A DNA stretch of 64,000 nt from an uncultured Haloferula sp. (lineage in GTDB: Bacteria > Verrucomicrobiota > Verrucomicrobiia > Verrucomicrobiales > Akkermansiaceae): contig CBFGTS010000002.1 of NCBI GenBank assembly GCA_965652295.1, forward strand, positions 128,001 through 192,000. Direction: 5' to 3'. The translations under genes were made by a program, and so were the position numbers. The notes under the pieces are model-generated. The model had not been told where the DNA came from. It ran no database searches and worked only from the letters and a program-made list of their open reading frames with translations. Positions 1 to 64,000 of this stretch are shown here, in pieces (within the stretch, counting starts at the first letter, position 1; each line of letters starts with the position of its first letter).

Positions 1-859
1 TGTCGAAAAACCAATCCACCCACTTCGGATCACCACCGCCAGGTCGGTAGATGGGCTCCAAGGTGATGACGCCCTGCCACGTGGTGCCGATACCCGTATC
101 ATACTGATGCACCGGATCGCTACCGAGCATGCGGAAAACCGGAACATCCAATTGACGTTCCTTCGTCTGCGCAGGCATGAAGGCATTCAGACGGCTCGGA
201 TAGTAGGCTTGATTCCAGTAGCCACCCCACAGCGTGTAGCCATCCGTCCCGCTTTGATCCTTGCAATTGCACGCGGCCGTAATGCCATAGGCATCGTGGA
301 GATAGTTCAGCGTGGGGGCATCGATGATCCAGCAGCCGGCGGAAGTGGGAAGCTTGCCGAAGACCTCCTTGAATTTCGCCATGTACACGTCCATCAGCGC
401 CTTCCTCTCCTCGACCGGATAGCCATGGGTGAAGCCGACGTTCACGTGCCAGTCCCAAGGATAGCGACCCCGCCATTCGAGGCCGGCGGCCTCGACCTGA
501 GGTTGTACGACCTCGATCCACGCGCCGATCTCATCGTCGCTCCCCATTTCACGTTTCAACAAATCCGTGATTTCCGGACGGAGCAAGGCGTCGTACTGGA
601 TCAGCCACGTCGTCGGCAACCGGTGTTTGCGCGCCAGTTCAAGCTGTTTGACGACCGGCTCGACCAGATCGACCTGCTCGCGAGGCTCCATTCCGCGGAT
701 GAAGTTGATGATATTGACGAGGTCCGAGTCATCGTCAGCCCTGACGGATACGCTTATGGAAAGCAGGACCAGAAGACCATGCGTGGCCGTCACCAGCCTT
801 GGCTCGGCATTTCGGAGGGTGAGTGGAAGAAATCTCATCGGTGTGGAGTCCGCGGTCAT
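1..859 (-). CDS. Conserved secreted protein, probable glycoside hydrolase/polysaccharide deacetylase-type barrel (3' end runs off the window)
   Basis: Not in the ORF track because it has no stop in the window. Manual translation from ATG 859 (alternative ATG 838) stays open to position 1: hydrophobic N-terminus, then VNIINFIRGMEPR...TWLIQYDALL...GRYPWDWHVNVGFTHGYPVEERKALMDVYMAKFKEVFG...CNCKDQSGTDGYTLWGGYWNQAYYPSR. This resembles a conserved Bacteroidota/PVC hypothetical family; the fold call is inference. Confidence 0.75.
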   Translation of the reverse strand, partial: MTADSTPMRFLPLTLRNAEPRLVTATHGLLVLLSISVSVRADDDSDLVNIINFIRGMEPREQVDLVEPVVKQLELARKHRLPTTWLIQYDALLRPEITDLLKREMGSDDEIGAWIEVVQPQVEAAGLEWRGRYPWDWHVNVGFTHGYPVEERKALMDVYMAKFKEVFGKLPTSAGCWIIDAPTLNYLHDAYGITAACNCKDQSGTDGYTLWGGYWNQAYYPSRLNAFMPAQTKERQLDVPVFRMLGSDPVHQYDTGIGTTWQGVITLEPIYRPGGGDPKWVDWFFD

Positions 860-932
860 ACGTCGCCGCGTCACCCTCAGGCTACCCCCCGCCGCCCGGC
901 CGGACACTACACGTCCGGGTAGAAATCCGCCC

Positions 933-1568
933 CTACCCGCGGTTTCGAAACTTGATCGCGGCCTCGGTCCTGGAGCGCACGTGCAGCTTCACGTAGATCT
1001 TTTTGAGGTGCCACCGGACCGACTCCACGGAGACATTCAATCGGGCCGCCGCCTCTTTGTTGCTCAGACCGAAAGCGACCAGCTCCAGGACTTCCATTTC
1101 CCGGCGGGTTAGGGTTTCCAGTTCGGCACTCTGCTCCTTCTGTTCGCTGAAATAGCTCATGACCTTCATTGCGACCTCGCCGCTCATCGCTCCCCGACCT
1201 TCGTGGACATCCCGAATGGCGGAAACGACCTCCTCCGGCGCGGAGCGTTTCAACAGATAGCCACAGGCACCCGCGCGCAATGCTCCGAAGATGCGGATGG
1301 GATCCTCATACACCGTGACCATGATGATGAGAATCTCAGGCAGGTTTTCCTTCAGCTGGAGGACGCAGTCGATCCCGGAAAGACCGGGCAATTGAATATC
1401 CATCAATATCACTTCAGGCTTCAGTTTCGGAAGATACTTCAATGCCTCTTCGCCGGATCCACAGGAAGCCACGCACTCAAGATCGGACTCAAGGTCGATG
1501 ATGGCCGTCAAGGCGTCGCGTGTCGTCCTGCTGTCCTCCACCACTGCCACCCGGGTTTTTGCTTTCAT
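933..1568 (-). CDS. NarL/LuxR-family response regulator
   Basis: Receiver domain (VVED, ILMDIQLP, GYLLK) plus LuxR HTH (LTRREMEVLELVAFGLSNKEAA); ATGA overlap with the upstream kinase. Confidence 0.95.
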   Translation of the reverse strand: MKAKTRVAVVEDSRTTRDALTAIIDLESDLECVASCGSGEEALKYLPKLKPEVILMDIQLPGLSGIDCVLQLKENLPEILIIMVTVYEDPIRIFGALRAGACGYLLKRSAPEEVVSAIRDVHEGRGAMSGEVAMKVMSYFSEQKEQSAELETLTRREMEVLELVAFGLSNKEAAARLNVSVESVRWHLKKIYVKLHVRSRTEAAIKFRNRG

Positions 1569-4500
1569 CGTGCTTTCAGGGGAATGTAAAGACTCACCGT
1601 CGTGCCTTCGGAAATCACCGAATCGATCCTGCAGTCACCGCCCAAGGCCCGCATCCGCTCACGCATCCCCGTGAGTCCCTGATGTCCCGGAGAGGCGGGA
1701 TCGCCCATTTCAAAGCCCACTCCGTTGTCGGTGATCGAGACCACCACGAACTCCCCTTCGATCTGAATGGAGGCGTCGATCGCCGTCGCCTGCGAGTGGC
1801 GGACCACGTTGTTGAGGGATTCCTTGAAGGCGAGCAGCAGGGCGTGGCGGCGACGCGAACCAAGCTGCCCGTCCCGAACATTGTCGCCCTGACGGATGCT
1901 ACATTCGATCCCCGCGGGATTGAGCAGCCGCTGCGCCTGGAGCCAGAGATAACTCGCGGCATCATCGACGGAGTCGTAGCTCGGATTGATTGCCCACACG
2001 ATCTCATCGAGCCCTGAAACCAGATCCCTCGCCAAATCACGCAGAGTCCCGAGATAGGCATCCTTCTTTTCGCTCGCCACTTCATGACGCCCTAACAGCG
2101 AGCCCAGCATACCAATTTCGGTCAGCCCCGCGCCGAGTTCATCATGGAGATCCCGTGCCACTCGTGCCCTTTCTTCTTCCAACTTTCTCTGGGTTTCCAC
2201 CTGTTCCCGCTCGTGGATTTCAATCGCTAACTCGTTGGTACGACGCGCCACCAACCGGTGAAGCACCATCGCCCATGCCGCCACCAATCCGAGCCCGGCA
2301 AGCAAGGCGAGCGCGAGGATCGCGAGACGCCGGGAGTTCCACCACGGAGGCATCGCCAAGACCTCGATCCCGCCCGCATCCGCCAGCCTCAGCTCAAATT
2401 CGGAACTCTCCGCAGGACTCGATCCAAGCCCGGCGAAATAAACGCCCGCCAGTCTCACGCGGGAGTCGCGGGGCAGCAGATCTGATCCCAGCTCGGTCGC
2501 CAGCCCGGCTGCCAGAAACCGCAGGTCGCCCGCCTCCAGTTCCAATCTTCTTTCCCGCTGCTGGAGCGTGTCGCTCACCACTTTCGCCTCGACGGAAACC
2601 ATCTGCCCGTCCAGCTCAATTCCTCTTAACTCCGACGGTTCCACCCTGCGGGCCGCTGGCAGGCTGCCGCGTTTCTCCACCTTCACCGTAGCGCGAACCA
2701 GGACCGGCGAGATCGCCCCGAGACGAGGGAAACCCGCCGCATCGATCACATCACCCAACTCGGCCGGCAAAACTTCCGGACTGTCTAGGCGGAGCACGTT
2801 TTCGCCATCGGAAATGAGATGTAGATTTCCCCGGCTGGCCATGAGACGCCCGCGCAGCCGGACCCGTTTCAGCGCGGTCGATTTCGTCGTGAACCGCCAC
2901 AAGTCGGGAATCTCGATCCGCGGGCTTGCCTTGAAGTCCGCCGGCGCGGGCTCGACCACGGACAGCCCGGCATTTCCGAGGAAAAACTCGCCCAGGTGAA
3001 GCCGGTTGCCGCTGATGTCCCAATTCGGTGCGAACACCCCGCGCATCCGCACCCGGGCACCGATCATCGACCGACGGTTCGCCTCGCTTTGTAAGCCCTC
3101 CGGCAGCGGGTAAAGGTGAGCCTCCTTGATGGTCGCCACGCCTTCATACGTCAGCAGATCGACGCCTGCCTCCGTCGCGGCGATAATCACGCCCTCGATC
3201 TCCACGCGCTCTGCATCCAGCATGCCGTTGAGGATCTCCTCCCACGTCGGTCGTCGAGGCTCGGGCAGGGCACCGAAACCTAATAGAATCTCCTTTTCCG
3301 AAACGACGATCGGCGAGAAGTCTCCGCGCTTTGTCACGCCTTCGACCCGCCACCGTTCTCCCGGCACTGGAATCGGACTCAGGTTGGCATCGCCCCCGGC
3401 GAGCACGAAGATCCCTCCACTATCGTCCTGCAACACGAGGGAGCGGCTGTTGGCCATGGTCACTACTCCTTCCAAAACCACCGGATGGGCGCAGTCGGCA
3501 TCTTCGGGCTGGAGCTCGCGCACCTCGAACGCCCGCATCAGCGGGCCGCTTCGCGAATTGGCCGACCCTACTGGGGAAAACAAGGCAGAGGTGAGCGAAC
3601 AGATGCCTCCCGGATAATTCATTCCGGACACCCTCAGCCGGGATCCCACCCACTGGGCGGGATCCATGCCGCCTGACTCCAGCACACACACCTCCACCCG
3701 TGTAGAATCGACCAGCAGCTCCAGCCGCATCCCCTCCTTATCAGGGGCAGCATAGGTAACCGCCCCGCTTCGAGTCTCCCAACTGTATGGCTTTCTTTGC
3801 GCCGCTCCTTTCGACGCAGCTGGCGGATCGATCCGTTTCCACGCCGGAATCGATCGGCCGACGTAGACTTGCGCACCGTCGTCGCAGGTGAGCCGCAACT
3901 GGTGGATCCCCGGCTCCTCAACCAACATGACTCCCGAAAAGCGCAGCGCCACATCGTCGCGACCGGCATAGGGAGTTGCGTCGATCGTTGGAACTGTCCC
4001 TTCAGCTTCCGCACCGGTTTCTGGAATCTCCGTCACCGAGACGATCGCCGGAACGGTATATTTCTCGATATGCAATCCCTCCGTCTCCCCTTCCTGAGAA
4101 GGTCTGAACCACGACTTATCCGGAGATCTCCAACCCTGTCCGGAACGACGGATTTCAAGCTCCAGATTCGAGGTCGCCTGACCATTGAACCACTCCAACA
4201 AAAAGGGCTGGCTTCCTTTTTCGAGATACACCGCCCCCTCCTCGGTCAAGGGAGGGTGCCTCCCGTCCAGATCAATCACCGGCCCGAGTCCGCATTCGAT
4301 CACGCAGCCACGCTGGGAAAAGGAACAGAGTTTGAAGTCGAGTTGCACCCCAGCCCCCGGCGCGAGCCCGGCCCATGCCTCGTCGGGCAAGGTCAGCCGA
4401 AGAATTGCCGCCGAAGTCTCGTCCTCCACCGCCAGATGACCGCCGTTTCGATCCAGATCGAGGACTTTCGCCTGAATCGTCAGATCCAAGGGTGGTGTGC

Positions 4501-4639
4501 GCTGGTCCTTCACCATCGTCAGCAATGGGCCAAGCCGCGTCACCTCACCCCGCGAAGGCACCCATGGCAGACACAGTGCCAAGAAACAGATCCGCCCCAA
4601 CAACGAGCGGCGCAGGGTTTCGAAAGTTCGCAATCGCAA
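1565..4639 (-). CDS. Membrane sensor histidine kinase (HisKA_3/HATPase) with extracytoplasmic OB-fold-like repeats and a PA14-like domain
   Basis: Signal peptide; TM helix after PPWW; H-box RVARDLHDELGAGLT; KESLNNVVRHS, ITDNGVGF and GLTGMRER motifs; PA14 motifs ALRFSG..V...G...LRLTCDDG and VIDLDGRH. Confidence 0.92.
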   Translation of the reverse strand: MRLRTFETLRRSLLGRICFLALCLPWVPSRGEVTRLGPLLTMVKDQRTPPLDLTIQAKVLDLDRNGGHLAVEDETSAAILRLTLPDEAWAGLAPGAGVQLDFKLCSFSQRGCVIECGLGPVIDLDGRHPPLTEEGAVYLEKGSQPFLLEWFNGQATSNLELEIRRSGQGWRSPDKSWFRPSQEGETEGLHIEKYTVPAIVSVTEIPETGAEAEGTVPTIDATPYAGRDDVALRFSGVMLVEEPGIHQLRLTCDDGAQVYVGRSIPAWKRIDPPAASKGAAQRKPYSWETRSGAVTYAAPDKEGMRLELLVDSTRVEVCVLESGGMDPAQWVGSRLRVSGMNYPGGICSLTSALFSPVGSANSRSGPLMRAFEVRELQPEDADCAHPVVLEGVVTMANSRSLVLQDDSGGIFVLAGGDANLSPIPVPGERWRVEGVTKRGDFSPIVVSEKEILLGFGALPEPRRPTWEEILNGMLDAERVEIEGVIIAATEAGVDLLTYEGVATIKEAHLYPLPEGLQSEANRRSMIGARVRMRGVFAPNWDISGNRLHLGEFFLGNAGLSVVEPAPADFKASPRIEIPDLWRFTTKSTALKRVRLRGRLMASRGNLHLISDGENVLRLDSPEVLPAELGDVIDAAGFPRLGAISPVLVRATVKVEKRGSLPAARRVEPSELRGIELDGQMVSVEAKVVSDTLQQRERRLELEAGDLRFLAAGLATELGSDLLPRDSRVRLAGVYFAGLGSSPAESSEFELRLADAGGIEVLAMPPWWNSRRLAILALALLAGLGLVAAWAMVLHRLVARRTNELAIEIHEREQVETQRKLEEERARVARDLHDELGAGLTEIGMLGSLLGRHEVASEKKDAYLGTLRDLARDLVSGLDEIVWAINPSYDSVDDAASYLWLQAQRLLNPAGIECSIRQGDNVRDGQLGSRRRHALLLAFKESLNNVVRHSQATAIDASIQIEGEFVVVSITDNGVGFEMGDPASPGHQGLTGMRERMRALGGDCRIDSVISEGTTVSLYIPLKAR

Positions 4640-4789
4640 GGGCTCGAAAATGATCCTCGATACAAGATGCCCTTGCGAGCAAGTTCTGCCGGGCGCTCCA
4701 CATTCTACCCAGTAGGGTGGGCTGACTGACAGGAAATCGAGTCACGTCCCCCGCTCGACACATTCGGTGACCGGAGCGAATCTCCCCGC

Positions 4790-5272
4790 ATGAACTCTTC
4801 CGGTCTCCTCGCGAACGCCTTGGCGATCCTTTCCTCAGTCAGTTGCACGACTCCGGACCCACCGGTTCCGAGGACCATCCCCGTACCCTACCCCGCCCGC
4901 GACACCCGTCCGGTTTCTTCACCTCGTCCCTCTGAGGGGGAAATCACCTCGATCGATCTCGCCACTCTCTTCGAGCTGATCGAGTCCGACCGCGTCCTCC
5001 TCTTCGACGTCCGTCCTGGCTTCGTCCAACGCTTCGGCACCATTCCAGGTGCAATCGGGTGGCCGAAGAACGATTTCACGGCCGGGCTTTCCCGTCACGA
5101 AGCAGAGATCGCCGCCGCACGTCAGAACGGCAAGCAGGTCGTCCTCTACTGCACCGACTCCGCCTGTCCCGACGCCCGCACCGTGGCCGAACGACTGGCA
5201 GGACGCGGGCACAGCGTATCGATCTTCGAGGGCGGCTACGCCGAATGGAAATCTTCCGGACTGGACGGCTGA
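4790..5272 (+). CDS. Rhodanese-like lipoprotein
   Basis: Lipobox-like SVSC; LLFDVRP, TIPGAI, VVLYCTDSAC and IFEGGYAEW rhodanese motifs. Confidence 0.85.
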   Translation: MNSSGLLANALAILSSVSCTTPDPPVPRTIPVPYPARDTRPVSSPRPSEGEITSIDLATLFELIESDRVLLFDVRPGFVQRFGTIPGAIGWPKNDFTAGLSRHEAEIAAARQNGKQVVLYCTDSACPDARTVAERLAGRGHSVSIFEGGYAEWKSSGLDG

Positions 5273-5291
5273 GCCCCACCCGCCCGCAGTC

Positions 5292-6125
5292 TCACCCCGC
5301 GCATGTCCGGCCCGTCCAGGCCCACAGCGTCGGATCGAGCGCTTCTCTTGCCCCTGCGATCAACCCCGTCACGTCGGCCTCTTCGGCGACCACGGCGAAC
5401 ATCGTCGAACCCGAGCCGCTCATCAACGCCGCCTCGACTCCGTTCTGACTTCGCAACCACTCCTTCACCTCCGCGAGAAACAAGTGCTTTTCAAAGACCG
5501 GACGTTCCAGATCATTGACCAGTTCACCCCACCGGCCTGCCTGCGGAGCGTAATCCACTTCCGGCAACTCCTGGGAGTCCAGCCACCGACCGTAGGCATC
5601 CGGCGTTGAAACCCCGAAACCGGGTTTCAATAGCAGCACCCGTAGCGAGGGCAGTGCCGGCCCCTTTTCGATCACCTCACCCCGTCCTCCCACACGCGCC
5701 ACCGGAGGGCCTAGGAAAAACGGAATGTCCGAGCCAAGGCGGGCTCCGAGAACCCGTAGCGCCGGCCCGTCCAAGCCAGCATCGAAAAGCTCGTTCAGGC
5801 CCGACAACATCGCGGCCGCATCACTGCTTCCTCCTCCCAATCCCGCTCCGTGTGGCACCCGCTTTTCGAGCTTCACCGACACCGCATCGCCCAAGCCCGT
5901 CTCTTTGCGAAAGCATTCCAACGCCCGCAGCACGAGATTGCTGCCATCCGCCGGCACACCGGGCGCGTCGCATTCGAACCGGTCCGCATCCGAGCGCTCG
6001 ATCTCCAACCGATCCGCCAAACCATCGAGCCGGGTCATCACCGAGTCGATCTCGTGGAATCCGTCGTCGCGCCGACGCACGACCCGGAGGGACAGGTTGA
6101 GCTTCGCAGGTGCGTCCAGAATCAC
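5292..6125 (-). CDS. ispE: 4-diphosphocytidyl-2-C-methyl-D-erythritol kinase
   Basis: APAKLNLSL..RRDDGFHEI, KRVPHGAGLGGGSSDAA, LGSDIPFF and MSGSGST GHMP-kinase motifs. Confidence 0.97.
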   Translation of the reverse strand: MILDAPAKLNLSLRVVRRRDDGFHEIDSVMTRLDGLADRLEIERSDADRFECDAPGVPADGSNLVLRALECFRKETGLGDAVSVKLEKRVPHGAGLGGGSSDAAAMLSGLNELFDAGLDGPALRVLGARLGSDIPFFLGPPVARVGGRGEVIEKGPALPSLRVLLLKPGFGVSTPDAYGRWLDSQELPEVDYAPQAGRWGELVNDLERPVFEKHLFLAEVKEWLRSQNGVEAALMSGSGSTMFAVVAEEADVTGLIAGAREALDPTLWAWTGRTCAG

Positions 6126-6132
6126 GCGCGCA

Positions 6133-6843
6133 TCATGCCTCTCCGCCGCACCGGATCAATGCCAACATCCGTCCCGTCCTGCCCTTCTCAATACGATAGC
6201 TGTAGTAGCTTTCCGGATCCGCCGCCGTGTCACACCCGCTGTCGTGAAACTCCCCCACCCCCGCAGCGCTAGCCTGGCGGGCGATCTCAGCCGCGAAGTC
6301 CACCTCGTAATGCGGCGGCCGGATGCACGGGGAAAGCACCGCCACCAGATCCGCCGGACGCGTGCCAAAACGATCGCGCATCGCCGCCACCGCCACCGTC
6401 AGAATTCCCAGTTCCGTGCCCTTCTTACCCGAGTGCAGCAGCCCCACCGCGCCGCTCCCGCGGTCCGCCAGCCAGATCGCTCCGCAGTCCGCCACGTAGA
6501 TTCCCAGCAACTCTCCCGGCACGTTCGTGATCAACCCGTCCACGCCGGGCACCACGGGCATGCCGTCCTCGCCCGGGATCGCTTCCGCCGCCGGAACCAT
6601 TGCCACGCCGGCCCCATGCACCTGCTCCGCCCGCCACCACGCCGACGCTCCCAGGTCCCGCGCCACCACCGCTTCATGAACCGGCAGAAGCCGCCTCAAC
6701 ACCTCACCCCGATCCACGTCCACCTCCACGCCATCCACACGGCCGATCCATCCCGCCTCCACGCCCTCGACGGATCGGAGCGGATTCAGGAAAGCAACCT
6801 CCGTTAAGGATGGCTCGCTGAAATGGAATCGTGTGCTCTCCAC
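6133..6843 (-). CDS. pgeF: YfiH/PgeF (laccase-domain, polyphenol oxidase family) protein; start uncertain
   Basis: EQVHG, DGLITN, VADC, LHSG, YYSYR and GRMLA motifs. Confidence 0.85.
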   Translation of the reverse strand: MESTRFHFSEPSLTEVAFLNPLRSVEGVEAGWIGRVDGVEVDVDRGEVLRRLLPVHEAVVARDLGASAWWRAEQVHGAGVAMVPAAEAIPGEDGMPVVPGVDGLITNVPGELLGIYVADCGAIWLADRGSGAVGLLHSGKKGTELGILTVAVAAMRDRFGTRPADLVAVLSPCIRPPHYEVDFAAEIARQASAAGVGEFHDSGCDTAADPESYYSYRIEKGRTGRMLALIRCGGEA

Positions 6844-6942
6844 AGCCCCGGATTTAACCCCGGCTCACCGCCATGGAAAGAACGGACGTCTTTTCCGGAA
6901 TCAGCCCCCGTCACGTCCGCACCTCCAACCTACTGGAGTGCA

Positions 6943-6985
6943 CAAAAAGAAAGCCTCCGCTACGGCCTTGGGCCGCAACGGAGGC
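6943..6985 (-). terminator. Intrinsic terminator of the MarR gene
   Basis: Minus strand GCCTCCGTTGCGGCC-CAA-GGCCGTAGCGGAGGC followed by TTTCTTTTT. Confidence 0.8.
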
Positions 6986-7031
6986 ATGGAAAACCGACAA
7001 ACGGGGGGAATGTCAGCGATTGGGCATAGCC

Positions 7032-7490
7032 TCAGGCCATTTCACGGCTCTTCAGCGCACGCTTGGTGTGCTCGACCGCTTCGGCTTGGTCCTCGTCCAT
7101 TTCCGCGAGGACACCGGCCAGGTCGCTGGCGATCTCCTTGCGCATTTTGGAAACGAGTTCGACGCCCTTCTGCGTGATGCGAACCATGATCTTCCGGCGA
7201 TCCTCGGCCGCATGGACGCGCTCCACATAGGAGAGCTTTTCCAAACGGTCCACAAGGCCGGTCGCGGCGGCAGTCGAGTGACCCATCTTTTTGGCGATAT
7301 CCGACATGGTCAGATATTCCTCGCTTGCAAGATAGGCCAACAAGAAGAACTGCGGGAACGACACGTTGCCCTTGTTGAGGCTCGTTGAGAGGTTCAGGAT
7401 GCAGCTACGCTGCGTGAAGAGGACGAAGTCGGCTAGGCGGTTAGCATCGGCATGCAGGGAAGGGCTTTCGCCCGGGGTGCTCAGTTTCAT
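7032..7490 (-). CDS. MarR-family transcriptional regulator
   Basis: LTMSDIAKKMGHSTAAATGLVDRLEK and DRRKIMVRITQKG winged-helix signature. Confidence 0.93.
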   Translation of the reverse strand: MKLSTPGESPSLHADANRLADFVLFTQRSCILNLSTSLNKGNVSFPQFFLLAYLASEEYLTMSDIAKKMGHSTAAATGLVDRLEKLSYVERVHAAEDRRKIMVRITQKGVELVSKMRKEIASDLAGVLAEMDEDQAEAVEHTKRALKSREMA

Positions 7491-7669
7491 GGCTGGTTGT
7501 AGTGTTCATGGTTCGGGACAAGTAAGGGAGCACAGCCTTTGCGGTGCGGAGACTAGCAACCGCTGCGGACCGTAAGCAAGGATTAATTATAAAAAATCCG
7601 CATTCTACCTCGCCCCGCACGCCCGGCTGCATCTCCGAATACGCCTTCTAACGCGAAAAGTTTTGAAAC

Positions 7670-8071
7670 TCAGGGACCTGCCGCCGGCGGGGCCGCTGCC
7701 GGGATGGGAGGTTCCGGCGTTTCATCCGCCTCCTCCCCGGGCATCGGTCGGGCATAAACGGCGTCCCCCACCGCCACCGTTCCACCGTGGATGTCCGCGG
7801 CCGCAAACCGTCCCAACCGCTCTCCGCTCACCTTCAAGGAGCCCGCCCGCCCTTCGGGGCCGTGCGTCGTCAGGAGCAGATCCCGACCGAGCTGCACCTC
7901 GCCGAAGGTCTCCACCAGCACGAAGTCGTCCCCCCGGTGGACCGAAGCCACCTTGCCCACCAACCGCGGCCGCGTAGCCGAAGCAGGCTCCGCGTCCTCC
8001 TCCGAGTCCGCGCTCCCGCACGAAGCGCAACCGAGCACCAGCAGAACGATCCATGGAAGCCATCGCAACAT
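7670..8071 (-). CDS. Hypothetical lipoprotein
   Basis: ATG 8071 gives MLRWLPWIVLLVLGCASC (signal plus lipobox); Pro/Ala-rich tail. Confidence 0.65.
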   Translation of the reverse strand: MLRWLPWIVLLVLGCASCGSADSEEDAEPASATRPRLVGKVASVHRGDDFVLVETFGEVQLGRDLLLTTHGPEGRAGSLKVSGERLGRFAAADIHGGTVAVGDAVYARPMPGEEADETPEPPIPAAAPPAAGP

Positions 8072-8191
8072 GCCCTTCACCCCACACCAGCGGCTTCGCT
8101 CATGCAAGCCATCGGAAAACCTGAAAATGTTTCGCCGAACCGATTGACGCGAACCTCCGGCTGTGGTTCAACCCGTCCGACCCCAACCTAC

Positions 8192-8282
8192 GGATCGGTG
8201 GCTGAGTGGTCGAAAGCACACCTTTGCTAAAGGTGCGTACCTCAAAAGGGTACCGAGGGTTCGAATCCCTCCCGGTCCGCCA
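8192..8282 (+). tRNA. tRNA-Ser(GCT)
   Basis: Acceptor stem GGATCGG/CCGGTCC; anticodon arm CACCT-TTGCTAA-AGGTG; long variable arm GTACC..GGTAC; T-arm GAGGG-TTCGAAT-CCCTC; G discriminator and encoded CCA. Confidence 0.97.
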
Positions 8283-8555
8283 CGACCCCTGCTCAACTCG
8301 CTTGGGCAGGGGTCGTGGCGTTCTGGAGTGGGAGGCAGTCCCTACCGAAGCGAAGCGCAGGAGGGTTTAAAACGGGAAGCCGATCGCATCGGCGACATCC
8401 TCCGGCGAACGCAGCGAGCGAAACAGGTTTGGCGTGAGGAGCCAGCGACGAGGGCCATTCAGCGGGAGCTTCGCGACCGGTTCCTTCCCTGCGAGCGGCC
8501 CGAGCACATCCTGGAATGGCCGGAGCGGAGCGAAGGTAATCCCTCCCGGTCCGCC
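8283..8555 (+). repeat. tRNA-linked structured element ending in an 18-bp copy of the tRNA 3' end (rtT-like architecture)
   Basis: AATCCCTCCCGGTCCGCC occurs at 8264-8281 and 8538-8555; several internal inverted repeats; GCGAAGCG/GCAGCGAGCG-type motifs. Confidence 0.75.
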
Positions 8556-8778
8556 GGTTGCGCGCCCTCCAGCGGCCCAACCAATTTTTCCCCAAGGTGC
8601 GAATTGCCTTGCTTCCCGGGCCGATCCGGGTCAGTGCCTCTCCGTGGTCCGCGCCCTGGCATGTTCAAGGCATGGAGTGTTGCCAGGTGAGTTTAGCGAT
8701 TCGGTGGTAATCTGAGACCCGACCAGCGGGAACAGTCTGCGAGATACGATAGGAAATTAGGCGGACCACCTGACAACG

Positions 8779-9156
8779 ATGAAAATGTACGTGGGGAATC
8801 TCCCTTTTGATACGAACGACCAAGACCTCCGCAGCCTGTTCTCCGAATACGGAGCCGTGACGGATGTCCACATGCCTTCAGACCGCGAAACGGGTCGCCC
8901 CCGCGGTTTTGCCTTCGTGACCATGGACACGAAGGACGCCATGGAAGCTGCAATCAAGGGCCTTGACGGCCAGGATTTCCACGGCCGTGCCCTCCGCATC
9001 AATGAAGCCCGTGACCGCGAAGAACGCGGCGGTGGTGGTGGTGGCGGCGGATACGGTGGTGGCGGCGGCGGTGGCCAACGCCGCGGCGGTGGTGGTGGCG
9101 GCGGTGGCGGTGGCTACCGCGGCGGTGGTGGTGGTGGCGGCGGACGCCGCTGGTAA
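8779..9156 (+). CDS. Glycine-rich RRM RNA-binding protein
   Basis: RNP2 MYVGNL, RNP1 [15 protein letters not shown] and a Gly/Arg-rich tail. Confidence 0.96.
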
Positions 9157-9181
9157 CACCCAGCCTCGACCTTCTATTTCA

Positions 9182-9218
9182 AGGCGGTGTCTCCCTCTGG
9201 GGGCACCGCCTCTTTCTT
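9182..9218 (+). terminator. Intrinsic terminator of the RRM gene
   Basis: GGCGGTGTCTCC-CTCT-GGGGGCACCGCC followed by TCTTTCTT. Confidence 0.8.
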
Positions 9219-9307
9219 GCGGGCGCATCATCGCGACGACCGGAAGCCATCCATCCCCGTCGGATTGATCTTCCGGCAAAAAGCGGCGATGAGTCGTCGC
9301 GCTCCCT

Positions 9308-10135
9308 ATGCCCGACTTCGCCGCCATCGCCCGCGAACTCCACCACACACCCGCCGGCTCGCCGCGGAGCGTTTCCGGCGGCTGCATCCACGAAAGCTAC
9401 CTGTGGGGCGGTTGGTTCATCAAAACCAACTCGGTCGATCAGAGCGACAACTTCCGCGCTGAAGCGGAGGGTTTGAGCGCGCTCGCCACCACCGGTGCGA
9501 TCCGGGTGCCGGAGGTGATTGGACGAGGCGTCACCGGTGATCTGGCCTGGCTCGTTCTGGAGGCGCTCGATCTTCATTCCTCCGGCGACGAAGCGCTCCT
9601 CGGCGAGCAGCTCGCCGCCCTGCACTCGGTCAAAGCGGAAGCCTACGGATTTCCCCACGACAACTACCTGGGAACCACGCCGCAGGCGAACCCCCTCACG
9701 GATTCCTGGCCTGTGTTCTTCCGGGACCAGCGGCTCGGACGCCTGATCGGGCTCCTCCGCCAGCAAGACTCCCCACTTCCCGAGGCCGATGCCTTTCTTG
9801 AAAAACTCCCCTCGCTCCTTCCTGTCGATCCTCCGCCCGCCCTGCTGCACGGCGATCTCTGGGGCGGGAACAAGGGATTCCTCGCCGACGGCACACCCGT
9901 GGTTTTCGATCCCGCCGTCTATCACGGCGATGCCGAAACGGATCTCGCCATGACGCGGCTTTTCGGTGGTTTCGGCCCTCGTTTCTATCAAGCCTACCGG
10001 CACCATCGGCCGGCGCCCGAAAACGAAGCCACCCTCCATGGGATCTACAACCTCTACCACCTTCTCAACCACGCGCTGCTCTTCGGCGGTGGCTATCTTT
10101 CGGAGGCTCGCAGCCACATGCGCCGTTTCCTGTAG
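9308..10135 (+). CDS. Fructosamine kinase family protein
   Basis: VSGGCI, FIKTN, EAEGL, LLHGDLWGGN, FDPAVYHGDAETDLAM and YNLYHLLNH motifs. Confidence 0.95.
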   Translation: MPDFAAIARELHHTPAGSPRSVSGGCIHESYLWGGWFIKTNSVDQSDNFRAEAEGLSALATTGAIRVPEVIGRGVTGDLAWLVLEALDLHSSGDEALLGEQLAALHSVKAEAYGFPHDNYLGTTPQANPLTDSWPVFFRDQRLGRLIGLLRQQDSPLPEADAFLEKLPSLLPVDPPPALLHGDLWGGNKGFLADGTPVVFDPAVYHGDAETDLAMTRLFGGFGPRFYQAYRHHRPAPENEATLHGIYNLYHLLNHALLFGGGYLSEARSHMRRFL

Positions 10136-10805
10136 TCTCTTTTCGTGCGCTCGCGACCCTCTCACGATTCCGCCGCCGGCCACCCACGTCACCCGCTCCG
10201 AGGCGATCGCCACCGCCCATGCTTACACGCAGGTGAAATGGATGCCGGAAAGCCGCCACGTGCGGCACGGCGAGGACCCGGATGGCATTCTTGTTCACAC
10301 GCCGGACAGGTCCCTCTCCGACCACGGCTTCGCCAACGGCTGGTGGGCACCCGGCCGGCCCGCCCTCGGCATGGCCTACCAGTGGGGCGGCTTCGACACG
10401 CCATCGGAGTTCCTCGGCTCGCTCGATCGGGGTGAAGTGGCGGGCGACATCTCCACCGCAGCCAAGCGCCGCCTCGGAGATGCCGGCGCCAGCGCCCACG
10501 CTTGTGGCATCGACTGCTCCGGTCTCGTCTCCCGCTGCTGGCGCCTCGCCCGTCCGCATTCCACCCGGGAGCTGCCATCGATTTGCCAGCGGCTGGCAGC
10601 CTGGGAGCACCTCGCGCCCGGAGACATCCTTCTCAACGACCGCCACGTCGTCCTCTTCGCCGGCTGGGATCGCGGTGGAAAAAGCATCCTCGCCTACGAA
10701 GCGGGACCCTTCCCCGTCTGGCGGGTCAACGCTGCCTCCATCCCGGTTTCCAAACTCCTCCGGGAAGGCTACGCGCCCTGGCGGTATCGAGGCATCCGGG
10801 ACTAA
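10089..10805 (+). CDS. NlpC/P60-like (papain-fold) lipoprotein
   Basis: GTG 10089 gives VAIFRRLAATCAVSCSLFSC (lipobox); YQWGG, GIDCSGLVSRCW (catalytic Cys) and PGDILLNDRHVVLF (His). Start is inferred. Confidence 0.75.
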   Translation: MAIFRRLAATCAVSCSLFSCARDPLTIPPPATHVTRSEAIATAHAYTQVKWMPESRHVRHGEDPDGILVHTPDRSLSDHGFANGWWAPGRPALGMAYQWGGFDTPSEFLGSLDRGEVAGDISTAAKRRLGDAGASAHACGIDCSGLVSRCWRLARPHSTRELPSICQRLAAWEHLAPGDILLNDRHVVLFAGWDRGGKSILAYEAGPFPVWRVNAASIPVSKLLREGYAPWRYRGIRD

Positions 10806-10901
10806 AGCCGGTTATGCTCTTCCTCCCATCCTCTTCGGCCGGGCATCGTTTCAAGCGCAATCCCCCTTGCCTCCGGCCCGCCCTCCGGCATGCTCCCCGC
10901 C

Positions 10902-11690
10902 ATGCAAACTGCTGCTTTCCTCAAGGATATGTTCGGGCTTCAGGGCAAGACGGCCGTCGTCATCGGCGGCACGGGTGAACTTTGCGGAGTCATGGCCGAG
11001 GGTCTCGCCCACGCCGGCTGCGAAGTCGTCCTCGTCGGCCGCATTCGCGAAAAGGGTGAGAAGAAACTCGAGCGCATCCACGAGTTCGGCGGCAAGGGCT
11101 ATTTCATGCCGGTCGATGTCACCTCCACCGAGTCGATGCAGTCACTCCTCAATGAGGTCGTGAAGAAGTCCGGCCAGATCGACATCCTCGTCAACGGAGC
11201 CGGTATCAACGCGCCCACCCCCTTCCTCGACATTCCGGAGGACGAGTTCCACCGCATCATCGACACCAACCTCACCGCCGTATTCCGTGCCTGCCAGGTG
11301 TTCGGCCGCTATTTCATTGAGAACGAAGTACCCGCCTCGGTCATCAACCTCGGCTCCATGTCCGGGATCGTCCCCCTCAGCCGCGTATTCACCTACTCCG
11401 CCACCAAGGCCGCTGTTCACAATCTGTCCAAAAACCTCGCCCGCGAGTGGGCCGAAAACTCCATCCGCGTCAACACGCTCGTCCCGGGGTTCTTCCCCGC
11501 CGAGCAGAACCGCAAGGTGCTCGATGAAAGCCGGGTGCTCGACATCCTGCGCCAGACTCCCATGAGCCGCTTCGGCAACCCCGAGGAACTCATCGGTGCC
11601 ACCCTTCTTCTCGCCTCCAATCGCGCCGGTTCCTTCATCACCGGCACCGAAATCGTTGTCGATGGCGGCTTCAACGCGATGAAGATCTGA
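10902..11690 (+). CDS. SDR oxidoreductase (gluconate 5-dehydrogenase / mannonate oxidoreductase-like)
   Basis: GGTGELC, LVNGAG, YSATK catalytic motif, PGFFPAEQN and VDGGF. Confidence 0.92.
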
Positions 11691-11771
11691 GCCTTCGACG
11701 ACTTCCCCGCCCTTCCGTCTTCGGGCCTTGCCTGTGCGCGGACCGATGAGAAATTGGTTCCGCCGTGCGGC

Positions 11772-11800
11772 TTGCACCGGGGAGACCCGCGGTGTAAAGA
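11772..11800 (+). promoter_or_regulatory. Putative sigma70 promoter of secA
   Basis: TTGCAC-17 nt (ending TG)-TAAAGA, about 45 nt upstream of the ATG. Confidence 0.45.
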
Positions 11801-11845
11801 CGCCGCCCCGTCCGGTGCGCCACCGGCCGCGAACCCAGCTTTCCC

Positions 11846-14800
11846 ATGATCAAGTGGATCCTCCAAAAAATCGTTGGCTCGAAAAACCAACGTGAACTGA
11901 AGCGCATCCGCCCCACCGTCGGGCGGATCAACGAAATCGAAGAAGCGCTCCAGAACGAGCCCGAAGAAAAACTCCGCGAGCTGACCGCGAAATGGCGCGA
12001 CCACCTCGCCCGCTATCACGAGCTGCACGCGCCGACCAAGCCGCAGCTCGAGCGTGCCGACACCGCCCAGCTCGAAGAGGCCGCCGCCGCCGTCGAGGCC
12101 CGGCTCGCCCGCCTGCGCGAGGAATTTCCCTCGCTGCCGGAATCGGTGGAGCCCAGCGCCGAATCGATCGAGGCCGCCAAGGCCGCCTTCCGCGCGATCG
12201 AAGACCAGTTCCCGAGATCCCGCGCCCGCTACCTCGACCAGATTCTCCCCGAGGCCTACGCCGTGGTGAAGAACGCCGCCCGCCGTCTGTGCGGATCGAC
12301 CATTTCGGTCTGCGATCAGCAACTGCCGTGGGAGATGGTTCATTTCGACGTGCAGCTTGTCGGCGGCATCGCGCTGCATCGCGGGATGATCGCGGAAATG
12401 CAAACCGGTGAGGGCAAGACGCTGGTCGCCACCCTGCCCGTTTTCCTCAACGCCCTGACCGGCCTCGGCGTCCACGTCGTCACGGTCAACGACTACCTCG
12501 CCCGCCGGGACTCCGAGTGGATGGGGGCCGTATTCAAATACCTCGGCCTCACCGTCGGCTGCATCCAGAATCAGATGCCCCCGTGGGAGCGCCGCGAGCA
12601 ATACGCCTGCGACATCACCTACGGCACCAACGCCGAGTTCGGCTTCGACTATCTGCGCGACAACGGCATGGCCGGCTCGAAGGACGACCAGGTCCAGCGC
12701 GGTCACTATTTCGCGATCATCGACGAAGTGGACTCCATCCTCATCGACGAAGCGCGGACGCCGCTCATCATCTCGGGGCCCTCAACGGTTTCCAGTCATC
12801 AGTTTGATCGCTACAAGCCGCTCGTCGAGCAGCTCGTGAAGCGTCAGACGCTGCTTTGCAACGAGCTCGTCAACGAGGCCAAGGATCTGGTCGAGTCCGA
12901 CCCCGAGGGTGCCGGCCGCCGCCTGTTCAAGGTCAAGCTCGGCCAGCCCCGCAACCGCCAACTCATGCGCCTGATGCAGGAGCCGGACATCCGACGCCTG
13001 TTGGAGAAAACCGAACTCTCGTTCTATCAGGACGCGCAGAAGAAGGAACTCTTCGAGATCAAGGAGGAGCTTTATTTCACCATCGATGAGAAGGCGAACG
13101 ACGCCGACCTCATGGAAAGGGGCCGCGAGTTTCTCGCCCCCGGAGACCCCGAGTCCTTCGTGCTGCCCGACCTCGGCTCCCTGCTGGCGGAAATCGATGC
13201 CGACCCGGAACTCACCGACGAGCAGCGCCTCGCCCACAAGGAGGAAGCCCAGAACCGCATGGATCATCAGGCGGAGAAGATGCACAACATCTCCCAGCTC
13301 CTGAAGGCCTACTGCGTGTTCGAAAAGGACGTCCAGTACGTCGTCGAAGACGGCAAGGTGATGATCGTTGATGAAAACACCGGCCGGAAGATGCCCGGCC
13401 GGCGCTGGTCGGACGGCCTTCACCAGGCCGTCGAGGCGAAGGAAGGCGTGGTCATCGAAAAGGAGACTCAGACCTACGCGACCATCACCATCCAGAATTA
13501 CTTCCGTCTTTACGAGAAACTCGCGGGCATGACCGGCACCGCCGAAACGGAGGCCGCCGAGTTTTCCGACATCTACCGGCTCGACGTCCTGCCGATCCCG
13601 ACCAACCGGCCCAACCAGCGCAAGGACCACAACGATCAGGTTTTCAAGACCCGCCGCGAGAAGTACAACGCGGTGATCAAGAAGATCGAGGAAGCCCACA
13701 CGAAGGGCCAGCCGGTCCTCGTCGGCACCGCCTCGGTTGAGGCCTCGGAGACCGTCTCTCGCATGCTCCAGCGCGCCCGCATCCCGCACGAGGTGCTCAA
13801 CGCGAAGAACCACGCCCGCGAGGCCGACATCGTCACCGCCGCCGGTCAGCACGGCGCGGTCACCATTTCCACCAACATGGCCGGCCGCGGCACCGACATC
13901 AAACTCGGCCAGGGCGTCGCCGATCTCGGCGGCCTGTTCGTGATCGCCACCGAGCGCTACGAATCCCGCCGCGTCGATCGCCAGCTCCGCGGCCGTTGCG
14001 CCCGTCAGGGCGACCCCGGAATGAGCCAGTTCTTCATCTCCTTCGAGGACGACCTGATGCGGAACTTCGCCGCCGCCGACCGCATGACCAACATGATGGA
14101 GCGATTCGGCATGGAGGAAGGCGAAGCGCTCGAGCACTCGTGGCTCAACAAATCGGTCGAAACCGCGCAGAAGCGCGTCGAGCAACGCAACTACACCTGG
14201 CGGAAGCGCATTCTCGAATTCGACGACGTGATGAACCAGCAGCGGACCGTCGTTTACGGCTACCGCAACGAGGTCCTCACCACCGAGGATCCGCGGGAGC
14301 TGGTCAACGAAATCATCGAGAAAGCCATCTCGGCCAAGGTCGAAGAGTATCTCAGCGAACGCGACGAGGAATCGCCCGATTACAACGAGTTGCTCCACTG
14401 GGTGAACGCCACGCTGCCGATCCGCATCACGCCGGAAGAACTGCAGATCGAAAACGCGAGTGCCGAATCCATCACCGAACTCATCGTTGCCAAGGTCAAG
14501 GAGCTCTACGAAGCCCGGGTCGGCAACCTGCCGCCGGAGATTCTCGAAAACGAGGAGCGCCGGATGATCATGGCCGCCGTCGACAAGCAGTGGCAGGCCC
14601 ACCTTTACAACATGGACGCCTTGCGCGAAGGCATCTCGTTCCGTGCCCAGGGCCAGAAGGACCCGCTCATCGAGTATAAAAACGAGGCCTACAAGCTCTT
14701 CGTCGATCTCATGGGCAGCATCGATCAGGAAGCCCTGCACAACCTTTTCCGCTCGGCGAGCCGCATCGAAGATTTCCTTCGCCAGCAATTCGCCTCGATG

Positions 14801-15016
14801 CAGGAGCGTCACGCGCCGGTGCCGAACCAGAATATTGCGTCCACCGGGAATTCCGGAAACATCGCCCCGGAAGCGATGGGTGGATCCGGTGAACTGAAAC
14901 TCAATCTACCCAAGCGCCGCCCGCCGAGCTTCAACATCGACACGGTCGGCCGCAACGCCGCCTGCCCGTGCGGCTCAGGCAAGAAATTCAAGCAATGCTG
15001 TGGCCGCGAGGCGTGA
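11846..15016 (+). CDS. secA: Preprotein translocase ATPase SecA
   Basis: EMQTGEGKT, VTVNDYLA, IDEVDSILIDEARTPLIISG, TNMAGRGTDI, QLRGRCARQGDPG and C-terminal CPCGSGKKFKQCC. Confidence 0.99.
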   Translation: MIKWILQKIVGSKNQRELKRIRPTVGRINEIEEALQNEPEEKLRELTAKWRDHLARYHELHAPTKPQLERADTAQLEEAAAAVEARLARLREEFPSLPESVEPSAESIEAAKAAFRAIEDQFPRSRARYLDQILPEAYAVVKNAARRLCGSTISVCDQQLPWEMVHFDVQLVGGIALHRGMIAEMQTGEGKTLVATLPVFLNALTGLGVHVVTVNDYLARRDSEWMGAVFKYLGLTVGCIQNQMPPWERREQYACDITYGTNAEFGFDYLRDNGMAGSKDDQVQRGHYFAIIDEVDSILIDEARTPLIISGPSTVSSHQFDRYKPLVEQLVKRQTLLCNELVNEAKDLVESDPEGAGRRLFKVKLGQPRNRQLMRLMQEPDIRRLLEKTELSFYQDAQKKELFEIKEELYFTIDEKANDADLMERGREFLAPGDPESFVLPDLGSLLAEIDADPELTDEQRLAHKEEAQNRMDHQAEKMHNISQLLKAYCVFEKDVQYVVEDGKVMIVDENTGRKMPGRRWSDGLHQAVEAKEGVVIEKETQTYATITIQNYFRLYEKLAGMTGTAETEAAEFSDIYRLDVLPIPTNRPNQRKDHNDQVFKTRREKYNAVIKKIEEAHTKGQPVLVGTASVEASETVSRMLQRARIPHEVLNAKNHAREADIVTAAGQHGAVTISTNMAGRGTDIKLGQGVADLGGLFVIATERYESRRVDRQLRGRCARQGDPGMSQFFISFEDDLMRNFAAADRMTNMMERFGMEEGEALEHSWLNKSVETAQKRVEQRNYTWRKRILEFDDVMNQQRTVVYGYRNEVLTTEDPRELVNEIIEKAISAKVEEYLSERDEESPDYNELLHWVNATLPIRITPEELQIENASAESITELIVAKVKELYEARVGNLPPEILENEERRMIMAAVDKQWQAHLYNMDALREGISFRAQGQKDPLIEYKNEAYKLFVDLMGSIDQEALHNLFRSASRIEDFLRQQFASMQERHAPVPNQNIASTGNSGNIAPEAMGGSGELKLNLPKRRPPSFNIDTVGRNAACPCGSGKKFKQCCGREA

Positions 15017-15088
15017 AGCCCGTTCCACACGCCCGGAATACTTCACCTTTCCGAAATACCGGGCCGGATTTCCGTTGAAACTCCTCAC

Positions 15089-15116
15089 TTGACAACAAGG
15101 GTTGCGCGGGTAGCCT
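15089..15116 (+). promoter_or_regulatory. Putative sigma70 promoter of rpsU
   Basis: TTGACA-16 nt-TAGCCT. Confidence 0.55.
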
Positions 15117-15150
15117 CCGCGCCCCGACTCGAAAGGACGAACTGATTCAC

Positions 15151-15411
15151 ATGAGCGAACAACAACTGCGTGGTGTAATTGTAAAGAAAGGCGAACCCGT
15201 TGACCGGGCTCTGAAGCGCCTGAAGACGAAGCTGGATACCGAAGGTGTCCTCGAAGAAATGCGCCGCCGCCGTGCATTCGAGTCCCCGACCCAGCGCAAG
15301 ATCCGCAAGCAACGCACCGCTCCGAAGCGCAACAAGGTCCGCTGGAAATACGTGAGCCCCTCTCAGGAGGCCAAGGCCGAGGAGGCCGCCGCTGCCAAGT
15401 CGCACGCCTGA
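15151..15411 (+). CDS. rpsU: 30S ribosomal protein bS21
   Basis: VKKGEPVDRALKRLK...EEMRRRRAFESPT pattern; small basic protein. Confidence 0.93.
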   Translation: MSEQQLRGVIVKKGEPVDRALKRLKTKLDTEGVLEEMRRRRAFESPTQRKIRKQRTAPKRNKVRWKYVSPSQEAKAEEAAAAKSHA

Positions 15412-15438
15412 AGCCCCCTCAGTCCTTTCCCAACGAGT

Positions 15439-15470
15439 GAAGCGGTCATCTCCGGATGCCCGCTTTTTTC
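15439..15470 (+). terminator. Intrinsic terminator of rpsU
   Basis: AAGCGGTCATCT-CC-GGATGCCCGCTT followed by a T-run. Confidence 0.8.
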
Positions 15471-15515
15471 GTGCTCACGGAGCATGGAGAACCGGCACGC
15501 CGCTCTTCGCGATGA

Positions 15516-16367
15516 TCACTCTCTCTTCCCTGGCAGCAACCGTGAAAGCGTCGCCATGGTTTTCGCAGTGGACTCCGCTTCCATGTGGCGGCCATCGGTG
15601 AACGAAACGCTGTCCGTCGGAAGCCCGGCGTTCAGGTCCCACCAACCCGCTCCGGATTTCACAGCCAAAGCCCGGGCAACGCGGAGTTCCGAGCTGCCCT
15701 CCAGCTCGCCCGGTGGCAGCATCACCAGCACCACCCGGCTGCCTCGCTTCTCCAGGCGAGCGATGATTCCAGCGAGTTCATCGACCAATTCTGATTCCGC
15801 CGCGGACAGCTTGGCGGCAGCCTCACCGGCATACGGGCCCGGCTGCGAATCGATCGGTAAATCCTCGGAAATCGCTGCTGGCGGCCCCTCCTTTTTCTGA
15901 ATCAGCCATGAGTAGACGAAGGCCGTGGGCCGGGCGGTGGCACCGAGGTTCGGCACCCTGCGGCCCACTTGAAACCACGGCCCCGAGATCGCCGCGGCCA
16001 TTTCCGAACCACGGCCGTCGAGATCGTAGGCGAGGGTGTTCGCCTCGACCACGACGATCGGCGCGGCATCGATTTCCCCACGATCGATTGCCCTCAGCGT
16101 AACCGCCGCGCTGCCACCATCGCAGCCGATGTTGGCGATCCCCTCCACCGCCGCCGCACGATCCGCGAGACGACCGGTGAGGGACGAACCGAGCAGCAGG
16201 ATCCGGGGATTTTCGGCGGCTGCCGTCTGGAGTCTTGCGAGCGACGAGAAGTAGTTCGATTCGCTCTTCGCGGTTTTTCCTCCCACGAGCCGCAGGCCCA
16301 GCGTCTGCACCGCTACGCACAGGGCGAGCGTGCCGAGGAAGCCGAGGACATAGCGGAGCGCGAGCAT
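15516..16367 (-). CDS. Membrane-anchored SGNH/AlgJ/DltD-like acyltransferase partner
   Basis: N-terminal TM; block I LLLGSSL; C-terminal FTDGRH (DxxH); coupled to the MBOAT gene by a 1-nt overlap. Confidence 0.7.
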   Translation of the reverse strand: MLALRYVLGFLGTLALCVAVQTLGLRLVGGKTAKSESNYFSSLARLQTAAAENPRILLLGSSLTGRLADRAAAVEGIANIGCDGGSAAVTLRAIDRGEIDAAPIVVVEANTLAYDLDGRGSEMAAAISGPWFQVGRRVPNLGATARPTAFVYSWLIQKKEGPPAAISEDLPIDSQPGPYAGEAAAKLSAAESELVDELAGIIARLEKRGSRVVLVMLPPGELEGSSELRVARALAVKSGAGWWDLNAGLPTDSVSFTDGRHMEAESTAKTMATLSRLLPGKRE

Positions 16368-17839
16368 CAGAACTGGAAGTAGATGAAGCCCCGTGGCGCA
16401 CCGGGGTTGGTGACAATCAGGAATAACATCAATCCTTGCAGCGCCCCTTCAAGCGCCAAGGGCGGATGCAGCAGCAGGCGGTCGCGGCGATGCTCCTTCA
16501 GCCAGCCCCAGAGGTGGTAGACCACCGCGGCTCCGCCATAAACCACCAGCGCGAATACCGGCTGACCGGGAATGCTGAAACCGGAAGCGAGCGCCCTGAA
16601 AAAGCCGGCGATGTGCTCCATGTCCGGCATGAGGAACGTCAGCCACAGAAAGGTCACCACATGGAAAGTGTAGAACCACCGCAGCCCCGCCAGCAGAGAT
16701 CCCGCGAAGCCCTCACCGGGCAAGGTCGGAGTTTTGCCACGGAATGCCAGACGCTCGAGGGCGAGGAAGCCTCCGTGCAGGCTTCCCCAGAGCGCGAACT
16801 TCCACTCCGCTCCGTGCCACAGCCCGCCGAGGAACATGACAAGAAAAAGGTTGAGGTAGGTCCTGCCGCCGCCCTTCCGGTTTCCGCCCAGCGGAATGTA
16901 GAGGTAGTCGCGCAGCCACGAGGAAAGCGAAAGGTGCCAGCGCCGCCAGAACTCGGTGATACTGGTCGAGAGGTACGGGAAGTTGAAATTCGGCGGCAGC
17001 TTGTAGCCGAACAGCGCCCCGAGCCCGATCGCGATCAGCGAGTAGCCGGCGAAGTCGGCGAAGATCTGCAAGCCGTATCCATAGAGCATGGCCATCAGCC
17101 CCACCGGTCCGAAGGCGCGGAGACCTTCCTCGCCGATCGTCAGCAGTCCGGTTTGTTCGGCGAGGTTGTCGGCCACGAAAATCTTCAGGAAATACCCCGT
17201 GAACAGACCGCGGCGCACGGTGATCCAGTCGATCTCCCGCCACGTCTTGCCGCCGATCTGATCGAAGAAGTCGCGCGCCTTGACGATCGGTCCGGCGACG
17301 AGCTGGGGAAAAAACGCGACGTAGAAGCTGGCATCCCGCACCACCGCCACCCGGCCTTTTCCCGCCCGGGTGAACATTTCCTCGGTGTGGCGGCTGACGT
17401 CCCGACGCCACACATCGATCACCAGGCTGATCCCTTGGAAGGTGTAAAACGAGATCCCCACCGGCAGAGGAATCCCTCGCGCCCAGGCGATGACGCTCTC
17501 CGGGAGCCATGGGAGCTGACCTGCGAGGAAACCCGCGTACTTGAAAACCGCGAGCAGGCCGAGATTGACCACCACCGCCATCTTCATCGTGCGGCGCGCC
17601 CCGGCATCAGCCCCCAGGCGGCGCAGACGCAGAATTCTTCCCGCCGCGAGCGAGTTCAGGATGCAGGAAAACCCCAGCAGCGGTAGAAGCTGCGGCGCGC
17701 CCCAAGCATAGAAAAGCGCGCTGGAGGCCAACAACAGTCCCACCTGCCACAGCCTGCGCGCACCCGAGGGCACAGGCAGGTAGTAGAGGATGAAAGTCAG
17801 CGCCAGGAGCGCGAGGAACTCGAAGGAATTGAACAGCAT
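16367..17839 (-). CDS. MBOAT O-acyltransferase (AlgI/PatA family)
   Basis: MLFNS, LPVGISFYTFQ, FFPQLVAGPI, QIFADFAGYS, FWRRWHLSLS.WLRDYLYIPLGG and GLWHGA. Confidence 0.96.
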   Translation of the reverse strand: MLFNSFEFLALLALTFILYYLPVPSGARRLWQVGLLLASSALFYAWGAPQLLPLLGFSCILNSLAAGRILRLRRLGADAGARRTMKMAVVVNLGLLAVFKYAGFLAGQLPWLPESVIAWARGIPLPVGISFYTFQGISLVIDVWRRDVSRHTEEMFTRAGKGRVAVVRDASFYVAFFPQLVAGPIVKARDFFDQIGGKTWREIDWITVRRGLFTGYFLKIFVADNLAEQTGLLTIGEEGLRAFGPVGLMAMLYGYGLQIFADFAGYSLIAIGLGALFGYKLPPNFNFPYLSTSITEFWRRWHLSLSSWLRDYLYIPLGGNRKGGGRTYLNLFLVMFLGGLWHGAEWKFALWGSLHGGFLALERLAFRGKTPTLPGEGFAGSLLAGLRWFYTFHVVTFLWLTFLMPDMEHIAGFFRALASGFSIPGQPVFALVVYGGAAVVYHLWGWLKEHRRDRLLLHPPLALEGALQGLMLFLIVTNPGAPRGFIYFQF

Positions 17840-17929
17840 GCCGGGGGAGGCTCGGAAAACCCACGGAAGGATTTCCCTTCCCGAAGAACCCTAACAGCAC
17901 GCCTCCGTCAAGGTCGTGACCAGCCGCGA

Positions 17930-18673
17930 TCACGTCTCCAGCGAGCGCCACAGCACAAATGCGCCGGTTGCCAGGATCATCCCAGCGAAGCCCCGCCGCA
18001 GCTGCCGCTCCGGAAAACGGATTGATAGACATTTTCCCGCCACCGTCCCGACGACCGCAAATGCGGTGAACAGAAGGGTCAATGCCCCATGCCCCGCCTC
18101 CATCGCCCCGTGCGAGATCCAGCCGATGAGTGAATTCACAGCGATCACCGCCAGCGAGGTCCCAACCGCCATCCGGATCGGAAGACGAGCGAATTTCATA
18201 AGTGCCGGCATCAAAAGGAATCCACCGCCCACGCCCATGAAGCCGGTGAGAATGCCCGTACCGGCCCCGGCGAGGAGGCAGCGAAACGGTTTGCACTCGG
18301 GTGCGATTTCATTCGGCACCTCACCGCCCAAGAACATCCGCCATGCCACGAGCAACATCAGCAGACCGAAAGCCCCCATCAGCAGCGAAGCAGGAACCAA
18401 GGAAGTGAAGCGTGCTCCGAGCGCCGCCCCGGCCATGCCGGAAAGCCCGAACATCAGCGCCGCCCGGCCGTGGAACTCACCTGATTTCCACCGCTGGACC
18501 GCCCCCACGAGGGCTGCCGAGCCGACCACAAAAAGACTCACCGGCACCGCTTCGTGCGGGGGCAGCCCGGCCAGATAGACCAGTACTGGAAGCGTCAGGA
18601 TGCTGCCACCCGCGCCGGTGAGTCCGAGCGATAGCCCGATCGCAACCGCCCCGGCGATGGTCAGCAGGTTCAT
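17930..18673 (-). CDS. TauE/SafE-family sulfite exporter
   Basis: GLTGAGGSILTLP and GFMGVGGGFLLMP repeats; about 8 TMs; ATGA overlap with the upstream gene. Confidence 0.93.
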   Translation of the reverse strand: MNLLTIAGAVAIGLSLGLTGAGGSILTLPVLVYLAGLPPHEAVPVSLFVVGSAALVGAVQRWKSGEFHGRAALMFGLSGMAGAALGARFTSLVPASLLMGAFGLLMLLVAWRMFLGGEVPNEIAPECKPFRCLLAGAGTGILTGFMGVGGGFLLMPALMKFARLPIRMAVGTSLAVIAVNSLIGWISHGAMEAGHGALTLLFTAFAVVGTVAGKCLSIRFPERQLRRGFAGMILATGAFVLWRSLET

Positions 18674-19239
18674 GGCGCGGGCACCGTTACCTTCCAAATG
18701 CCGCGCAACTCATTGAGCGCGTAGCCGGTCGCTTTGTCCTGAGGATAGAGCTCCGCCAATGTCGTCCGCGTCTCCGGCAGCACCTGCGGCTCGCCACCGT
18801 GGCAACTCAGACAAAGCTCGGAGGTGATCATGATCGGCAGCCGGACCTCAGCCGAGCCGTCGGCATCTCGCACAACTTGCGGCGCGGGCGTGGAACCTTG
18901 CAGGATCGACTCCTGAAACGTCTCCATCACCCGCTTGTCCACAGTGGTCGCCATCTGGGCGGGGTTGCGGGGTCTGTCGCTGACGCGTTTTAGGGAAACG
19001 CCGTGTTCGCGGCCGATCTCGTCGGCGAGAGCCGCCGCGCGGGTCGAGCAGATCTGGATCGCCGCAGGCGGACCACCCTCGCCCATCGCCCGGGCAAGCT
19101 CGCCGGAGAGCTTCGCGAAGGCGGCCTGCGCCGCAGCCTCCGCTTTTTCCACGGCCTCCATCTCGTTGAGTGACGCCGGAACAGGCCTGGACCGGCACCC
19201 GGCGATCACCAGCAGCGCGAGCAACGGCCACAATTTCAT
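18670..19239 (-). CDS. DUF3365 / Tll0287-like c-type cytochrome lipoprotein
   Basis: Lipobox IAGC; AAIQIC; RVSDRPRNP; heme motif CLSCH; YPQDKATGY..ELRG. Confidence 0.88.
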   Translation of the reverse strand: MKLWPLLALLVIAGCRSRPVPASLNEMEAVEKAEAAAQAAFAKLSGELARAMGEGGPPAAIQICSTRAAALADEIGREHGVSLKRVSDRPRNPAQMATTVDKRVMETFQESILQGSTPAPQVVRDADGSAEVRLPIMITSELCLSCHGGEPQVLPETRTTLAELYPQDKATGYALNELRGIWKVTVPAP

Positions 19240-20663
19240 GAACGGAGAGCCTCGGGGATTTCCGCGAACGAACCATCGACGTGTACGACCTGGAAGCCTC
19301 TGGACGCCAGAAACGACGCGGCCAGCGCCGCACGCAGCCCGCTGGCGCAGTGAACCAGCAGAGGTTTGCCATCCGGCACCTCATCCAGCCGCGCCAGCAA
19401 TCGCGTGTGAGCGACATTGACCGCCCCCGACACATGGCCCGCCTTGAACTCACCCGCACCGCGGACATCCAGAACCACACTGTTCTCACGCTCCAACGCT
19501 TCACCGAGACGGGTGGTGGCGAGACGTTCAATGGAGGTGGTGAACTCCGCTGATTCGATGGCTTCGCCCACAGGCATCCAGGCATCGATCTGATCGAGGC
19601 CGATCCGGATCAGATCGCGCACGATACCGTCGAGGTCGCTCTCATTTTCCACCAGCAGCAGGACCGGCGCGTCCTCTTCAAGATACGATCCCGCGGCCAC
19701 CGAATGTTTCCCTCCGGAGAGCGGGGCGAAGAGAGCCCCCTTGACATGCCTCTTCATGAACGCCTCCCGATCACTCCTGAGGTCGAGAATCCGATGATCC
19801 CCCTTCGAAAGCCAATCGGCCAGACCCGCCGCGTCGAGTCGCTCCGGTGCCGGCAATCTGCCCCCCGGCAGAAGCGCCGGCCCCTGGCGGTTGTCGCGTT
19901 TCATCCTCGCGAAATAGAGCGGCGGTTCCGGCTGGCCATCGAGGATCTCATCGACGAAATCCTGTTCTTCGCCCTCCAATGCCAGCCGCAAGGCCGGGTT
20001 GTGGCGGCGTTCGTAATCCAGCACGCTCACCGGCACGCTGCCCAGTGCCTTGCCGCAGGCACTCCCGGCACCGTGCGCGGGCAGCACTTGGAGAAATCCG
20101 GGAAGCGTTGCCGTGCTACGGAGGCTCTCATACAAAACCCTCGCCGAAGGTTCCATCTGCCCCGCCTGACCGGCAGCGCTCTCCAACAAATCCGGCCGGC
20201 CCACATCCCCGACAAACAGAAAGTCCCCGCTGAGAATCGCCAATGGCTCTTCCGCGCCACCACCATCGTCGATCACCAGGAAGCTCAAGTGCTCCGGGGT
20301 GTGACCCGGTGTCAGGATCGCTTGAACCTCGACGTTCCCGATGTGAAATGCGTCCCCATCGCGGAGCAAAGTGACGCCTTCCAGTCCCTTCGCCCATTCG
20401 AACTGCCAGTCGTCTCCGCCCTCGGCGGAAAGGTAACCCTTCGCTCCATGGCGCTCGATCAGCTCACGTGCGCCGCTCAGAAAGTCCGCGTGGATGTGGG
20501 TATCCGCCACGGCGGTGATGCGGAGGTCATTCTTCGCGGCGAGTTCTAGGTAGCGGTCCACGTCCCTTTCGGGATCGATCACGACCGCCTCGCCGGTTTT
20601 CTGGCAGCCGATCAAATAAGCATTCTGCGCCAGAACCGGATCCGTGACTTGTCTTAAAAACAT
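19236..20663 (-). CDS. Persulfide dioxygenase-rhodanese fusion (CstB-like MBL fold)
   Basis: THIHADF, TPGHTPEH, GDFLFVGDVGRPDL, PAHGAGSACG; a middle Cys-less rhodanese domain; C-terminal HCASGLRA. Confidence 0.93.
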   Translation of the reverse strand: MFLRQVTDPVLAQNAYLIGCQKTGEAVVIDPERDVDRYLELAAKNDLRITAVADTHIHADFLSGARELIERHGAKGYLSAEGGDDWQFEWAKGLEGVTLLRDGDAFHIGNVEVQAILTPGHTPEHLSFLVIDDGGGAEEPLAILSGDFLFVGDVGRPDLLESAAGQAGQMEPSARVLYESLRSTATLPGFLQVLPAHGAGSACGKALGSVPVSVLDYERRHNPALRLALEGEEQDFVDEILDGQPEPPLYFARMKRDNRQGPALLPGGRLPAPERLDAAGLADWLSKGDHRILDLRSDREAFMKRHVKGALFAPLSGGKHSVAAGSYLEEDAPVLLLVENESDLDGIVRDLIRIGLDQIDAWMPVGEAIESAEFTTSIERLATTRLGEALERENSVVLDVRGAGEFKAGHVSGAVNVAHTRLLARLDEVPDGKPLLVHCASGLRAALAASFLASRGFQVVHVDGSFAEIPEALRS

Positions 20664-20682
20664 GGGTCGGACAGGTTGGTGT

Positions 20683-21222
20683 TCAGCGCGAGCAGGAGTT
20701 GCCGTGGCAGCAATGCCCGGAGCGCTGGTTCCAGGGAGCCTTGGCCAGAAGCATCGCCATCCCGCACCAGTCGGTCAGGCCCGCAAAGGTCAATCCCGCT
20801 CCCACAAATGCCGCTATACCATAAAATCCGGGGTGCACCCAAGCGCCGAGAACCACGCCGGTGAGAACCAACAGCCCGGCCACGATCCTGACCTGTCTTT
20901 CGAGCGAAAGCACTTCCTTGCCGCGGTTTACCGGCAGCCCCGCCTCTTCCCACGCCGTCACACCGCCCTCGAGCACGCGGAGATTCGCGCAACCCGCCGC
21001 GGCCAGCTTCTCCATCGCCTGCGCCGCCCGTTTTCCTGAGCGGCAGACGATCACGCAGTCCTTGGCGGACGACTTCACCTCTTCCGGTCGCAGGCGGTCG
21101 AGCGGCATCAGGCGTGAGCCCTCGATGTGAACCTCGCCATACTCCGCAGGCGTGCGCACATCGATGAGCTGCACCTTGCCGGTCATCAGTTCGTCCTTCA
21201 GTTGATTCGCGTCGATCTTCAT
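20683..21222 (-). CDS. YgaP-like membrane rhodanese (rhodanese + DUF2892)
   Basis: IDVRTPAEY, VCRSGKRA, LEGGVTAW, LERQVRIVAG...GLTDWCGMA..PWN; start taken at MKIDAN. Confidence 0.92.
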   Translation of the reverse strand: MKIDANQLKDELMTGKVQLIDVRTPAEYGEVHIEGSRLMPLDRLRPEEVKSSAKDCVIVCRSGKRAAQAMEKLAAAGCANLRVLEGGVTAWEEAGLPVNRGKEVLSLERQVRIVAGLLVLTGVVLGAWVHPGFYGIAAFVGAGLTFAGLTDWCGMAMLLAKAPWNQRSGHCCHGNSCSR

Positions 21223-21262
21223 GCGGGTTGCCCGATAATCCCGGGTTGATTTGTTAATTGCG

Positions 21263-21312
21263 TATATAACCATTCAGTTATTCTTGCGCAAGGAAAAATT
21301 TGCGGGCACGGT
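21263..21312. promoter_or_regulatory. Divergent promoters and putative ArsR operator
   Basis: Palindrome CTTGCGCAAG (21283-21292) provides TTGCGC on both strands, 17 nt from TATATA (minus) and CACGGT (plus); inverted repeat ATAAC-N6-GTTAT at 21266-21281. Confidence 0.6.
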
Positions 21313-21318
21313 TCCGGC

Positions 21319-21633
21319 ATGAGACTTGAGATGGACGAACTCGAGCGGGTGGCCGGCTTCTTTCGCGCGTTTTCCGAGCCCACGCGCCTGGCGCTGCTGC
21401 AGGAGTTGAAGGAGGCCGAAAAGACGGTGGGCGAGCTCGTCGACAGCCTCCCCACCACGCAGGCGAATGTTTCCAAGCAGCTCAAAATCCTCCACACCGC
21501 CGGCTTGGTCGGCCGACGCAAAGAGGGAACCAGCGTGCTCTACTCGATCTGCGAACCGGCCGTCATGGACCTCTGCCGGATCGCCTGCGACAAGCTGAAC
21601 AGCGAGGCGAAGCCCCGGAAGTTGCGTTTCTGA
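21319..21633 (+). CDS. ArsR/SmtB-family regulator
   Basis: FRAFSEPTRLALL, TVGELV, QANVSKQLKIL..AGLV.RRKEG..VLY; three C-terminal Cys. Confidence 0.95.
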   Translation: MRLEMDELERVAGFFRAFSEPTRLALLQELKEAEKTVGELVDSLPTTQANVSKQLKILHTAGLVGRRKEGTSVLYSICEPAVMDLCRIACDKLNSEAKPRKLRF

Positions 21634-21639
21634 GCCGAC

Positions 21640-22539
21640 CTACGGAAACTTTAGTAGTGGAGCGCCGACGCCTTCGCTGGTGACGAGGATCGCCTTCCCG
21701 TCCGGTTCGAACGCGATGGCCTCGGCTTGAGTCAAGCGATGCGAGCCGACCGTTTCCCACGGTCGCGCGAAGGCTTCGGACCAGCTCTCCTTTTCGCCAC
21801 GCCGGATCACGAACACGCCCTGATAGGTGAGCACCGCCGCCGTCCGTCCGTCGCGTGAGAAATCCATCGCCGTCGGCTGCTTTCCGTAGGGATGGAACGG
21901 CATGCCCTCGGGTACCGGAGGAACCAATGTCTCACCAAGGAATTCAGCCGTTTCCATACCGCCTCCGCCCGGGCGTTCGAGGGGCAGACGGTAGAGACGC
22001 GGCTTCTTGTCGCGCTTGCTGAGGAGAAAAATCGATCCACCCGGAACATCGACCGCCACCGCCTCGCAGTCGCGCGGGCCGTCGGGATAGCGGAATTCGA
22101 CCCTACCGATCGTTTCCGGCGCGACGTCCAGCAAGTCGCCATTCCGGGGCATTTCAGGCTCCGGGACAAAGTAGAGGCTGCCACCTCCTTTGCGGACGGC
22201 CTCGTTGTCACCCACGTCCGCCACCAGCAACCACGAACGACCTTTCCAGCGGAACGCCGCGAGGTCCTCCCAGTCGATGTTTCGCGCGCCCGCCAAACGG
22301 ACGACTCCGCGTGCCCGGCCGCTGCGGTCGGCAAGGTGGATCGTGGCCGGGCAGCCACTGTCGTTGATCAACCAGAGAAACGAAGGATCGCTGGGCGAAA
22401 CCGCCATGCCGCTCGCCTCGGGCAGGGCCGGATCGGCGAATTTGACGGCCTCCGGCTCGTCCGCCATGCCCGCGCAGGTAGCGAGGGCCACCGCTGCGGG
22501 ACAGAATGACCAGCGGGAAAAGAAAGCGGCGGCGTGCAT
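21640..22539 (-). CDS. Secreted beta-propeller-like hypothetical protein
   Basis: Signal peptide; EASG, INDSG, DWEDLA, ADVGDN, DCEAV and QAEAIAF repeated blade-like motifs. Confidence 0.75.
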   Translation of the reverse strand: MHAAAFFSRWSFCPAAVALATCAGMADEPEAVKFADPALPEASGMAVSPSDPSFLWLINDSGCPATIHLADRSGRARGVVRLAGARNIDWEDLAAFRWKGRSWLLVADVGDNEAVRKGGGSLYFVPEPEMPRNGDLLDVAPETIGRVEFRYPDGPRDCEAVAVDVPGGSIFLLSKRDKKPRLYRLPLERPGGGGMETAEFLGETLVPPVPEGMPFHPYGKQPTAMDFSRDGRTAAVLTYQGVFVIRRGEKESWSEAFARPWETVGSHRLTQAEAIAFEPDGKAILVTSEGVGAPLLKFP

Positions 22540-22631
22540 ACGACGAACTTTCGCCGCCCTCCCACGCGATGCAAGCCCGCCGGAGGTTCGCCGGTCTTGC
22601 CTCCCCGGCTGTCGTCCGTTAACTCCGGCCC

Positions 22632-24050
22632 GTGATTCCGAACGTCCTCGCCGAACGCTACGCCTCCCCCGCCCTCCAAGCCATCTGGTCCGCCGAAGGC
22701 CGCATCGTGCTTGAGCGCGAGTTCTGGATCGCCGTGATGAAGGCCCAGCGCGACCTCGGCCTCGACGTCCCGCAGGAGGCCATCGACGCCTATGAAAAGG
22801 TGAAGGATCAGGTCGACGCCGCCTCCATCATGGAGCGCGAGCGCATCACCCGCCACGATGTGAAGGCACGCATCGAGGAATTCAACGACCTCGCCGGCCA
22901 CGAGCACGTCCACAAGGGCATGACCTCGCGCGACCTCACCGAGAATGTCGAGCAGCTCCAGGTCTTTCGTTCTCTGCAGATCATCCGTGACAAGTCGGTC
23001 GCCACGCTGGCCCGCGTCTCGAAACGCGCCGCGCAGTGGGCCGACCTCGTCATCACCGCCCGCACCCACAACGTCGCCGCCCAGCCGACCACTTTCGGCA
23101 AACGTCTCGCGATGTTCGGAGAAGAGATGCTTTCCGCCCACGCCGCCGTGCAGGACCTGGTGGACCGCTATCCCGTCCGGGGCCTGAAGGGCGCGGTGGG
23201 CACCCAGATGGACCAGTTGTCGCTCTTCGATGGCGATGCGGCAAAGGTCGCCGAACTGGAGAAGCAGGTCGTCGCCCACCTTGGCATGCCGGCGGTGTGG
23301 ACCAACGTCGGTCAGGTCTACCCGCGCTCGCTTGATTTCCGCGTGGTCGCCGCCCTCACCGACCTCGGCAGCGGACCTTCCTCCTTCGCCAAAACCCTGC
23401 GCCTGATGGCGGGGCACGAAACCGCCAGCGAAGGCTTCGCGCCCGGACAGACCGGATCGAGCGCGATGCCCCACAAGATGAACTCCCGCTCCTGCGAACG
23501 GGTGAACGGCTTCCACGTCATCCTCAAAGGACACCTCACCATGGCCGGTGGCCTCGCGGGCGATCAGTGGAACGAGGGAGACGTGTCCTGCTCCGTCGTT
23601 CGACGGGTGATGCTGCCCGATGCGTTCTTCGCCATCGACGGACTGTTCGAGACGTTCCTGACCGTCCTCGATCAAATGGACGCCTACCCCGCCGTCATCG
23701 CCAAGGAGAACGCGCACTACCTCCCCTTCCTCATGACCACCACGATCATGATGGAGGCGGTGAAAGCCGGCGTCGGCCGCGAGACCGCCCACAAGGCGAT
23801 CAAGGAACATGCCGTGGCCACCGTGAACGATCTCCGCTCCGGTAAATCCAGTACGAATGATCTCGTCGTCCGGCTCGCTGGCGATGCACGCATCCCGTTG
23901 ACCCAGGAGCAGCTCACCGCGATCGTCGCCACCGGAGAGAGCAACGCCGGGGCCGCCGGTCGCCAGATCGCCGCTTTCGTGTCCGCCGTGGAAGAGCTTT
24001 CCTCCCGCCACCCGGAAGCCGCGGCTTACGCACCGGGCTCGATCCTTTGA
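22632..24050 (+). CDS. purB: Adenylosuccinate lyase
   Basis: RHDVKA, HKGMTSRD, RTHNVAAQPTT and signature GSSAMPHKMN. Confidence 0.97.
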   Translation: MIPNVLAERYASPALQAIWSAEGRIVLEREFWIAVMKAQRDLGLDVPQEAIDAYEKVKDQVDAASIMERERITRHDVKARIEEFNDLAGHEHVHKGMTSRDLTENVEQLQVFRSLQIIRDKSVATLARVSKRAAQWADLVITARTHNVAAQPTTFGKRLAMFGEEMLSAHAAVQDLVDRYPVRGLKGAVGTQMDQLSLFDGDAAKVAELEKQVVAHLGMPAVWTNVGQVYPRSLDFRVVAALTDLGSGPSSFAKTLRLMAGHETASEGFAPGQTGSSAMPHKMNSRSCERVNGFHVILKGHLTMAGGLAGDQWNEGDVSCSVVRRVMLPDAFFAIDGLFETFLTVLDQMDAYPAVIAKENAHYLPFLMTTTIMMEAVKAGVGRETAHKAIKEHAVATVNDLRSGKSSTNDLVVRLAGDARIPLTQEQLTAIVATGESNAGAAGRQIAAFVSAVEELSSRHPEAAAYAPGSIL

Positions 24051-26228
24051 TCAATTCTGCTCGATCTTCCAGCGCGCGAACCTTGCATCGGGGCCAAGGG
24101 GAACTTCACCGATCAATGTTCCATCCTGCCAGGACACGCTGACTCCGGTCGTAGTCCAGTCGGTCATGTTGGAGGAGACCTCCATCTCATAGCTGACGTC
24201 AGACTTCATGTCTGGAAGTGCCAGTTCCATGCGCAGCGTGGACGCCGTGGCAGCCAGCGTTGAGGGAAGAATGCTCTTGGTTTCCGGATCGAGTCCGAGC
24301 GCGTATTCCAACCCGTCCGAAAGCCCATCGCCGTCCGAATCGGCCTCGAAATCTCCGGGCACGATGGGGAACTCCGCCTGAACCCACTCGATGAAGTTGC
24401 CGAGCGGGCTTTGGAAAGTGACTTCGCGCGGGTTCGGCGACGAGTACCGTCGCCCGCCCAGGTGCGCGCCCAGCGAAATCACGCGGCTCTCTCCAGGCAG
24501 CGGGCTTTCCGAAAGAGTCGTGGAATCCAACCTCACGAAGTTCTCCCCGGCGGCGGCCGGCACGGTGTCCTCATGCACCACCCAGTTCGAATTCACCACC
24601 GAGATGTCGTCGATGAAGCTGCCGATCCGCGGGTCGTTTCCATTAAAAACGTCCCCGCTCACATACTTCTGAACGAAGCGAACAAGCGTGGGAAGGCCCG
24701 GTTCAAGATCCACTGTCCTGAGACTGAACGACAAGTCCTCGGTGCTCTTACCGGTTACACTGTCCACGACCTCCCAGTTCGTCCCGTCGTGCGAAAACTC
24801 AACATCGATCGTCTCCCCGATCGTCATGAATCCTCTTTTGAGGTAGTAGCGGAACTGTCCGCCGGTATTCGCAACGATCTTGCGGTTCAACGTGAAGGAC
24901 TGGGAAGGAGGGAACCCGAGAGCGGGAAGCCGCAGACGCAGGCGGAACGATTTCGTGCCCGTCCGCCGGTATTGGGTCGAGGCAAGGGCGTAGGTTCCAT
25001 CCGTTCCGTCGACGATGTAGCCGGTCGTTCCGGTCTCCGCCCCTTCGGTCCAAGCCGTTGGCTCGACTTCCGCCACCGTGACATCGTGGCTTTCAGCAGC
25101 GTTCACCGGCTCAAAATAGTATTTTGCCCCGCTCACCGGAGGAGAGGAAGTTCCGGTGAGAGTCAACGGCTCTTGAAGGTCATCGGGATCCATCACCGTG
25201 ACCTGATAGCTGTGATTCTGGCTCTGGCCGTCGATCAGCACTCCCTGAACGGTGACGGAGTAGGTCTGGTCGGATGAGACCGAGGTCGCGGCCACTCCCG
25301 ACGGGACTTCCCAGACAATCGTGGGCTCCCCTTGATCCCCCGGTGCGCGGGCGACCACCGTCACCGGAACCGCACCCGCCGGACCTGACATGGTCACGGT
25401 CGCACTGGAAAAATCGGCATTGGGGTGGCTCAGCGACCACAAGCTCGTCATCAGCTCGGCAGGAAAGTAACCCGCAGAAGGCCATGGCACAAACCTCGGT
25501 GTGATGGGCGTCTCGTGCTCCGCGGCTGGGAACACGTAAAGGACGTTCGTAGGGCGAAGCGTCGCAGTGCCGTTTCCCGGCGTGTTACCGGTCGCAAAGT
25601 CCGTGCTTCCTTGTCTCAACAGCCACCGCCGGTGACCGACGTTTCCATTCCAGACCGAGAGCGTGGTGGGATCGTTTTCCCGCATGTAGGCATCCACAGC
25701 GTCCGGGCCGTGAAATCCGATGGCAAGGTTGCCGTAGTTGGCAGCGTTCCAAGCCGCTGGCGACCAGCAGTGGTAGGGTGGCTGAATATTGGGCGGATTG
25801 TGGGTGAGTATTTTCGCCCAAGAGAACATCACCGCCGCGGTTTCGGCCGCCGCTTGCTTTGTCGTCGAGGCCGGCGGTTTGTACGTGTCCGACGTCCGGA
25901 TCACCACCTTGGACCCGGTGTTCGTCAGGGTATCGGCATTCACCCCGGCCATCGCCCGGTAGAAATTGATCCGCCGCTCGAACTTCTCAATGTACTCCAG
26001 CGAAACAGAGCCCGGATTGCAGCTCGAATAGTCGCCTGTCCAGTCCATGACCTCGTCGGCGTCGCTCGAACTTTCGTAGTACCGATTCCAGAATGCGACC
26101 ACGGCATTCCGATCGCTCGTATCGACCGAAAGTGAAGTCGTGGGAATCTCCGACGCGACCGAAGCCGTGTGAAGAAGGCACAGGATGAGAGGGACGATTC
26201 CGCGTCCAGGCGGGATTGGGTGAGGCAC
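24051..26228 (-). CDS. Secreted CAP/SCP-domain protein with beta-sandwich modules and a Verrucomicrobia-type C-terminal domain
   Basis: Signal peptide; RINFYRAMAG, LTHNP, NLA and GHRRWLL CAP motifs; C-terminal W...ADSDGDGLSDGLEYALGLDP...YEMEVSSNMTDW...RFAR. Confidence 0.8.
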   Translation of the reverse strand: MPHPIPPGRGIVPLILCLLHTASVASEIPTTSLSVDTSDRNAVVAFWNRYYESSSDADEVMDWTGDYSSCNPGSVSLEYIEKFERRINFYRAMAGVNADTLTNTGSKVVIRTSDTYKPPASTTKQAAAETAAVMFSWAKILTHNPPNIQPPYHCWSPAAWNAANYGNLAIGFHGPDAVDAYMRENDPTTLSVWNGNVGHRRWLLRQGSTDFATGNTPGNGTATLRPTNVLYVFPAAEHETPITPRFVPWPSAGYFPAELMTSLWSLSHPNADFSSATVTMSGPAGAVPVTVVARAPGDQGEPTIVWEVPSGVAATSVSSDQTYSVTVQGVLIDGQSQNHSYQVTVMDPDDLQEPLTLTGTSSPPVSGAKYYFEPVNAAESHDVTVAEVEPTAWTEGAETGTTGYIVDGTDGTYALASTQYRRTGTKSFRLRLRLPALGFPPSQSFTLNRKIVANTGGQFRYYLKRGFMTIGETIDVEFSHDGTNWEVVDSVTGKSTEDLSFSLRTVDLEPGLPTLVRFVQKYVSGDVFNGNDPRIGSFIDDISVVNSNWVVHEDTVPAAAGENFVRLDSTTLSESPLPGESRVISLGAHLGGRRYSSPNPREVTFQSPLGNFIEWVQAEFPIVPGDFEADSDGDGLSDGLEYALGLDPETKSILPSTLAATASTLRMELALPDMKSDVSYEMEVSSNMTDWTTTGVSVSWQDGTLIGEVPLGPDARFARWKIEQN

Positions 26229-26276
26229 AGCAAGATGTTTTTACCGAAAAACGAACATTTCCTCAAGAAAAGTTAG

Positions 26277-26993
26277 CTAGCCGGAATTCCTGACAAACCT
26301 CAAAGCGGAAAGACCGTAGATGGCGGCCGTTTCGCTGCGGAGCACGGCACTTCCAAGGGAAACGGGCACCCAACCCGTCCTCACGCCCAACTGAATCTCC
26401 TCCACCGAGAAGTCCCCCTCGGGTCCGATAAGTAACTTCACTAGCGTCGAATCAACAGCATCCGCCGCCATTTCAGCCAGTGGCCGCGCCTCACCCATCA
26501 GAGCCGCCATCAGCTTCAGTCCTTCCTCCTGGACGGGAACCCACCCGTCGAACGCCGCCACTTCATGAATGACCGGTAGCCGGCTGCGTCCGCACTGTTT
26601 GCAGGCTTCCAGGGCGATTCGACGCCACTTGTCCGCCTTGGCCTCGGCGGGCTTCACCACCGCCCGTCGGGTGGACAGGGGCTGGATTTCGGTGACACCG
26701 AGTTCGACCGCTTTTTGAATCAGCCACTCCATCCCTTTGGCTTTGATGACCGCCTGCGCCAGCACTGTTCGCATCCGAGGTGCCTCCTCATGCTTCACCG
26801 GGCCCAGACGTAGTCGCACGTCATGACGGGAAACCGCCTCGATCACTGCTTCCGCTGATCTTCCGTCGCCATCGAATACGTCGAGCCGATCGCCCGGCCG
26901 CATCCTCATGACCCGTGAACAATGCACCGCCTCCTCGCCGGTCAGCGCGGGCGAATCGCTCCAAGCCACGGGATCGAGGAAGAAGCGGGCCAT
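26277..26993 (-). CDS. rsmE: 16S rRNA m3U1498 methyltransferase
   Basis: H..RVMRM, QKAVELGV, EACKQCGR, IGPEGDF and LRSETAA; start MARFF at 26993. Confidence 0.95.
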   Translation of the reverse strand: MARFFLDPVAWSDSPALTGEEAVHCSRVMRMRPGDRLDVFDGDGRSAEAVIEAVSRHDVRLRLGPVKHEEAPRMRTVLAQAVIKAKGMEWLIQKAVELGVTEIQPLSTRRAVVKPAEAKADKWRRIALEACKQCGRSRLPVIHEVAAFDGWVPVQEEGLKLMAALMGEARPLAEMAADAVDSTLVKLLIGPEGDFSVEEIQLGVRTGWVPVSLGSAVLRSETAAIYGLSALRFVRNSG

Positions 26994-27000
26994 GGGCGGA

Positions 27001-28146
27001 TCAGCTGCCGAAGAATTTCTTCGCCTTCTCGAAAAACGATTCCTGCATCGGCGAATTATGATCCCCGATCGATTCAGCGAACTCAAGTAGCTTGGCCTGC
27101 TGCTCCGAGTTGAGACGCGTGGGCACCTCGACCTGGACCTCGACGTGCAGGTCACCCTTGCGTCCTCCGGAAAGCACCGGCATGCCCCGTTCACGGAGCC
27201 GGAAGAGAGTTCCGCCCTGGGTGCCGGCGGGGATCTTGATCGATGCCTTGCCGTTGAGCGTCGGCACCTCCAGTTCACCCCCGAGCGCGGCGGTGCTGAA
27301 GGGCAACGGCATGCGGCAGAAAAGGTCGTTGCCATCCCGCTCGAACACCTCGTGCTCCCTGACGTGAAGGAAGACGTAGAGATCGCCAGGCGTCCCGCCC
27401 CTCACTCCGGCGTCGCCATTTCCTGAGGAACGCAGGCGGGTGCCGTCGTCGACACCGGCCGGAATGCGGATCTTGATCCGGCTCGGCTTCTGCACCCGGC
27501 CTTCGCCGCCGCAATCCGTGCAGGGATCGGAAATGGTCTCTCCCGTGCCCCGACACTCCGGACAGGTCGTCTGCTGGATGAAAATCCCGGCTTGGCGGGC
27601 GACCACGCCCCGTCCTCCGCAAGTCGTGCACGGGCGGGAGCCGCCTCCGCTGCGGGAACCGGTGGCGTTGCAGGTGGAACACGCCAGATGGTGCTCGATT
27701 TCCAGCTCCTTCTCCGAGCCGCGAGCGGCTTCCTCCAAAGAAATCTCAAGATCGTAGCGCAGGTCGCTGCCCCGCTGTTTCCCGGTCCGCTGGCGACGTC
27801 CGCCGCCGAAAAACTCTTCGAATCCGCCGCCGAACGCGCCGCCGAAGACTTGCGAGAACAAGTCCATCGGATCGTGAAAGCCGCCAAAGCCTCCTCCTCC
27901 GAAACCACCGCCTCCGGCACCGGCGAATGCCGCATGCCCGTACCGGTCGTAGGCGGCGCGCTTATCCGGATCGCTCAGCACCTCATAGGCCTGGCCGAGT
28001 TCCTTGAACTTGTCCTCCGCCGCAGCATCCCCGGGATTCTTGTCCGGGTGGAACTTCACCGCCAGCTTGCGGTAGGCCTTCTTGATCTCCTCCGGACTGG
28101 CTCCTTTCGAAACCCCGAGAACCTCGTAAAAATCGCGGTCTGCCAT
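27001..28146 (-). CDS. dnaJ: Chaperone DnaJ
   Basis: J domain with HPD, G/F region and four CxxCxxxG zinc motifs; start MADRD at 28146. Confidence 0.98.
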
Positions 28147-28151
28147 GATCT

Positions 28152-28727
28152 TCAGCTCTCGGAGGATTCGGGTGCCTTGGCCACGATCACCGAAGCGGGC
28201 CGCAACAGGCGATCGCGCAGCAGATAACCGCGGCGCGTCACCCGCAGCACGGTGCCCTCTTCGGCCTCGGCAGTCGCCTCCTGGGAGACGGCATCGTGCA
28301 GGTTCGGATCGAAGGGCTTCCCTTCCGCCTCCACCAGGGAAACGCCGCAATTCGTCAGGAAATCGTCGAGCTGCTTGCGGACCATCGACATGCCGACGTA
28401 GACCATCGAATCCTTCTCCTGACCGGCCGCCTGCATGCCCATCTCGAAGTTGTCGAGGATCGGCAGCAACTCTTCCAGCAGCGATTGGTTGGCATAGCGG
28501 ACGGATTCCTCCCGTTCGCGCGCCGCCCGCTTACGGTAGTTTTCAAGGTCCGCCGCGCCACGCATGGCGAGTTCCTTCCATTTCAAAACGTCCTGCTCCA
28601 GAGCCGCAACCGTGTCGAGTTCGTCATTGCCGTTCTCAAAGGGCGCGTCCGCCGCCTCCGGTCGATCACCTTCCACCGCGGCATCCCGGATGTCCTCGGC
28701 GGCTTCCTTGGGTTCGTCAGCTTGCAT
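28152..28727 (-). CDS. grpE: Nucleotide exchange factor GrpE
   Basis: [27 protein letters not shown] and [14 protein letters not shown]. Confidence 0.97.
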
Positions 28728-28781
28728 GGCCGCTACCTGTCACGCTCCGCCGATCCCGTCAACCCCCTCGCTCCTTTCCGC

Positions 28782-30224
28782 TCACCGCCGCTCCAGCACC
28801 AACAGGGTGATGTCGTCCATCTGCGGTCCGCCGCCGGCGAAGGATTCCACCTCACGCTGGATCGCCGCCAGGACCGCTTCGGCCCCGAGAGGCGCGGATT
28901 CCAGGAAGGTGGCTTCAAGGCGCTTCATCCCGAATTCCTCCTCATCGTCACCCACCGCCTCTTTCACCCCATCGGTGTAGAAAAGCAGGCAGTCGCCTGA
29001 GGCCATCTCGAAATCCATCGGCCGCGTCACCCGCTCGAAGGCCGGTCCGTCGTCCACTCCGATCGCCAGACCGGGCGGGCGCACCCGCTCGACCGCCCGC
29101 TCGGAGCTGCGGTACCAGAGGGCTGGTTCGTGCCCGGCGCGGACCAGCCGCATCGTCGCGCCATCCGGGGCGATCACTCCGTAAAACAGGCTGATGAACA
29201 TGTCCTCCCGCATGTCCGGGAAAAGCTGGCGGTTGACGATGCCGAGGACCTCGCCGGGATCGCTGCTGCTGTCCGCTTCGGCGCGCAGCACACTGCGGCA
29301 CATCGCCATCATGATGCCGGCCGCCACGCCTTTGCCGGAAACATCGGCGATCACCACGCCGTGGCTCCCATCGCTCAATTTCAAGTAGTCGTAGTAGTCT
29401 CCGCTGATCAGCCGAGCCGGGAGGTTCGTCCCTGCCACCCGGTAGCCCGGGATCACCGGATCGCCCTGCGGCAACAGAATGCGCTGCACCTCGCTGGCGC
29501 TCCGGAGGTCAGTCTCGAACTGTCTTTTCTCCGCCGCTTCGCGATACAGAAGGGCGTTTCCCAACGCAAAGGCCGACTGCTCCGCCGCGGAGCGGAACAC
29601 GGTGAAGTCATTCGGGCTGAACGCGGGCTCGTCGGAATTGCGCGCCACCGCCAAAACGCCGAGGTCCTTGCCGTTGTGACGCAGCGGTGCGATCAGCGCG
29701 GAAACCTCGCCGCCACCGAAGCCAAGGAAGGCATCGCGGAACGCCTCGTGGCTCTTCAAGTCCCGGATGAAGGTCGCTTGCCCGGACTGAAGCACGCCAC
29801 CCAGAATGCCTTGGTCTGAAGGCTGCTGAGCAAGCCGCAGGTGGCTTTCCATCGCCCTCGGATCTTTCTTCGCCCGGCGGATCACCTCCAGAGGCACGCC
29901 GACGAGCGGCGGGCAGTTGTCGGAAATGTGCTTCGGCTGGAGGAACTCGCCGCTGTCGTCCAAAAGATAGACGGCCCCGCCACGGGAGCCGACCACGCCT
30001 GTCACGCCCTCGACGATCACCCGGTAGAGACCGATCTGGCCGGATTCCCTGCTGATCGCCTCGCCGAGGTCGTGCAGGAAATCGAACATGCGGGCTTCCT
30101 CGTCCTCGAACGCCTTCAGCTGGCGGCGCTTGCGCAACAACCGACGGCGCAGCCGCCCGATCAGCAGCAGGCAGATGACCAGTGCGATGGCTTGAGCGAG
30201 ATGCCCGTGGAGCGCTTCCATCAC
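28782..30224 (-). CDS. GAF-domain PP2C/SpoIIE (RsbU-like) phosphatase with N-terminal TM
   Basis: VQRILLP, SGDYYD, IADVSGKG, AGHEP, YTDGV and DDITL. Confidence 0.93.
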   Translation of the reverse strand: MMEALHGHLAQAIALVICLLLIGRLRRRLLRKRRQLKAFEDEEARMFDFLHDLGEAISRESGQIGLYRVIVEGVTGVVGSRGGAVYLLDDSGEFLQPKHISDNCPPLVGVPLEVIRRAKKDPRAMESHLRLAQQPSDQGILGGVLQSGQATFIRDLKSHEAFRDAFLGFGGGEVSALIAPLRHNGKDLGVLAVARNSDEPAFSPNDFTVFRSAAEQSAFALGNALLYREAAEKRQFETDLRSASEVQRILLPQGDPVIPGYRVAGTNLPARLISGDYYDYLKLSDGSHGVVIADVSGKGVAAGIMMAMCRSVLRAEADSSSDPGEVLGIVNRQLFPDMREDMFISLFYGVIAPDGATMRLVRAGHEPALWYRSSERAVERVRPPGLAIGVDDGPAFERVTRPMDFEMASGDCLLFYTDGVKEAVGDDEEEFGMKRLEATFLESAPLGAEAVLAAIQREVESFAGGGPQMDDITLLVLERR

Positions 30225-30751
30225 TTGTCGTCCGCCTTGTCCGGAGGCACTTGCTTCTCAAGCACGTCGAGGACGTTCTTGAAACGCTGGGCGTTTTCGT
30301 CGCTGGTCGAAGCCAGGTTGCGATGGGCGTCCAGCACGTGCTTCGCCCGTTCGCCCAGACCCTGCTGGCTCTTCGGCACGTAGGGTTTCAATTCCGCCCG
30401 GATCTCATCCACTTGACCGCGCCAGCTTGCTTCCGGAGGCTCGATCTCAAGGAGATAATCGAGCCCGAGGTCCTCCAGAGACTGCCGGTTCTTCGGGCCC
30501 GGCGTGGCGATCTGGACACCTCCGCCGGAGCGGCGAAGCCGGGTCGAAAGGCCGGCCAGCGTGCCCATGAAGGTCGAGTCCATCCCGCTGCATGCCTGGA
30601 GGTCGATCACGAAACGCTTCTCTCCCCGGTTCTCTGCGTTCTGGGCGCAGTCTTTCAGCGCGGGGCTCTGGACGAACGAGCCTTTGCCCTCGCATCGGAT
30701 CCAAGTGAACCCGTCGAAGGTTCTCCAATAAATGGCGGTCTGATCGTTCAC
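30221..30751 (-). CDS. STAS-domain anti-sigma-factor antagonist
   Basis: GTG 30751; VIDLQACSGMDSTFMGTL (phospho-Ser motif); ATGA overlap with the PP2C gene. Confidence 0.88.
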   Translation of the reverse strand: MNDQTAIYWRTFDGFTWIRCEGKGSFVQSPALKDCAQNAENRGEKRFVIDLQACSGMDSTFMGTLAGLSTRLRRSGGGVQIATPGPKNRQSLEDLGLDYLLEIEPPEASWRGQVDEIRAELKPYVPKSQQGLGERAKHVLDAHRNLASTSDENAQRFKNVLDVLEKQVPPDKADDK

Positions 30752-30828
30752 GAAATCCTTTCCGCCGACGCGGCGAAACTTGCTGCAAGCTATGCCCGGG
30801 CGCGGCTGACGGTCAACCATCCATCCAT

Positions 30829-31602
30829 TTACCAGAGACCGGTTTTCCCCGTCGCCATCACAAACCACCCCATCAGCCCGTTCGCCACCGCATGCATGAT
30901 CACGCAGGCTCCGAGATTCCGACTCCACACGGTCAGCAGGTAGGTCAGCGAGCCGTAAACCAGAGCCCCGCTGTAATCGACCGGGGCGTGGGCGATCACA
31001 AACGCCCCCGTGACCACGGCGAAGGTCGGCCATGTGTGCTTGCCGAAAGGCTGCAACCAATAGCGACCACTCCAATCCGCAACCAACCGCATCAGGAACG
31101 AGCGCCAGAAAATCTCCTCGACCAGCGCCACCACCACCGCCGCGCGGACGAAGCGCAGGATCACCGCCGCCCACCAGGCCGTCCCTCCTTCGATGAAATG
31201 CTCGCTGGGATCGAAGCCGTTTTTCCGGTCCTCCACACCCAGCCACGTCCACCAGCCCTCTCCCTCCGGCTGCCAGCGGTCCCAGATCAAAGTCGGCAGC
31301 AGCCAGAAGCCGATCCCGATTGCCCCAAATACCGCGCCGATTACGGCCCAGCGCAGGTTCCAGTGAAATTCGTAGCTCCGCCACCACCACGCCAACAGCA
31401 CGAGGCAGACCACTGTTTGAAGAGGATAGATCCAGTGCTCCGGAGCCTTGCGCCACCACGGTGCACTCGGCAGATCGGATGCGAAAAAACTGCCCGCCAC
31501 CTGGAGCAGCAGCAGAAAGCCCATGAACACGGCGAAGGGCGCCACCTGCCGCCGGATCCACGTTTCGTGGTCGTTGACCCGGATTTCGTCGGCCCGGCTC
31601 AT
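30829..31602 (-). CDS. CAAX prenyl protease-related (CPBP/Abi) membrane protein
   Basis: VEEIFWRSFL, FVIAH and HAVAN motifs; multiple TMs. Confidence 0.9.
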   Translation of the reverse strand: MSRADEIRVNDHETWIRRQVAPFAVFMGFLLLLQVAGSFFASDLPSAPWWRKAPEHWIYPLQTVVCLVLLAWWWRSYEFHWNLRWAVIGAVFGAIGIGFWLLPTLIWDRWQPEGEGWWTWLGVEDRKNGFDPSEHFIEGGTAWWAAVILRFVRAAVVVALVEEIFWRSFLMRLVADWSGRYWLQPFGKHTWPTFAVVTGAFVIAHAPVDYSGALVYGSLTYLLTVWSRNLGACVIMHAVANGLMGWFVMATGKTGLW

Positions 31603-31605
31603 GGG

Positions 31606-32772
31606 TCAGAGACGGCCAACGAAGGCCTGCATCTTGTCCATCGCCACCTGGAGGTCCTCAAACGCCGTCGCGTAGCAGCAACGCAGGAAACCCTCGCCGC
31701 TCTCCCCGAAGGCGCTTCCCGGCACCGCCGCGACGCCCTCTTCCTCCAGCAGGCGCATGGCGAAATCCTTGCTGCCGAGGCCGGTTTCCCGGATGTCGGG
31801 AAAGACGTAGAACGCCCCGCCCGGTGAATGGCAGCTCAGGCCCATCTCGTTGAGACGTTTCACCAGGAAGTCCCGGCGCAGACGGTAGCTGTCGCGCATC
31901 TCCCCGACCGCCGGCAGCCCGTTCTCCAGCGCCTCGATCGCCGCCACCTGGCTGGTGATCGGCGCACAGAGCATCGAATACTGGTGGATCTTCATCATCG
32001 CCTCGATGATCGGCTGCGGCGCACAGGCGTAGCCGAGTCGGAAGCCGGTCATCGCGAAAGCCTTGGAAAAGCCATGCAACAGCACCGTGCGCTCGCGCAT
32101 CCCTGGCAGCGAGGCGATCGAAATGTGGGGCTCGTCGAGGTCGTAGCGAAGTTCCGAATAAATCTCATCGGTCAGGACGATCAGGTCGTGCTCGATGCAC
32201 AACTTCGCGATCCCCTCCAAGTCCTCGCGGGACGCCGTCGCACCGGTCGGATTGGTCGGGAAATTCAGCATCAGTACCCGGCTCTGCGGGGTGATCGCCG
32301 CGGCCAGCGCTTCGGGTTTTAGCGAAAAACCATCGTGCTTCCGGGTCTTGACGCCCACTGCCTTGCCGTAGGCCATGACGATACTCGGCGAGTAGGAAAC
32401 GTAGCAGGGCTCGTGGTAAATGACTTCTTCGCCCGGGTTGATCAGCGCCCGCAGTGCGAGGTCGATCGCCTCCGACACACCGACGGTCACGAGCACCTCG
32501 CCGATGTCGTATTTCACTCCGAAAAAGCTGTCCACGTATCCGACGATCGATTTCCGCAACGCCGGCAGACCGAGGTTTGAAGTGTAGCTCGTCTGACCTT
32601 TCTCCAGCGAATAGATGGCGGCCTCGCGGATGTTCCATGGAGTCACGAAATCCGGCTCGCCCACGCCGAGCGAGATGATGCCCTCGCGGCCTTGGACGAG
32701 TTCGAAGAAATCACGGATGCCCGAGCGCGGCACGGCGGCCACCTGGCGGGCGATTTTCTGGGAGTAATCCAT
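31606..32772 (-). CDS. Class I/II PLP aminotransferase
   Basis: LGVGEPDF, NFPTNPTG, TDEIY, GFSKAFAMTGFRLG and VPGSAFG. Confidence 0.96.
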   Translation of the reverse strand: MDYSQKIARQVAAVPRSGIRDFFELVQGREGIISLGVGEPDFVTPWNIREAAIYSLEKGQTSYTSNLGLPALRKSIVGYVDSFFGVKYDIGEVLVTVGVSEAIDLALRALINPGEEVIYHEPCYVSYSPSIVMAYGKAVGVKTRKHDGFSLKPEALAAAITPQSRVLMLNFPTNPTGATASREDLEGIAKLCIEHDLIVLTDEIYSELRYDLDEPHISIASLPGMRERTVLLHGFSKAFAMTGFRLGYACAPQPIIEAMMKIHQYSMLCAPITSQVAAIEALENGLPAVGEMRDSYRLRRDFLVKRLNEMGLSCHSPGGAFYVFPDIRETGLGSKDFAMRLLEEEGVAAVPGSAFGESGEGFLRCCYATAFEDLQVAMDKMQAFVGRL

Positions 32773-32834
32773 GGGAAGTTAGCCCTTTCGCACGGGCGCG
32801 GCCTTTCTAGTCCCCCGCCCGTTTCCTGCAATCC

Positions 32835-33752
32835 TCAATCCTCCATACTTAGGAACTCGCGCACCTCCCGCGCCAGCTCACGTGGCGCTTCCTCGGGTGC
32901 CACATGGCCGACGTTTTCCAGCACCACCACGGAAATGCCGAGCCTCCCGGCAGGCAAGGTCTCCGGCGGCGTGATCGCATCGCCCGCACCCGCCACCATC
33001 AAGACCGGCTGGTGGATCTCATCCAGCTCCACCCGCCCGTCGCGAATCCGCTCGATCGATGACCCGAACCCCCGATAAGCCCGGTGCAGGCCCTCGACGA
33101 GAAGCTGCCGGTGATACTCCGCCATCGTCTCCTCAGAGAGATGATCCGGCTGAAAATAAGCGCGCTCGTAGAGCCCACGGAGCCTTGAGCGATCGCATAC
33201 CAACCCGCGTGCGAAAGGATAGAGCAACTCGCGGGCGACGGCACTGCGCAGGATCGAGTCCGGTGGGATGTCCATATTCAGCGCCGGGCTGACGAGTATC
33301 AGCCGACGGATCTTTTCCGGATGCGCGGCCGCCAGGCGCAACGCCAGCTCGCAGCCGTAGGAATGCGCCACGACGTCCACCGGGCCGCGCGTCTTCATTT
33401 CGAGAAACTTCGTCAGCATCGCCGCCTGTCCTGCCGGGTGATAGAGGGCCGCCCCGCGCGGCCGCTCGCTGTAGCCGAAGCCCCGCAAATCCGGCGCGAG
33501 CACCCGGCGCTTTCCCGCCAGCAGCGGCCCGAGGTCGTGGAACACGTGGCTCGATTGACCGAAGCCGTGGATCAGCAGGATCGATCGTTCACCGTGTCCC
33601 CATTCTTTGAAATGCACGGCAGCCCCGTCGATCTCCACGAACTCTCGCTGCGGCAGAGCCGCCCGGATGTCCGCAAACGGCGTCAAGGGACAGCAGCCCC
33701 CCGCCAGCAGTCCCAGCACGAGCGCAACTCCACGCCATCCGTCCGGTTTCAC
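32835..33752 (-). CDS. Alpha/beta hydrolase, probable lipoprotein
   Basis: GTG 33752 with signal ending LAGGC; IHGFG, DLRGFGYS, AHSYG nucleophile elbow and GHVAPEE. Confidence 0.85.
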   Translation of the reverse strand: MKPDGWRGVALVLGLLAGGCCPLTPFADIRAALPQREFVEIDGAAVHFKEWGHGERSILLIHGFGQSSHVFHDLGPLLAGKRRVLAPDLRGFGYSERPRGAALYHPAGQAAMLTKFLEMKTRGPVDVVAHSYGCELALRLAAAHPEKIRRLILVSPALNMDIPPDSILRSAVARELLYPFARGLVCDRSRLRGLYERAYFQPDHLSEETMAEYHRQLLVEGLHRAYRGFGSSIERIRDGRVELDEIHQPVLMVAGAGDAITPPETLPAGRLGISVVVLENVGHVAPEEAPRELAREVREFLSMED

Positions 33753-33853
33753 ACCCCACTCCCTCGGCCAACCGCCGCCCTGCGGCAAGGTTTTGCGCGT
33801 AACGGAGGCATCCACCGCTAGACCCCCTACCCAACCGACCGTAGAAGCCCGAC

Positions 33854-36800
33854 ATGATTCGCTGGTTCGCGCGCAACGACATCGCGGCAAACTTCCTGAT
33901 GATCGCCATCCTCCTCCTCGGGGTCTGGACGGCGAAAACCCGCGTGCCGCTGGAGGTCCAGCCAAGCATGAAGTTCAACGAGGTGCTCGTTCACGTCGAT
34001 TACCGCGGCGGTGCCCCGGAAGACGTGGAGCGCGGCGTGATCGTCCCGATCGAACTCGCACTCGAAGGTTTGACCGGGGTCAAGCGGATCGAATCCCGAG
34101 CCCGCGCGAATTTCGGCGAGGTGAAAATCATCGGCCAGGATCACATCGATCCCGTCGAGCTGATGGATGAGGTCCAGCTCCGGGTCGACGCCATCGTCAC
34201 GCTGCCCCAGGAAATCGAGCCGCCGCGGGTCTTCGTGCCGGATACGGCGAAATGGATGGACGTCATCAAGGTCGCCATCACCGGCGACATGGAGATCGAG
34301 GATCTGATCAAGGCCGCCCGCCGGGTGCGCGATGATTTGCAGGAACTTTCCGGTATTTCCCAAGCGGCCATTCAGGGCGAAGCACGGCAGGAAATCGCCA
34401 TCGAAGCCGACCTCGCCCGCCTGCGCGACTACGATCTCAGCTTCACCGACCTCGCGGACGCGATCCGCCGTTCGTCGATCGATCAGCCCGCCGGGCGGAT
34501 CCAAACCGATGAAGGGGCGATGATCATCCGCTCCAAAGGCCAGGCCTTCAGCAAGGACGAGTTCGAGAACATCGTCATCTCCAACAACGAAGGCTCCAAC
34601 GTGAAGCTGGAGGAGGTCGCCAAGGTGACTGACGGCTTCGAAGAAGGCGGCAAAATCATGCGCTTCAACGGCCGCCCCGCCCTGCTCGTCGAAGTCCTGC
34701 GCCTCAACGAGGAAAACGCGCTCGATATCGCCGACAAGGTGAAGGGCTACGTCGATACCCAACGCGAGCGCTTTCCCGACGGCATCGAGCTCTACATCTG
34801 GGACGACAGCTCGGTGGAGCTTCGCGGCCGTCTCGGCACGCTCTTCAACAGCATGCTGCAGGGAGGTCTCCTGGTCCTGGTAGTGCTCGGGCTGTTTCTC
34901 CGCCCCCGGCTGGCACTGTGGGTCGTGATCGGCATTCCGGTCGCCTTCGCCGGCGGACTACTCATGATGCCGTACTTCGGCATGACGCTGAACTCGATGA
35001 GCGTCTTCGGTTTCATCATCGTCATCGGGCTGGTGGTCGATGACGCCATCGTCACCGCGGAGAACGTCTACACCAAGCTCCGCAACGGCGAGGACCCCGT
35101 GACCGCCGCGGTCGATGGGGCCAAGGAAGTCGCCGTGCCGGTGACCTTCGGCGCACTCACCACCATCGTCGCCTTCCTGCCCCTGCTCGGGTTCGACGGC
35201 TTCTACGGGAACTACACCAAGCAGATTCCTCCGATCGTCGCCGCGGTTCTGGTTTTCTCCCTGATCGAGACCAAGCTCGCCCTGCCCTGCCACCTCAAGC
35301 ACATCCCGGTCGGACGCACGAACCTCGGCCCCTTCGCCCGTTTTCAGAAAGCCATCGCCGACGGTCTTGAGTCGTTCATCGAGCGCTTCTACCGCCCGTC
35401 ACTGGAATCCGCCACCCGGCACCGCTACACCACCATCGCCGTGTTCATCGCCATCGCGATGTGCTCGTTCGGTCTCGTGAAAAGCGGCCGTCTCGGATTC
35501 GTGAACATGCCCTCGATGGACCGCAACCGCATCTTTGCCCGTGTGCAGATGCCTCGCGATACGCCGATCGAAGTCACCGATGAGCGCGTGAAACGGGTCG
35601 TCGCCGCGGTGGATCAACTCAAGGGCGAGTTCATCGATCCCGGGACCGGCAAGTCGCTCATCGAGGACGTGCTGACGAGCTCCGGCGGCCACCCCGGCCG
35701 GCCGTGGGCCGACCCGCGCGAAGGTTTCGTGATCCTTTCGGTCGTCGATCCCGGCATGCGCAGCGAGCCCGGACCGAAGAACAGCGACATCGCCAAGCGC
35801 TGGCTGGAACTGGTCGGCGAGATCCCCGACGCCCAGTCATTCTGGATTTCCGGTGAACGCGGCGGAGGCGGCGGCGACGACGACATGGAGGAACTCCGGC
35901 TCGAACTCCGCGGCCCCGAAGGCGAACTCAAGGCCGATCTGGCCGACCTCATCGTCGAGGAAATCGAAGCCTACGAAGGCATCGCCGACTCATGGAGCGA
36001 TCAGGGTCGGGTGAGGCCGGAAATCCACGTCAGCCTCAAGCCGGAGGGCGAATCGCTGGGCCTCGCGCAACGCGACATCGGTGCCCAGATCCGTTCCGCC
36101 TTCTTCGGCGAGCAGGCGCAGCGCGTCCAGCGCGGGCGCGACGACGTCCGGGTGATGGTCCGGCTGCCGTTGGAGCAGCGCCAGTCCCTGCATACGCTCG
36201 AGGACCTGCGGATCCGCACCCCCGATGGCGGCAACGCACCGCTCAAGACCGTGGCCACCGTTTCCCTGCAAAATGCCAGATCCGACATCTACCGCGTCGA
36301 TGGCGCGCAGGTCACCGGCATCGGCGCGAAGCCGGTCGATGAGAACGTCGACATCATCGCAATCGCCCGTGACGTCGGCCCGCGGCTCGACGCGTTGCTC
36401 AACAAACACCCCGAGTATTCCTGGCGCTACACCGGCTACGTCCAGGAGCATGAGGAAACCGGCCACCGCGTTTATCTCGCGGGCATCGCGCTCTTCCTCG
36501 CGCTCTACGCCCTGCTGGCCGTCCCCTTCAAATCGCTCATCCAACCCTTCGTCGTCCTGCTCGCCGTACCGTTCGGCATCATCGGAGCCCTCGCCGGCCA
36601 CCTGATCCTCGATCTCACTCCTTCCTACCTCTCGATCTTCGGCATGCTCGCCCTGGCCGGAGTCGTGGTGAACGATTCGCTGGTCATGGTCGACTTCGCC
36701 AACCAACGACGTCGGTCCGGAGACATGAGCATCCAAGCGGTCACCGATGCCGGCAGCCGCCGCTTCCGGCCAATTCTGCTCACCTCGCTTACCACCTTCG

Positions 36801-37039
36801 TCGGACTTCTGCCCCTGATGCTCGATCCTTCCTTGCAGGCCCAATTCCTTATTCCGATGGCGGTCTCGCTGGGCTTCGGCATCCTGTTCGCGACTTTCAT
36901 CACCCTCTACCTCATCCCCTCCGGCTACCTCGTGGCGGAGGACATCGTGAACCTCTTCCAACGCGGCTGGAGCTGGTACCGCCGGCCGTTCCAGAGTGAG
37001 GATAAGCCTCCGAGCAAGAGCGTTCCGGACCCAGGTTGA
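33854..37039 (+). CDS. RND (AcrB/AcrD/AcrF family) inner-membrane transporter
   Basis: 1061 aa; GLVVDDAIV, GVVVNDSLV, RFRPILLTSLTT and PMAVSLGFG. Confidence 0.95.
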   Translation: MIRWFARNDIAANFLMIAILLLGVWTAKTRVPLEVQPSMKFNEVLVHVDYRGGAPEDVERGVIVPIELALEGLTGVKRIESRARANFGEVKIIGQDHIDPVELMDEVQLRVDAIVTLPQEIEPPRVFVPDTAKWMDVIKVAITGDMEIEDLIKAARRVRDDLQELSGISQAAIQGEARQEIAIEADLARLRDYDLSFTDLADAIRRSSIDQPAGRIQTDEGAMIIRSKGQAFSKDEFENIVISNNEGSNVKLEEVAKVTDGFEEGGKIMRFNGRPALLVEVLRLNEENALDIADKVKGYVDTQRERFPDGIELYIWDDSSVELRGRLGTLFNSMLQGGLLVLVVLGLFLRPRLALWVVIGIPVAFAGGLLMMPYFGMTLNSMSVFGFIIVIGLVVDDAIVTAENVYTKLRNGEDPVTAAVDGAKEVAVPVTFGALTTIVAFLPLLGFDGFYGNYTKQIPPIVAAVLVFSLIETKLALPCHLKHIPVGRTNLGPFARFQKAIADGLESFIERFYRPSLESATRHRYTTIAVFIAIAMCSFGLVKSGRLGFVNMPSMDRNRIFARVQMPRDTPIEVTDERVKRVVAAVDQLKGEFIDPGTGKSLIEDVLTSSGGHPGRPWADPREGFVILSVVDPGMRSEPGPKNSDIAKRWLELVGEIPDAQSFWISGERGGGGGDDDMEELRLELRGPEGELKADLADLIVEEIEAYEGIADSWSDQGRVRPEIHVSLKPEGESLGLAQRDIGAQIRSAFFGEQAQRVQRGRDDVRVMVRLPLEQRQSLHTLEDLRIRTPDGGNAPLKTVATVSLQNARSDIYRVDGAQVTGIGAKPVDENVDIIAIARDVGPRLDALLNKHPEYSWRYTGYVQEHEETGHRVYLAGIALFLALYALLAVPFKSLIQPFVVLLAVPFGIIGALAGHLILDLTPSYLSIFGMLALAGVVVNDSLVMVDFANQRRRSGDMSIQAVTDAGSRRFRPILLTSLTTFVGLLPLMLDPSLQAQFLIPMAVSLGFGILFATFITLYLIPSGYLVAEDIVNLFQRGWSWYRRPFQSEDKPPSKSVPDPG

Positions 37040-37058
37040 ATCTCAAAGCCCGCTCGCT

Positions 37059-37092
37059 TTCGGAGTGCTCCGACATGTCGGAACACTCCGAA
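37059..37092. repeat. 34-bp near-perfect palindrome between convergent genes (REP-like)
   Basis: TTCGGAGTG-C-TCCGACA|TGTCGGA-A-CACTCCGAA; one mismatch and no loop. Confidence 0.75.
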
Positions 37093-37101
37093 GCCCTTCC
37101 G

Positions 37102-37773
37102 CTACATCGGCAGGTTTTCCCTTTCACCCAGATGCCGCGGACGCGTCTTCAGGACGCGCACGTCGAGCCACATCTTGACCCGCGCCCCCACCTCACGCAG
37201 CCGCGTTTTCAATCCGCCATGACCCTCCACATCCGGCGCGTTGAATCCGACGCAGTCCATCCCGTTCGCACGCCCCAGATAGATCGCCCGCTCGTTCTGG
37301 AACTGCTGGGAAATGAAAGTCACCTTTGCCGCTCCAAAGACCTCCTTGGCGCGTACTACGGAGTCCAAAGTACGAAGCCCGGCGTAGTCGCAGACGACCT
37401 TGTCCGCCGGCACGCCTGCTTTCACCAATGCCCGCATCATCCGCAGCGGCTCGTTGTAGTGCTTCGTCCGATTGTCTCCGGAGACAATCACGCAGGACAG
37501 TTTGCCCGCCTTCCAGAGGTCGGCGGCGGCATTGATGCGGTAGCGGAAATACAGATTCTCGCGGCCCTCGATCCGGTCATCGCAACCGAAAACCAACCCC
37601 ACCCGCCCCGCAGGCACCTCCGACGGATCGTCGTGAATGCGGCCCATGCTGGCGAAGACCGCCGCGAGGTTGGTCCATGCGATCCATATCAACACGAGCC
37701 CGACGCCCGCCAACGCGAAGAGCAACAGCCGCTTCCACCACGGCTGCTTTCCACCCGGCACGCCCGCTTTCAC
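37102..37773 (-). CDS. sanA: SanA/ElyC (DUF218) family protein
   Basis: N-terminal TM; VSGDN...YNEP, DYAGLRTLDSVVRA, ISQQFQNERA and LREVGAR. Confidence 0.88.
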   Translation of the reverse strand: MKAGVPGGKQPWWKRLLLFALAGVGLVLIWIAWTNLAAVFASMGRIHDDPSEVPAGRVGLVFGCDDRIEGRENLYFRYRINAAADLWKAGKLSCVIVSGDNRTKHYNEPLRMMRALVKAGVPADKVVCDYAGLRTLDSVVRAKEVFGAAKVTFISQQFQNERAIYLGRANGMDCVGFNAPDVEGHGGLKTRLREVGARVKMWLDVRVLKTRPRHLGERENLPM

Positions 37774-38732
37774 GGCTCAGGCACCCCCACGGTTTTGCGG
37801 ATCGAGCCGATGAAAAGCTTCATCGCCTCCTCGAAGCGGGTTCCGATCGGCCGCTTGGGTGCCAGCACCCGCAAGCGCTCCGGTTGGTCATCGCCGAAGA
37901 CGACCCGTTTGGTCCGTCCGACCAACTCGCCATCGACCTCAAGCGGCACCTCACGGTCGCACTCGACCACCAGGGATTCCGTCTGAAAATACACCACGGT
38001 CGATTCGTCAAATGCCACGCCGCGCGATGCGATCCCACGCAACGAATCGAGAACCAGCCGGTAACCCGCCTCTTTGAAGACGAGTACATCCAGCTTGCTG
38101 TCCTGATTGTCGGCGAGATGGAAAAGCCGGATCTGACCGCCATACAACGAGCCGTTTCCCGCCAGCACCGCGATGCCCTCGGTCACGCGGCCGTCTCCCG
38201 TCACGACCCGCATCACCGGCGGGTCCTCGCCGAGAACCTTCACCGCCGAGATCAGATAGGCCAGCGGCCCGAGCACCTTCTTGCTCTCCCAGGTCGTCTC
38301 CTCGATCACCGCGGCGTCGAATCCCACTCCCGCCATCTGCACAAAAGGCGTCCCGTTGGCTTCGAACAGGTCGACCTCCCGCACGTTGCCCTCCAGGATC
38401 ACCTCGAACGCACGGTCGAGATTGTCATAGGGAATGCCCAGCTCACGGGCGAACACGTTCATCGTCCCGGTCGGCAGCACGCCGAGCGCCGTGCGCGTCC
38501 CGGCCAGACCTTGAACTACGGCATTCAGCGTACCATCACCGCCTGCGGCGATCACCAGAGGCTCGCCCTCGGCCGCGAACTTCGAGGCAAGCGCATGCGC
38601 CTCCGCCGCCGAGCGGGTCGCGTAAAGCGCCAGTCCGGCCGCATTATCCATCAGAAACTCCAATGCCCGCCGTCCCCGTTGGCTGCGCGCCTTCGGATTG
38701 AAAAGCACCGGATATCGCGGCGGCAAAATCAC
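37770..38732 (-). CDS. Diacylglycerol/lipid kinase family (YegS/DAGK)
   Basis: FNPKA, AGGDGTLN, LPTGTMN, GVGFDA and EVDGE. Confidence 0.93.
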   Translation of the reverse strand: MILPPRYPVLFNPKARSQRGRRALEFLMDNAAGLALYATRSAAEAHALASKFAAEGEPLVIAAGGDGTLNAVVQGLAGTRTALGVLPTGTMNVFARELGIPYDNLDRAFEVILEGNVREVDLFEANGTPFVQMAGVGFDAAVIEETTWESKKVLGPLAYLISAVKVLGEDPPVMRVVTGDGRVTEGIAVLAGNGSLYGGQIRLFHLADNQDSKLDVLVFKEAGYRLVLDSLRGIASRGVAFDESTVVYFQTESLVVECDREVPLEVDGELVGRTKRVVFGDDQPERLRVLAPKRPIGTRFEEAMKLFIGSIRKTVGVPEP

Positions 38733-38744
38733 GTCCCCATGAAA

Positions 38745-39308
38745 TCACGCCCGCAACGCGCCGCAAGCCTTCAACCGCTGCATCAGCTCCGCCATCGGCA
38801 GCCCCATCACATTGTCGAAATCGCCCTCGATCCCTTCCACGATCATCTCCCCATGCTCCTGGATGCCGTAGGCCCCCGCCTTGTCCAATGGGTTCACCCG
38901 GGCGAAATAGGCGGAAATGGCGGCCTCATCGAGTTCCCGAAATCGCACCGTCGTCGCCACACAGAAGGTTTCCCGCACACCCATGGCCGAGCGCAGGCAG
39001 ACGCCGGTCCGCACCTCATGCTCCCGGCCGGACAGCCGCCGCAACATCCGCCGCGCCTCATCCATGTCCGCGGGCTTGCCCAGCACCTCCCCATCCACCT
39101 GCACCAGGGTGTCCGCCGCAATCACCCAACCATCGCCGGGATCCACCGCATCCGCCTTCAGCCCGGCATTCGCCTGGCACAGCCGGTCCCACGGCAAGGC
39201 ATCCGCCTCCAGCTCCTCGGCGGAGGAAGGTCTTACTTCAAAAACCAACCCCTCCCGTTCCATCAATTCCCGTCGTCGCGGCGAGCCCGAGGCCAAAATC
39301 AAATTCAC
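38745..39308 (-). CDS. maf: Maf nucleotide pyrophosphatase
   Basis: LILASGSPRR, AADT, GKP, DKAGAYGIQ and NVMGLP. Confidence 0.96.
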   Translation of the reverse strand: MNLILASGSPRRRELMEREGLVFEVRPSSAEELEADALPWDRLCQANAGLKADAVDPGDGWVIAADTLVQVDGEVLGKPADMDEARRMLRRLSGREHEVRTGVCLRSAMGVRETFCVATTVRFRELDEAAISAYFARVNPLDKAGAYGIQEHGEMIVEGIEGDFDNVMGLPMAELMQRLKACGALRA

Positions 39309-39401
39309 CCGGCCACCGAAACCCGTCCGATCCTCCCTGCCAAGTTTCGCGCATTAACGCAAAGTATTTGCGTTTCGCTCGTTTTCAAGTATCGCCCCTC
39401 T

Positions 39402-40268
39402 GTGACGCGCACGTTTCTGCTGTTCTCCCTGACCTGTCTGAGCGCCTTCGCCGAGCTGCGAGTGGCGGTGCTTCATCCCCTGCTCGGGGATCTCGCCCGC
39501 GAGGTGGGCGGTCCCGAGGTCGAGGTGATCGATCTTCTGGGCGCGGACCGTGACCCGCACCATTTCGCACCCACGCCCGCCCAACTCCGGGATGCAGGCA
39601 AGCTCGACCTCGTGCTCGCCTGTGGCCTCGGCCTGGAAGCCGACCTCGCCACGCTGCGCGAACTTCTGCCAGCCCCTTTGATCGAGATCGGCGCGGAGTT
39701 GCCGACCCTCGCCGGCGGCTGCGATCACCCGGAGCACCAACACGCGCCCGACGAGCGGGATCCCCACTGGTGGCATTCGGTCGATCGTTTCCGCCGCGCA
39801 GTCACGGTCGTGGAGAAGCACTTCACTGAATCCGATCCCGACCACGCCGCCGACTACGCCTCCCGCGCCCAAGGCTACCGCCAGCAGCTCGACGAGCTCG
39901 GCCGCTGGGTCCGCCGGGAAGTAGCCCGCATCCCCCGCTCGAAGCGGGTGCTCGCCACCTCCCACGCCGCCTTCGGCTACTTCTGCCACGACCACGGCTT
40001 CGAGGCCGTATCCGTCCAGGGACTCACCCGCGAGCAGATGCCGGACGCCGCCAGCCTCGCCCGCACCTTCGCCGAGCTCCGCGAGCAGCGGGTGACCGTC
40101 GTGTTCCCCGAAAAGGGAGCGAACCCGGCGACCCTGCGCGCCCTCGTCCACGACGGCGGTCTGCGGCTGGCCCAGCCCCTTGATGCCGATGGCACCTATT
40201 CCTCCAGCTATGTGGAAATGATGCGCTCGAATGTCGACACCATCCACGCCGGCCTCACCGGCTCCTGA
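39402..40268 (+). CDS. ZnuA/TroA-family metal ABC substrate-binding protein
   Basis: GTG 39402 with signal peptide; DPHHF, DPHWW, SHAAFGYF and YVEMMRSN. The long upstream part of track ORF 37677..40268 is an antisense shadow. Confidence 0.9.
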   Translation: MTRTFLLFSLTCLSAFAELRVAVLHPLLGDLAREVGGPEVEVIDLLGADRDPHHFAPTPAQLRDAGKLDLVLACGLGLEADLATLRELLPAPLIEIGAELPTLAGGCDHPEHQHAPDERDPHWWHSVDRFRRAVTVVEKHFTESDPDHAADYASRAQGYRQQLDELGRWVRREVARIPRSKRVLATSHAAFGYFCHDHGFEAVSVQGLTREQMPDAASLARTFAELREQRVTVVFPEKGANPATLRALVHDGGLRLAQPLDADGTYSSSYVEMMRSNVDTIHAGLTGS

Positions 40269-40289
40269 GCCTCGCCGGCTTTCCGGCAC

Positions 40290-40745
40290 CTACGCCGCCT
40301 CCGTCAACGAAACGTCCTTCACCCGGTTGACCCGCGGTTTTTCGCCCTCGATCAGCAGCACCTCGATCACGTCGTAACGCCATGGCAGGTCACGCCGACC
40401 GAGCAGCCGCAGCCACTCGTTCGCCCCGCGCCGGATCAGCTTCCGTTTCTCACGTCCCACGGCGTCGAGCGGTCGGCCGTAGTCGTCCCGGGTGCGGGTC
40501 TTGACCTCGACGAAAAGCAACTGCCGACCCTCCCTCGCGACCAGGTCCACCTCGCCTCCACCCGGTGCCCGGAAGTTCCGGTAGAGCAGCTTTCCTCCCC
40601 GGGCCCGCAGCCACGCGGCGGCGATGCGTTCGCCACGGCGACCGACCTCCGCCGGTTCGATCTTCGCCCCGTCACGCCCCCTCAAGCGGCAGCGGCAGTT
40701 GAGCCACGGGCTGAAACGAGCGACGATGAATGCGGCAAGGCCCAT
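40290..40745 (-). CDS. yraN: YraN family protein (start uncertain: ATG 40745 or TTG 40685)
   Basis: GRRGE..AA..L, RNFR..GEVDLVA, FVEVKTR and RYDVI. Confidence 0.88.
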   Translation of the reverse strand: MGLAAFIVARFSPWLNCRCRLRGRDGAKIEPAEVGRRGERIAAAWLRARGGKLLYRNFRAPGGGEVDLVAREGRQLLFVEVKTRTRDDYGRPLDAVGREKRKLIRRGANEWLRLLGRRDLPWRYDVIEVLLIEGEKPRVNRVKDVSLTEAA

Positions 40746-41295
40746 GCAGACGGAGAGCTTCGAGATGCTCCCTCGTACCATACCCTTTGTGTCGCTCAAA
40801 GCCGTATTGCGGAAACTCCTCGGCCATCTCGCGCATCCGGCGGTCCCGCAGCACCTTCGCCACAATGCTCGCCGCGGCGATCGAAAGCGAAAGCCCGTCC
40901 CCCTTCACCACACCATCGTGACCATAGGGAAATCGCGGCACCGGCAGGCCATCGATCAGACAGTGATCGACCGCCCGCTTCAATCCCTTGACCGCCATCG
41001 CCATGGCCCGATGGGTCGCGCGCAGGATGTTGATCCGATCGATTTCCTCCGGCTCCACGAAGGCCACCGCCCAAACGATCGCGGCGTCTCCGGTCAAACG
41101 CGAAAAAAGCTGCTCGCGGCATGCCGCGGACAGCTTTTTGGAATCGTCGAGAAAGTCGCAGGCGAACGAATCCGGCAGGATCACCGCCGCCGCCGCCACC
41201 GGGCCGGCCAAGGGACCTCTTCCGGCTTCATCGACACCCGCGATCACTCGGTGACCGCGGGCGCGACACGCAACTTCCAGACTGAAATCGGGCAT
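40672..41295 (-). CDS. rnhB: Ribonuclease HII
   Basis: GVDEAGRGPLAGPV, DDSKKL, IDG, KGD..SIAAASIVAKV, HKGYGT and HRRSF. Confidence 0.98.
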   Translation of the reverse strand: MPDFSLEVACRARGHRVIAGVDEAGRGPLAGPVAAAAVILPDSFACDFLDDSKKLSAACREQLFSRLTGDAAIVWAVAFVEPEEIDRINILRATHRAMAMAVKGLKRAVDHCLIDGLPVPRFPYGHDGVVKGDGLSLSIAAASIVAKVLRDRRMREMAEEFPQYGFERHKGYGTREHLEALRLHGPCRIHRRSFQPVAQLPLPLEGA

Positions 41296-41302
41296 GACGC
41301 CC

Positions 41303-41872
41303 TCAGAACTGCCTCATCCGATCAGTCAATGTCATCGAGGAAATGTCCTTGGTGGCGAAAATCTGCGTCGCGTAAACCATACCGTCGTCGGTCACGTGGA
41401 CGCCGATCCCGCTGCAATCCCAGTTCTGCTTGAGATTGTAGACGTGCTTATTGGACTTCGTCCATGCCGTGGTGAGCTGGCCGGCGATGTCGCCGGTCAC
41501 CTTGCCGCCGGCCACGTTTTCCGCGATCGAGAGCATCCCGTAGCCACGCTGGGCGGCGAGCACGCGGGTCTCGAACCCGTAGTGGCTGATGTTTTCCGAC
41601 CCGAGCGTGAACTTGCCACGGTTCTTGGCCATGAACTCGCAGTGCTGTTGGGCGAGGCGATCCAGTCCCGCATGAGCAGGCAACTGGGAGCGGCCGATCG
41701 AGCTGCGGTATTGGTTGATGGAGCTGTGCAGCTGTTTTTTGAGGCTGCCGGATTTCCCGCTTTGGGCGTGGTTGGACGACATCGCAACGCGGGTCGTGTC
41801 CAAGTCGTTGGCACAGGAGGCCAAGAGCATGAGCGCTACCGCGCCCATGGCTTTCAGGGTGTTGTGGGACAT
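41303..41872 (-). CDS. CAP/SCP-domain lipoprotein
   Basis: Lipobox LASC; INQYR, AQQHC.FM, ISH, AENVA, W.KS..H..NL, GIGV and YATQIF. Confidence 0.9.
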   Translation of the reverse strand: MSHNTLKAMGAVALMLLASCANDLDTTRVAMSSNHAQSGKSGSLKKQLHSSINQYRSSIGRSQLPAHAGLDRLAQQHCEFMAKNRGKFTLGSENISHYGFETRVLAAQRGYGMLSIAENVAGGKVTGDIAGQLTTAWTKSNKHVYNLKQNWDCSGIGVHVTDDGMVYATQIFATKDISSMTLTDRMRQF

Positions 41873-41880
41873 GCTTGTGT

Positions 41881-41896
41881 TGTGTGTGTGTGTGTG
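41881..41896. repeat. (TG)8 / (CA)8 dinucleotide repeat just upstream of the CAP lipoprotein start
   Basis: tgtgtgtgtgtgtgtg at 41881-41896, 8 nt upstream of the ATG on the minus strand. Confidence 0.85.
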
Positions 41897-42088
41897 AAAC
41901 TGGCAAGCCAGCCGAACGTGGGTTCTACAGATCCAATCGGCTTTGCGCTCACCCTATTTCGCCAAATGGACACACGAGAACGCGTAGTTCCTCGCAGCTC
42001 AGTGAGTTCCGCGCTCACCTCCGGATCGCGGGCTTGGACTGCACCCTTGCCGAAACCCTTCAAGATGGTTTCTGGCGGAATTCCGCGC

Positions 42089-42163
42089 TGGAGCCGCTGG
42101 TCGGATTTGAACCGACGACCTGCTCATTACGAATGAGCTGCTCTACCCCTGAGCTACAGCGGC
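42089..42163 (-). tRNA. tRNA-Thr(CGT)
   Basis: GCCGCTG/CAGCGGC acceptor; anticodon arm GCTCA-TTCGTAA-TGAGC; T-arm GTCGG-TTCAAAT-CCGAC; CCA encoded. Confidence 0.97.
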
Positions 42164-42218
42164 ACTTTCCCGGCGGGAGGCGCGGACTGAACCAGACCCC
42201 CGCACCGTCGGCAAGCAA

Positions 42219-42638
42219 TTACTCGCCGGTCACCGCGACCACGATCTGGCGCTCATGCCCTGCGCGACGGTGCTCGAAAAGGAAGATGCCCTGCCACGTC
42301 CCCAACGTCATCCGCCCGCCGACCACGGGGATCACCTCGCTGGTCCGCGTGAGCGCCATCCGGATGTGACTCGGCATGTCGTCGGCTCCCTCGTAGGTGT
42401 GGACGAAATACGGCGTGTCCTCCGGCACCAGATGGTCGAAGAACGCCTCCAGGTCGCGACGCGCGCTCGGATCGGCGTTTTCCATGATCACCAGACTCGC
42501 CGAGGTGTGCCGGACGAAGACCGTCACCGTGCCGGTGGAGATGCCGCTTTCCTGCACGATGGAGGCAACCTCCGAACTGATCTCATAGGTCCCCTTCCCC
42601 CGGGTGCGGACGGAAAAACTGGCTGCATGCGCGCTCAT
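42219..42638 (-). CDS. yjbQ: YjbQ (UPF0047) family protein
   Basis: HTSASL..ENADP, H.YEGADDMPSHI and LGTWQGIFLFEHR. Confidence 0.95.
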   Translation of the reverse strand: MSAHAASFSVRTRGKGTYEISSEVASIVQESGISTGTVTVFVRHTSASLVIMENADPSARRDLEAFFDHLVPEDTPYFVHTYEGADDMPSHIRMALTRTSEVIPVVGGRMTLGTWQGIFLFEHRRAGHERQIVVAVTGE

Positions 42639-42690
42639 GAGCCGGTTTGGTAGCGGCGGAACCCTCGAACGTCCACCCCGCCCTCGCCCT

Positions 42691-42736
42691 AAAAAGACGA
42701 GGCGCGCGGCTCCCCCCGGAACCGCGCGCCACTCGT
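42691..42736 (-). terminator. Intrinsic terminator
   Basis: GGCGCGCGGTTCC-GGGG-GGAGCCGCGCGCC followed by TCGTCTTTTT. Confidence 0.85.
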
Positions 42737-42825
42737 AGCATCCCCATCGGAATCGGTCTTTCGACCTGCTGAGAACCCGTCCCCCCGGAATGGTTCAGTC
42801 AGCTATCCCTCTCGGGCTTGCTTAT
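42691..42825 (-). ncRNA. Candidate small RNA (about 135 nt) with its own promoter and terminator
   Basis: Non-coding 282-bp gap; TTGGAA-18-GATAGT promoter (42861-42832); internal hairpins including GGTC-GAAA-GACC; GC-rich terminator plus TTTTT. Expression is not demonstrated. Confidence 0.5.
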
Positions 42826-42920
42826 ACTTCAACTATCGTGACCTTCCGGGCGATTTTCCAAAATTCGTGAATTTTTTTACAGGCCGATCCGCCTGCCACC
42901 ACCCGATCAGCGGTGAGAGC

Positions 42921-43520
42921 CTACTCCGGCCCGCGGATGGCCTCGGAAATTGAAGAAATCAGCCCGTTGTCGAGACGGTAGATCCAACTGTGGACGTCCA
43001 CCTGCTGCCCCCTATCCCAGGCATCCTGGACGATGGTCGTGCGCGAGACGTTTTCCGCATTCGCGACCACGTTCAGCTCGCACAACCGATCCACCTTCTG
43101 CGCGGGATCCAGCCCTTCCAACTCGTCTTCCCGCCGCCGCGCGACGTTCTGGATGTGCCGCAGCCAGTTATCGATGATCCCGTGCCGCTGGTTCTCCAGC
43201 GCTGCCTTCACTCCGCCGCAGCCGTAGTGACCGCAAACGATCACGTGTTTGACCTTCAGCACATCCACGGCGAACTGCAGCACCGAGAGGAAATTGAAGT
43301 CCGTCTGCACCACCACGTTGGCGACGTTGCGGTGCACGAACACCTCGCCGGGCGCGAGACCGGTGATCTGATTGGCCGGTACGCGGCTGTCGGAACAGCC
43401 GATCCACAGGTATTCCGGGGCCTGTTGTTTCGCCAGACGGGCGAAAAACTCAGGATCTTCGGCAACCTTCTCTGCCGCCCACGCCTTGTTTTTGTCCAGT
43501 AGCACCTTGAGGCTCTCCAT
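42921..43520 (-). CDS. can: Beta-class carbonic anhydrase
   Basis: WIGCSDSRVP, FVHRNVAN and CGHYGCGG zinc-ligand motifs. Confidence 0.97.
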   Translation of the reverse strand: MESLKVLLDKNKAWAAEKVAEDPEFFARLAKQQAPEYLWIGCSDSRVPANQITGLAPGEVFVHRNVANVVVQTDFNFLSVLQFAVDVLKVKHVIVCGHYGCGGVKAALENQRHGIIDNWLRHIQNVARRREDELEGLDPAQKVDRLCELNVVANAENVSRTTIVQDAWDRGQQVDVHSWIYRLDNGLISSISEAIRGPE

Positions 43521-43532
43521 GCCCCTAGCTGA

Positions 43533-43567
43533 AATCCGAAATCGTCAACCCGCAATCCCCAATCTTC
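43533..43567. repeat. Five degenerate tandem heptamers in the can-rarA divergent spacer
   Basis: AATCCGA AATCGTC AACCCGC AATCCCC AATCTTC. Confidence 0.6.
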
Positions 43568-43576
43568 ACTCGCGCC

Positions 43577-44926
43577 GTGGCCGATCTCTTCGTCAGCGAC
43601 CCATCTCCCGAATCCCGCCCCGAGCTTCCGGCCGAAGGTCCTCTCGCGGCACGCATGCGGCCGCGAACGCTCGATGAGATCGCGGGCCAGCAGCATATCC
43701 TCGCCGAAGGCAAGCTGCTCCGGCGGGCGATTGAGTCGGACCGCTTCACCTCGCTCATTTTCTACGGTCCGCCCGGAACGGGGAAAACCACCCTCGCCAA
43801 CGTCATCGCCCGTTCGACCGGATCGCGCTTCGAGTCGCTCAACGGCGTCGAGTCGAACGTGGGCGAAATCCGCGCCAAGATCGACCAAGCCCGCACCTGG
43901 CGCGACCTGCGTGGTCAGACGACGATTCTCTTCATCGACGAAATCCACCGTTTCAACAAAGCGCAGCAGGACGTGCTGCTCCCTCACATCGAGCGGGGAA
44001 CGGTGCGCTTCATCGGAGCCACGACCCACAACCCCTACTTCTACGTCAACTCGCCGCTCGTTTCGCGCTCGCAGATTTTCCAGCTCGAATCGGTCTCCAC
44101 CGAGGACCTGATTCCGGTGCTTGAGCGCGCGCTCTCCGACGCCGACCGCGGCCTCGGCGGACACGCGGTCGAGGCCGATCCCGCCGCGCTCCGGCACCTC
44201 GCGGAAATGTCCGATGGCGACGTCCGGAAAGCCCTGACCGCGCTTGAGCTGGCGGTGCTCACCACTCCCGAGGACAACAGCACCATTCGCCTCACCCTCG
44301 CCGTCGCGGAAGAAAGCATCCAGCGCAAGGCGATCGCCTACGATGCCGATGGCGACGCCCACTACGATACCGCCTCCGCTTTCATCAAGTCCATCCGCGG
44401 CTCCGACCCTGACGCCGCGCTCTACTGGCTGGCCAAGATGCTGCACGCCGGCGAGGACCCGCGATTCATCGCCCGCCGACTTGTCATTTCCGCCAGCGAG
44501 GACATCGGCCTCGCCGACTCGAACGCACTGCGCGTCGCCATGGACGCCCACCAGGCCTTCGAATTCATCGGCATGCCCGAGGGGCGCATCCCTCTCGCCC
44601 ACGCCACGGTGTATCTCGCCACCGCTCCCAAATCCAACAGCGCCTACGCCGCCCTCGGGGCCGCCATGCAGGACATCGAAAAAGGCCGCACCTTGGCCGT
44701 GCCCGAGCATCTGCGCACCACCACCCGTAAAAAGCTCGCCGCCGCTAGTGGCGCGAACGACGCCAAACTGCAATACCTCTACTCGCACGACTACGAGGGC
44801 GGATACGTTCCGCAGGCCTACCTGCCGGAGGGGCGGAAATACTACACTCCCACGGAAAACGGCCTCGAGAAGCGGATCAAAGAACGGCTCGATTTTTGGC
44901 GCAGCCAGCTTGAGCCGCCTCATTGA
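43577..44926 (+). CDS. rarA: Replication-associated recombination protein A
   Basis: PLAARMRP, GPPGTGKTT, IDEIHRFNKAQQD, SAFIKSIRGSDPDAA, ASEDIG and APKSN. Confidence 0.97.
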   Translation: MADLFVSDPSPESRPELPAEGPLAARMRPRTLDEIAGQQHILAEGKLLRRAIESDRFTSLIFYGPPGTGKTTLANVIARSTGSRFESLNGVESNVGEIRAKIDQARTWRDLRGQTTILFIDEIHRFNKAQQDVLLPHIERGTVRFIGATTHNPYFYVNSPLVSRSQIFQLESVSTEDLIPVLERALSDADRGLGGHAVEADPAALRHLAEMSDGDVRKALTALELAVLTTPEDNSTIRLTLAVAEESIQRKAIAYDADGDAHYDTASAFIKSIRGSDPDAALYWLAKMLHAGEDPRFIARRLVISASEDIGLADSNALRVAMDAHQAFEFIGMPEGRIPLAHATVYLATAPKSNSAYAALGAAMQDIEKGRTLAVPEHLRTTTRKKLAAASGANDAKLQYLYSHDYEGGYVPQAYLPEGRKYYTPTENGLEKRIKERLDFWRSQLEPPH

Positions 44927-44961
44927 CTCGCTGGCTGTTTCCCGCTAGTCCCCGAGACACG

Positions 44962-46125
44962 ATGTTGGGAAAATGGCCTGCCTCACTCTGGATTCACCTC
45001 TCGCTCCTCCTACTTGCCGTGACCGGCTGGTCTTGGGCGCTCGTGCAGCGGTTTGAGGCAAATGACTCCGACACCGCCGCGGTGCCTGCGAGTGCGCCGA
45101 AAGCCACCCAGCGCCATCGACGCCCGGAGGCAGCCTCCCTCTCGTCGGTCATGACCAATCCCCGCACGGCGGACCTCCTCGCCCGCTTTGACGAAATCCT
45201 CGCCGAGGCCCAGCCCGGCGAGCCTAACCAAGCGTTGATCGACGCCTGTGAAGCCGCGCTCATCGACCGCGATTTCGAGAGCCGCATCCGCGACCTCGCC
45301 TTCCTGATCGAAGCCCTGCGGCCTGAGGACGCCCCCGCCCTGCACGAGTTGTTCCTGAAGCTCCACCGGGAGGAGGGTCGTGGATTTCCCCTCGAGTATG
45401 AAGTCTTCGCGAGGTGCTGGGGCCAGATCGATCCCGAAGGAGCCCTGGACTACCTCGCCCAGGAAGAACCCCTCCGCATGCCCCCTCAGGACGTCCGCAA
45501 CATCCTCAACGGTTGGGCCGAGCGCGATCCCGGCGCGGCCTTGCAGTGGCTCACCGAGCACCCGGAACAGTCCGGTGCCCTACCCGGCGTCATCAGCGGA
45601 TGGTTCCGCTACGATCAGGACGCCGCCACCACCTATCTCACTTCGGAGCAATTGGGCTCCCGGCAAGTCCACGAATGCATCCGAGAGTGCGCCAATGCCA
45701 TCCTCTACGACCGGGGAGCCACCTCCTCGGTGGAGTGGCTCGCCTCGCTTCCCGAAGAAAGCCCCTATGGCGACGCTGCTTCATTGGCGTGGAATCTCAC
45801 GTCGTTCAACTACAATGAACTGACGAGCGACAAGGCCGCTGAGGTCTGGCAACAGGTCGGCAACAAACCCTGGATCACGCCCGAACAGTTCTACCGGTTC
45901 ACCCATTCGGTTGGCAACGCCCGGGCGAATCCCGAGGGGATGCAGGGCGTCGTCGAATCGCTGTCGCAGACCTGGCCGGTGGAGCAAGCCGTCCAGCAAT
46001 TCCAGCGGTGGAGCCACGAGGATCCCGACCTCATCCAGAGATGGCTGGCAGGCGCGCCGGAGACCGAGTGGGTGGCACAAATCCGCGAAGCAGTCCCAGT
46101 TCCCTCCCCCATGCCCACCGAGTAG
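44962..46125 (+). CDS. Hypothetical membrane-anchored helical-repeat protein
   Basis: N-terminal TM; repeated W...DP..A..W units typical of PVC repeat proteins; start ATG 44962 inferred. Confidence 0.7.
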   Translation: MLGKWPASLWIHLSLLLLAVTGWSWALVQRFEANDSDTAAVPASAPKATQRHRRPEAASLSSVMTNPRTADLLARFDEILAEAQPGEPNQALIDACEAALIDRDFESRIRDLAFLIEALRPEDAPALHELFLKLHREEGRGFPLEYEVFARCWGQIDPEGALDYLAQEEPLRMPPQDVRNILNGWAERDPGAALQWLTEHPEQSGALPGVISGWFRYDQDAATTYLTSEQLGSRQVHECIRECANAILYDRGATSSVEWLASLPEESPYGDAASLAWNLTSFNYNELTSDKAAEVWQQVGNKPWITPEQFYRFTHSVGNARANPEGMQGVVESLSQTWPVEQAVQQFQRWSHEDPDLIQRWLAGAPETEWVAQIREAVPVPSPMPTE

Positions 46126-46176
46126 AAGGGATAATTTTGGTTTGTATTTTACCCAAAACCGCCTGAATATGCCTTC

Positions 46177-46485
46177 GTGGACAAAATACCACCCTTTCAG
46201 CTCCGGAATCCGACTCACCTGACCAAACAAATCGGGCAGCGGATTCGGACGCACCGCAAGGCTCGCGGCTGGACCCAGGCGGAGCTGGCCGAGCGCTCCG
46301 GCGTCTCGCTTTCCACCCTCAAGCTCCTGGAGCGCGAAGGCAAAGGCTCGATCCAACGGCTGGCCAAGGTCGCCGTGATCCTCAATCTCGACGGCGAGCT
46401 GCGCGAGCTCTTCGCCACCACCCCGGCCTATGCCAGCCTCGATGAGGTGGAAGCCACCCACCGCCGGACCAGCAGGAAACCATGA
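46177..46485 (+). CDS. hipB: HipB-like XRE-family HTH antitoxin
   Basis: RKARGWTQAELAERSGVSLSTLKLLEREG; ATGA overlap with the toxin gene. Confidence 0.85.
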   Translation: MDKIPPFQLRNPTHLTKQIGQRIRTHRKARGWTQAELAERSGVSLSTLKLLEREGKGSIQRLAKVAVILNLDGELRELFATTPAYASLDEVEATHRRTSRKP

Positions 46486-47711
46486 AACTCGATGTCCGTT
46501 TCCTGGGTCTTTCGGACGCTCCTCGGATCGGAGGTTTGGCCGATGACGCCCGGGGCCGGATCTTCTTTCAATACGATCCCGCCTGGCTGGCGCTCGGGAT
46601 CGAGCTATCTCCCCTTCACCTCCCGCGATCCCTGACGGGCCCGGTGACCACGCCGACGCCGGAGTTCAGCCCGCTGTTCGGCGTGTTCGATGATTCCATG
46701 CCCGATTGGTGGGGCCAGCGGATCATGCGTCACCACTTCGCGAGCATGAACGTGCCGTGGAATGAAGTCCGCCCGCTGGAGAAACTCGCTTGTCAGGGAG
46801 CGTTCAGTCTCGGAGCGCTGGCCTACGAGCCGGATCTTTCTCCGGGATCATTCCGCGAAACGCTGGCAACCGAGGTGACCGAACTGGTGACCGCCGCGCG
46901 TCAGCTTCTGGAAGGAGACCCTCATGAACTGCTGCCCGCCCTCGTCCGCGGCGGACTTTCGCCCGGCGGTGCCCAGCCGAAGGCACTGGTCGCCTTCGAT
47001 GCCGATTTCACCCACGCCATGGCCGGAGGCGGCAGCGCGCCGGATGGCTTCACCTCGTGGCTGGTGAAATTCCAGCTCGACCCGGACGACCCCGTCGGCC
47101 GCGAAGAGCAAGCGGTGACCCTGATGGCGGCGGCCGCAGGCATCCGGACCCCGGAAACCCGCCTGTTCTGCACGCCCGACGGGTTGGCCCACTTCGTCAC
47201 AAAACGCTTCGATCGCCAGCCCGGCGAGCTGCCGCGGCATCTCCACACCTTCGCCGGCCTCACTCACACGCCGGTGCGCGATACGATCGATTACGACGAC
47301 TTTCTCAGCCTCACCCGCGATTTGACGCTTCATGAAGTCGAAGTGGAGCAAGCCTTCCTACGGGCCGCGTTCAACATCGCCATCGCCAACGACGACGACC
47401 ATTCCCGCAATCACGCCTTCCTGCTCGATCTTGAGCAGGGCTGGAAACTCTCCCCGGCCTACGACCTCACTCGCACCTCCTATCCACTCGGTTCGGGCTT
47501 CCGCGCCGGGGGAATCGGCGGGCGCTTTTCCGGGCTCAACGCCTCCGATCTCCGCCAACTCGCCAGGAACCAGGCCATTCGTCATCCCGATGAGAAAATC
47601 GGCCGGGTCGTGGATGCCGTCCGCCGGTGGCCGGAGTTCGCCGCCGCCGCCGGATTACGGGAAAGCCACGCCGTGATGCTCGCGACGGAAATGCCCGCCC
47701 AGCGTTGGTGA
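46482..47711 (+). CDS. hipA: HipA-family Ser/Thr kinase toxin
   Basis: HipA_N region (FQYDP.W...LSP, F.DSMPD.WG); SPGGAQPKA loop, WLVKF, KRFDR, NDDDHSRN and LSPAYDL. Confidence 0.92.
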   Translation: MKLDVRFLGLSDAPRIGGLADDARGRIFFQYDPAWLALGIELSPLHLPRSLTGPVTTPTPEFSPLFGVFDDSMPDWWGQRIMRHHFASMNVPWNEVRPLEKLACQGAFSLGALAYEPDLSPGSFRETLATEVTELVTAARQLLEGDPHELLPALVRGGLSPGGAQPKALVAFDADFTHAMAGGGSAPDGFTSWLVKFQLDPDDPVGREEQAVTLMAAAAGIRTPETRLFCTPDGLAHFVTKRFDRQPGELPRHLHTFAGLTHTPVRDTIDYDDFLSLTRDLTLHEVEVEQAFLRAAFNIAIANDDDHSRNHAFLLDLEQGWKLSPAYDLTRTSYPLGSGFRAGGIGGRFSGLNASDLRQLARNQAIRHPDEKIGRVVDAVRRWPEFAAAAGLRESHAVMLATEMPAQRW

Positions 47712-47720
47712 CCCCCTCAT

Positions 47721-47748
47721 TTGACACATCCCCGCCGCCCCCTAACTT
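47721..47748 (+). promoter_or_regulatory. Putative promoter of the KamA-family gene
   Basis: TTGACA-16 nt-TAACTT. Confidence 0.5.
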
Positions 47749-47759
47749 CCCCGCAGCAC

Positions 47760-48947
47760 ATGTCCGCCTCCCCTTTCTCCGACTTCGTTTCCCACGCCCC
47801 CGGTCACTGGCCGGACGATGCCTCTGCCGAGTGGGACGACTACAAGTGGCAGCTCAAGAACCGCGTCAACACGCTCGCGGATCTGGAGGCCCGCATGCAG
47901 CTGACCGATACCGAACGCGCCGGCGTGCTGCTCGCCGGGTCGAAGCTCGCGATGTCGATCACGCCCCACTTCTTCAACCTCATTGATCCCGACGATCCAG
48001 ACTGCCCGATCCGCCGCCAAGTCATCCCGCGGCTGGAGGAAGGCTGGACCGCCCCCGAGGAAATGGCCGACCCCTGCGGCGAGGATTCGCACATGCCCGT
48101 CCCCGGGCTCGTCCACCGCTATCCGGACCGCGTGCTGTTTCTCGTCACCGACCGCTGCGCCTCCTACTGCCGCTACTGCACCCGCTCCCGGGTCGTCTCC
48201 GGCGTGGGCGAGCAGCACCTCGAGACCCAGTGGGAGGCCGCCTTCCAGTATCTCGAAAGAACTCCGCAAATCCGGGATGTTCTTCTCTCCGGCGGCGATC
48301 CCTTGCTTTTTTCCGACGCGAAATTGGAGAAAATCCTCACCCGCCTGCGCGCCATCCCGCACATCGAGTTCGTCCGCATCGGCTCGCGCATTCCCATCTT
48401 CCTGCCGCAACGGATCACGCCCGAGCTGTGCGCCATGCTGCGCAAGTTCCACCCGCTCTTCATTTCGATCCACAGCAACCACCCGAAAGAACTCACCACC
48501 GAGGTCCGCGACGCGCTCGGTCGGCTCGCCGACGCGGGCATCCCGATGGGAAACCAGAGTGTCCTTCTCAACGGCGTGAACGATTCCGTGGAGGTCCAGC
48601 GCACCCTGGTGCACAAGCTCCTGCGCTGCCGTGTCCGGCCCTACTACCTTTATCAGTGTGATCTCATCAACGGCTCCTCGCACCTCCGCACCAGCGTGTC
48701 GAAGGGCCTGGAGATTATCGAAGGCCTGCGGGGACATACCACCGGCTACGCCATTCCGCAGTTCGTGATCGATGGTCCCGGCGGCGGCGGCAAGATCCCG
48801 CTCAACCCCGATTACGTCCTCGACCGCAATGACGGTCGCACCCTGCTCCGCAACTACGAAGGCGAGACCTTCGAATACCCCGAACCCACCCCGGCCCCGG
48901 CCGAGGCCCTAGGCCTGCTCAAGGAACGCGCCACCTGCTGCCCATGA
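47760..48947 (+). CDS. KamA-family radical SAM enzyme (lysine 2,3-aminomutase-like)
   Basis: W.WQLKN, VHRYPDRVL, CASYCRYCTR (CxxxCxxC), LSGGDPL, NQSVLL and PGGGGKIPL (PLP Lys). Confidence 0.93.
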   Translation: MSASPFSDFVSHAPGHWPDDASAEWDDYKWQLKNRVNTLADLEARMQLTDTERAGVLLAGSKLAMSITPHFFNLIDPDDPDCPIRRQVIPRLEEGWTAPEEMADPCGEDSHMPVPGLVHRYPDRVLFLVTDRCASYCRYCTRSRVVSGVGEQHLETQWEAAFQYLERTPQIRDVLLSGGDPLLFSDAKLEKILTRLRAIPHIEFVRIGSRIPIFLPQRITPELCAMLRKFHPLFISIHSNHPKELTTEVRDALGRLADAGIPMGNQSVLLNGVNDSVEVQRTLVHKLLRCRVRPYYLYQCDLINGSSHLRTSVSKGLEIIEGLRGHTTGYAIPQFVIDGPGGGGKIPLNPDYVLDRNDGRTLLRNYEGETFEYPEPTPAPAEALGLLKERATCCP

Positions 48948-49642
48948 AAATCCCGCTCTTTTTGACCGCCCTCCTGTCGGTCTTCTCGCCTGCCGCCGAA
49001 CTCGTGCTCGCCACCTTCGAGGAAAAGTCCACCCGAACCCTCGGCTATGATTATCTCATCGCCCGGCCGGACGGCGACGCTCCGGAAAAAGGCTGGCCGC
49101 TCGTTGTCTTCCTCCATGGAGCCGGAGAGCGGGGAAGTAATCTTGAGAATCTCAAGCGCCACGGCCCGCCCAAGCTGATCACCGCGGGTGAGGACATCCC
49201 CGCCATCGTCATCGCCCCCCAGTGCCCGCAGAACCGCGTCTGGGATCCCCACATCGTGAAAGCCCTGGCCGACAAGGTCGCCGCCGAAGAGCGGACCGAT
49301 CCAGGCCGCACCTATCTCACCGGCCTCAGCATGGGAGGTTTCGGCACCTGGGAGACTGCGTCGGAATACCCTGACACCTGGGCCGCGATCGCACCGATCT
49401 GCGGCGGCGCCGGCATCCGGATCCTGACGCTCGAAAGGCTCGCCAAGATGCCCTGCTGGATCTTCCACGGCGCGGACGATCCGGTGGTGCCGGTGAAGTT
49501 CAGCGAAGACGCCCACGCCGCCCTCACCCGCCTCGGCGCGCCGGTGAAAATTAGCGTCTACCCAGGGGTTGGTCATGACTCGTGGACCCGCACCTACGAG
49601 GACGAGGGTTTCTGGAAATGGTTGCTCGCCCAGCACCGTTGA
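48944..49642 (+). CDS. Secreted phospholipase/carboxylesterase-family alpha/beta hydrolase
   Basis: Signal peptide; FLHGAGERG, GLSMGG, FHGADDPVV and GHDSW. Confidence 0.9.
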   Translation: MKIPLFLTALLSVFSPAAELVLATFEEKSTRTLGYDYLIARPDGDAPEKGWPLVVFLHGAGERGSNLENLKRHGPPKLITAGEDIPAIVIAPQCPQNRVWDPHIVKALADKVAAEERTDPGRTYLTGLSMGGFGTWETASEYPDTWAAIAPICGGAGIRILTLERLAKMPCWIFHGADDPVVPVKFSEDAHAALTRLGAPVKISVYPGVGHDSWTRTYEDEGFWKWLLAQHR

Positions 49643-49662
49643 ATCACGCAGAACCCCAACAC

Positions 49663-50169
49663 ATGCATTGGAACGACTATTTCCTCGATCTCTTCTCCCG
49701 CTGCGTCACCCGCTACCGCCGCGGCGACAAACATTTCGAAAGCTACTACGAAGATGAAGATCTCGAATTCCTGAGGTCGATCGGCTGCCGCAAGCGCGAA
49801 TTCTTCGATTTCGTCGAGGACTTTTGCGATGAGGACACTCCCTCCCCTACCACCGCCCTGCTGGTCGCCGCAGTGCGCCGCGACTACTTCCAGACCGTGA
49901 TGGATGGCCAGATGTCCCAGCCCACCGTCAATGCGGACAACATCCCCACCTTCGGCGACGAGTTTGACGGCATCTACTACCTCCCTAGGATTCTCGCCAA
50001 AGCCCGCGCCAAGCTCCGCGGTGAACTCGATCCCGATCTGATGTACGGCTGCGGTGGCGACCGGAAATTTCTCCGCGAAAACGGCGACGTCCACCCCGCC
50101 GATTTTCTTCGCCAGGTCTGGGCCGCAGGTGATGATGATTCCCGGGTCGTTGCTTGGCTGCGCTCCTGA
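49663..50169 (+). CDS. DUF5069-like hypothetical protein
   Basis: GIYYLPRILAKARAKLRGEL...YGCGGDRKFL motif; family name recalled, not searched. Confidence 0.65.
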   Translation: MHWNDYFLDLFSRCVTRYRRGDKHFESYYEDEDLEFLRSIGCRKREFFDFVEDFCDEDTPSPTTALLVAAVRRDYFQTVMDGQMSQPTVNADNIPTFGDEFDGIYYLPRILAKARAKLRGELDPDLMYGCGGDRKFLRENGDVHPADFLRQVWAAGDDDSRVVAWLRS

Positions 50170-50303
50170 TTTCGCGCAAAACCTCGCCCTCTACACGATC
50201 CGCCAGACAAGGCCAATGCCACTGCGCCGCTGCAAGGGAACCATCCCGCATTCCCACTGGCGCTAACAGAAACCGGTGCCATGCTGCGCCTTAACAATCG
50301 ATC

Positions 50304-51287
50304 ATGACCACGGAAGAACTTCAGGAACAGATCGCCGCGAGCAGCGGCTGGGTCCACGACGTCAAAAGCGAGATGGGCAAGGTGCTCGTCGGCCAGGAAG
50401 AACTCGTCGACCGCCTCATCGTCGGCCTCATCTGCAACGGCCACATTCTTCTCGAAGGCGTGCCCGGCCTCGCCAAAACCCTCGCCGTCAAGGCCTTGTC
50501 CGGCTCGCTCCACGCCAGCTTCGCGCGCTTCCAGTTCACGCCCGACCTGTTGCCGGCCGACCTCATCGGCACCATGGTCTACAACCCCCAGTCGGTCTCC
50601 TTTTCCGCCAAGCTGGGCCCGATCTTCAACAACCTGATCCTCGCGGACGAAATCAACCGCGCCCCCGCCAAAGTGCAGTCCGCTCTGCTGGAAGCGATGC
50701 AGGAACGCCAGGTCACGCTAGGCGACACCACCCACCGCCTTCCCGAGCCCTTCCTCGTGCTTGCCACGCAGAACCCGATCGATCAGGAAGGCACCTACCA
50801 GCTTCCCGAGGCACAGCTCGACCGCTTCCTGCTGAAAGTCAGCGTCGGCTACCCCTCGAAAGACGAGGAGCTGACCGTGCTCGATCGCATGGCCACCTCG
50901 GCTCCGGTTTACCAGACCCAGACCGTCGCCACTCCCGAGCAGGTCGCCTACTCGCGGAAAATGGTCAACGAGGTCTACATCGATCCCGCCGTGCGCGAGT
51001 ACATCGTCGACCTGATCCGCGCGACCCGCCAACCCGCCAAGATCGATCCCGGCCTCAAGCATCTCATCCGCGCCGGTGCCTCGCCGCGGGGCACCATCAA
51101 CCTCGCGCTCACCGCCCGCGCCCGCGCCTTCAGCGCCGGACGCGCCTTCGTCACGCCCCAGGATGTGAAGGACATGGCCCACGACGTCCTCCGCCACCGG
51201 ATCCTCCTCAGCTATGAAGCCGAGGCCGAGGAAATCACCACCGACCACATCCTCGACCGCATCCTCAGCAAGGTCCCGGTGCCCTGA
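50304..51287 (+). CDS. moxR: MoxR-family AAA+ ATPase
   Basis: GHILLEGVPGLAKT, QFTPDLLPAD, ADEINRAPAKVQSALLEAMQE, TQNP..EGTY.LPEAQLDRF and GASPR. Confidence 0.97.
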   Translation: MTTEELQEQIAASSGWVHDVKSEMGKVLVGQEELVDRLIVGLICNGHILLEGVPGLAKTLAVKALSGSLHASFARFQFTPDLLPADLIGTMVYNPQSVSFSAKLGPIFNNLILADEINRAPAKVQSALLEAMQERQVTLGDTTHRLPEPFLVLATQNPIDQEGTYQLPEAQLDRFLLKVSVGYPSKDEELTVLDRMATSAPVYQTQTVATPEQVAYSRKMVNEVYIDPAVREYIVDLIRATRQPAKIDPGLKHLIRAGASPRGTINLALTARARAFSAGRAFVTPQDVKDMAHDVLRHRILLSYEAEAEEITTDHILDRILSKVPVP

Positions 51288-51343
51288 CTGGAGCGCCGGT
51301 CTTGCTCCCCCGACTCGTCGGCGCCCGACCGACATCGAGACCC

Positions 51344-52243
51344 ATGATTCACCCTACGGAAAAGGAAATCGAGGAAGTCCTTGAGCGCGTGCGCAAGCTG
51401 GAGCTCAAGGCCCGGCGGCTCGTGCGCGAGTCGTTCGCCGGCGAATACCAATCGTCCTTCCGCGGCCAAGGGCTCGATTTCGACGACTTCCGCGAGTACC
51501 AGCACGGCGACGAGATCCGCTTCATCGATTGGAACGTCACCGCCCGGATGAACCAGCCCTTCATCCGCAAGTTCCGCGAGGAGCGGGAGCTTTCGGTGAT
51601 CCTCGCCGTCGATGTCTCCGGCTCGGCCGACTACGGCAGCGTGCATTTCAGCAAACGCGAGGCCGCCGCCGAAGCCGCCGCCATCCTCGGCTTCAGCGCC
51701 CTGGGCAATGGCGACAAGGTCGGCTGCCTGGTCTTCGCCGACAAACCCCTGGTCTTCGTCCCGCCCGCCAAAGGCAACCGCCACCTGCTGCGGATGGTCC
51801 GCGAAATCCTCATCGCCCGCCCCGAAAACCCAGGCACCTCGGTCACCGCCGCCTGCGACTTTCTCATCCGCACCCTGCGCCGCCGCGCGGTGGTGTTCCT
51901 GATGTCCGACTTCTTTTCCGACGGTCTCGACAAGCCGCTCGGCAAGCTTGCCCGCAAACACGAAACGCTCGCCCTCCAAATTCTCGACCCCATTGAGGAA
52001 AAGCTCCCGCGCGCCGGCAAAGTCGTGCTGCTCGATTCCGAAACCGGGGGCGAAGTCCGGGTGAACACCCACAACGCCAACCTCCGCATGGGTTACGAAA
52101 AACTCATGCGCCGCCACCGCGAGGGCATCGCCCGTCTCTGCCGCAGGCACGGCATCGACCAGGCCGTGCTCACCACCGATCGCGACCGCCTCCGCGACCT
52201 CCACCACCTTTTGAAAAAGCGCGCCCGCAAACGCACGCGCTGA
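51344..52243 (+). CDS. DUF58 domain protein (MoxR-associated vWA-like)
   Basis: G.GLDF..FREYQ.GD..R.IDWNVTAR, EEREL and VDVSGS. Confidence 0.94.
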   Translation: MIHPTEKEIEEVLERVRKLELKARRLVRESFAGEYQSSFRGQGLDFDDFREYQHGDEIRFIDWNVTARMNQPFIRKFREERELSVILAVDVSGSADYGSVHFSKREAAAEAAAILGFSALGNGDKVGCLVFADKPLVFVPPAKGNRHLLRMVREILIARPENPGTSVTAACDFLIRTLRRRAVVFLMSDFFSDGLDKPLGKLARKHETLALQILDPIEEKLPRAGKVVLLDSETGGEVRVNTHNANLRMGYEKLMRRHREGIARLCRRHGIDQAVLTTDRDRLRDLHHLLKKRARKRTR

Positions 52244-52248
52244 TCCCG

Positions 52249-52749
52249 ATGGAAAACGACGACCTCCAGCTCCGCGACCTCGCGCCGGTGGACCCGTTCC
52301 TGCCGGACTGGGTGCTGCCGTGGTGGATCTGGCTGGCTGTCGCCTTGATCGCCGCAGGGCTCATCCTGCTTGCCATTGCGATCGCTCGCCGGCCGAAAAA
52401 AGAGATCGCCGGCGAATCCGTAGCCAACCTCGCCTACCGCCGCGCTCTCGCACGGCTGGAAGCTCTCTCCGCAGACTTCCATGACGCCGTGATCGACGCT
52501 TCGTCCGCCCTCCGCGCCTATCTGTCCGAAGCCGCGGGCGATCCCTCGCTTTACGAAACCCAGGAGGAATTCAACTCCCGCGACGAAGCCCTGCGCGAGC
52601 TACCCGAAGATCTGCGTCCGAAGGTCGCCTCCTACCTCACCCAGCTCTCCGCCCTGAAATACGACAAACCCCGTAACGGGTCCGCGGCCGAGATCGCCGC
52701 GTCCGCGAGGGCGATGCTCGAGGAAATTCACCGCGCCCGCCCGGCATGA
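52249..52749 (+). CDS. Single-TM Bat-operon accessory protein (DUF4381-like)
   Basis: LRDL...PWW TM followed by a helical domain; position between DUF58 and batA. Confidence 0.7.
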   Translation: MENDDLQLRDLAPVDPFLPDWVLPWWIWLAVALIAAGLILLAIAIARRPKKEIAGESVANLAYRRALARLEALSADFHDAVIDASSALRAYLSEAAGDPSLYETQEEFNSRDEALRELPEDLRPKVASYLTQLSALKYDKPRNGSAAEIAASARAMLEEIHRARPA

Positions 52750-53744
52750 ACGAACTCCTCACCCATTTCCGCCTCGCCCAGCCGCAATGGTTGCTGCTTT
52801 TCCTGCCTTGCATCCTGCTGCTGCTCCTGCGCCGCGGCCGCGGGTCGGAAGCGGCGGTCCGCTTCTCTTACCTCGGCGCGCTCATCAGCCTGGGTGCCAA
52901 GGTCCGCAAGACCGCCCTTTCGATCGGTCTGCCGTGGTTCTTCGTTGCGTTGGTTCCCGCCATCGTGGCCATGGCCCGACCGGTCTGGCGGAACACGCTC
53001 CAGTCGAAGTCCGCCAGCGGCATCGACATCGTCGTCGCCCTCGATGTCTCGCTTTCGATGTCCATCGACGACTTCTACTTCCAAGGCATGCCCTACCAAC
53101 GGTTGGAGGCGGCCAAAGACGTCGTCCGCGATTTCATCAAAGGGCGGCCCGACGATCGCATCGGCCTCGTGATCTATTCCGGCCAACCCTACATCTCCGG
53201 GCCGATCACCCTCGACCACGAGTGGCTTCTGAACAAGCTCTCCGAAGTCCGCCTCGAAATCCTCGAAGAGCAGGGCACCGCCATCGGCTCCGCCATCGCT
53301 GCTTCCGCTTCCAAGCTCAACGCCCGCGACGCCAAATCGAAAATCATCGTCCTGATCACCGACGGGGCTTCGAACTCCGGCAAGCTCTCGCCGCTCGAAG
53401 CCGCCGATCATGCCAAGACACTCGGCATCAAGATCTACACCGTCGCGATCGGCACCAAGGACGGCCGGGTGTCAGGCCAGATCCAACGGTTTCCCCGGCA
53501 GGAGTTCGATCTGCCTACGCTCAAGGAAATCGCTGCCCGAACCGGCGGCGAGCACTATTGGGCGCAGAACCTCGCCGAGCTGGCCGACACGTTCCAGACC
53601 ATCGACCGCCTTGAAAAATCCGAGGCGAAATCGCACACCATCGTCGAAGATACCGAGCTCTACGCCTGGTTCGCCGGGGCGGCCTGCGCGCTGACCCTCG
53701 GCGGCCTTCTCGCCATGGCCTTCCGACCTCCACCCACTCCCTGA
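52746..53744 (+). CDS. batA: BatA-type vWA protein
   Basis: N-terminal double TM; MIDAS DVSLSM, DRIGLV, PITLD, GTAIG, LITDG and IYTVAIG. Confidence 0.9.
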   Translation: MNELLTHFRLAQPQWLLLFLPCILLLLLRRGRGSEAAVRFSYLGALISLGAKVRKTALSIGLPWFFVALVPAIVAMARPVWRNTLQSKSASGIDIVVALDVSLSMSIDDFYFQGMPYQRLEAAKDVVRDFIKGRPDDRIGLVIYSGQPYISGPITLDHEWLLNKLSEVRLEILEEQGTAIGSAIAASASKLNARDAKSKIIVLITDGASNSGKLSPLEAADHAKTLGIKIYTVAIGTKDGRVSGQIQRFPRQEFDLPTLKEIAARTGGEHYWAQNLAELADTFQTIDRLEKSEAKSHTIVEDTELYAWFAGAACALTLGGLLAMAFRPPPTP

Positions 53745-55786
53745 TGCATTTCGCGCAACCCTACTGGCTGCTTCTGATCCTGCTGGTGCCCGCCCTGGTC
53801 ACGCTGGCAGTGGTCGTCGCGCGCCTCCGTGGAAAGCAGTGGGCTCCCTTTCTTGCCTCACGTCTCCGCCAACGCCTGCTGCTGCGCGGGAATCCGATTC
53901 CGCGCTGGCTCGCCTTCTCGCTCGCACTCGCCGCACTCGTCTGCCTCGTCATCGCGCTCGCCCGGCCACAGAGCGAAGCCGGCACCCGCACCGAGTCGGT
54001 CCTCGGCCGGAACATCCTCATCGCGCTCGATCTTTCGCGCAGCATGAAGACGCCCGACCTCAAGCCGGATCGGCTGACCCAGGCGAAGGCGATGTGCTAC
54101 GAACTCCTTGAGGCACTGCCGAACGACCGCATCGGCCTCGTCGGCTTTGCGGGCACGCCCTATCTTTTCGCCCCGCTCACCGTCGATCACGCCGCCGTCC
54201 GGGAAACCGTCAGCGAGCTGGAGATCGACTGGATCCCCACCGGCGGCTCGAACCTCGCCGGAGGCTTGGAACTGGCCATCGAAACCCTCAAGAAGACCGG
54301 AACCCGTCAGAACGCGTTGATCCTCATGACTGATGGGGAGGAGCACATCGGCCGGATCGCCGACCTCGCCGCCGATGCCAAAGCGGCCGGCATCCAAGTC
54401 ATCACGATCGGCTTCGGCACGACCCCCGGCGATTTCGTGCCGGATAGCTCGAGTGCCGACGGCTATTTCCGCAACCGCCAGGGCGAGCGGATCATCAGCA
54501 AACTCGAAACCGGACCGCTCAAGCGCGTCGCCACCGTGACCGGCGGCCGTTTCGCCATCGCCACCTCCGGCTCCGATATCCCGAACATGGTCCAGGCCGC
54601 GGTGAGCGATCTCGATCAAGTCGAGCTGGAAGGACGGCGCACCACGGTCGTGGCCGATTATTTCCAGTGGGCCCTGCTGCCCGCGATCCTCGCGCTGATG
54701 GCCGCCGTCTTCGCGGGCACCCGCTGGCGCGGACTCGCCAAGACCAGCGTTCTCCCCGCCGCCTGCTGGCTTTTCTTCTCTCCCCAGCAGGTCGAAGCGC
54801 TCACCTTCTCCGAGGCTCGCGATGCTCTCGAGGCCGGCCGTTTCAGCGAAGCGGCGCAGGCCTTTGCCGGGCTCGCCGATGAAGATCCGGATACCGAAGC
54901 GGCGTATTCCTACCGTCTCGCGCAAGGCACCGCCGCCTATCGTGCCGGGGACTGGGCAACCGCCCGCCACGGCTTCAGCGAAGCTCTCCGCTCGCGCGAC
55001 GTCGCCATCCGCTCCGCCGCCCACCACGGCCTCGCCAACACCCTGTTCGAGATCGGCTGGGCACGGCTTTCCGAAGGGCCGCGTTACCCCGACCTCCCGG
55101 AAGAGCCCGAGGAAGAAGCCAAACCGCCGACCGGCTTCGAGCGCCTCTCCGATGCGATCATCGATCCACCGGCCGATGACGATGTGGGCGAAATGATCGG
55201 CTTTGAAAAAATGGTCAAACAGCGGCTCGCCGAGTGGATGGCCGAACCAACCGAGCCCGAAGTGGAATCCAATGGCTCCCGCAAATTCAACGAACTCTTG
55301 AGCGACTGGATCGATGCCGTGAAACACTACGGGGCTTCGGACTTGGAGGACGCCGCGCACAACCGTGAACTCACATTGACCTATCTGCGGAAGCTCCAGG
55401 AAATCCTCAAACAGGTGGAGGAGAACGCCCAGCAGATCCAGGCCCTGCCGATGCCCGGCCAAGGTGAGCCCCAGGAAGGTGAGGGCCAGGGCGAGGGAAG
55501 TGAAGGTGAGGGGAAAGGCGGAAAGGGCCAGGGAAACGGAAAGGGAAACCGGGATCGCGAAGACGACGGCGGTGGGGGCGAGGAAAAGCAGGACGAGCAA
55601 GGTCCCGGCGAGGAAGAGCGTGAGGAATCGACTGGCGAAAAGGACGACAAGGGCGACACTGAGCCTCGTCCGGGCGAGACCCCGGAAGAAGCCGCCGAGC
55701 GCCTGCTGCGTGAAAACGCCGATCTCCAGAAGGGTGCCCTCTCTCCCGGGCGCCGGCATTTCTCCCGACCGGAAAAAGACTGGTAA
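53744..55786 (+). CDS. batB: BatB/BatC-type vWA + TPR protein with acidic tail
   Basis: DLSRSM, DRIGLVGFAG, PLTVDH and MTDGEE; TPR helices; E/G-rich tail ending KDW. Confidence 0.85.
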   Translation: MHFAQPYWLLLILLVPALVTLAVVVARLRGKQWAPFLASRLRQRLLLRGNPIPRWLAFSLALAALVCLVIALARPQSEAGTRTESVLGRNILIALDLSRSMKTPDLKPDRLTQAKAMCYELLEALPNDRIGLVGFAGTPYLFAPLTVDHAAVRETVSELEIDWIPTGGSNLAGGLELAIETLKKTGTRQNALILMTDGEEHIGRIADLAADAKAAGIQVITIGFGTTPGDFVPDSSSADGYFRNRQGERIISKLETGPLKRVATVTGGRFAIATSGSDIPNMVQAAVSDLDQVELEGRRTTVVADYFQWALLPAILALMAAVFAGTRWRGLAKTSVLPAACWLFFSPQQVEALTFSEARDALEAGRFSEAAQAFAGLADEDPDTEAAYSYRLAQGTAAYRAGDWATARHGFSEALRSRDVAIRSAAHHGLANTLFEIGWARLSEGPRYPDLPEEPEEEAKPPTGFERLSDAIIDPPADDDVGEMIGFEKMVKQRLAEWMAEPTEPEVESNGSRKFNELLSDWIDAVKHYGASDLEDAAHNRELTLTYLRKLQEILKQVEENAQQIQALPMPGQGEPQEGEGQGEGSEGEGKGGKGQGNGKGNRDREDDGGGGEEKQDEQGPGEEEREESTGEKDDKGDTEPRPGETPEEAAERLLRENADLQKGALSPGRRHFSRPEKDW

Positions 55787-55793
55787 AAGACCT

Positions 55794-58244
55794 ATGACGA
55801 GATTCCTCATCCGCCTGCTGTGCCTCTGGACCGCCTCGCTCGCCGTGCTTCACGCCGAGCCGGTCAGCGCCCGGCTGAGCAGCCATTTCCTCGTTCGCGG
55901 CGAAGAAGCATGGCTCGAATACCGCCTGCCGCCGGGCGTCAGCCCCCAGTCGGCGATCACTCCGCCCTCCATCAACGGGATCAACATCCGCCAGGAAGGT
56001 CCTTTTGCCATGCGCATCCGTGGCTACGGCCGGCGGAATGATTATGCCTTCCAGTTCCGGGTTTCCAGCTATCAGCCGGGCGACTACACCATCCCCCCCG
56101 CCCGGATCGAAACCGAAAACGGCGTGATCAGCACCGAATCGGTGAATCTCCGGGTCATCCACGAAACGGAACTCGAGTGGAAAACCGCCCAGGTTGGGAA
56201 CACCACTTTCCGCTACTCCGCGGCCTTCCGCACCACGGATGCCTCGCCATTCGTCAACGAGGTGATTCCGGTGGAAATGAAGATCTACGTACCGGCCACC
56301 CAGCGCATCGAGGATTGGGGCGTGCCGGAGTTCGAGCGGGAGGGCGTCGCAGCTTGGCGTTTCGAGCCTCGTCCGGGCATCGGCCGCGCCGAGTTGCCGG
56401 GGGGAAGCTCGGGTGGGACCTACTACGCGGTCAGCTATCCCAGCACTCTCTCACCGCTCCGCGAGGGCACCGTTTCCATCGGCCCTGCCACGCTTCGTCT
56501 CATCACCATCCAAACCTCCCTCAACCGTTTCTCGATGGCCGAGTACCGGCCGGTGAATCTCGACGTGACCGGGATCGAGCTCAATGCCCGCCCGCTGCCG
56601 GAAGGCGCGCCGGAGGGTTTCGACAACGCCGTGGGACAGTTCGAGCTGTCCGTGGCGGCGGAAGAAACCGAGATCCGCGAGGGCGACCCGGTCACGCTCT
56701 CCATCATGGTCGCCGGCAGCGGCAATCTCGACTCGATCGAGCCGCCTTCCCTGAGCGACCCCGATGGCTGGAAGATCTACCCCGCCAGCCGGATCGAGAG
56801 CCCCGACCGTCGCGAGATCTCCGGCCTCACGGTGTTCCGACAATTCCTCCGACCGGAGCGGCTGATCGATCGCGTCCCTCCCTACCGCTTCGTCTATTTC
56901 GATCCCGAAGCCGAGGACTACCGCACCCTCACCAGCGAGGCGATCCCGCTGCAAGTGATGCCTTCCACCCAATCCCCGCTTCAGGGAGCGACCGTCCCTC
57001 CGGAACAGCCGGTGCCGCTTGAGGAGATGACCGACATCCTCGGCATTATTCCGTCGGCCGACCGCTTAGGTGCCGCTCGGGAAAGCTTCAACCGCCCGTG
57101 GTGGCATCTCATCCCGCTGGCGCTGGCCCTCGTCCTGCTGGCGAGAATCGTGCAACTCCACTTCGTGCCCAAGGTCCGGCCGGACCCGGACCGGGTGGCC
57201 CGCCGACGCGATCTGCGGGATCTCTCCGCGGCCTCCACAGGCGACCCGCGCACGTTCTACCGCCGGGCCGGTGCCTTCATTGAAAAATGGCTGGGCGAAA
57301 GCGATGCGCCACTCGCCCGCGAAGTCCTCGTCAGGCGCGATGAAATCTGTTTCACCAAGGAAGTGCCCGAATCCTCCATCCCCACCCGCGAGCGCCATCG
57401 CATCATCCGCGGCCTACGCAAGCTCGCCCTGCCGGTTGCCGTCATTCTGGCCGGCCTTGGCATGACCGATGGAGCCCGCGCCGAGGATCAGCAGCCTACC
57501 GCGGAGGGCGGTGCCGAGGCCGCCTACCACGAATCTCGTTTTGCCGAAGCCGCCGACCTGTGGCTTGAGTCCGCGCCTTGGGAGCGGCTTTCCGCCGACG
57601 TGCTCTACAATATCGGCAATGCCGCCTACCGGCTCGGTTCACCCGGCGAAGCCGCCCTGTTCTGGCGACGCGCCATTTTGAAGGACGGCACCCACCCGGA
57701 GGCCCAGCAGAACCTCCGCTTCCTCGAACGGAAGTTCGGGTCGATCACCGTCCGTCGCCCCGACTACCAATACGCTCTCACCAAGGTTCCGGCCCGGGCA
57801 TGGGAAAATGCCATTTGGGTCGGCACGTGGCTCGCCGGCCTCGGCCTGCTGGTTTTCCCTGCCACCCGCACCGGTGCCAGACTTCGGATCGCCGCCGTTG
57901 CCTCGCTCGTTACCGCGCCGCTCGTCGCCGCCATCGGCTGGCTGGGGCTTCACTACTATCCCGACGACGCCCGCTTCGCCAGCGCCCGCGAACAAGGCGT
58001 CATCCTGGCCGATCGCGCCGACGTCCGCACCGACGCCGCGCGCAACGCACCACTGGTGATCGAGGCTCCGGCCGGATCGCTGTGCCGCATCCTCCACACC
58101 TCCGGGGACTGGACCTACGTCGCCTTCACCAACGACACCCGCGGCTGGGTCCCGGCCGATCAGGTCGCACCGGTGATCGTGAACCAGCGTCCGCAACCGC
58201 CGAGCCGCCCGCAGTCCTCGGAAAACAACGGCAAGAATGCCTGA
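55794..58244 (+). CDS. batD: BatD-family protein fused to a BatE-like TPR/SH3 module
   Basis: Signal MTRFLIRLL; AVGQFEL, G.GNL, F.YFDP...Y; C-terminal YNIGNAAYRLG...A.L.WRRA and GWVP SH3-like end. Confidence 0.82.
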   Translation: MTRFLIRLLCLWTASLAVLHAEPVSARLSSHFLVRGEEAWLEYRLPPGVSPQSAITPPSINGINIRQEGPFAMRIRGYGRRNDYAFQFRVSSYQPGDYTIPPARIETENGVISTESVNLRVIHETELEWKTAQVGNTTFRYSAAFRTTDASPFVNEVIPVEMKIYVPATQRIEDWGVPEFEREGVAAWRFEPRPGIGRAELPGGSSGGTYYAVSYPSTLSPLREGTVSIGPATLRLITIQTSLNRFSMAEYRPVNLDVTGIELNARPLPEGAPEGFDNAVGQFELSVAAEETEIREGDPVTLSIMVAGSGNLDSIEPPSLSDPDGWKIYPASRIESPDRREISGLTVFRQFLRPERLIDRVPPYRFVYFDPEAEDYRTLTSEAIPLQVMPSTQSPLQGATVPPEQPVPLEEMTDILGIIPSADRLGAARESFNRPWWHLIPLALALVLLARIVQLHFVPKVRPDPDRVARRRDLRDLSAASTGDPRTFYRRAGAFIEKWLGESDAPLAREVLVRRDEICFTKEVPESSIPTRERHRIIRGLRKLALPVAVILAGLGMTDGARAEDQQPTAEGGAEAAYHESRFAEAADLWLESAPWERLSADVLYNIGNAAYRLGSPGEAALFWRRAILKDGTHPEAQQNLRFLERKFGSITVRRPDYQYALTKVPARAWENAIWVGTWLAGLGLLVFPATRTGARLRIAAVASLVTAPLVAAIGWLGLHYYPDDARFASAREQGVILADRADVRTDAARNAPLVIEAPAGSLCRILHTSGDWTYVAFTNDTRGWVPADQVAPVIVNQRPQPPSRPQSSENNGKNA

Positions 58245-58286
58245 GCCGGAGTTTGCCGACTTCCCCTTCCTGAAAATCATCCGACC

Positions 58287-58877
<591 letters not shown>

Positions 58878-58924
58878 ACCAGCGTCCGCCGTTCAGTCTC
58901 CGCCTTCCGGATCCCGACCGTCTC

Positions 58925-59179
58925 ATGAAACTTCTCTTTACCCTACCCGCGGCCGCCCTGGTCCTCTCCTCCTGCCAGCCACTGGGAGGTACGGACCCGC
59001 TCGACAGCGGCGAGCTCGCCAGGGAGGCGTCCGACATTTCCACCTCCATGGAGCGTCGCGACGAAAGCCGGCTCCAGGACGAACGCTTCGACCGCTACGA
59101 TGTCAACGGCCTGCAAGTCGTCGATCCGGACCCGGAGCTGCGCGCCTTTGGCGGTGCGGACGCGCGCTCCGACTTCTGA
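58925..59179 (+). CDS. Small lipoprotein
   Basis: MKLLFTLPAAALVLSSC lipobox; acidic 84-aa product. Confidence 0.7.
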   Translation: MKLLFTLPAAALVLSSCQPLGGTDPLDSGELAREASDISTSMERRDESRLQDERFDRYDVNGLQVVDPDPELRAFGGADARSDF

Positions 59180-59182
59180 CGC

Positions 59183-59638
59183 TCACATCCCCTGCTCGCG
59201 CAGGATCTCGCTGAGCTTTTTCTGAAAATCCGCGATGTCCTTCTCGGTCGGGCGATAGCCCGGCGTGTCCGGGTCGAGCGCGGGGCGGCCATATTGGTCG
59301 ATCATCCAAATCGCCGTCCCGCCATCGGAAAAGCTCACCTTGCCGCTCACCAGCGCGCCGGGCACCGCCACGCTGTCGACGGTGACGCTGACTTCACCGG
59401 TCGGCACCGCGGCGTCAGCCGGTGCGGCTTCTTCAGCAGGTTTCACCTCCGGTTCGTCCTTCTCCTCGATGATCTCGATGTTCAGATCGAGCACCAGGAA
59501 CCGGGCATCCATGTAGGTGATCTTGATGCCATGCTCCTCATGAAGCCGCTTCTGCAAGTCGGCGATCGTCGCTCCTTCCGAAGCCCACTGGCGGAGATCG
59601 GTCTTCTGTTGATCGGTCAATTTGCTGGCGCTGAACAC
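59183..59638 (-). CDS. Conserved hypothetical protein
   Basis: GTG 59638; W..EGA....LQ......YMDARFL, PGALVSGKV.FSDG and W.IDQ.GR; strong host-like codon usage. Confidence 0.75.
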   Translation of the reverse strand: MFSASKLTDQQKTDLRQWASEGATIADLQKRLHEEHGIKITYMDARFLVLDLNIEIIEEKDEPEVKPAEEAAPADAAVPTGEVSVTVDSVAVPGALVSGKVSFSDGGTAIWMIDQYGRPALDPDTPGYRPTEKDIADFQKKLSEILREQGM

Positions 59639-59690
59639 ATGCCGATTGAGGACGTTCGGCGGAGCAAGCCAAGCCCAAAGCAGCGGTAAT

Positions 59691-60128
59691 TCAGCCGTTG
59701 CCAATTCCGCGGAGGCGCGCTTCCACCGCCAAACGGAAGGCCTGACGATCGCCATGCCGTTTCACCGAGAACTTCACGCAACGCCGCTGCCCCGGCTCAG
59801 GCGACCAAGTGGCCTGCCAGAACAGGTAGGTCTCGCCGTTCGAGCTGCTGACGGAAATCCGGGACACGCCGACCACACCTGAGGAATTCCGCACCGAACG
59901 CTGGCAAATGCGGGCCACCGGCTGCGGGCCGCTGTCGAGCTTCTCCAGCATCGCATCCCGCCAGTCCAGTGCCCGGCGATACGAGCCGCGGGGTCCGCCG
60001 CAGGGACGATCTCCGAAATACTTCGCATACTTGCTGCCGCGGCGCTGCAAGCGGACCTGCCAGCCGTGGGTACTGGCATCCGGCAGGTCGATCCGGGCGA
60101 TCGCATACGTGTCCTCGGGCGTCCACAT
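59691..60128 (-). CDS. AP2-like DNA-binding domain protein
   Basis: Two AP2-like units: HGWQVRLQRRG...KYFGD...ALDWRD and NSSGVVGVSR...WQATW...KFSVKRHG..AFRLAVEAR. Confidence 0.75.
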   Translation of the reverse strand: MWTPEDTYAIARIDLPDASTHGWQVRLQRRGSKYAKYFGDRPCGGPRGSYRRALDWRDAMLEKLDSGPQPVARICQRSVRNSSGVVGVSRISVSSSNGETYLFWQATWSPEPGQRRCVKFSVKRHGDRQAFRLAVEARLRGIGNG

Positions 60129-60169
60129 CGGGAAATGCTCCGGGACGTTTCCCCGAGGCCCGGGCCTTG

Positions 60170-61462
60170 TCAACGATCCTCGACCCGCACCGCCACCGAG
60201 CGGCCGTGGGCGTCGAGACCCTCAACGCGGGCGAATTCCTCCACGTGCGGCAACGATCGCGCGACCGATTTGGCGTCGAGTTTCACGATGCTGGTGCGAC
60301 GCTGGAATTGGTCGGCACGAAGGCCCGAAAACGACCTTCCGCCGCCGCCGGTGGGAAGCGTGTGGCTGGGGCCGGCGAGGAAATCCCCGACCGCCACCGG
60401 CGAGAGGTTGCCGAGGTAGATGGCACCCGCGGTGCGGATCTCCTTCAAGCGCTTCCGTTCCTTGGCGACGATCAACGAAAGGTGCTCGGGCGCGAAATCA
60501 TTCGCGATCGCAATTCCCTCATTGAGGTTCTTCACCAGCAGCGCGAACGACGATTTGTCTAGTACTTCGCGGATGATCGCTCCGCGGGAAAGCGTGACGG
60601 CCTGTTTGTCGATCTCCTTCTCCACCTGCTTGAGCAGGGATTTCGAGTCGGTGAGAAAGCCGATCACGCTGTCGCCGCCGTGCTCGGCCTGCGCGAGCAG
60701 GTCGGCCGCGATGCACTTGGCGTCACCGGTCTTGTCGGCCAGCACCAGCACTTCGCTCGGGCCGGGCAGAAGGTCGATGGAAACCGCCCCGACGAGCTGG
60801 CGTTTCGCTTCGACCACAAACTTGTTTCCCGGGCCGAAAATCCGATCCACCGGTCGGATCGACGGGGTGCCGAGCGCCATCGCCGCAATCGCCTGGGCAC
60901 CGCCGAATTTGATTACCTCGGTCACCCCGGCGGCCTTGAGAGCATAAAGCAGCGCGTCGTTCACCTTGCCATCCGGCCCGCACGGAGTGGCGGCAAGCAC
61001 CTGAGGAACCTTGGCGGCTTTGGCGAAACCGGCGGTCATCAGCGCCGTGGAAACGAGCGGGGCCTTGCCGCCCGGAACGTACACGCCCACGCGATCGAAC
61101 GGCACGAAACGCTCACCGACCCGCGCGCCTTCGGCATTCCGATACGACCAATCCTTGCGCAGGCTGCGCTTGGCGAACTCGGTGATGTTTTTGAGGCTCG
61201 CCTTGATCGCTTTCTTGGTAGCCGGGCTGACAGCCTTGGTGGCAGCCGCAAACTCAGCTTGGGTGACCTTCCATTCGTTTTCGCCGAACTCCACCTGGTC
61301 GAAGCGCTTTGCGTAATCCACGAGCGCCGCGTCCCCACGCCGGGCCACATCGGAAATGATGCCGGAGACCAGCTCGCGGACGTCATCCGAGGGGATCGCC
61401 CGGCGATTGAGCGTGGCAACGAATTCAGGATAGCCGGGGTCGCGAAAAGTCAACGTTTTCAT
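60170..61462 (-). CDS. hisD: Histidinol dehydrogenase
   Basis: VGVYVPGG, GGAQAIAA, GPGN, GPSEV, DLLAQAEH, APEHL and GPSHTLPT. Confidence 0.98.
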   Translation of the reverse strand: MKTLTFRDPGYPEFVATLNRRAIPSDDVRELVSGIISDVARRGDAALVDYAKRFDQVEFGENEWKVTQAEFAAATKAVSPATKKAIKASLKNITEFAKRSLRKDWSYRNAEGARVGERFVPFDRVGVYVPGGKAPLVSTALMTAGFAKAAKVPQVLAATPCGPDGKVNDALLYALKAAGVTEVIKFGGAQAIAAMALGTPSIRPVDRIFGPGNKFVVEAKRQLVGAVSIDLLPGPSEVLVLADKTGDAKCIAADLLAQAEHGGDSVIGFLTDSKSLLKQVEKEIDKQAVTLSRGAIIREVLDKSSFALLVKNLNEGIAIANDFAPEHLSLIVAKERKRLKEIRTAGAIYLGNLSPVAVGDFLAGPSHTLPTGGGGRSFSGLRADQFQRRTSIVKLDAKSVARSLPHVEEFARVEGLDAHGRSVAVRVEDR

Positions 61463-61540
61463 AGCGCGGCGGCACTCTGGGGAGATCGGCGATGCCGGAC
61501 AAGTGAAGATGAGCCGCAGGAGCCGAAAGCAGCGGCAAGA

Positions 61541-62278
61541 TCAGGCCTCCAACCACTCGCGGAGCACCCGGACCATTTTGTCGGCGGCAGCGCGGCCGGT
61601 CTCTACCACATCACCATGATCGAGCTTCGCTCCGGGCATCCCGGCGGCGAAATTCGTGAGGCAGGAGAGCCCCACGACCTTGAGGCCCCGGCGCTTGGCT
61701 TCCATGGCCTCCAGTACCGTGCTCATGCCCACGGCATCAGCTCCCATGGCGCGCAGCATGCGGATCTCCGCAGGGGTTTCGTACTGCGGTCCTCGTAGTC
61801 CGGCATAGACCCCCGCCCCCATATGCCAGCCGTGCCCGGCGGCGACGGCACGGAGTTTTTCGCCGATGGCGGCGTCATAGATCGCGCTCATATCGACGAA
61901 ATTCGGCCCGCCCTCCAGCGGTGACGTGCCGGTGAGATTGAGGTGATCGGAAATCACCATCCAGCTTCCCGGCGGCTGATCCTCGCGCAGGCTGCCGGCG
62001 GCATTGGTCAGGACGATCGTGCCCACCCCCTTCTCCGTCATCCAGCGGACGCCAGCGGTCACCGTGCCGGCATCGTACCCTTCATAAAGATGAACCCGCC
62101 CCGCCATCGCGATGACCGGATGTCCGGAAAGCCGGCCCAAGAGAAATGCACCCTTATGCCCCGCCACACCCGTGGTCGGAAGACCTGCTTCGGCGAATGG
62201 CACGCGCTCGCCGATTTCCATCTTTTCGACGATCGAGCCCAGGCCCGAACCCAACACGACGCCGATGCAGCTTCCCAT
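61541..62278 (-). CDS. Purine nucleoside phosphorylase (trimeric PNP-I/XapA type)
   Basis: LGSGLG, GR.HLYEG, TNAAG, DHLN, GPQYETPAE and VGMSTV.E. Confidence 0.95.
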   Translation of the reverse strand: MGSCIGVVLGSGLGSIVEKMEIGERVPFAEAGLPTTGVAGHKGAFLLGRLSGHPVIAMAGRVHLYEGYDAGTVTAGVRWMTEKGVGTIVLTNAAGSLREDQPPGSWMVISDHLNLTGTSPLEGGPNFVDMSAIYDAAIGEKLRAVAAGHGWHMGAGVYAGLRGPQYETPAEIRMLRAMGADAVGMSTVLEAMEAKRRGLKVVGLSCLTNFAAGMPGAKLDHGDVVETGRAAADKMVRVLREWLEA

Positions 62279-62318
62279 TGCTCACGCCTATCAGGCACCC
62301 CCGTGACCGGCAATGAAT

Positions 62319-63254
62319 TCAACCTTCCTCCTCGGGCCCGGCACCGGGCTTGAGCCAATAGAGCACCGACATCCGGACGGCGATGCCGTTCTCGACCTGC
62401 CGGTTGATCAGGCTACGGCTGTAATCCATGGCCTCGTCACAGAGCTCGACGCCGCGGTTCACGGGGCCGGGGTGCATCAGGTAGATCCCCTTGTCGTCGA
62501 GCTCGCGGAGACGTTCGGTGGTGATCCCGTAGACGCGGTGATACTCGCGCAGGCTGGGGAAAAACTGGGCGTCCTGGCGCTCCATCTGGACCCGCAGGAG
62601 ATAAACCGTGTCCGGCCCCCAGGCCATGGCTTCGGTGTAGTTGGTGAAACGCCGCACCCCCTCGGCCCCGTGCTTCGGCAGCAGTGACCCGGGGCCCAGA
62701 AAGGCCACCTCCACCCCGAGACGGCGGAAGATTGAAGTGGTCGAGCGCGCGACCCGGCTGTGCAGCACATCGCCGACGATAAGCACCTTTTTGCCCGCCG
62801 GATCCGGGAAGACCTCCTTCAGCGTGAAGGCATCCAGCAGTCCCTGCGTCGGGTGGGCATGGGCTCCGTCGCCGGCATTGATGACGCTGGCGTGGGTTTG
62901 GCGGGCGATCATTTCCGGCAGGCCGCTGCGTCCGTGGCGGACCACGATGTAGTCGGTGCGCATCGCCTGCAGGGTCTCGACGGTTTCGCGGACCGACTCG
63001 CCTTTGACCACCGAGGAATGCGCCACGTCGAAGCTCGTGACATCCGCCGACAAGCGCTTGGCAGCGACCTCGAAGGAAGAGTGGGTGCGGGTCGAGGGCT
63101 CGTAGAAGAGCATCAGGACCGACTTGCCCTTGAGCGCCGGGACCTTTTTGACCGAGCGGGTGAAAAGCTCCTTGAAGGGCACCGCCTGGTCGAGGATGCG
63201 GTCGATTTCCTCGCGATCGAGGCGGGCCAGTTCGAGCAAGTCCTTACGAGCCAT
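62319..63254 (-). CDS. pyrB: Aspartate carbamoyltransferase catalytic subunit
   Basis: FYEPSTRT..SFE, NAGDG..HPTQ.LLD, GDVLHSRVARS, LRVQMER and HPGPVNRG. Confidence 0.98.
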   Translation of the reverse strand: MARKDLLELARLDREEIDRILDQAVPFKELFTRSVKKVPALKGKSVLMLFYEPSTRTHSSFEVAAKRLSADVTSFDVAHSSVVKGESVRETVETLQAMRTDYIVVRHGRSGLPEMIARQTHASVINAGDGAHAHPTQGLLDAFTLKEVFPDPAGKKVLIVGDVLHSRVARSTTSIFRRLGVEVAFLGPGSLLPKHGAEGVRRFTNYTEAMAWGPDTVYLLRVQMERQDAQFFPSLREYHRVYGITTERLRELDDKGIYLMHPGPVNRGVELCDEAMDYSRSLINRQVENGIAVRMSVLYWLKPGAGPEEEG

Positions 63255-63927
63255 GCAGATTGGGGAAGAAGTGAAGGATTCCGAAGGTCAGTAGCAAGAT
63301 GGAAAGAATCACCAGAAAGCCGGCATGGTGGGCGGAGCGTTTCCGCCGCCAAGCGAGCCAGCCGGCACCGAGGAGCATGATCACCGCGCCAGCGGCGAGG
63401 GCACCGAAAAACACGACATGAGCGTCGGGGCGGGCCGCCATCCGGGAAAGCAAGCCGGAGGTCGAGCCGCCGGAGCTCTCACCGTAGAGCCCGAAGGCGA
63501 GTCCCGCGAATCCAGCGAGGTAAAGCAGGGCGAGCGTCCACCAGCGCGCCGTCAGATGGGCCAGATGCTCGGCAGGGATCTGGGCGTTGCCCGCGCCGGT
63601 GATGGCCATGCGCTTGAGTTCGTCGGAGGTGTGGCGGCGCGACGGGAGCGGGCTGTTGGGATCGGGCGGCTTCGGAGGTGCGACCGGGCCGCGCTCGGAA
63701 CGTTTCAATGACTTCACCACCGGCAGCTTGCGCTCGACCGGCTCCGGCTCGGCGGGCGGTGGCTCCGGTGCAGGCGGAGGCTCCGCCGCCTTCTTGGGTT
63801 TCACCGGAACCGGCGGCGACTCGTGGGCGAGATCCGGCGGTGGCGGGGCATCGTCCGGAATACCGAGCGCCGCCCGGAGCTCAGCGAGCTCTTCGGCGGA
63901 TTTACGGCGTTCCGGAAGCGGGCTCAT
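63244..63927 (-). CDS. Hypothetical membrane protein with Pro-rich N-terminus
   Basis: Three C-terminal TMs; overlaps both pyrR (ATGA) and pyrB. Confidence 0.7.
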   Translation of the reverse strand: MSPLPERRKSAEELAELRAALGIPDDAPPPPDLAHESPPVPVKPKKAAEPPPAPEPPPAEPEPVERKLPVVKSLKRSERGPVAPPKPPDPNSPLPSRRHTSDELKRMAITGAGNAQIPAEHLAHLTARWWTLALLYLAGFAGLAFGLYGESSGGSTSGLLSRMAARPDAHVVFFGALAAGAVIMLLGAGWLAWRRKRSAHHAGFLVILSILLLTFGILHFFPNLHGS

Positions 63928-64000
63928 GCGTTCTTCACTTCGACGTTTTCTTTCCCGTCGGTGCCCTCCAGCGAAACGTAGACGTGGTCGCGGCGATCGG
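63924..64000 (-). CDS. pyrR: C-terminus of PyrR (pyrimidine regulator/UPRTase), partial
   Basis: Manual translation ...DRRDHVYVSLEGTDGKENVEVKNA* matches the PyrR C-terminal V.V.L.E.DG.D.V pattern and its usual position before pyrB. Confidence 0.65.
   Translation of the reverse strand, partial: DRRDHVYVSLEGTDGKENVEVKNA

Follow-up and report, generated by a model that had tools for sequence, protein, structure and literature searches.

The window, a stretch of 64,000 nucleotides of DNA from an uncultured Haloferula sp., carries near its start the gene for a sensor histidine kinase of 1024 aa and, directly behind it, the gene for a NarL/LuxR-type response regulator. The overall architecture of the kinase consists of a likely signal peptide, a long ectodomain interrupted by a PA14-like module, a single transmembrane helix, and a cytoplasmic kinase core. 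The features are as follows, all on the minus strand.

1565..4639, minus strand: sensor histidine kinase gene, 1024 aa (Pfam HisKA_3 and HATPase_c above cut-off; 11 homologs)
4547..4639, minus strand: likely signal peptide, residues 1–31 (basic start, then a short hydrophobic stretch; similar leaders in homologs)
4301..4546, minus strand: the part of predicted OB fold 1 that precedes the insert, residues 32–113 (model strands 51–63, 68–72, 77–81, and 97–110)
4091..4282, minus strand: PA14 C-terminal half, placed first, residues 120–183 (H128 at 4256–4258; W150-F151-N152, with N152 at 4184–4186)
4079..4102, minus strand: linker PSQEGETE, residues 180–187, between the canonical C- and N-termini
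3857..4081, minus strand: PA14 N-terminal half, placed second, residues 187–261 (D253-D254 at 3878–3883; Pfam PA14 model positions 38–77)
3830..3844, minus strand: last strand of predicted OB fold 1, residues 266–270, where the modelled fold resumes after the insert
2336..3787, minus strand: predicted OB folds 2–6, residues ~285–768 (repeat homology, model alignment, and Foldseek)
2261..2329, minus strand: single transmembrane helix, residues 771–793 (hydropathy; model helix 769–794)
1574..2173, minus strand: cytoplasmic HisKA_3 (823–887, with H832) and HATPase_c (933–1022) domains (Pfam)
933..1568, minus strand: NarL/LuxR-type response regulator (receiver and LuxR-type HTH), its start overlapping the kinase stop codon
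2..907 (L129:17115-18908), minus strand: downstream gene, a 598-aa frame running past the window start, directly behind the regulator

The kinase ORF opens with a TTG start codon. The database gene call begins 41 codons downstream, a start with which the signal peptide would be lost. The 19-residue hydropathy exceeds 1.4 at one stretch of the protein only, namely the transmembrane helix. Both cytoplasmic domains score over their Pfam cut-offs (HisKA_3 30.8 bits, HATPase_c 40.3 bits), and residues H832, E940, N944, D971, G973, and G975 are invariant in all 11 aligned kinases. A similar regulator lies directly behind the kinase gene in 15 of the 19 homologous loci scanned. The nearest named relative of the kinase is a Haloferula sargassicola protein (56% over residues 40–370), and the promoter and terminator scans gave matches at chance level only.

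Order of the PA14 halves

Positions 3857–4282 of the window encode exactly residues G261 to P120 of the kinase ORF (4639..1565, minus strand). The first-pass annotation had read this segment as a PA14 domain with its halves in reverse order, the C-terminal half at residues ~120–180 preceding the N-terminal half at ~188–261. The Pfam PA14 model (PF07691, curated cut-off 24 bits) matched residues 222–261 only, against model positions 38–77, with an E value of 0.0076 (16.5 bits) on the whole protein and 8.4e-5 (22.8 bits) on the cut-out module. Both scores are under the cut-off, which 9 of the 11 homologs pass, and the C-terminal half searched alone against this model gave no match. The proposed Pfam check therefore recovers the N-terminal half, below cut-off, and fails for the C-terminal half. 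We attribute the detection of just 40 residues in these kinases to the permutation of the domain.

Profiles of the family recovered both halves. A profile of 10 permuted modules matched the PA14 domain of the sulfatase 9S8A in two pieces and in swapped order, profile positions 51–151 aligning to chain residues 504–605 (E 8.6e-9) and positions 20–67 to residues 632–680 (E 9.2e-5), and the same two-piece match was repeated with a 27-sequence profile. Additionally, half-profiles built from 21 canonical-order PA14s placed the C-terminal half at residues 121–181 (34 bits) and the N-terminal half at residues 187–261 (31 bits) of the window protein; the C-terminal segment reached 40.6 bits against 6.9 for the best shuffle (817 of 1000 shuffles gave a score). 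Since these canonical domains had been collected using the permuted profile, the match to the solved sulfatase is the more independent test. In profile–profile alignment, permuted columns 76–155 corresponded to canonical columns 1–79 (E 1e-32) and permuted columns 3–69 to canonical columns 74–140 (E 2e-21), the two blocks together covering 140 of the 149 canonical PA14 columns.

The profile matches, at residues 120–183 and 187–261, bear out the reverse order. The cut point lies in the turn after the DD strand, between ...LYIG and VVDNDG, which corresponds to the cut that the first-pass annotation had set between VYVG and PVID; the PSQEGETE linker at residues 180–187, whose length differs among homologs in the alignment, and the intact DD motif (D253-D254) are also as it described. 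The survey of homologous kinases that it proposed returned the C-then-N order in 11 of 11 proteins, twice in P0013. Among the 28 and 15 PDB sequences matched by the permuted profiles, none is solved with the swapped order, and phmmer with the single module found 0 matches in the PDB. An assembly or frame artefact was ruled out, the swapped order recurring in 80 distinct modules; two other colinear matches (G312 and G160) turned out to be tandem canonical PA14s. On this sequence evidence, the PA14 domain of the window kinase is almost certainly circularly permuted, with its C-terminal half ahead of its N-terminal half.

Candidate calcium site and predicted fold

The candidate calcium triad, D253-D254-N152, corresponds to the DD-N triad of calcium-dependent PA14 lectins (Flo5, Epa, MpPA14, and RsgI) and draws its residues from both halves. 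In a set of 80 modules with redundancy removed at 90%, D253 is conserved in 79, D254 in 75, H128 in 80, and N152 in 79. Part of this set had been selected on the W-F-N motif, which inflates the W-F-N counts and leaves the DD counts unaffected; W-F-N is also present in all homologs from searches that did not select on the motif. In the accessible portion of PMC6852018, the hydroxyl of Y129 in 6QDI stabilises a cis peptide and N131 binds Ca2+. Residues Y129-F130-N131 of 6QDI align to W150-F151-N152 of the window protein; accordingly, the cis-peptide-stabilising tyrosine of RsgI PA14 corresponds to a tryptophan in 80 of 80 modules (W150 in the window protein), and the same tryptophan occurs in five canonical-order PA14s of the metagenome set.

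Modelled alone (10 sequences), the module is predicted to fold as one beta-sandwich (pLDDT 81, pTM 0.80), and model residues 1–150 align as a whole to individual beta-sandwich domains (VIA, best Z 6.5). Solved PA14s scored lower, level with unrelated folds (Z 4.4 for 6QE7 and 4.6 for the K. marxianus glucosidase PA14), and Foldseek with the module model returned nothing at E<=0.001. Foldseek and the Z-score aligners returned same-direction ranges only; under this restriction a permutant would be expected to match weakly, and the low scores say nothing either way. According to the text available from PMC6852018, the canonical PA14 sheets comprise strands 1, 2, 4, 9, 6, 7 and strands 3, 10, 5, 8; by this order the two halves are interleaved, and neither would be able to fold by itself.

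Alternatively, the two halves might be leftovers of two tandem canonical PA14s that form no single working domain. The permuted profile is colinear with residues 80–230 of 6QDI, across the junction of a tandem pair, and likewise in 6QE7, and mean-field covariation between the halves over 80 sequences (effective 67) gave noise, as such remnants would allow. However, no extra flanking PA14 half stands beside the swapped pair in any homolog where both halves were detected, the calcium residues are kept in both halves, the module alone is modelled with a pTM of 0.80, and the canonical fold, as far as that source describes it, interweaves strands from both halves. A tandem origin is, moreover, the usual route to permutation and no argument against co-folding. 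The leftover explanation is hardly credible to us, and a single sandwich built from swapped halves is the predicted fold; neither of the two outcomes that the first-pass annotation had named as fatal, halves that do not assemble and homologs that retain tandem remnants, was seen.

The colinearity with a tandem junction also bears on the origin of the module. Tandem PA14s of canonical order are present in this phylum (L145 and L146), and together these findings make duplication with loss of the outer halves the simplest route: the outer halves of a tandem PA14 pair would have been lost, leaving new ends at a beta-hairpin that allowed the remaining unit to be inserted into a loop of an OB fold. 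A tree of N-terminal halves (30 of the 80 permuted modules and 24 canonical domains) gave no support for or against one origin. One of the tandem-bearing loci (L145:3093-6392) encodes a Ser/Thr protein kinase with tandem canonical PA14s, a second signalling use of PA14.

Predicted OB-fold host and spread of the module

The ectodomain comprises six repeats of alternating types, in which repeats 2, 4, and 6 match each other, as do repeats 3 and 5; the homology is weak for repeat 1. The full kinase model (pLDDT 75, pTM 0.42) has tandem-OB proteins as its top Foldseek matches (p204 HIN, CST, and bS1), and model residues 664–766, corresponding to repeat 6, superpose on solved OB folds with Z 11–12 and rmsd 2.0–2.5 over 84–97 residues. 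By repeat homology and the whole-model Foldseek matches, repeats 1–5 are likewise predicted to be OB folds; phmmer with repeats 2–6 found 0 matches in the PDB. In the model, the module enters repeat 1 after strand 4 and a short hairpin and before the last strand (266–270), and in the alignment homologs carry after the insert a G.LP.P motif, the closing motif of the odd repeats. The insertion had been placed in the first of three ectodomain repeats, which holds in refined form: each of the three repeats is a pair of predicted OB folds, and the insert splits the first fold of the first pair.

The permuted module recurs well beyond the window. A GTDB scan returned at least 77 loci, at least 23 of them with ectodomain repeats, and at least 55 other ORFs matching the kinase core only. 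Among the matches listed, 21 of 23 OB-repeat loci carry the permuted module; of the other two, one is cut by a contig end and one, labelled Akkermansia and with four repeats, is PA14-less. By record title, 19 of these 21 permuted loci belong to Verrucomicrobiota, and the remaining two, both metagenome-assembled, bear the labels Dongiaceae and Candidatus Binatia. A scan of metagenomes for a C-half motif, which presumes neither order nor host and whose counts include near-duplicates, yielded 62 loci: 49 permuted, 5 canonical, 6 with the C-half only seen, and 2 unrelated. An OB repeat stands ahead of the module in all 49 permuted loci, as it does wherever else both halves were seen swapped, and the kinase core follows in the same frame in 35. 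Other PA14 matches in the surveyed loci have canonical order wherever both halves were detected.

Within the genus, 14 of 35 genomes match the permuted profile at E<=1e-25, and the order is permuted in both of the two inspected. In 401 genomes of the phylum, with at most nine candidates scored per genome, the full permuted profile found 10 genes in 6 genomes, all of them members of the profile itself. Members from several classes or families of the phylum retain the insert together with its calcium residues. Three kinases (P0013, L167, and L191) have two permuted modules, each inside its own OB repeat, and in P0013 both inserts are preceded, at the same position, by a match to the repeat-3 profile; host and insert have thus been duplicated together. 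The branch leading to the window copy is long, and this copy has lost the W..LPDF motif that most relatives carry. In the Atlas, an unnamed Verrucomicrobiota cluster bears a PA14 label (0.93).

Several neighbouring observations concern unusual frames. A 258-residue frame (L207:1355-2128) contains a PA14 C-half with no N-half or host repeat detected and may be a frameshifted or diverged copy. A 1783-residue open frame (L081:3700-9048) has ~780 residues preceding the usual ectodomain, which may be non-coding because an opposite-strand ORF covers that part. The genome of the window holds 17 PA14 matches, seven of them in a single 2086-residue frame (G000 C15:8662-14919).

The host repeats define a large unnamed family whose ectodomains are predicted to consist of OB folds in tandem; many members are sensor kinases. 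A search with repeat pair 3–4 gave 175 matches in 55 of the 401 phylum genomes, often in several copies, against 6 of 401 for the permuted module with at most nine candidates scored per genome. When 10 loci were inspected for architecture, two genus members had the insert and eight had the repeats without it, some of these with three repeat pairs. OB-repeat sensors are much commoner without PA14, which makes the permuted PA14 an add-on to a larger family; the module therefore probably adds or narrows specificity and would not be the sole input.

These observations raise the possibility that the permutation is real and the OB folds are the sensor proper, PA14 serving as an accessory for glycan tethering or avidity with no part in kinase switching. 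PA14-less proteins dominate by the above count, four-OB kinases and six-OB forms without insert exist, and the insert occupies the repeat farthest from the membrane. Furthermore, a PA14-less paralog in the genome of the window (G000 C3:121970-124021; L130:9971-11983) is flanked by GH29, GH5, GH2, and GH3 genes, and L062 also adjoins glycoside hydrolases. The surroundings of this paralog support glycan sensing by the family, but favour sensing through the OB folds. On the other side, retention of the insert and its calcium residues across classes and families, together with their duplication along with the host, points to selection on binding, and ligand binding by the OB folds found no support in anything tested. 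We therefore regard an accessory role as a serious though unlikely alternative to a sensing role of the module.

Gene neighbourhood, proposed mechanism and known systems

The neighbouring genes give mixed indications of what is sensed. Glycoside hydrolases lie within ~6 kb in 6 of 19 homologous loci (GH78, GH51, GH53 twice, GH2, and GH97), compared with 3 of 14 random 12-kb windows drawn from this genome only; by this rough one-genome control there is no clear enrichment (Fisher p=0.70). For these neighbours, 103 of 116 picked ORFs were scanned, 13 short ones being dropped, and the short loci L056 and L067 were left out. Genes following the window's kinase–regulator pair encode a protein that belongs to no known family, a fibronectin-III protein, and a PEP-CTERM protein; a scan of 8 ORFs over the 13 kb beyond the regulator revealed no glycoside hydrolase. 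The first of these genes (2–907) has no Pfam, NCBIfam, or PDB match; its Atlas look-alikes are unnamed Verrucomicrobiota and Bacteroidota proteins, the nearest named being DUF3863/DUF3864 (0.85), which we treat as a lead only. It is a possible target of the regulator. Elsewhere, an Ig-like-domain protein of ~830–1130 aa occurs downstream of the regulator in 7 of 19 loci (L055, L058, L059, L061, L063, L064, and L069) and is a possible common target.

Next, we considered the ligand. In the available parts of PMC8092209 (MpPA14) and PMC6852018 (RsgI), Ca2+ bound by the DcisD motif holds sugar diols directly, and in the latter RsgI3/RsgI4 provide a precedent for PA14 as an extracellular glycan sensor. 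Some near canonical relatives of the module sit on sulfatases, a fucosidase, and GH5/GH42-type proteins. Three phosphodiesterase-type proteins (L155:1977-3620, L156:3416-5260, and L175:1899-3614) terminate in a PA14 of canonical order that shares the W-F-N-G loop; these domains are possible near relatives of the donor, and the tree did not place them.

Conceivably, the ligand of the module is calcium, another polyol or phosphate ester, or a partner protein instead of an environmental glycan. The attachment of the same W-F-N-G loop to phosphodiesterase-type enzymes fits this, as do a loop nearly uniform across a family whose neighbouring genes vary widely and the lack of clear hydrolase enrichment. 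Against it stand the direct hold of DcisD-bound Ca2+ on sugar diols in the portions of PMC8092209 and PMC6852018 at hand and the attachment of other near canonical relatives to sulfatases, a fucosidase, and GH5/GH42-type proteins, and we consider a non-glycan ligand quite improbable.

Taken together, our preferred reading is that the permuted PA14 binds an extracellular sugar through Ca2+ and modulates the kinase. The module would sit in the first of six predicted OB folds, likely in the periplasmic part of the kinase. D253-D254, second in the sequence, and N152, from the first half, would meet and hold Ca2+, by analogy with the clostridial RsgI PA14. A sugar diol would then bind this Ca2+, as in MpPA14 and RsgI PA14, and the resulting change would pass down the OB chain and the membrane helix, reach H832, and be relayed to the regulator, whose output would switch genes for glycan use. 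We give this chain as a whole a probability of roughly 0.58; the mapping of residues is observed, and the steps past it, including sugar sensing by the module, are inferred. The first-pass annotation had proposed a sugar-binding module repurposed as the ligand sensor of a NarL-type system. The NarL-type partner is present (933–1568), and the sensor step stays at plausible, given that the kinases are commoner without PA14, that a PA14-less paralog is flanked by hydrolase genes, and that hydrolases are not clearly above background.

Verrucomicrobiota rank among the major degraders of complex polysaccharides, and glycan binding by the module or the OB chain would make these kinases a directly testable candidate for how the phylum senses its substrates. 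A broader proposal, which we put forward tentatively, is that the first natural PA14 permutant acts as a plug-in glycan detector on undescribed tandem OB-fold receptors, widespread and expanded in Verrucomicrobiota, and provides a route for sensing substrates and controlling hydrolase genes. In any case, the locus presents a clean natural case of permutation and insertion in a widespread lectin fold; the likely tandem precursor of the permutant can be seen in solved structures. It also brings to light a broader, unnamed family of OB-repeat sensors, found in 55 of the 401 genomes of the phylum.

The literature searched, which leaves out most subscription papers, contains no description of circular permutation of PA14, of a permuted PA14 in histidine kinases or two-component sensors, or of OB-fold sensors and two-component control in Verrucomicrobiota; in the PA14 papers found, the term 'circular permutation' occurs only within a cited title on other CBMs. 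The first-pass annotation knew of no earlier account either. The permuted PA14 in OB-repeat kinases is a real, conserved and, within this literature, apparently undescribed reshuffling of a known lectin fold.

Comparison with known systems delimits what is new. The cytoplasmic HisKA_3 core and the NarL-type regulator are shared with UhpB, NarX/NarQ, DesK, and LiaS, whereas all NCBIfam equivalog scores of the window kinase are far under cut-off. Unlike known HisKA_3 kinases, it has an ectodomain of 730 residues with predicted tandem OB folds, a region where no Pfam or NCBIfam family exceeds its cut-off. Relative to canonical PA14 (PF07691; the 9S8A sulfatase and the MpPA14 lectin), both halves match by profile, the DD motif and loop Asn are kept, and a beta-sandwich is predicted, but the halves are reversed, with the cut at the hairpin after the DD strand, and a W replaces the Y that precedes the loop in the canonical lectins. 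Rigden et al. 2004 reportedly name signalling molecules among PA14 hosts in their title. Montanier et al. 2010 are said to have described circular permutation between two calcium-dependent CBM families (CBM36/CBM60); this case and the window module share natural permutation of a calcium-dependent carbohydrate-binding sandwich, but the CBMs belong to another fold family and occur on enzymes, not in a sensor kinase. In GH3 beta-glucosidases, as in the window kinase, PA14 is inserted into a loop of a host domain, but the accessible sections of PMC5104943 and PMC4444583 mention no internal PA14 permutation, and the 'permuted topology' in those of PMC5104943 refers to the order of whole GH3 domains. 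The closest parallel is clostridial RsgI3/RsgI4 (6QE7 and 6QDI), where, in the text available from PMC6852018, PA14 likewise lies outside the membrane on a transmembrane regulator and carries a DcisD-N calcium triad that maps residue for residue onto the window module. The RsgI PA14s are canonical, tandem, and terminal, with an anti-sigma output, whereas that of the window kinase is permuted, single, and inserted in a predicted OB fold, with a histidine kinase output.
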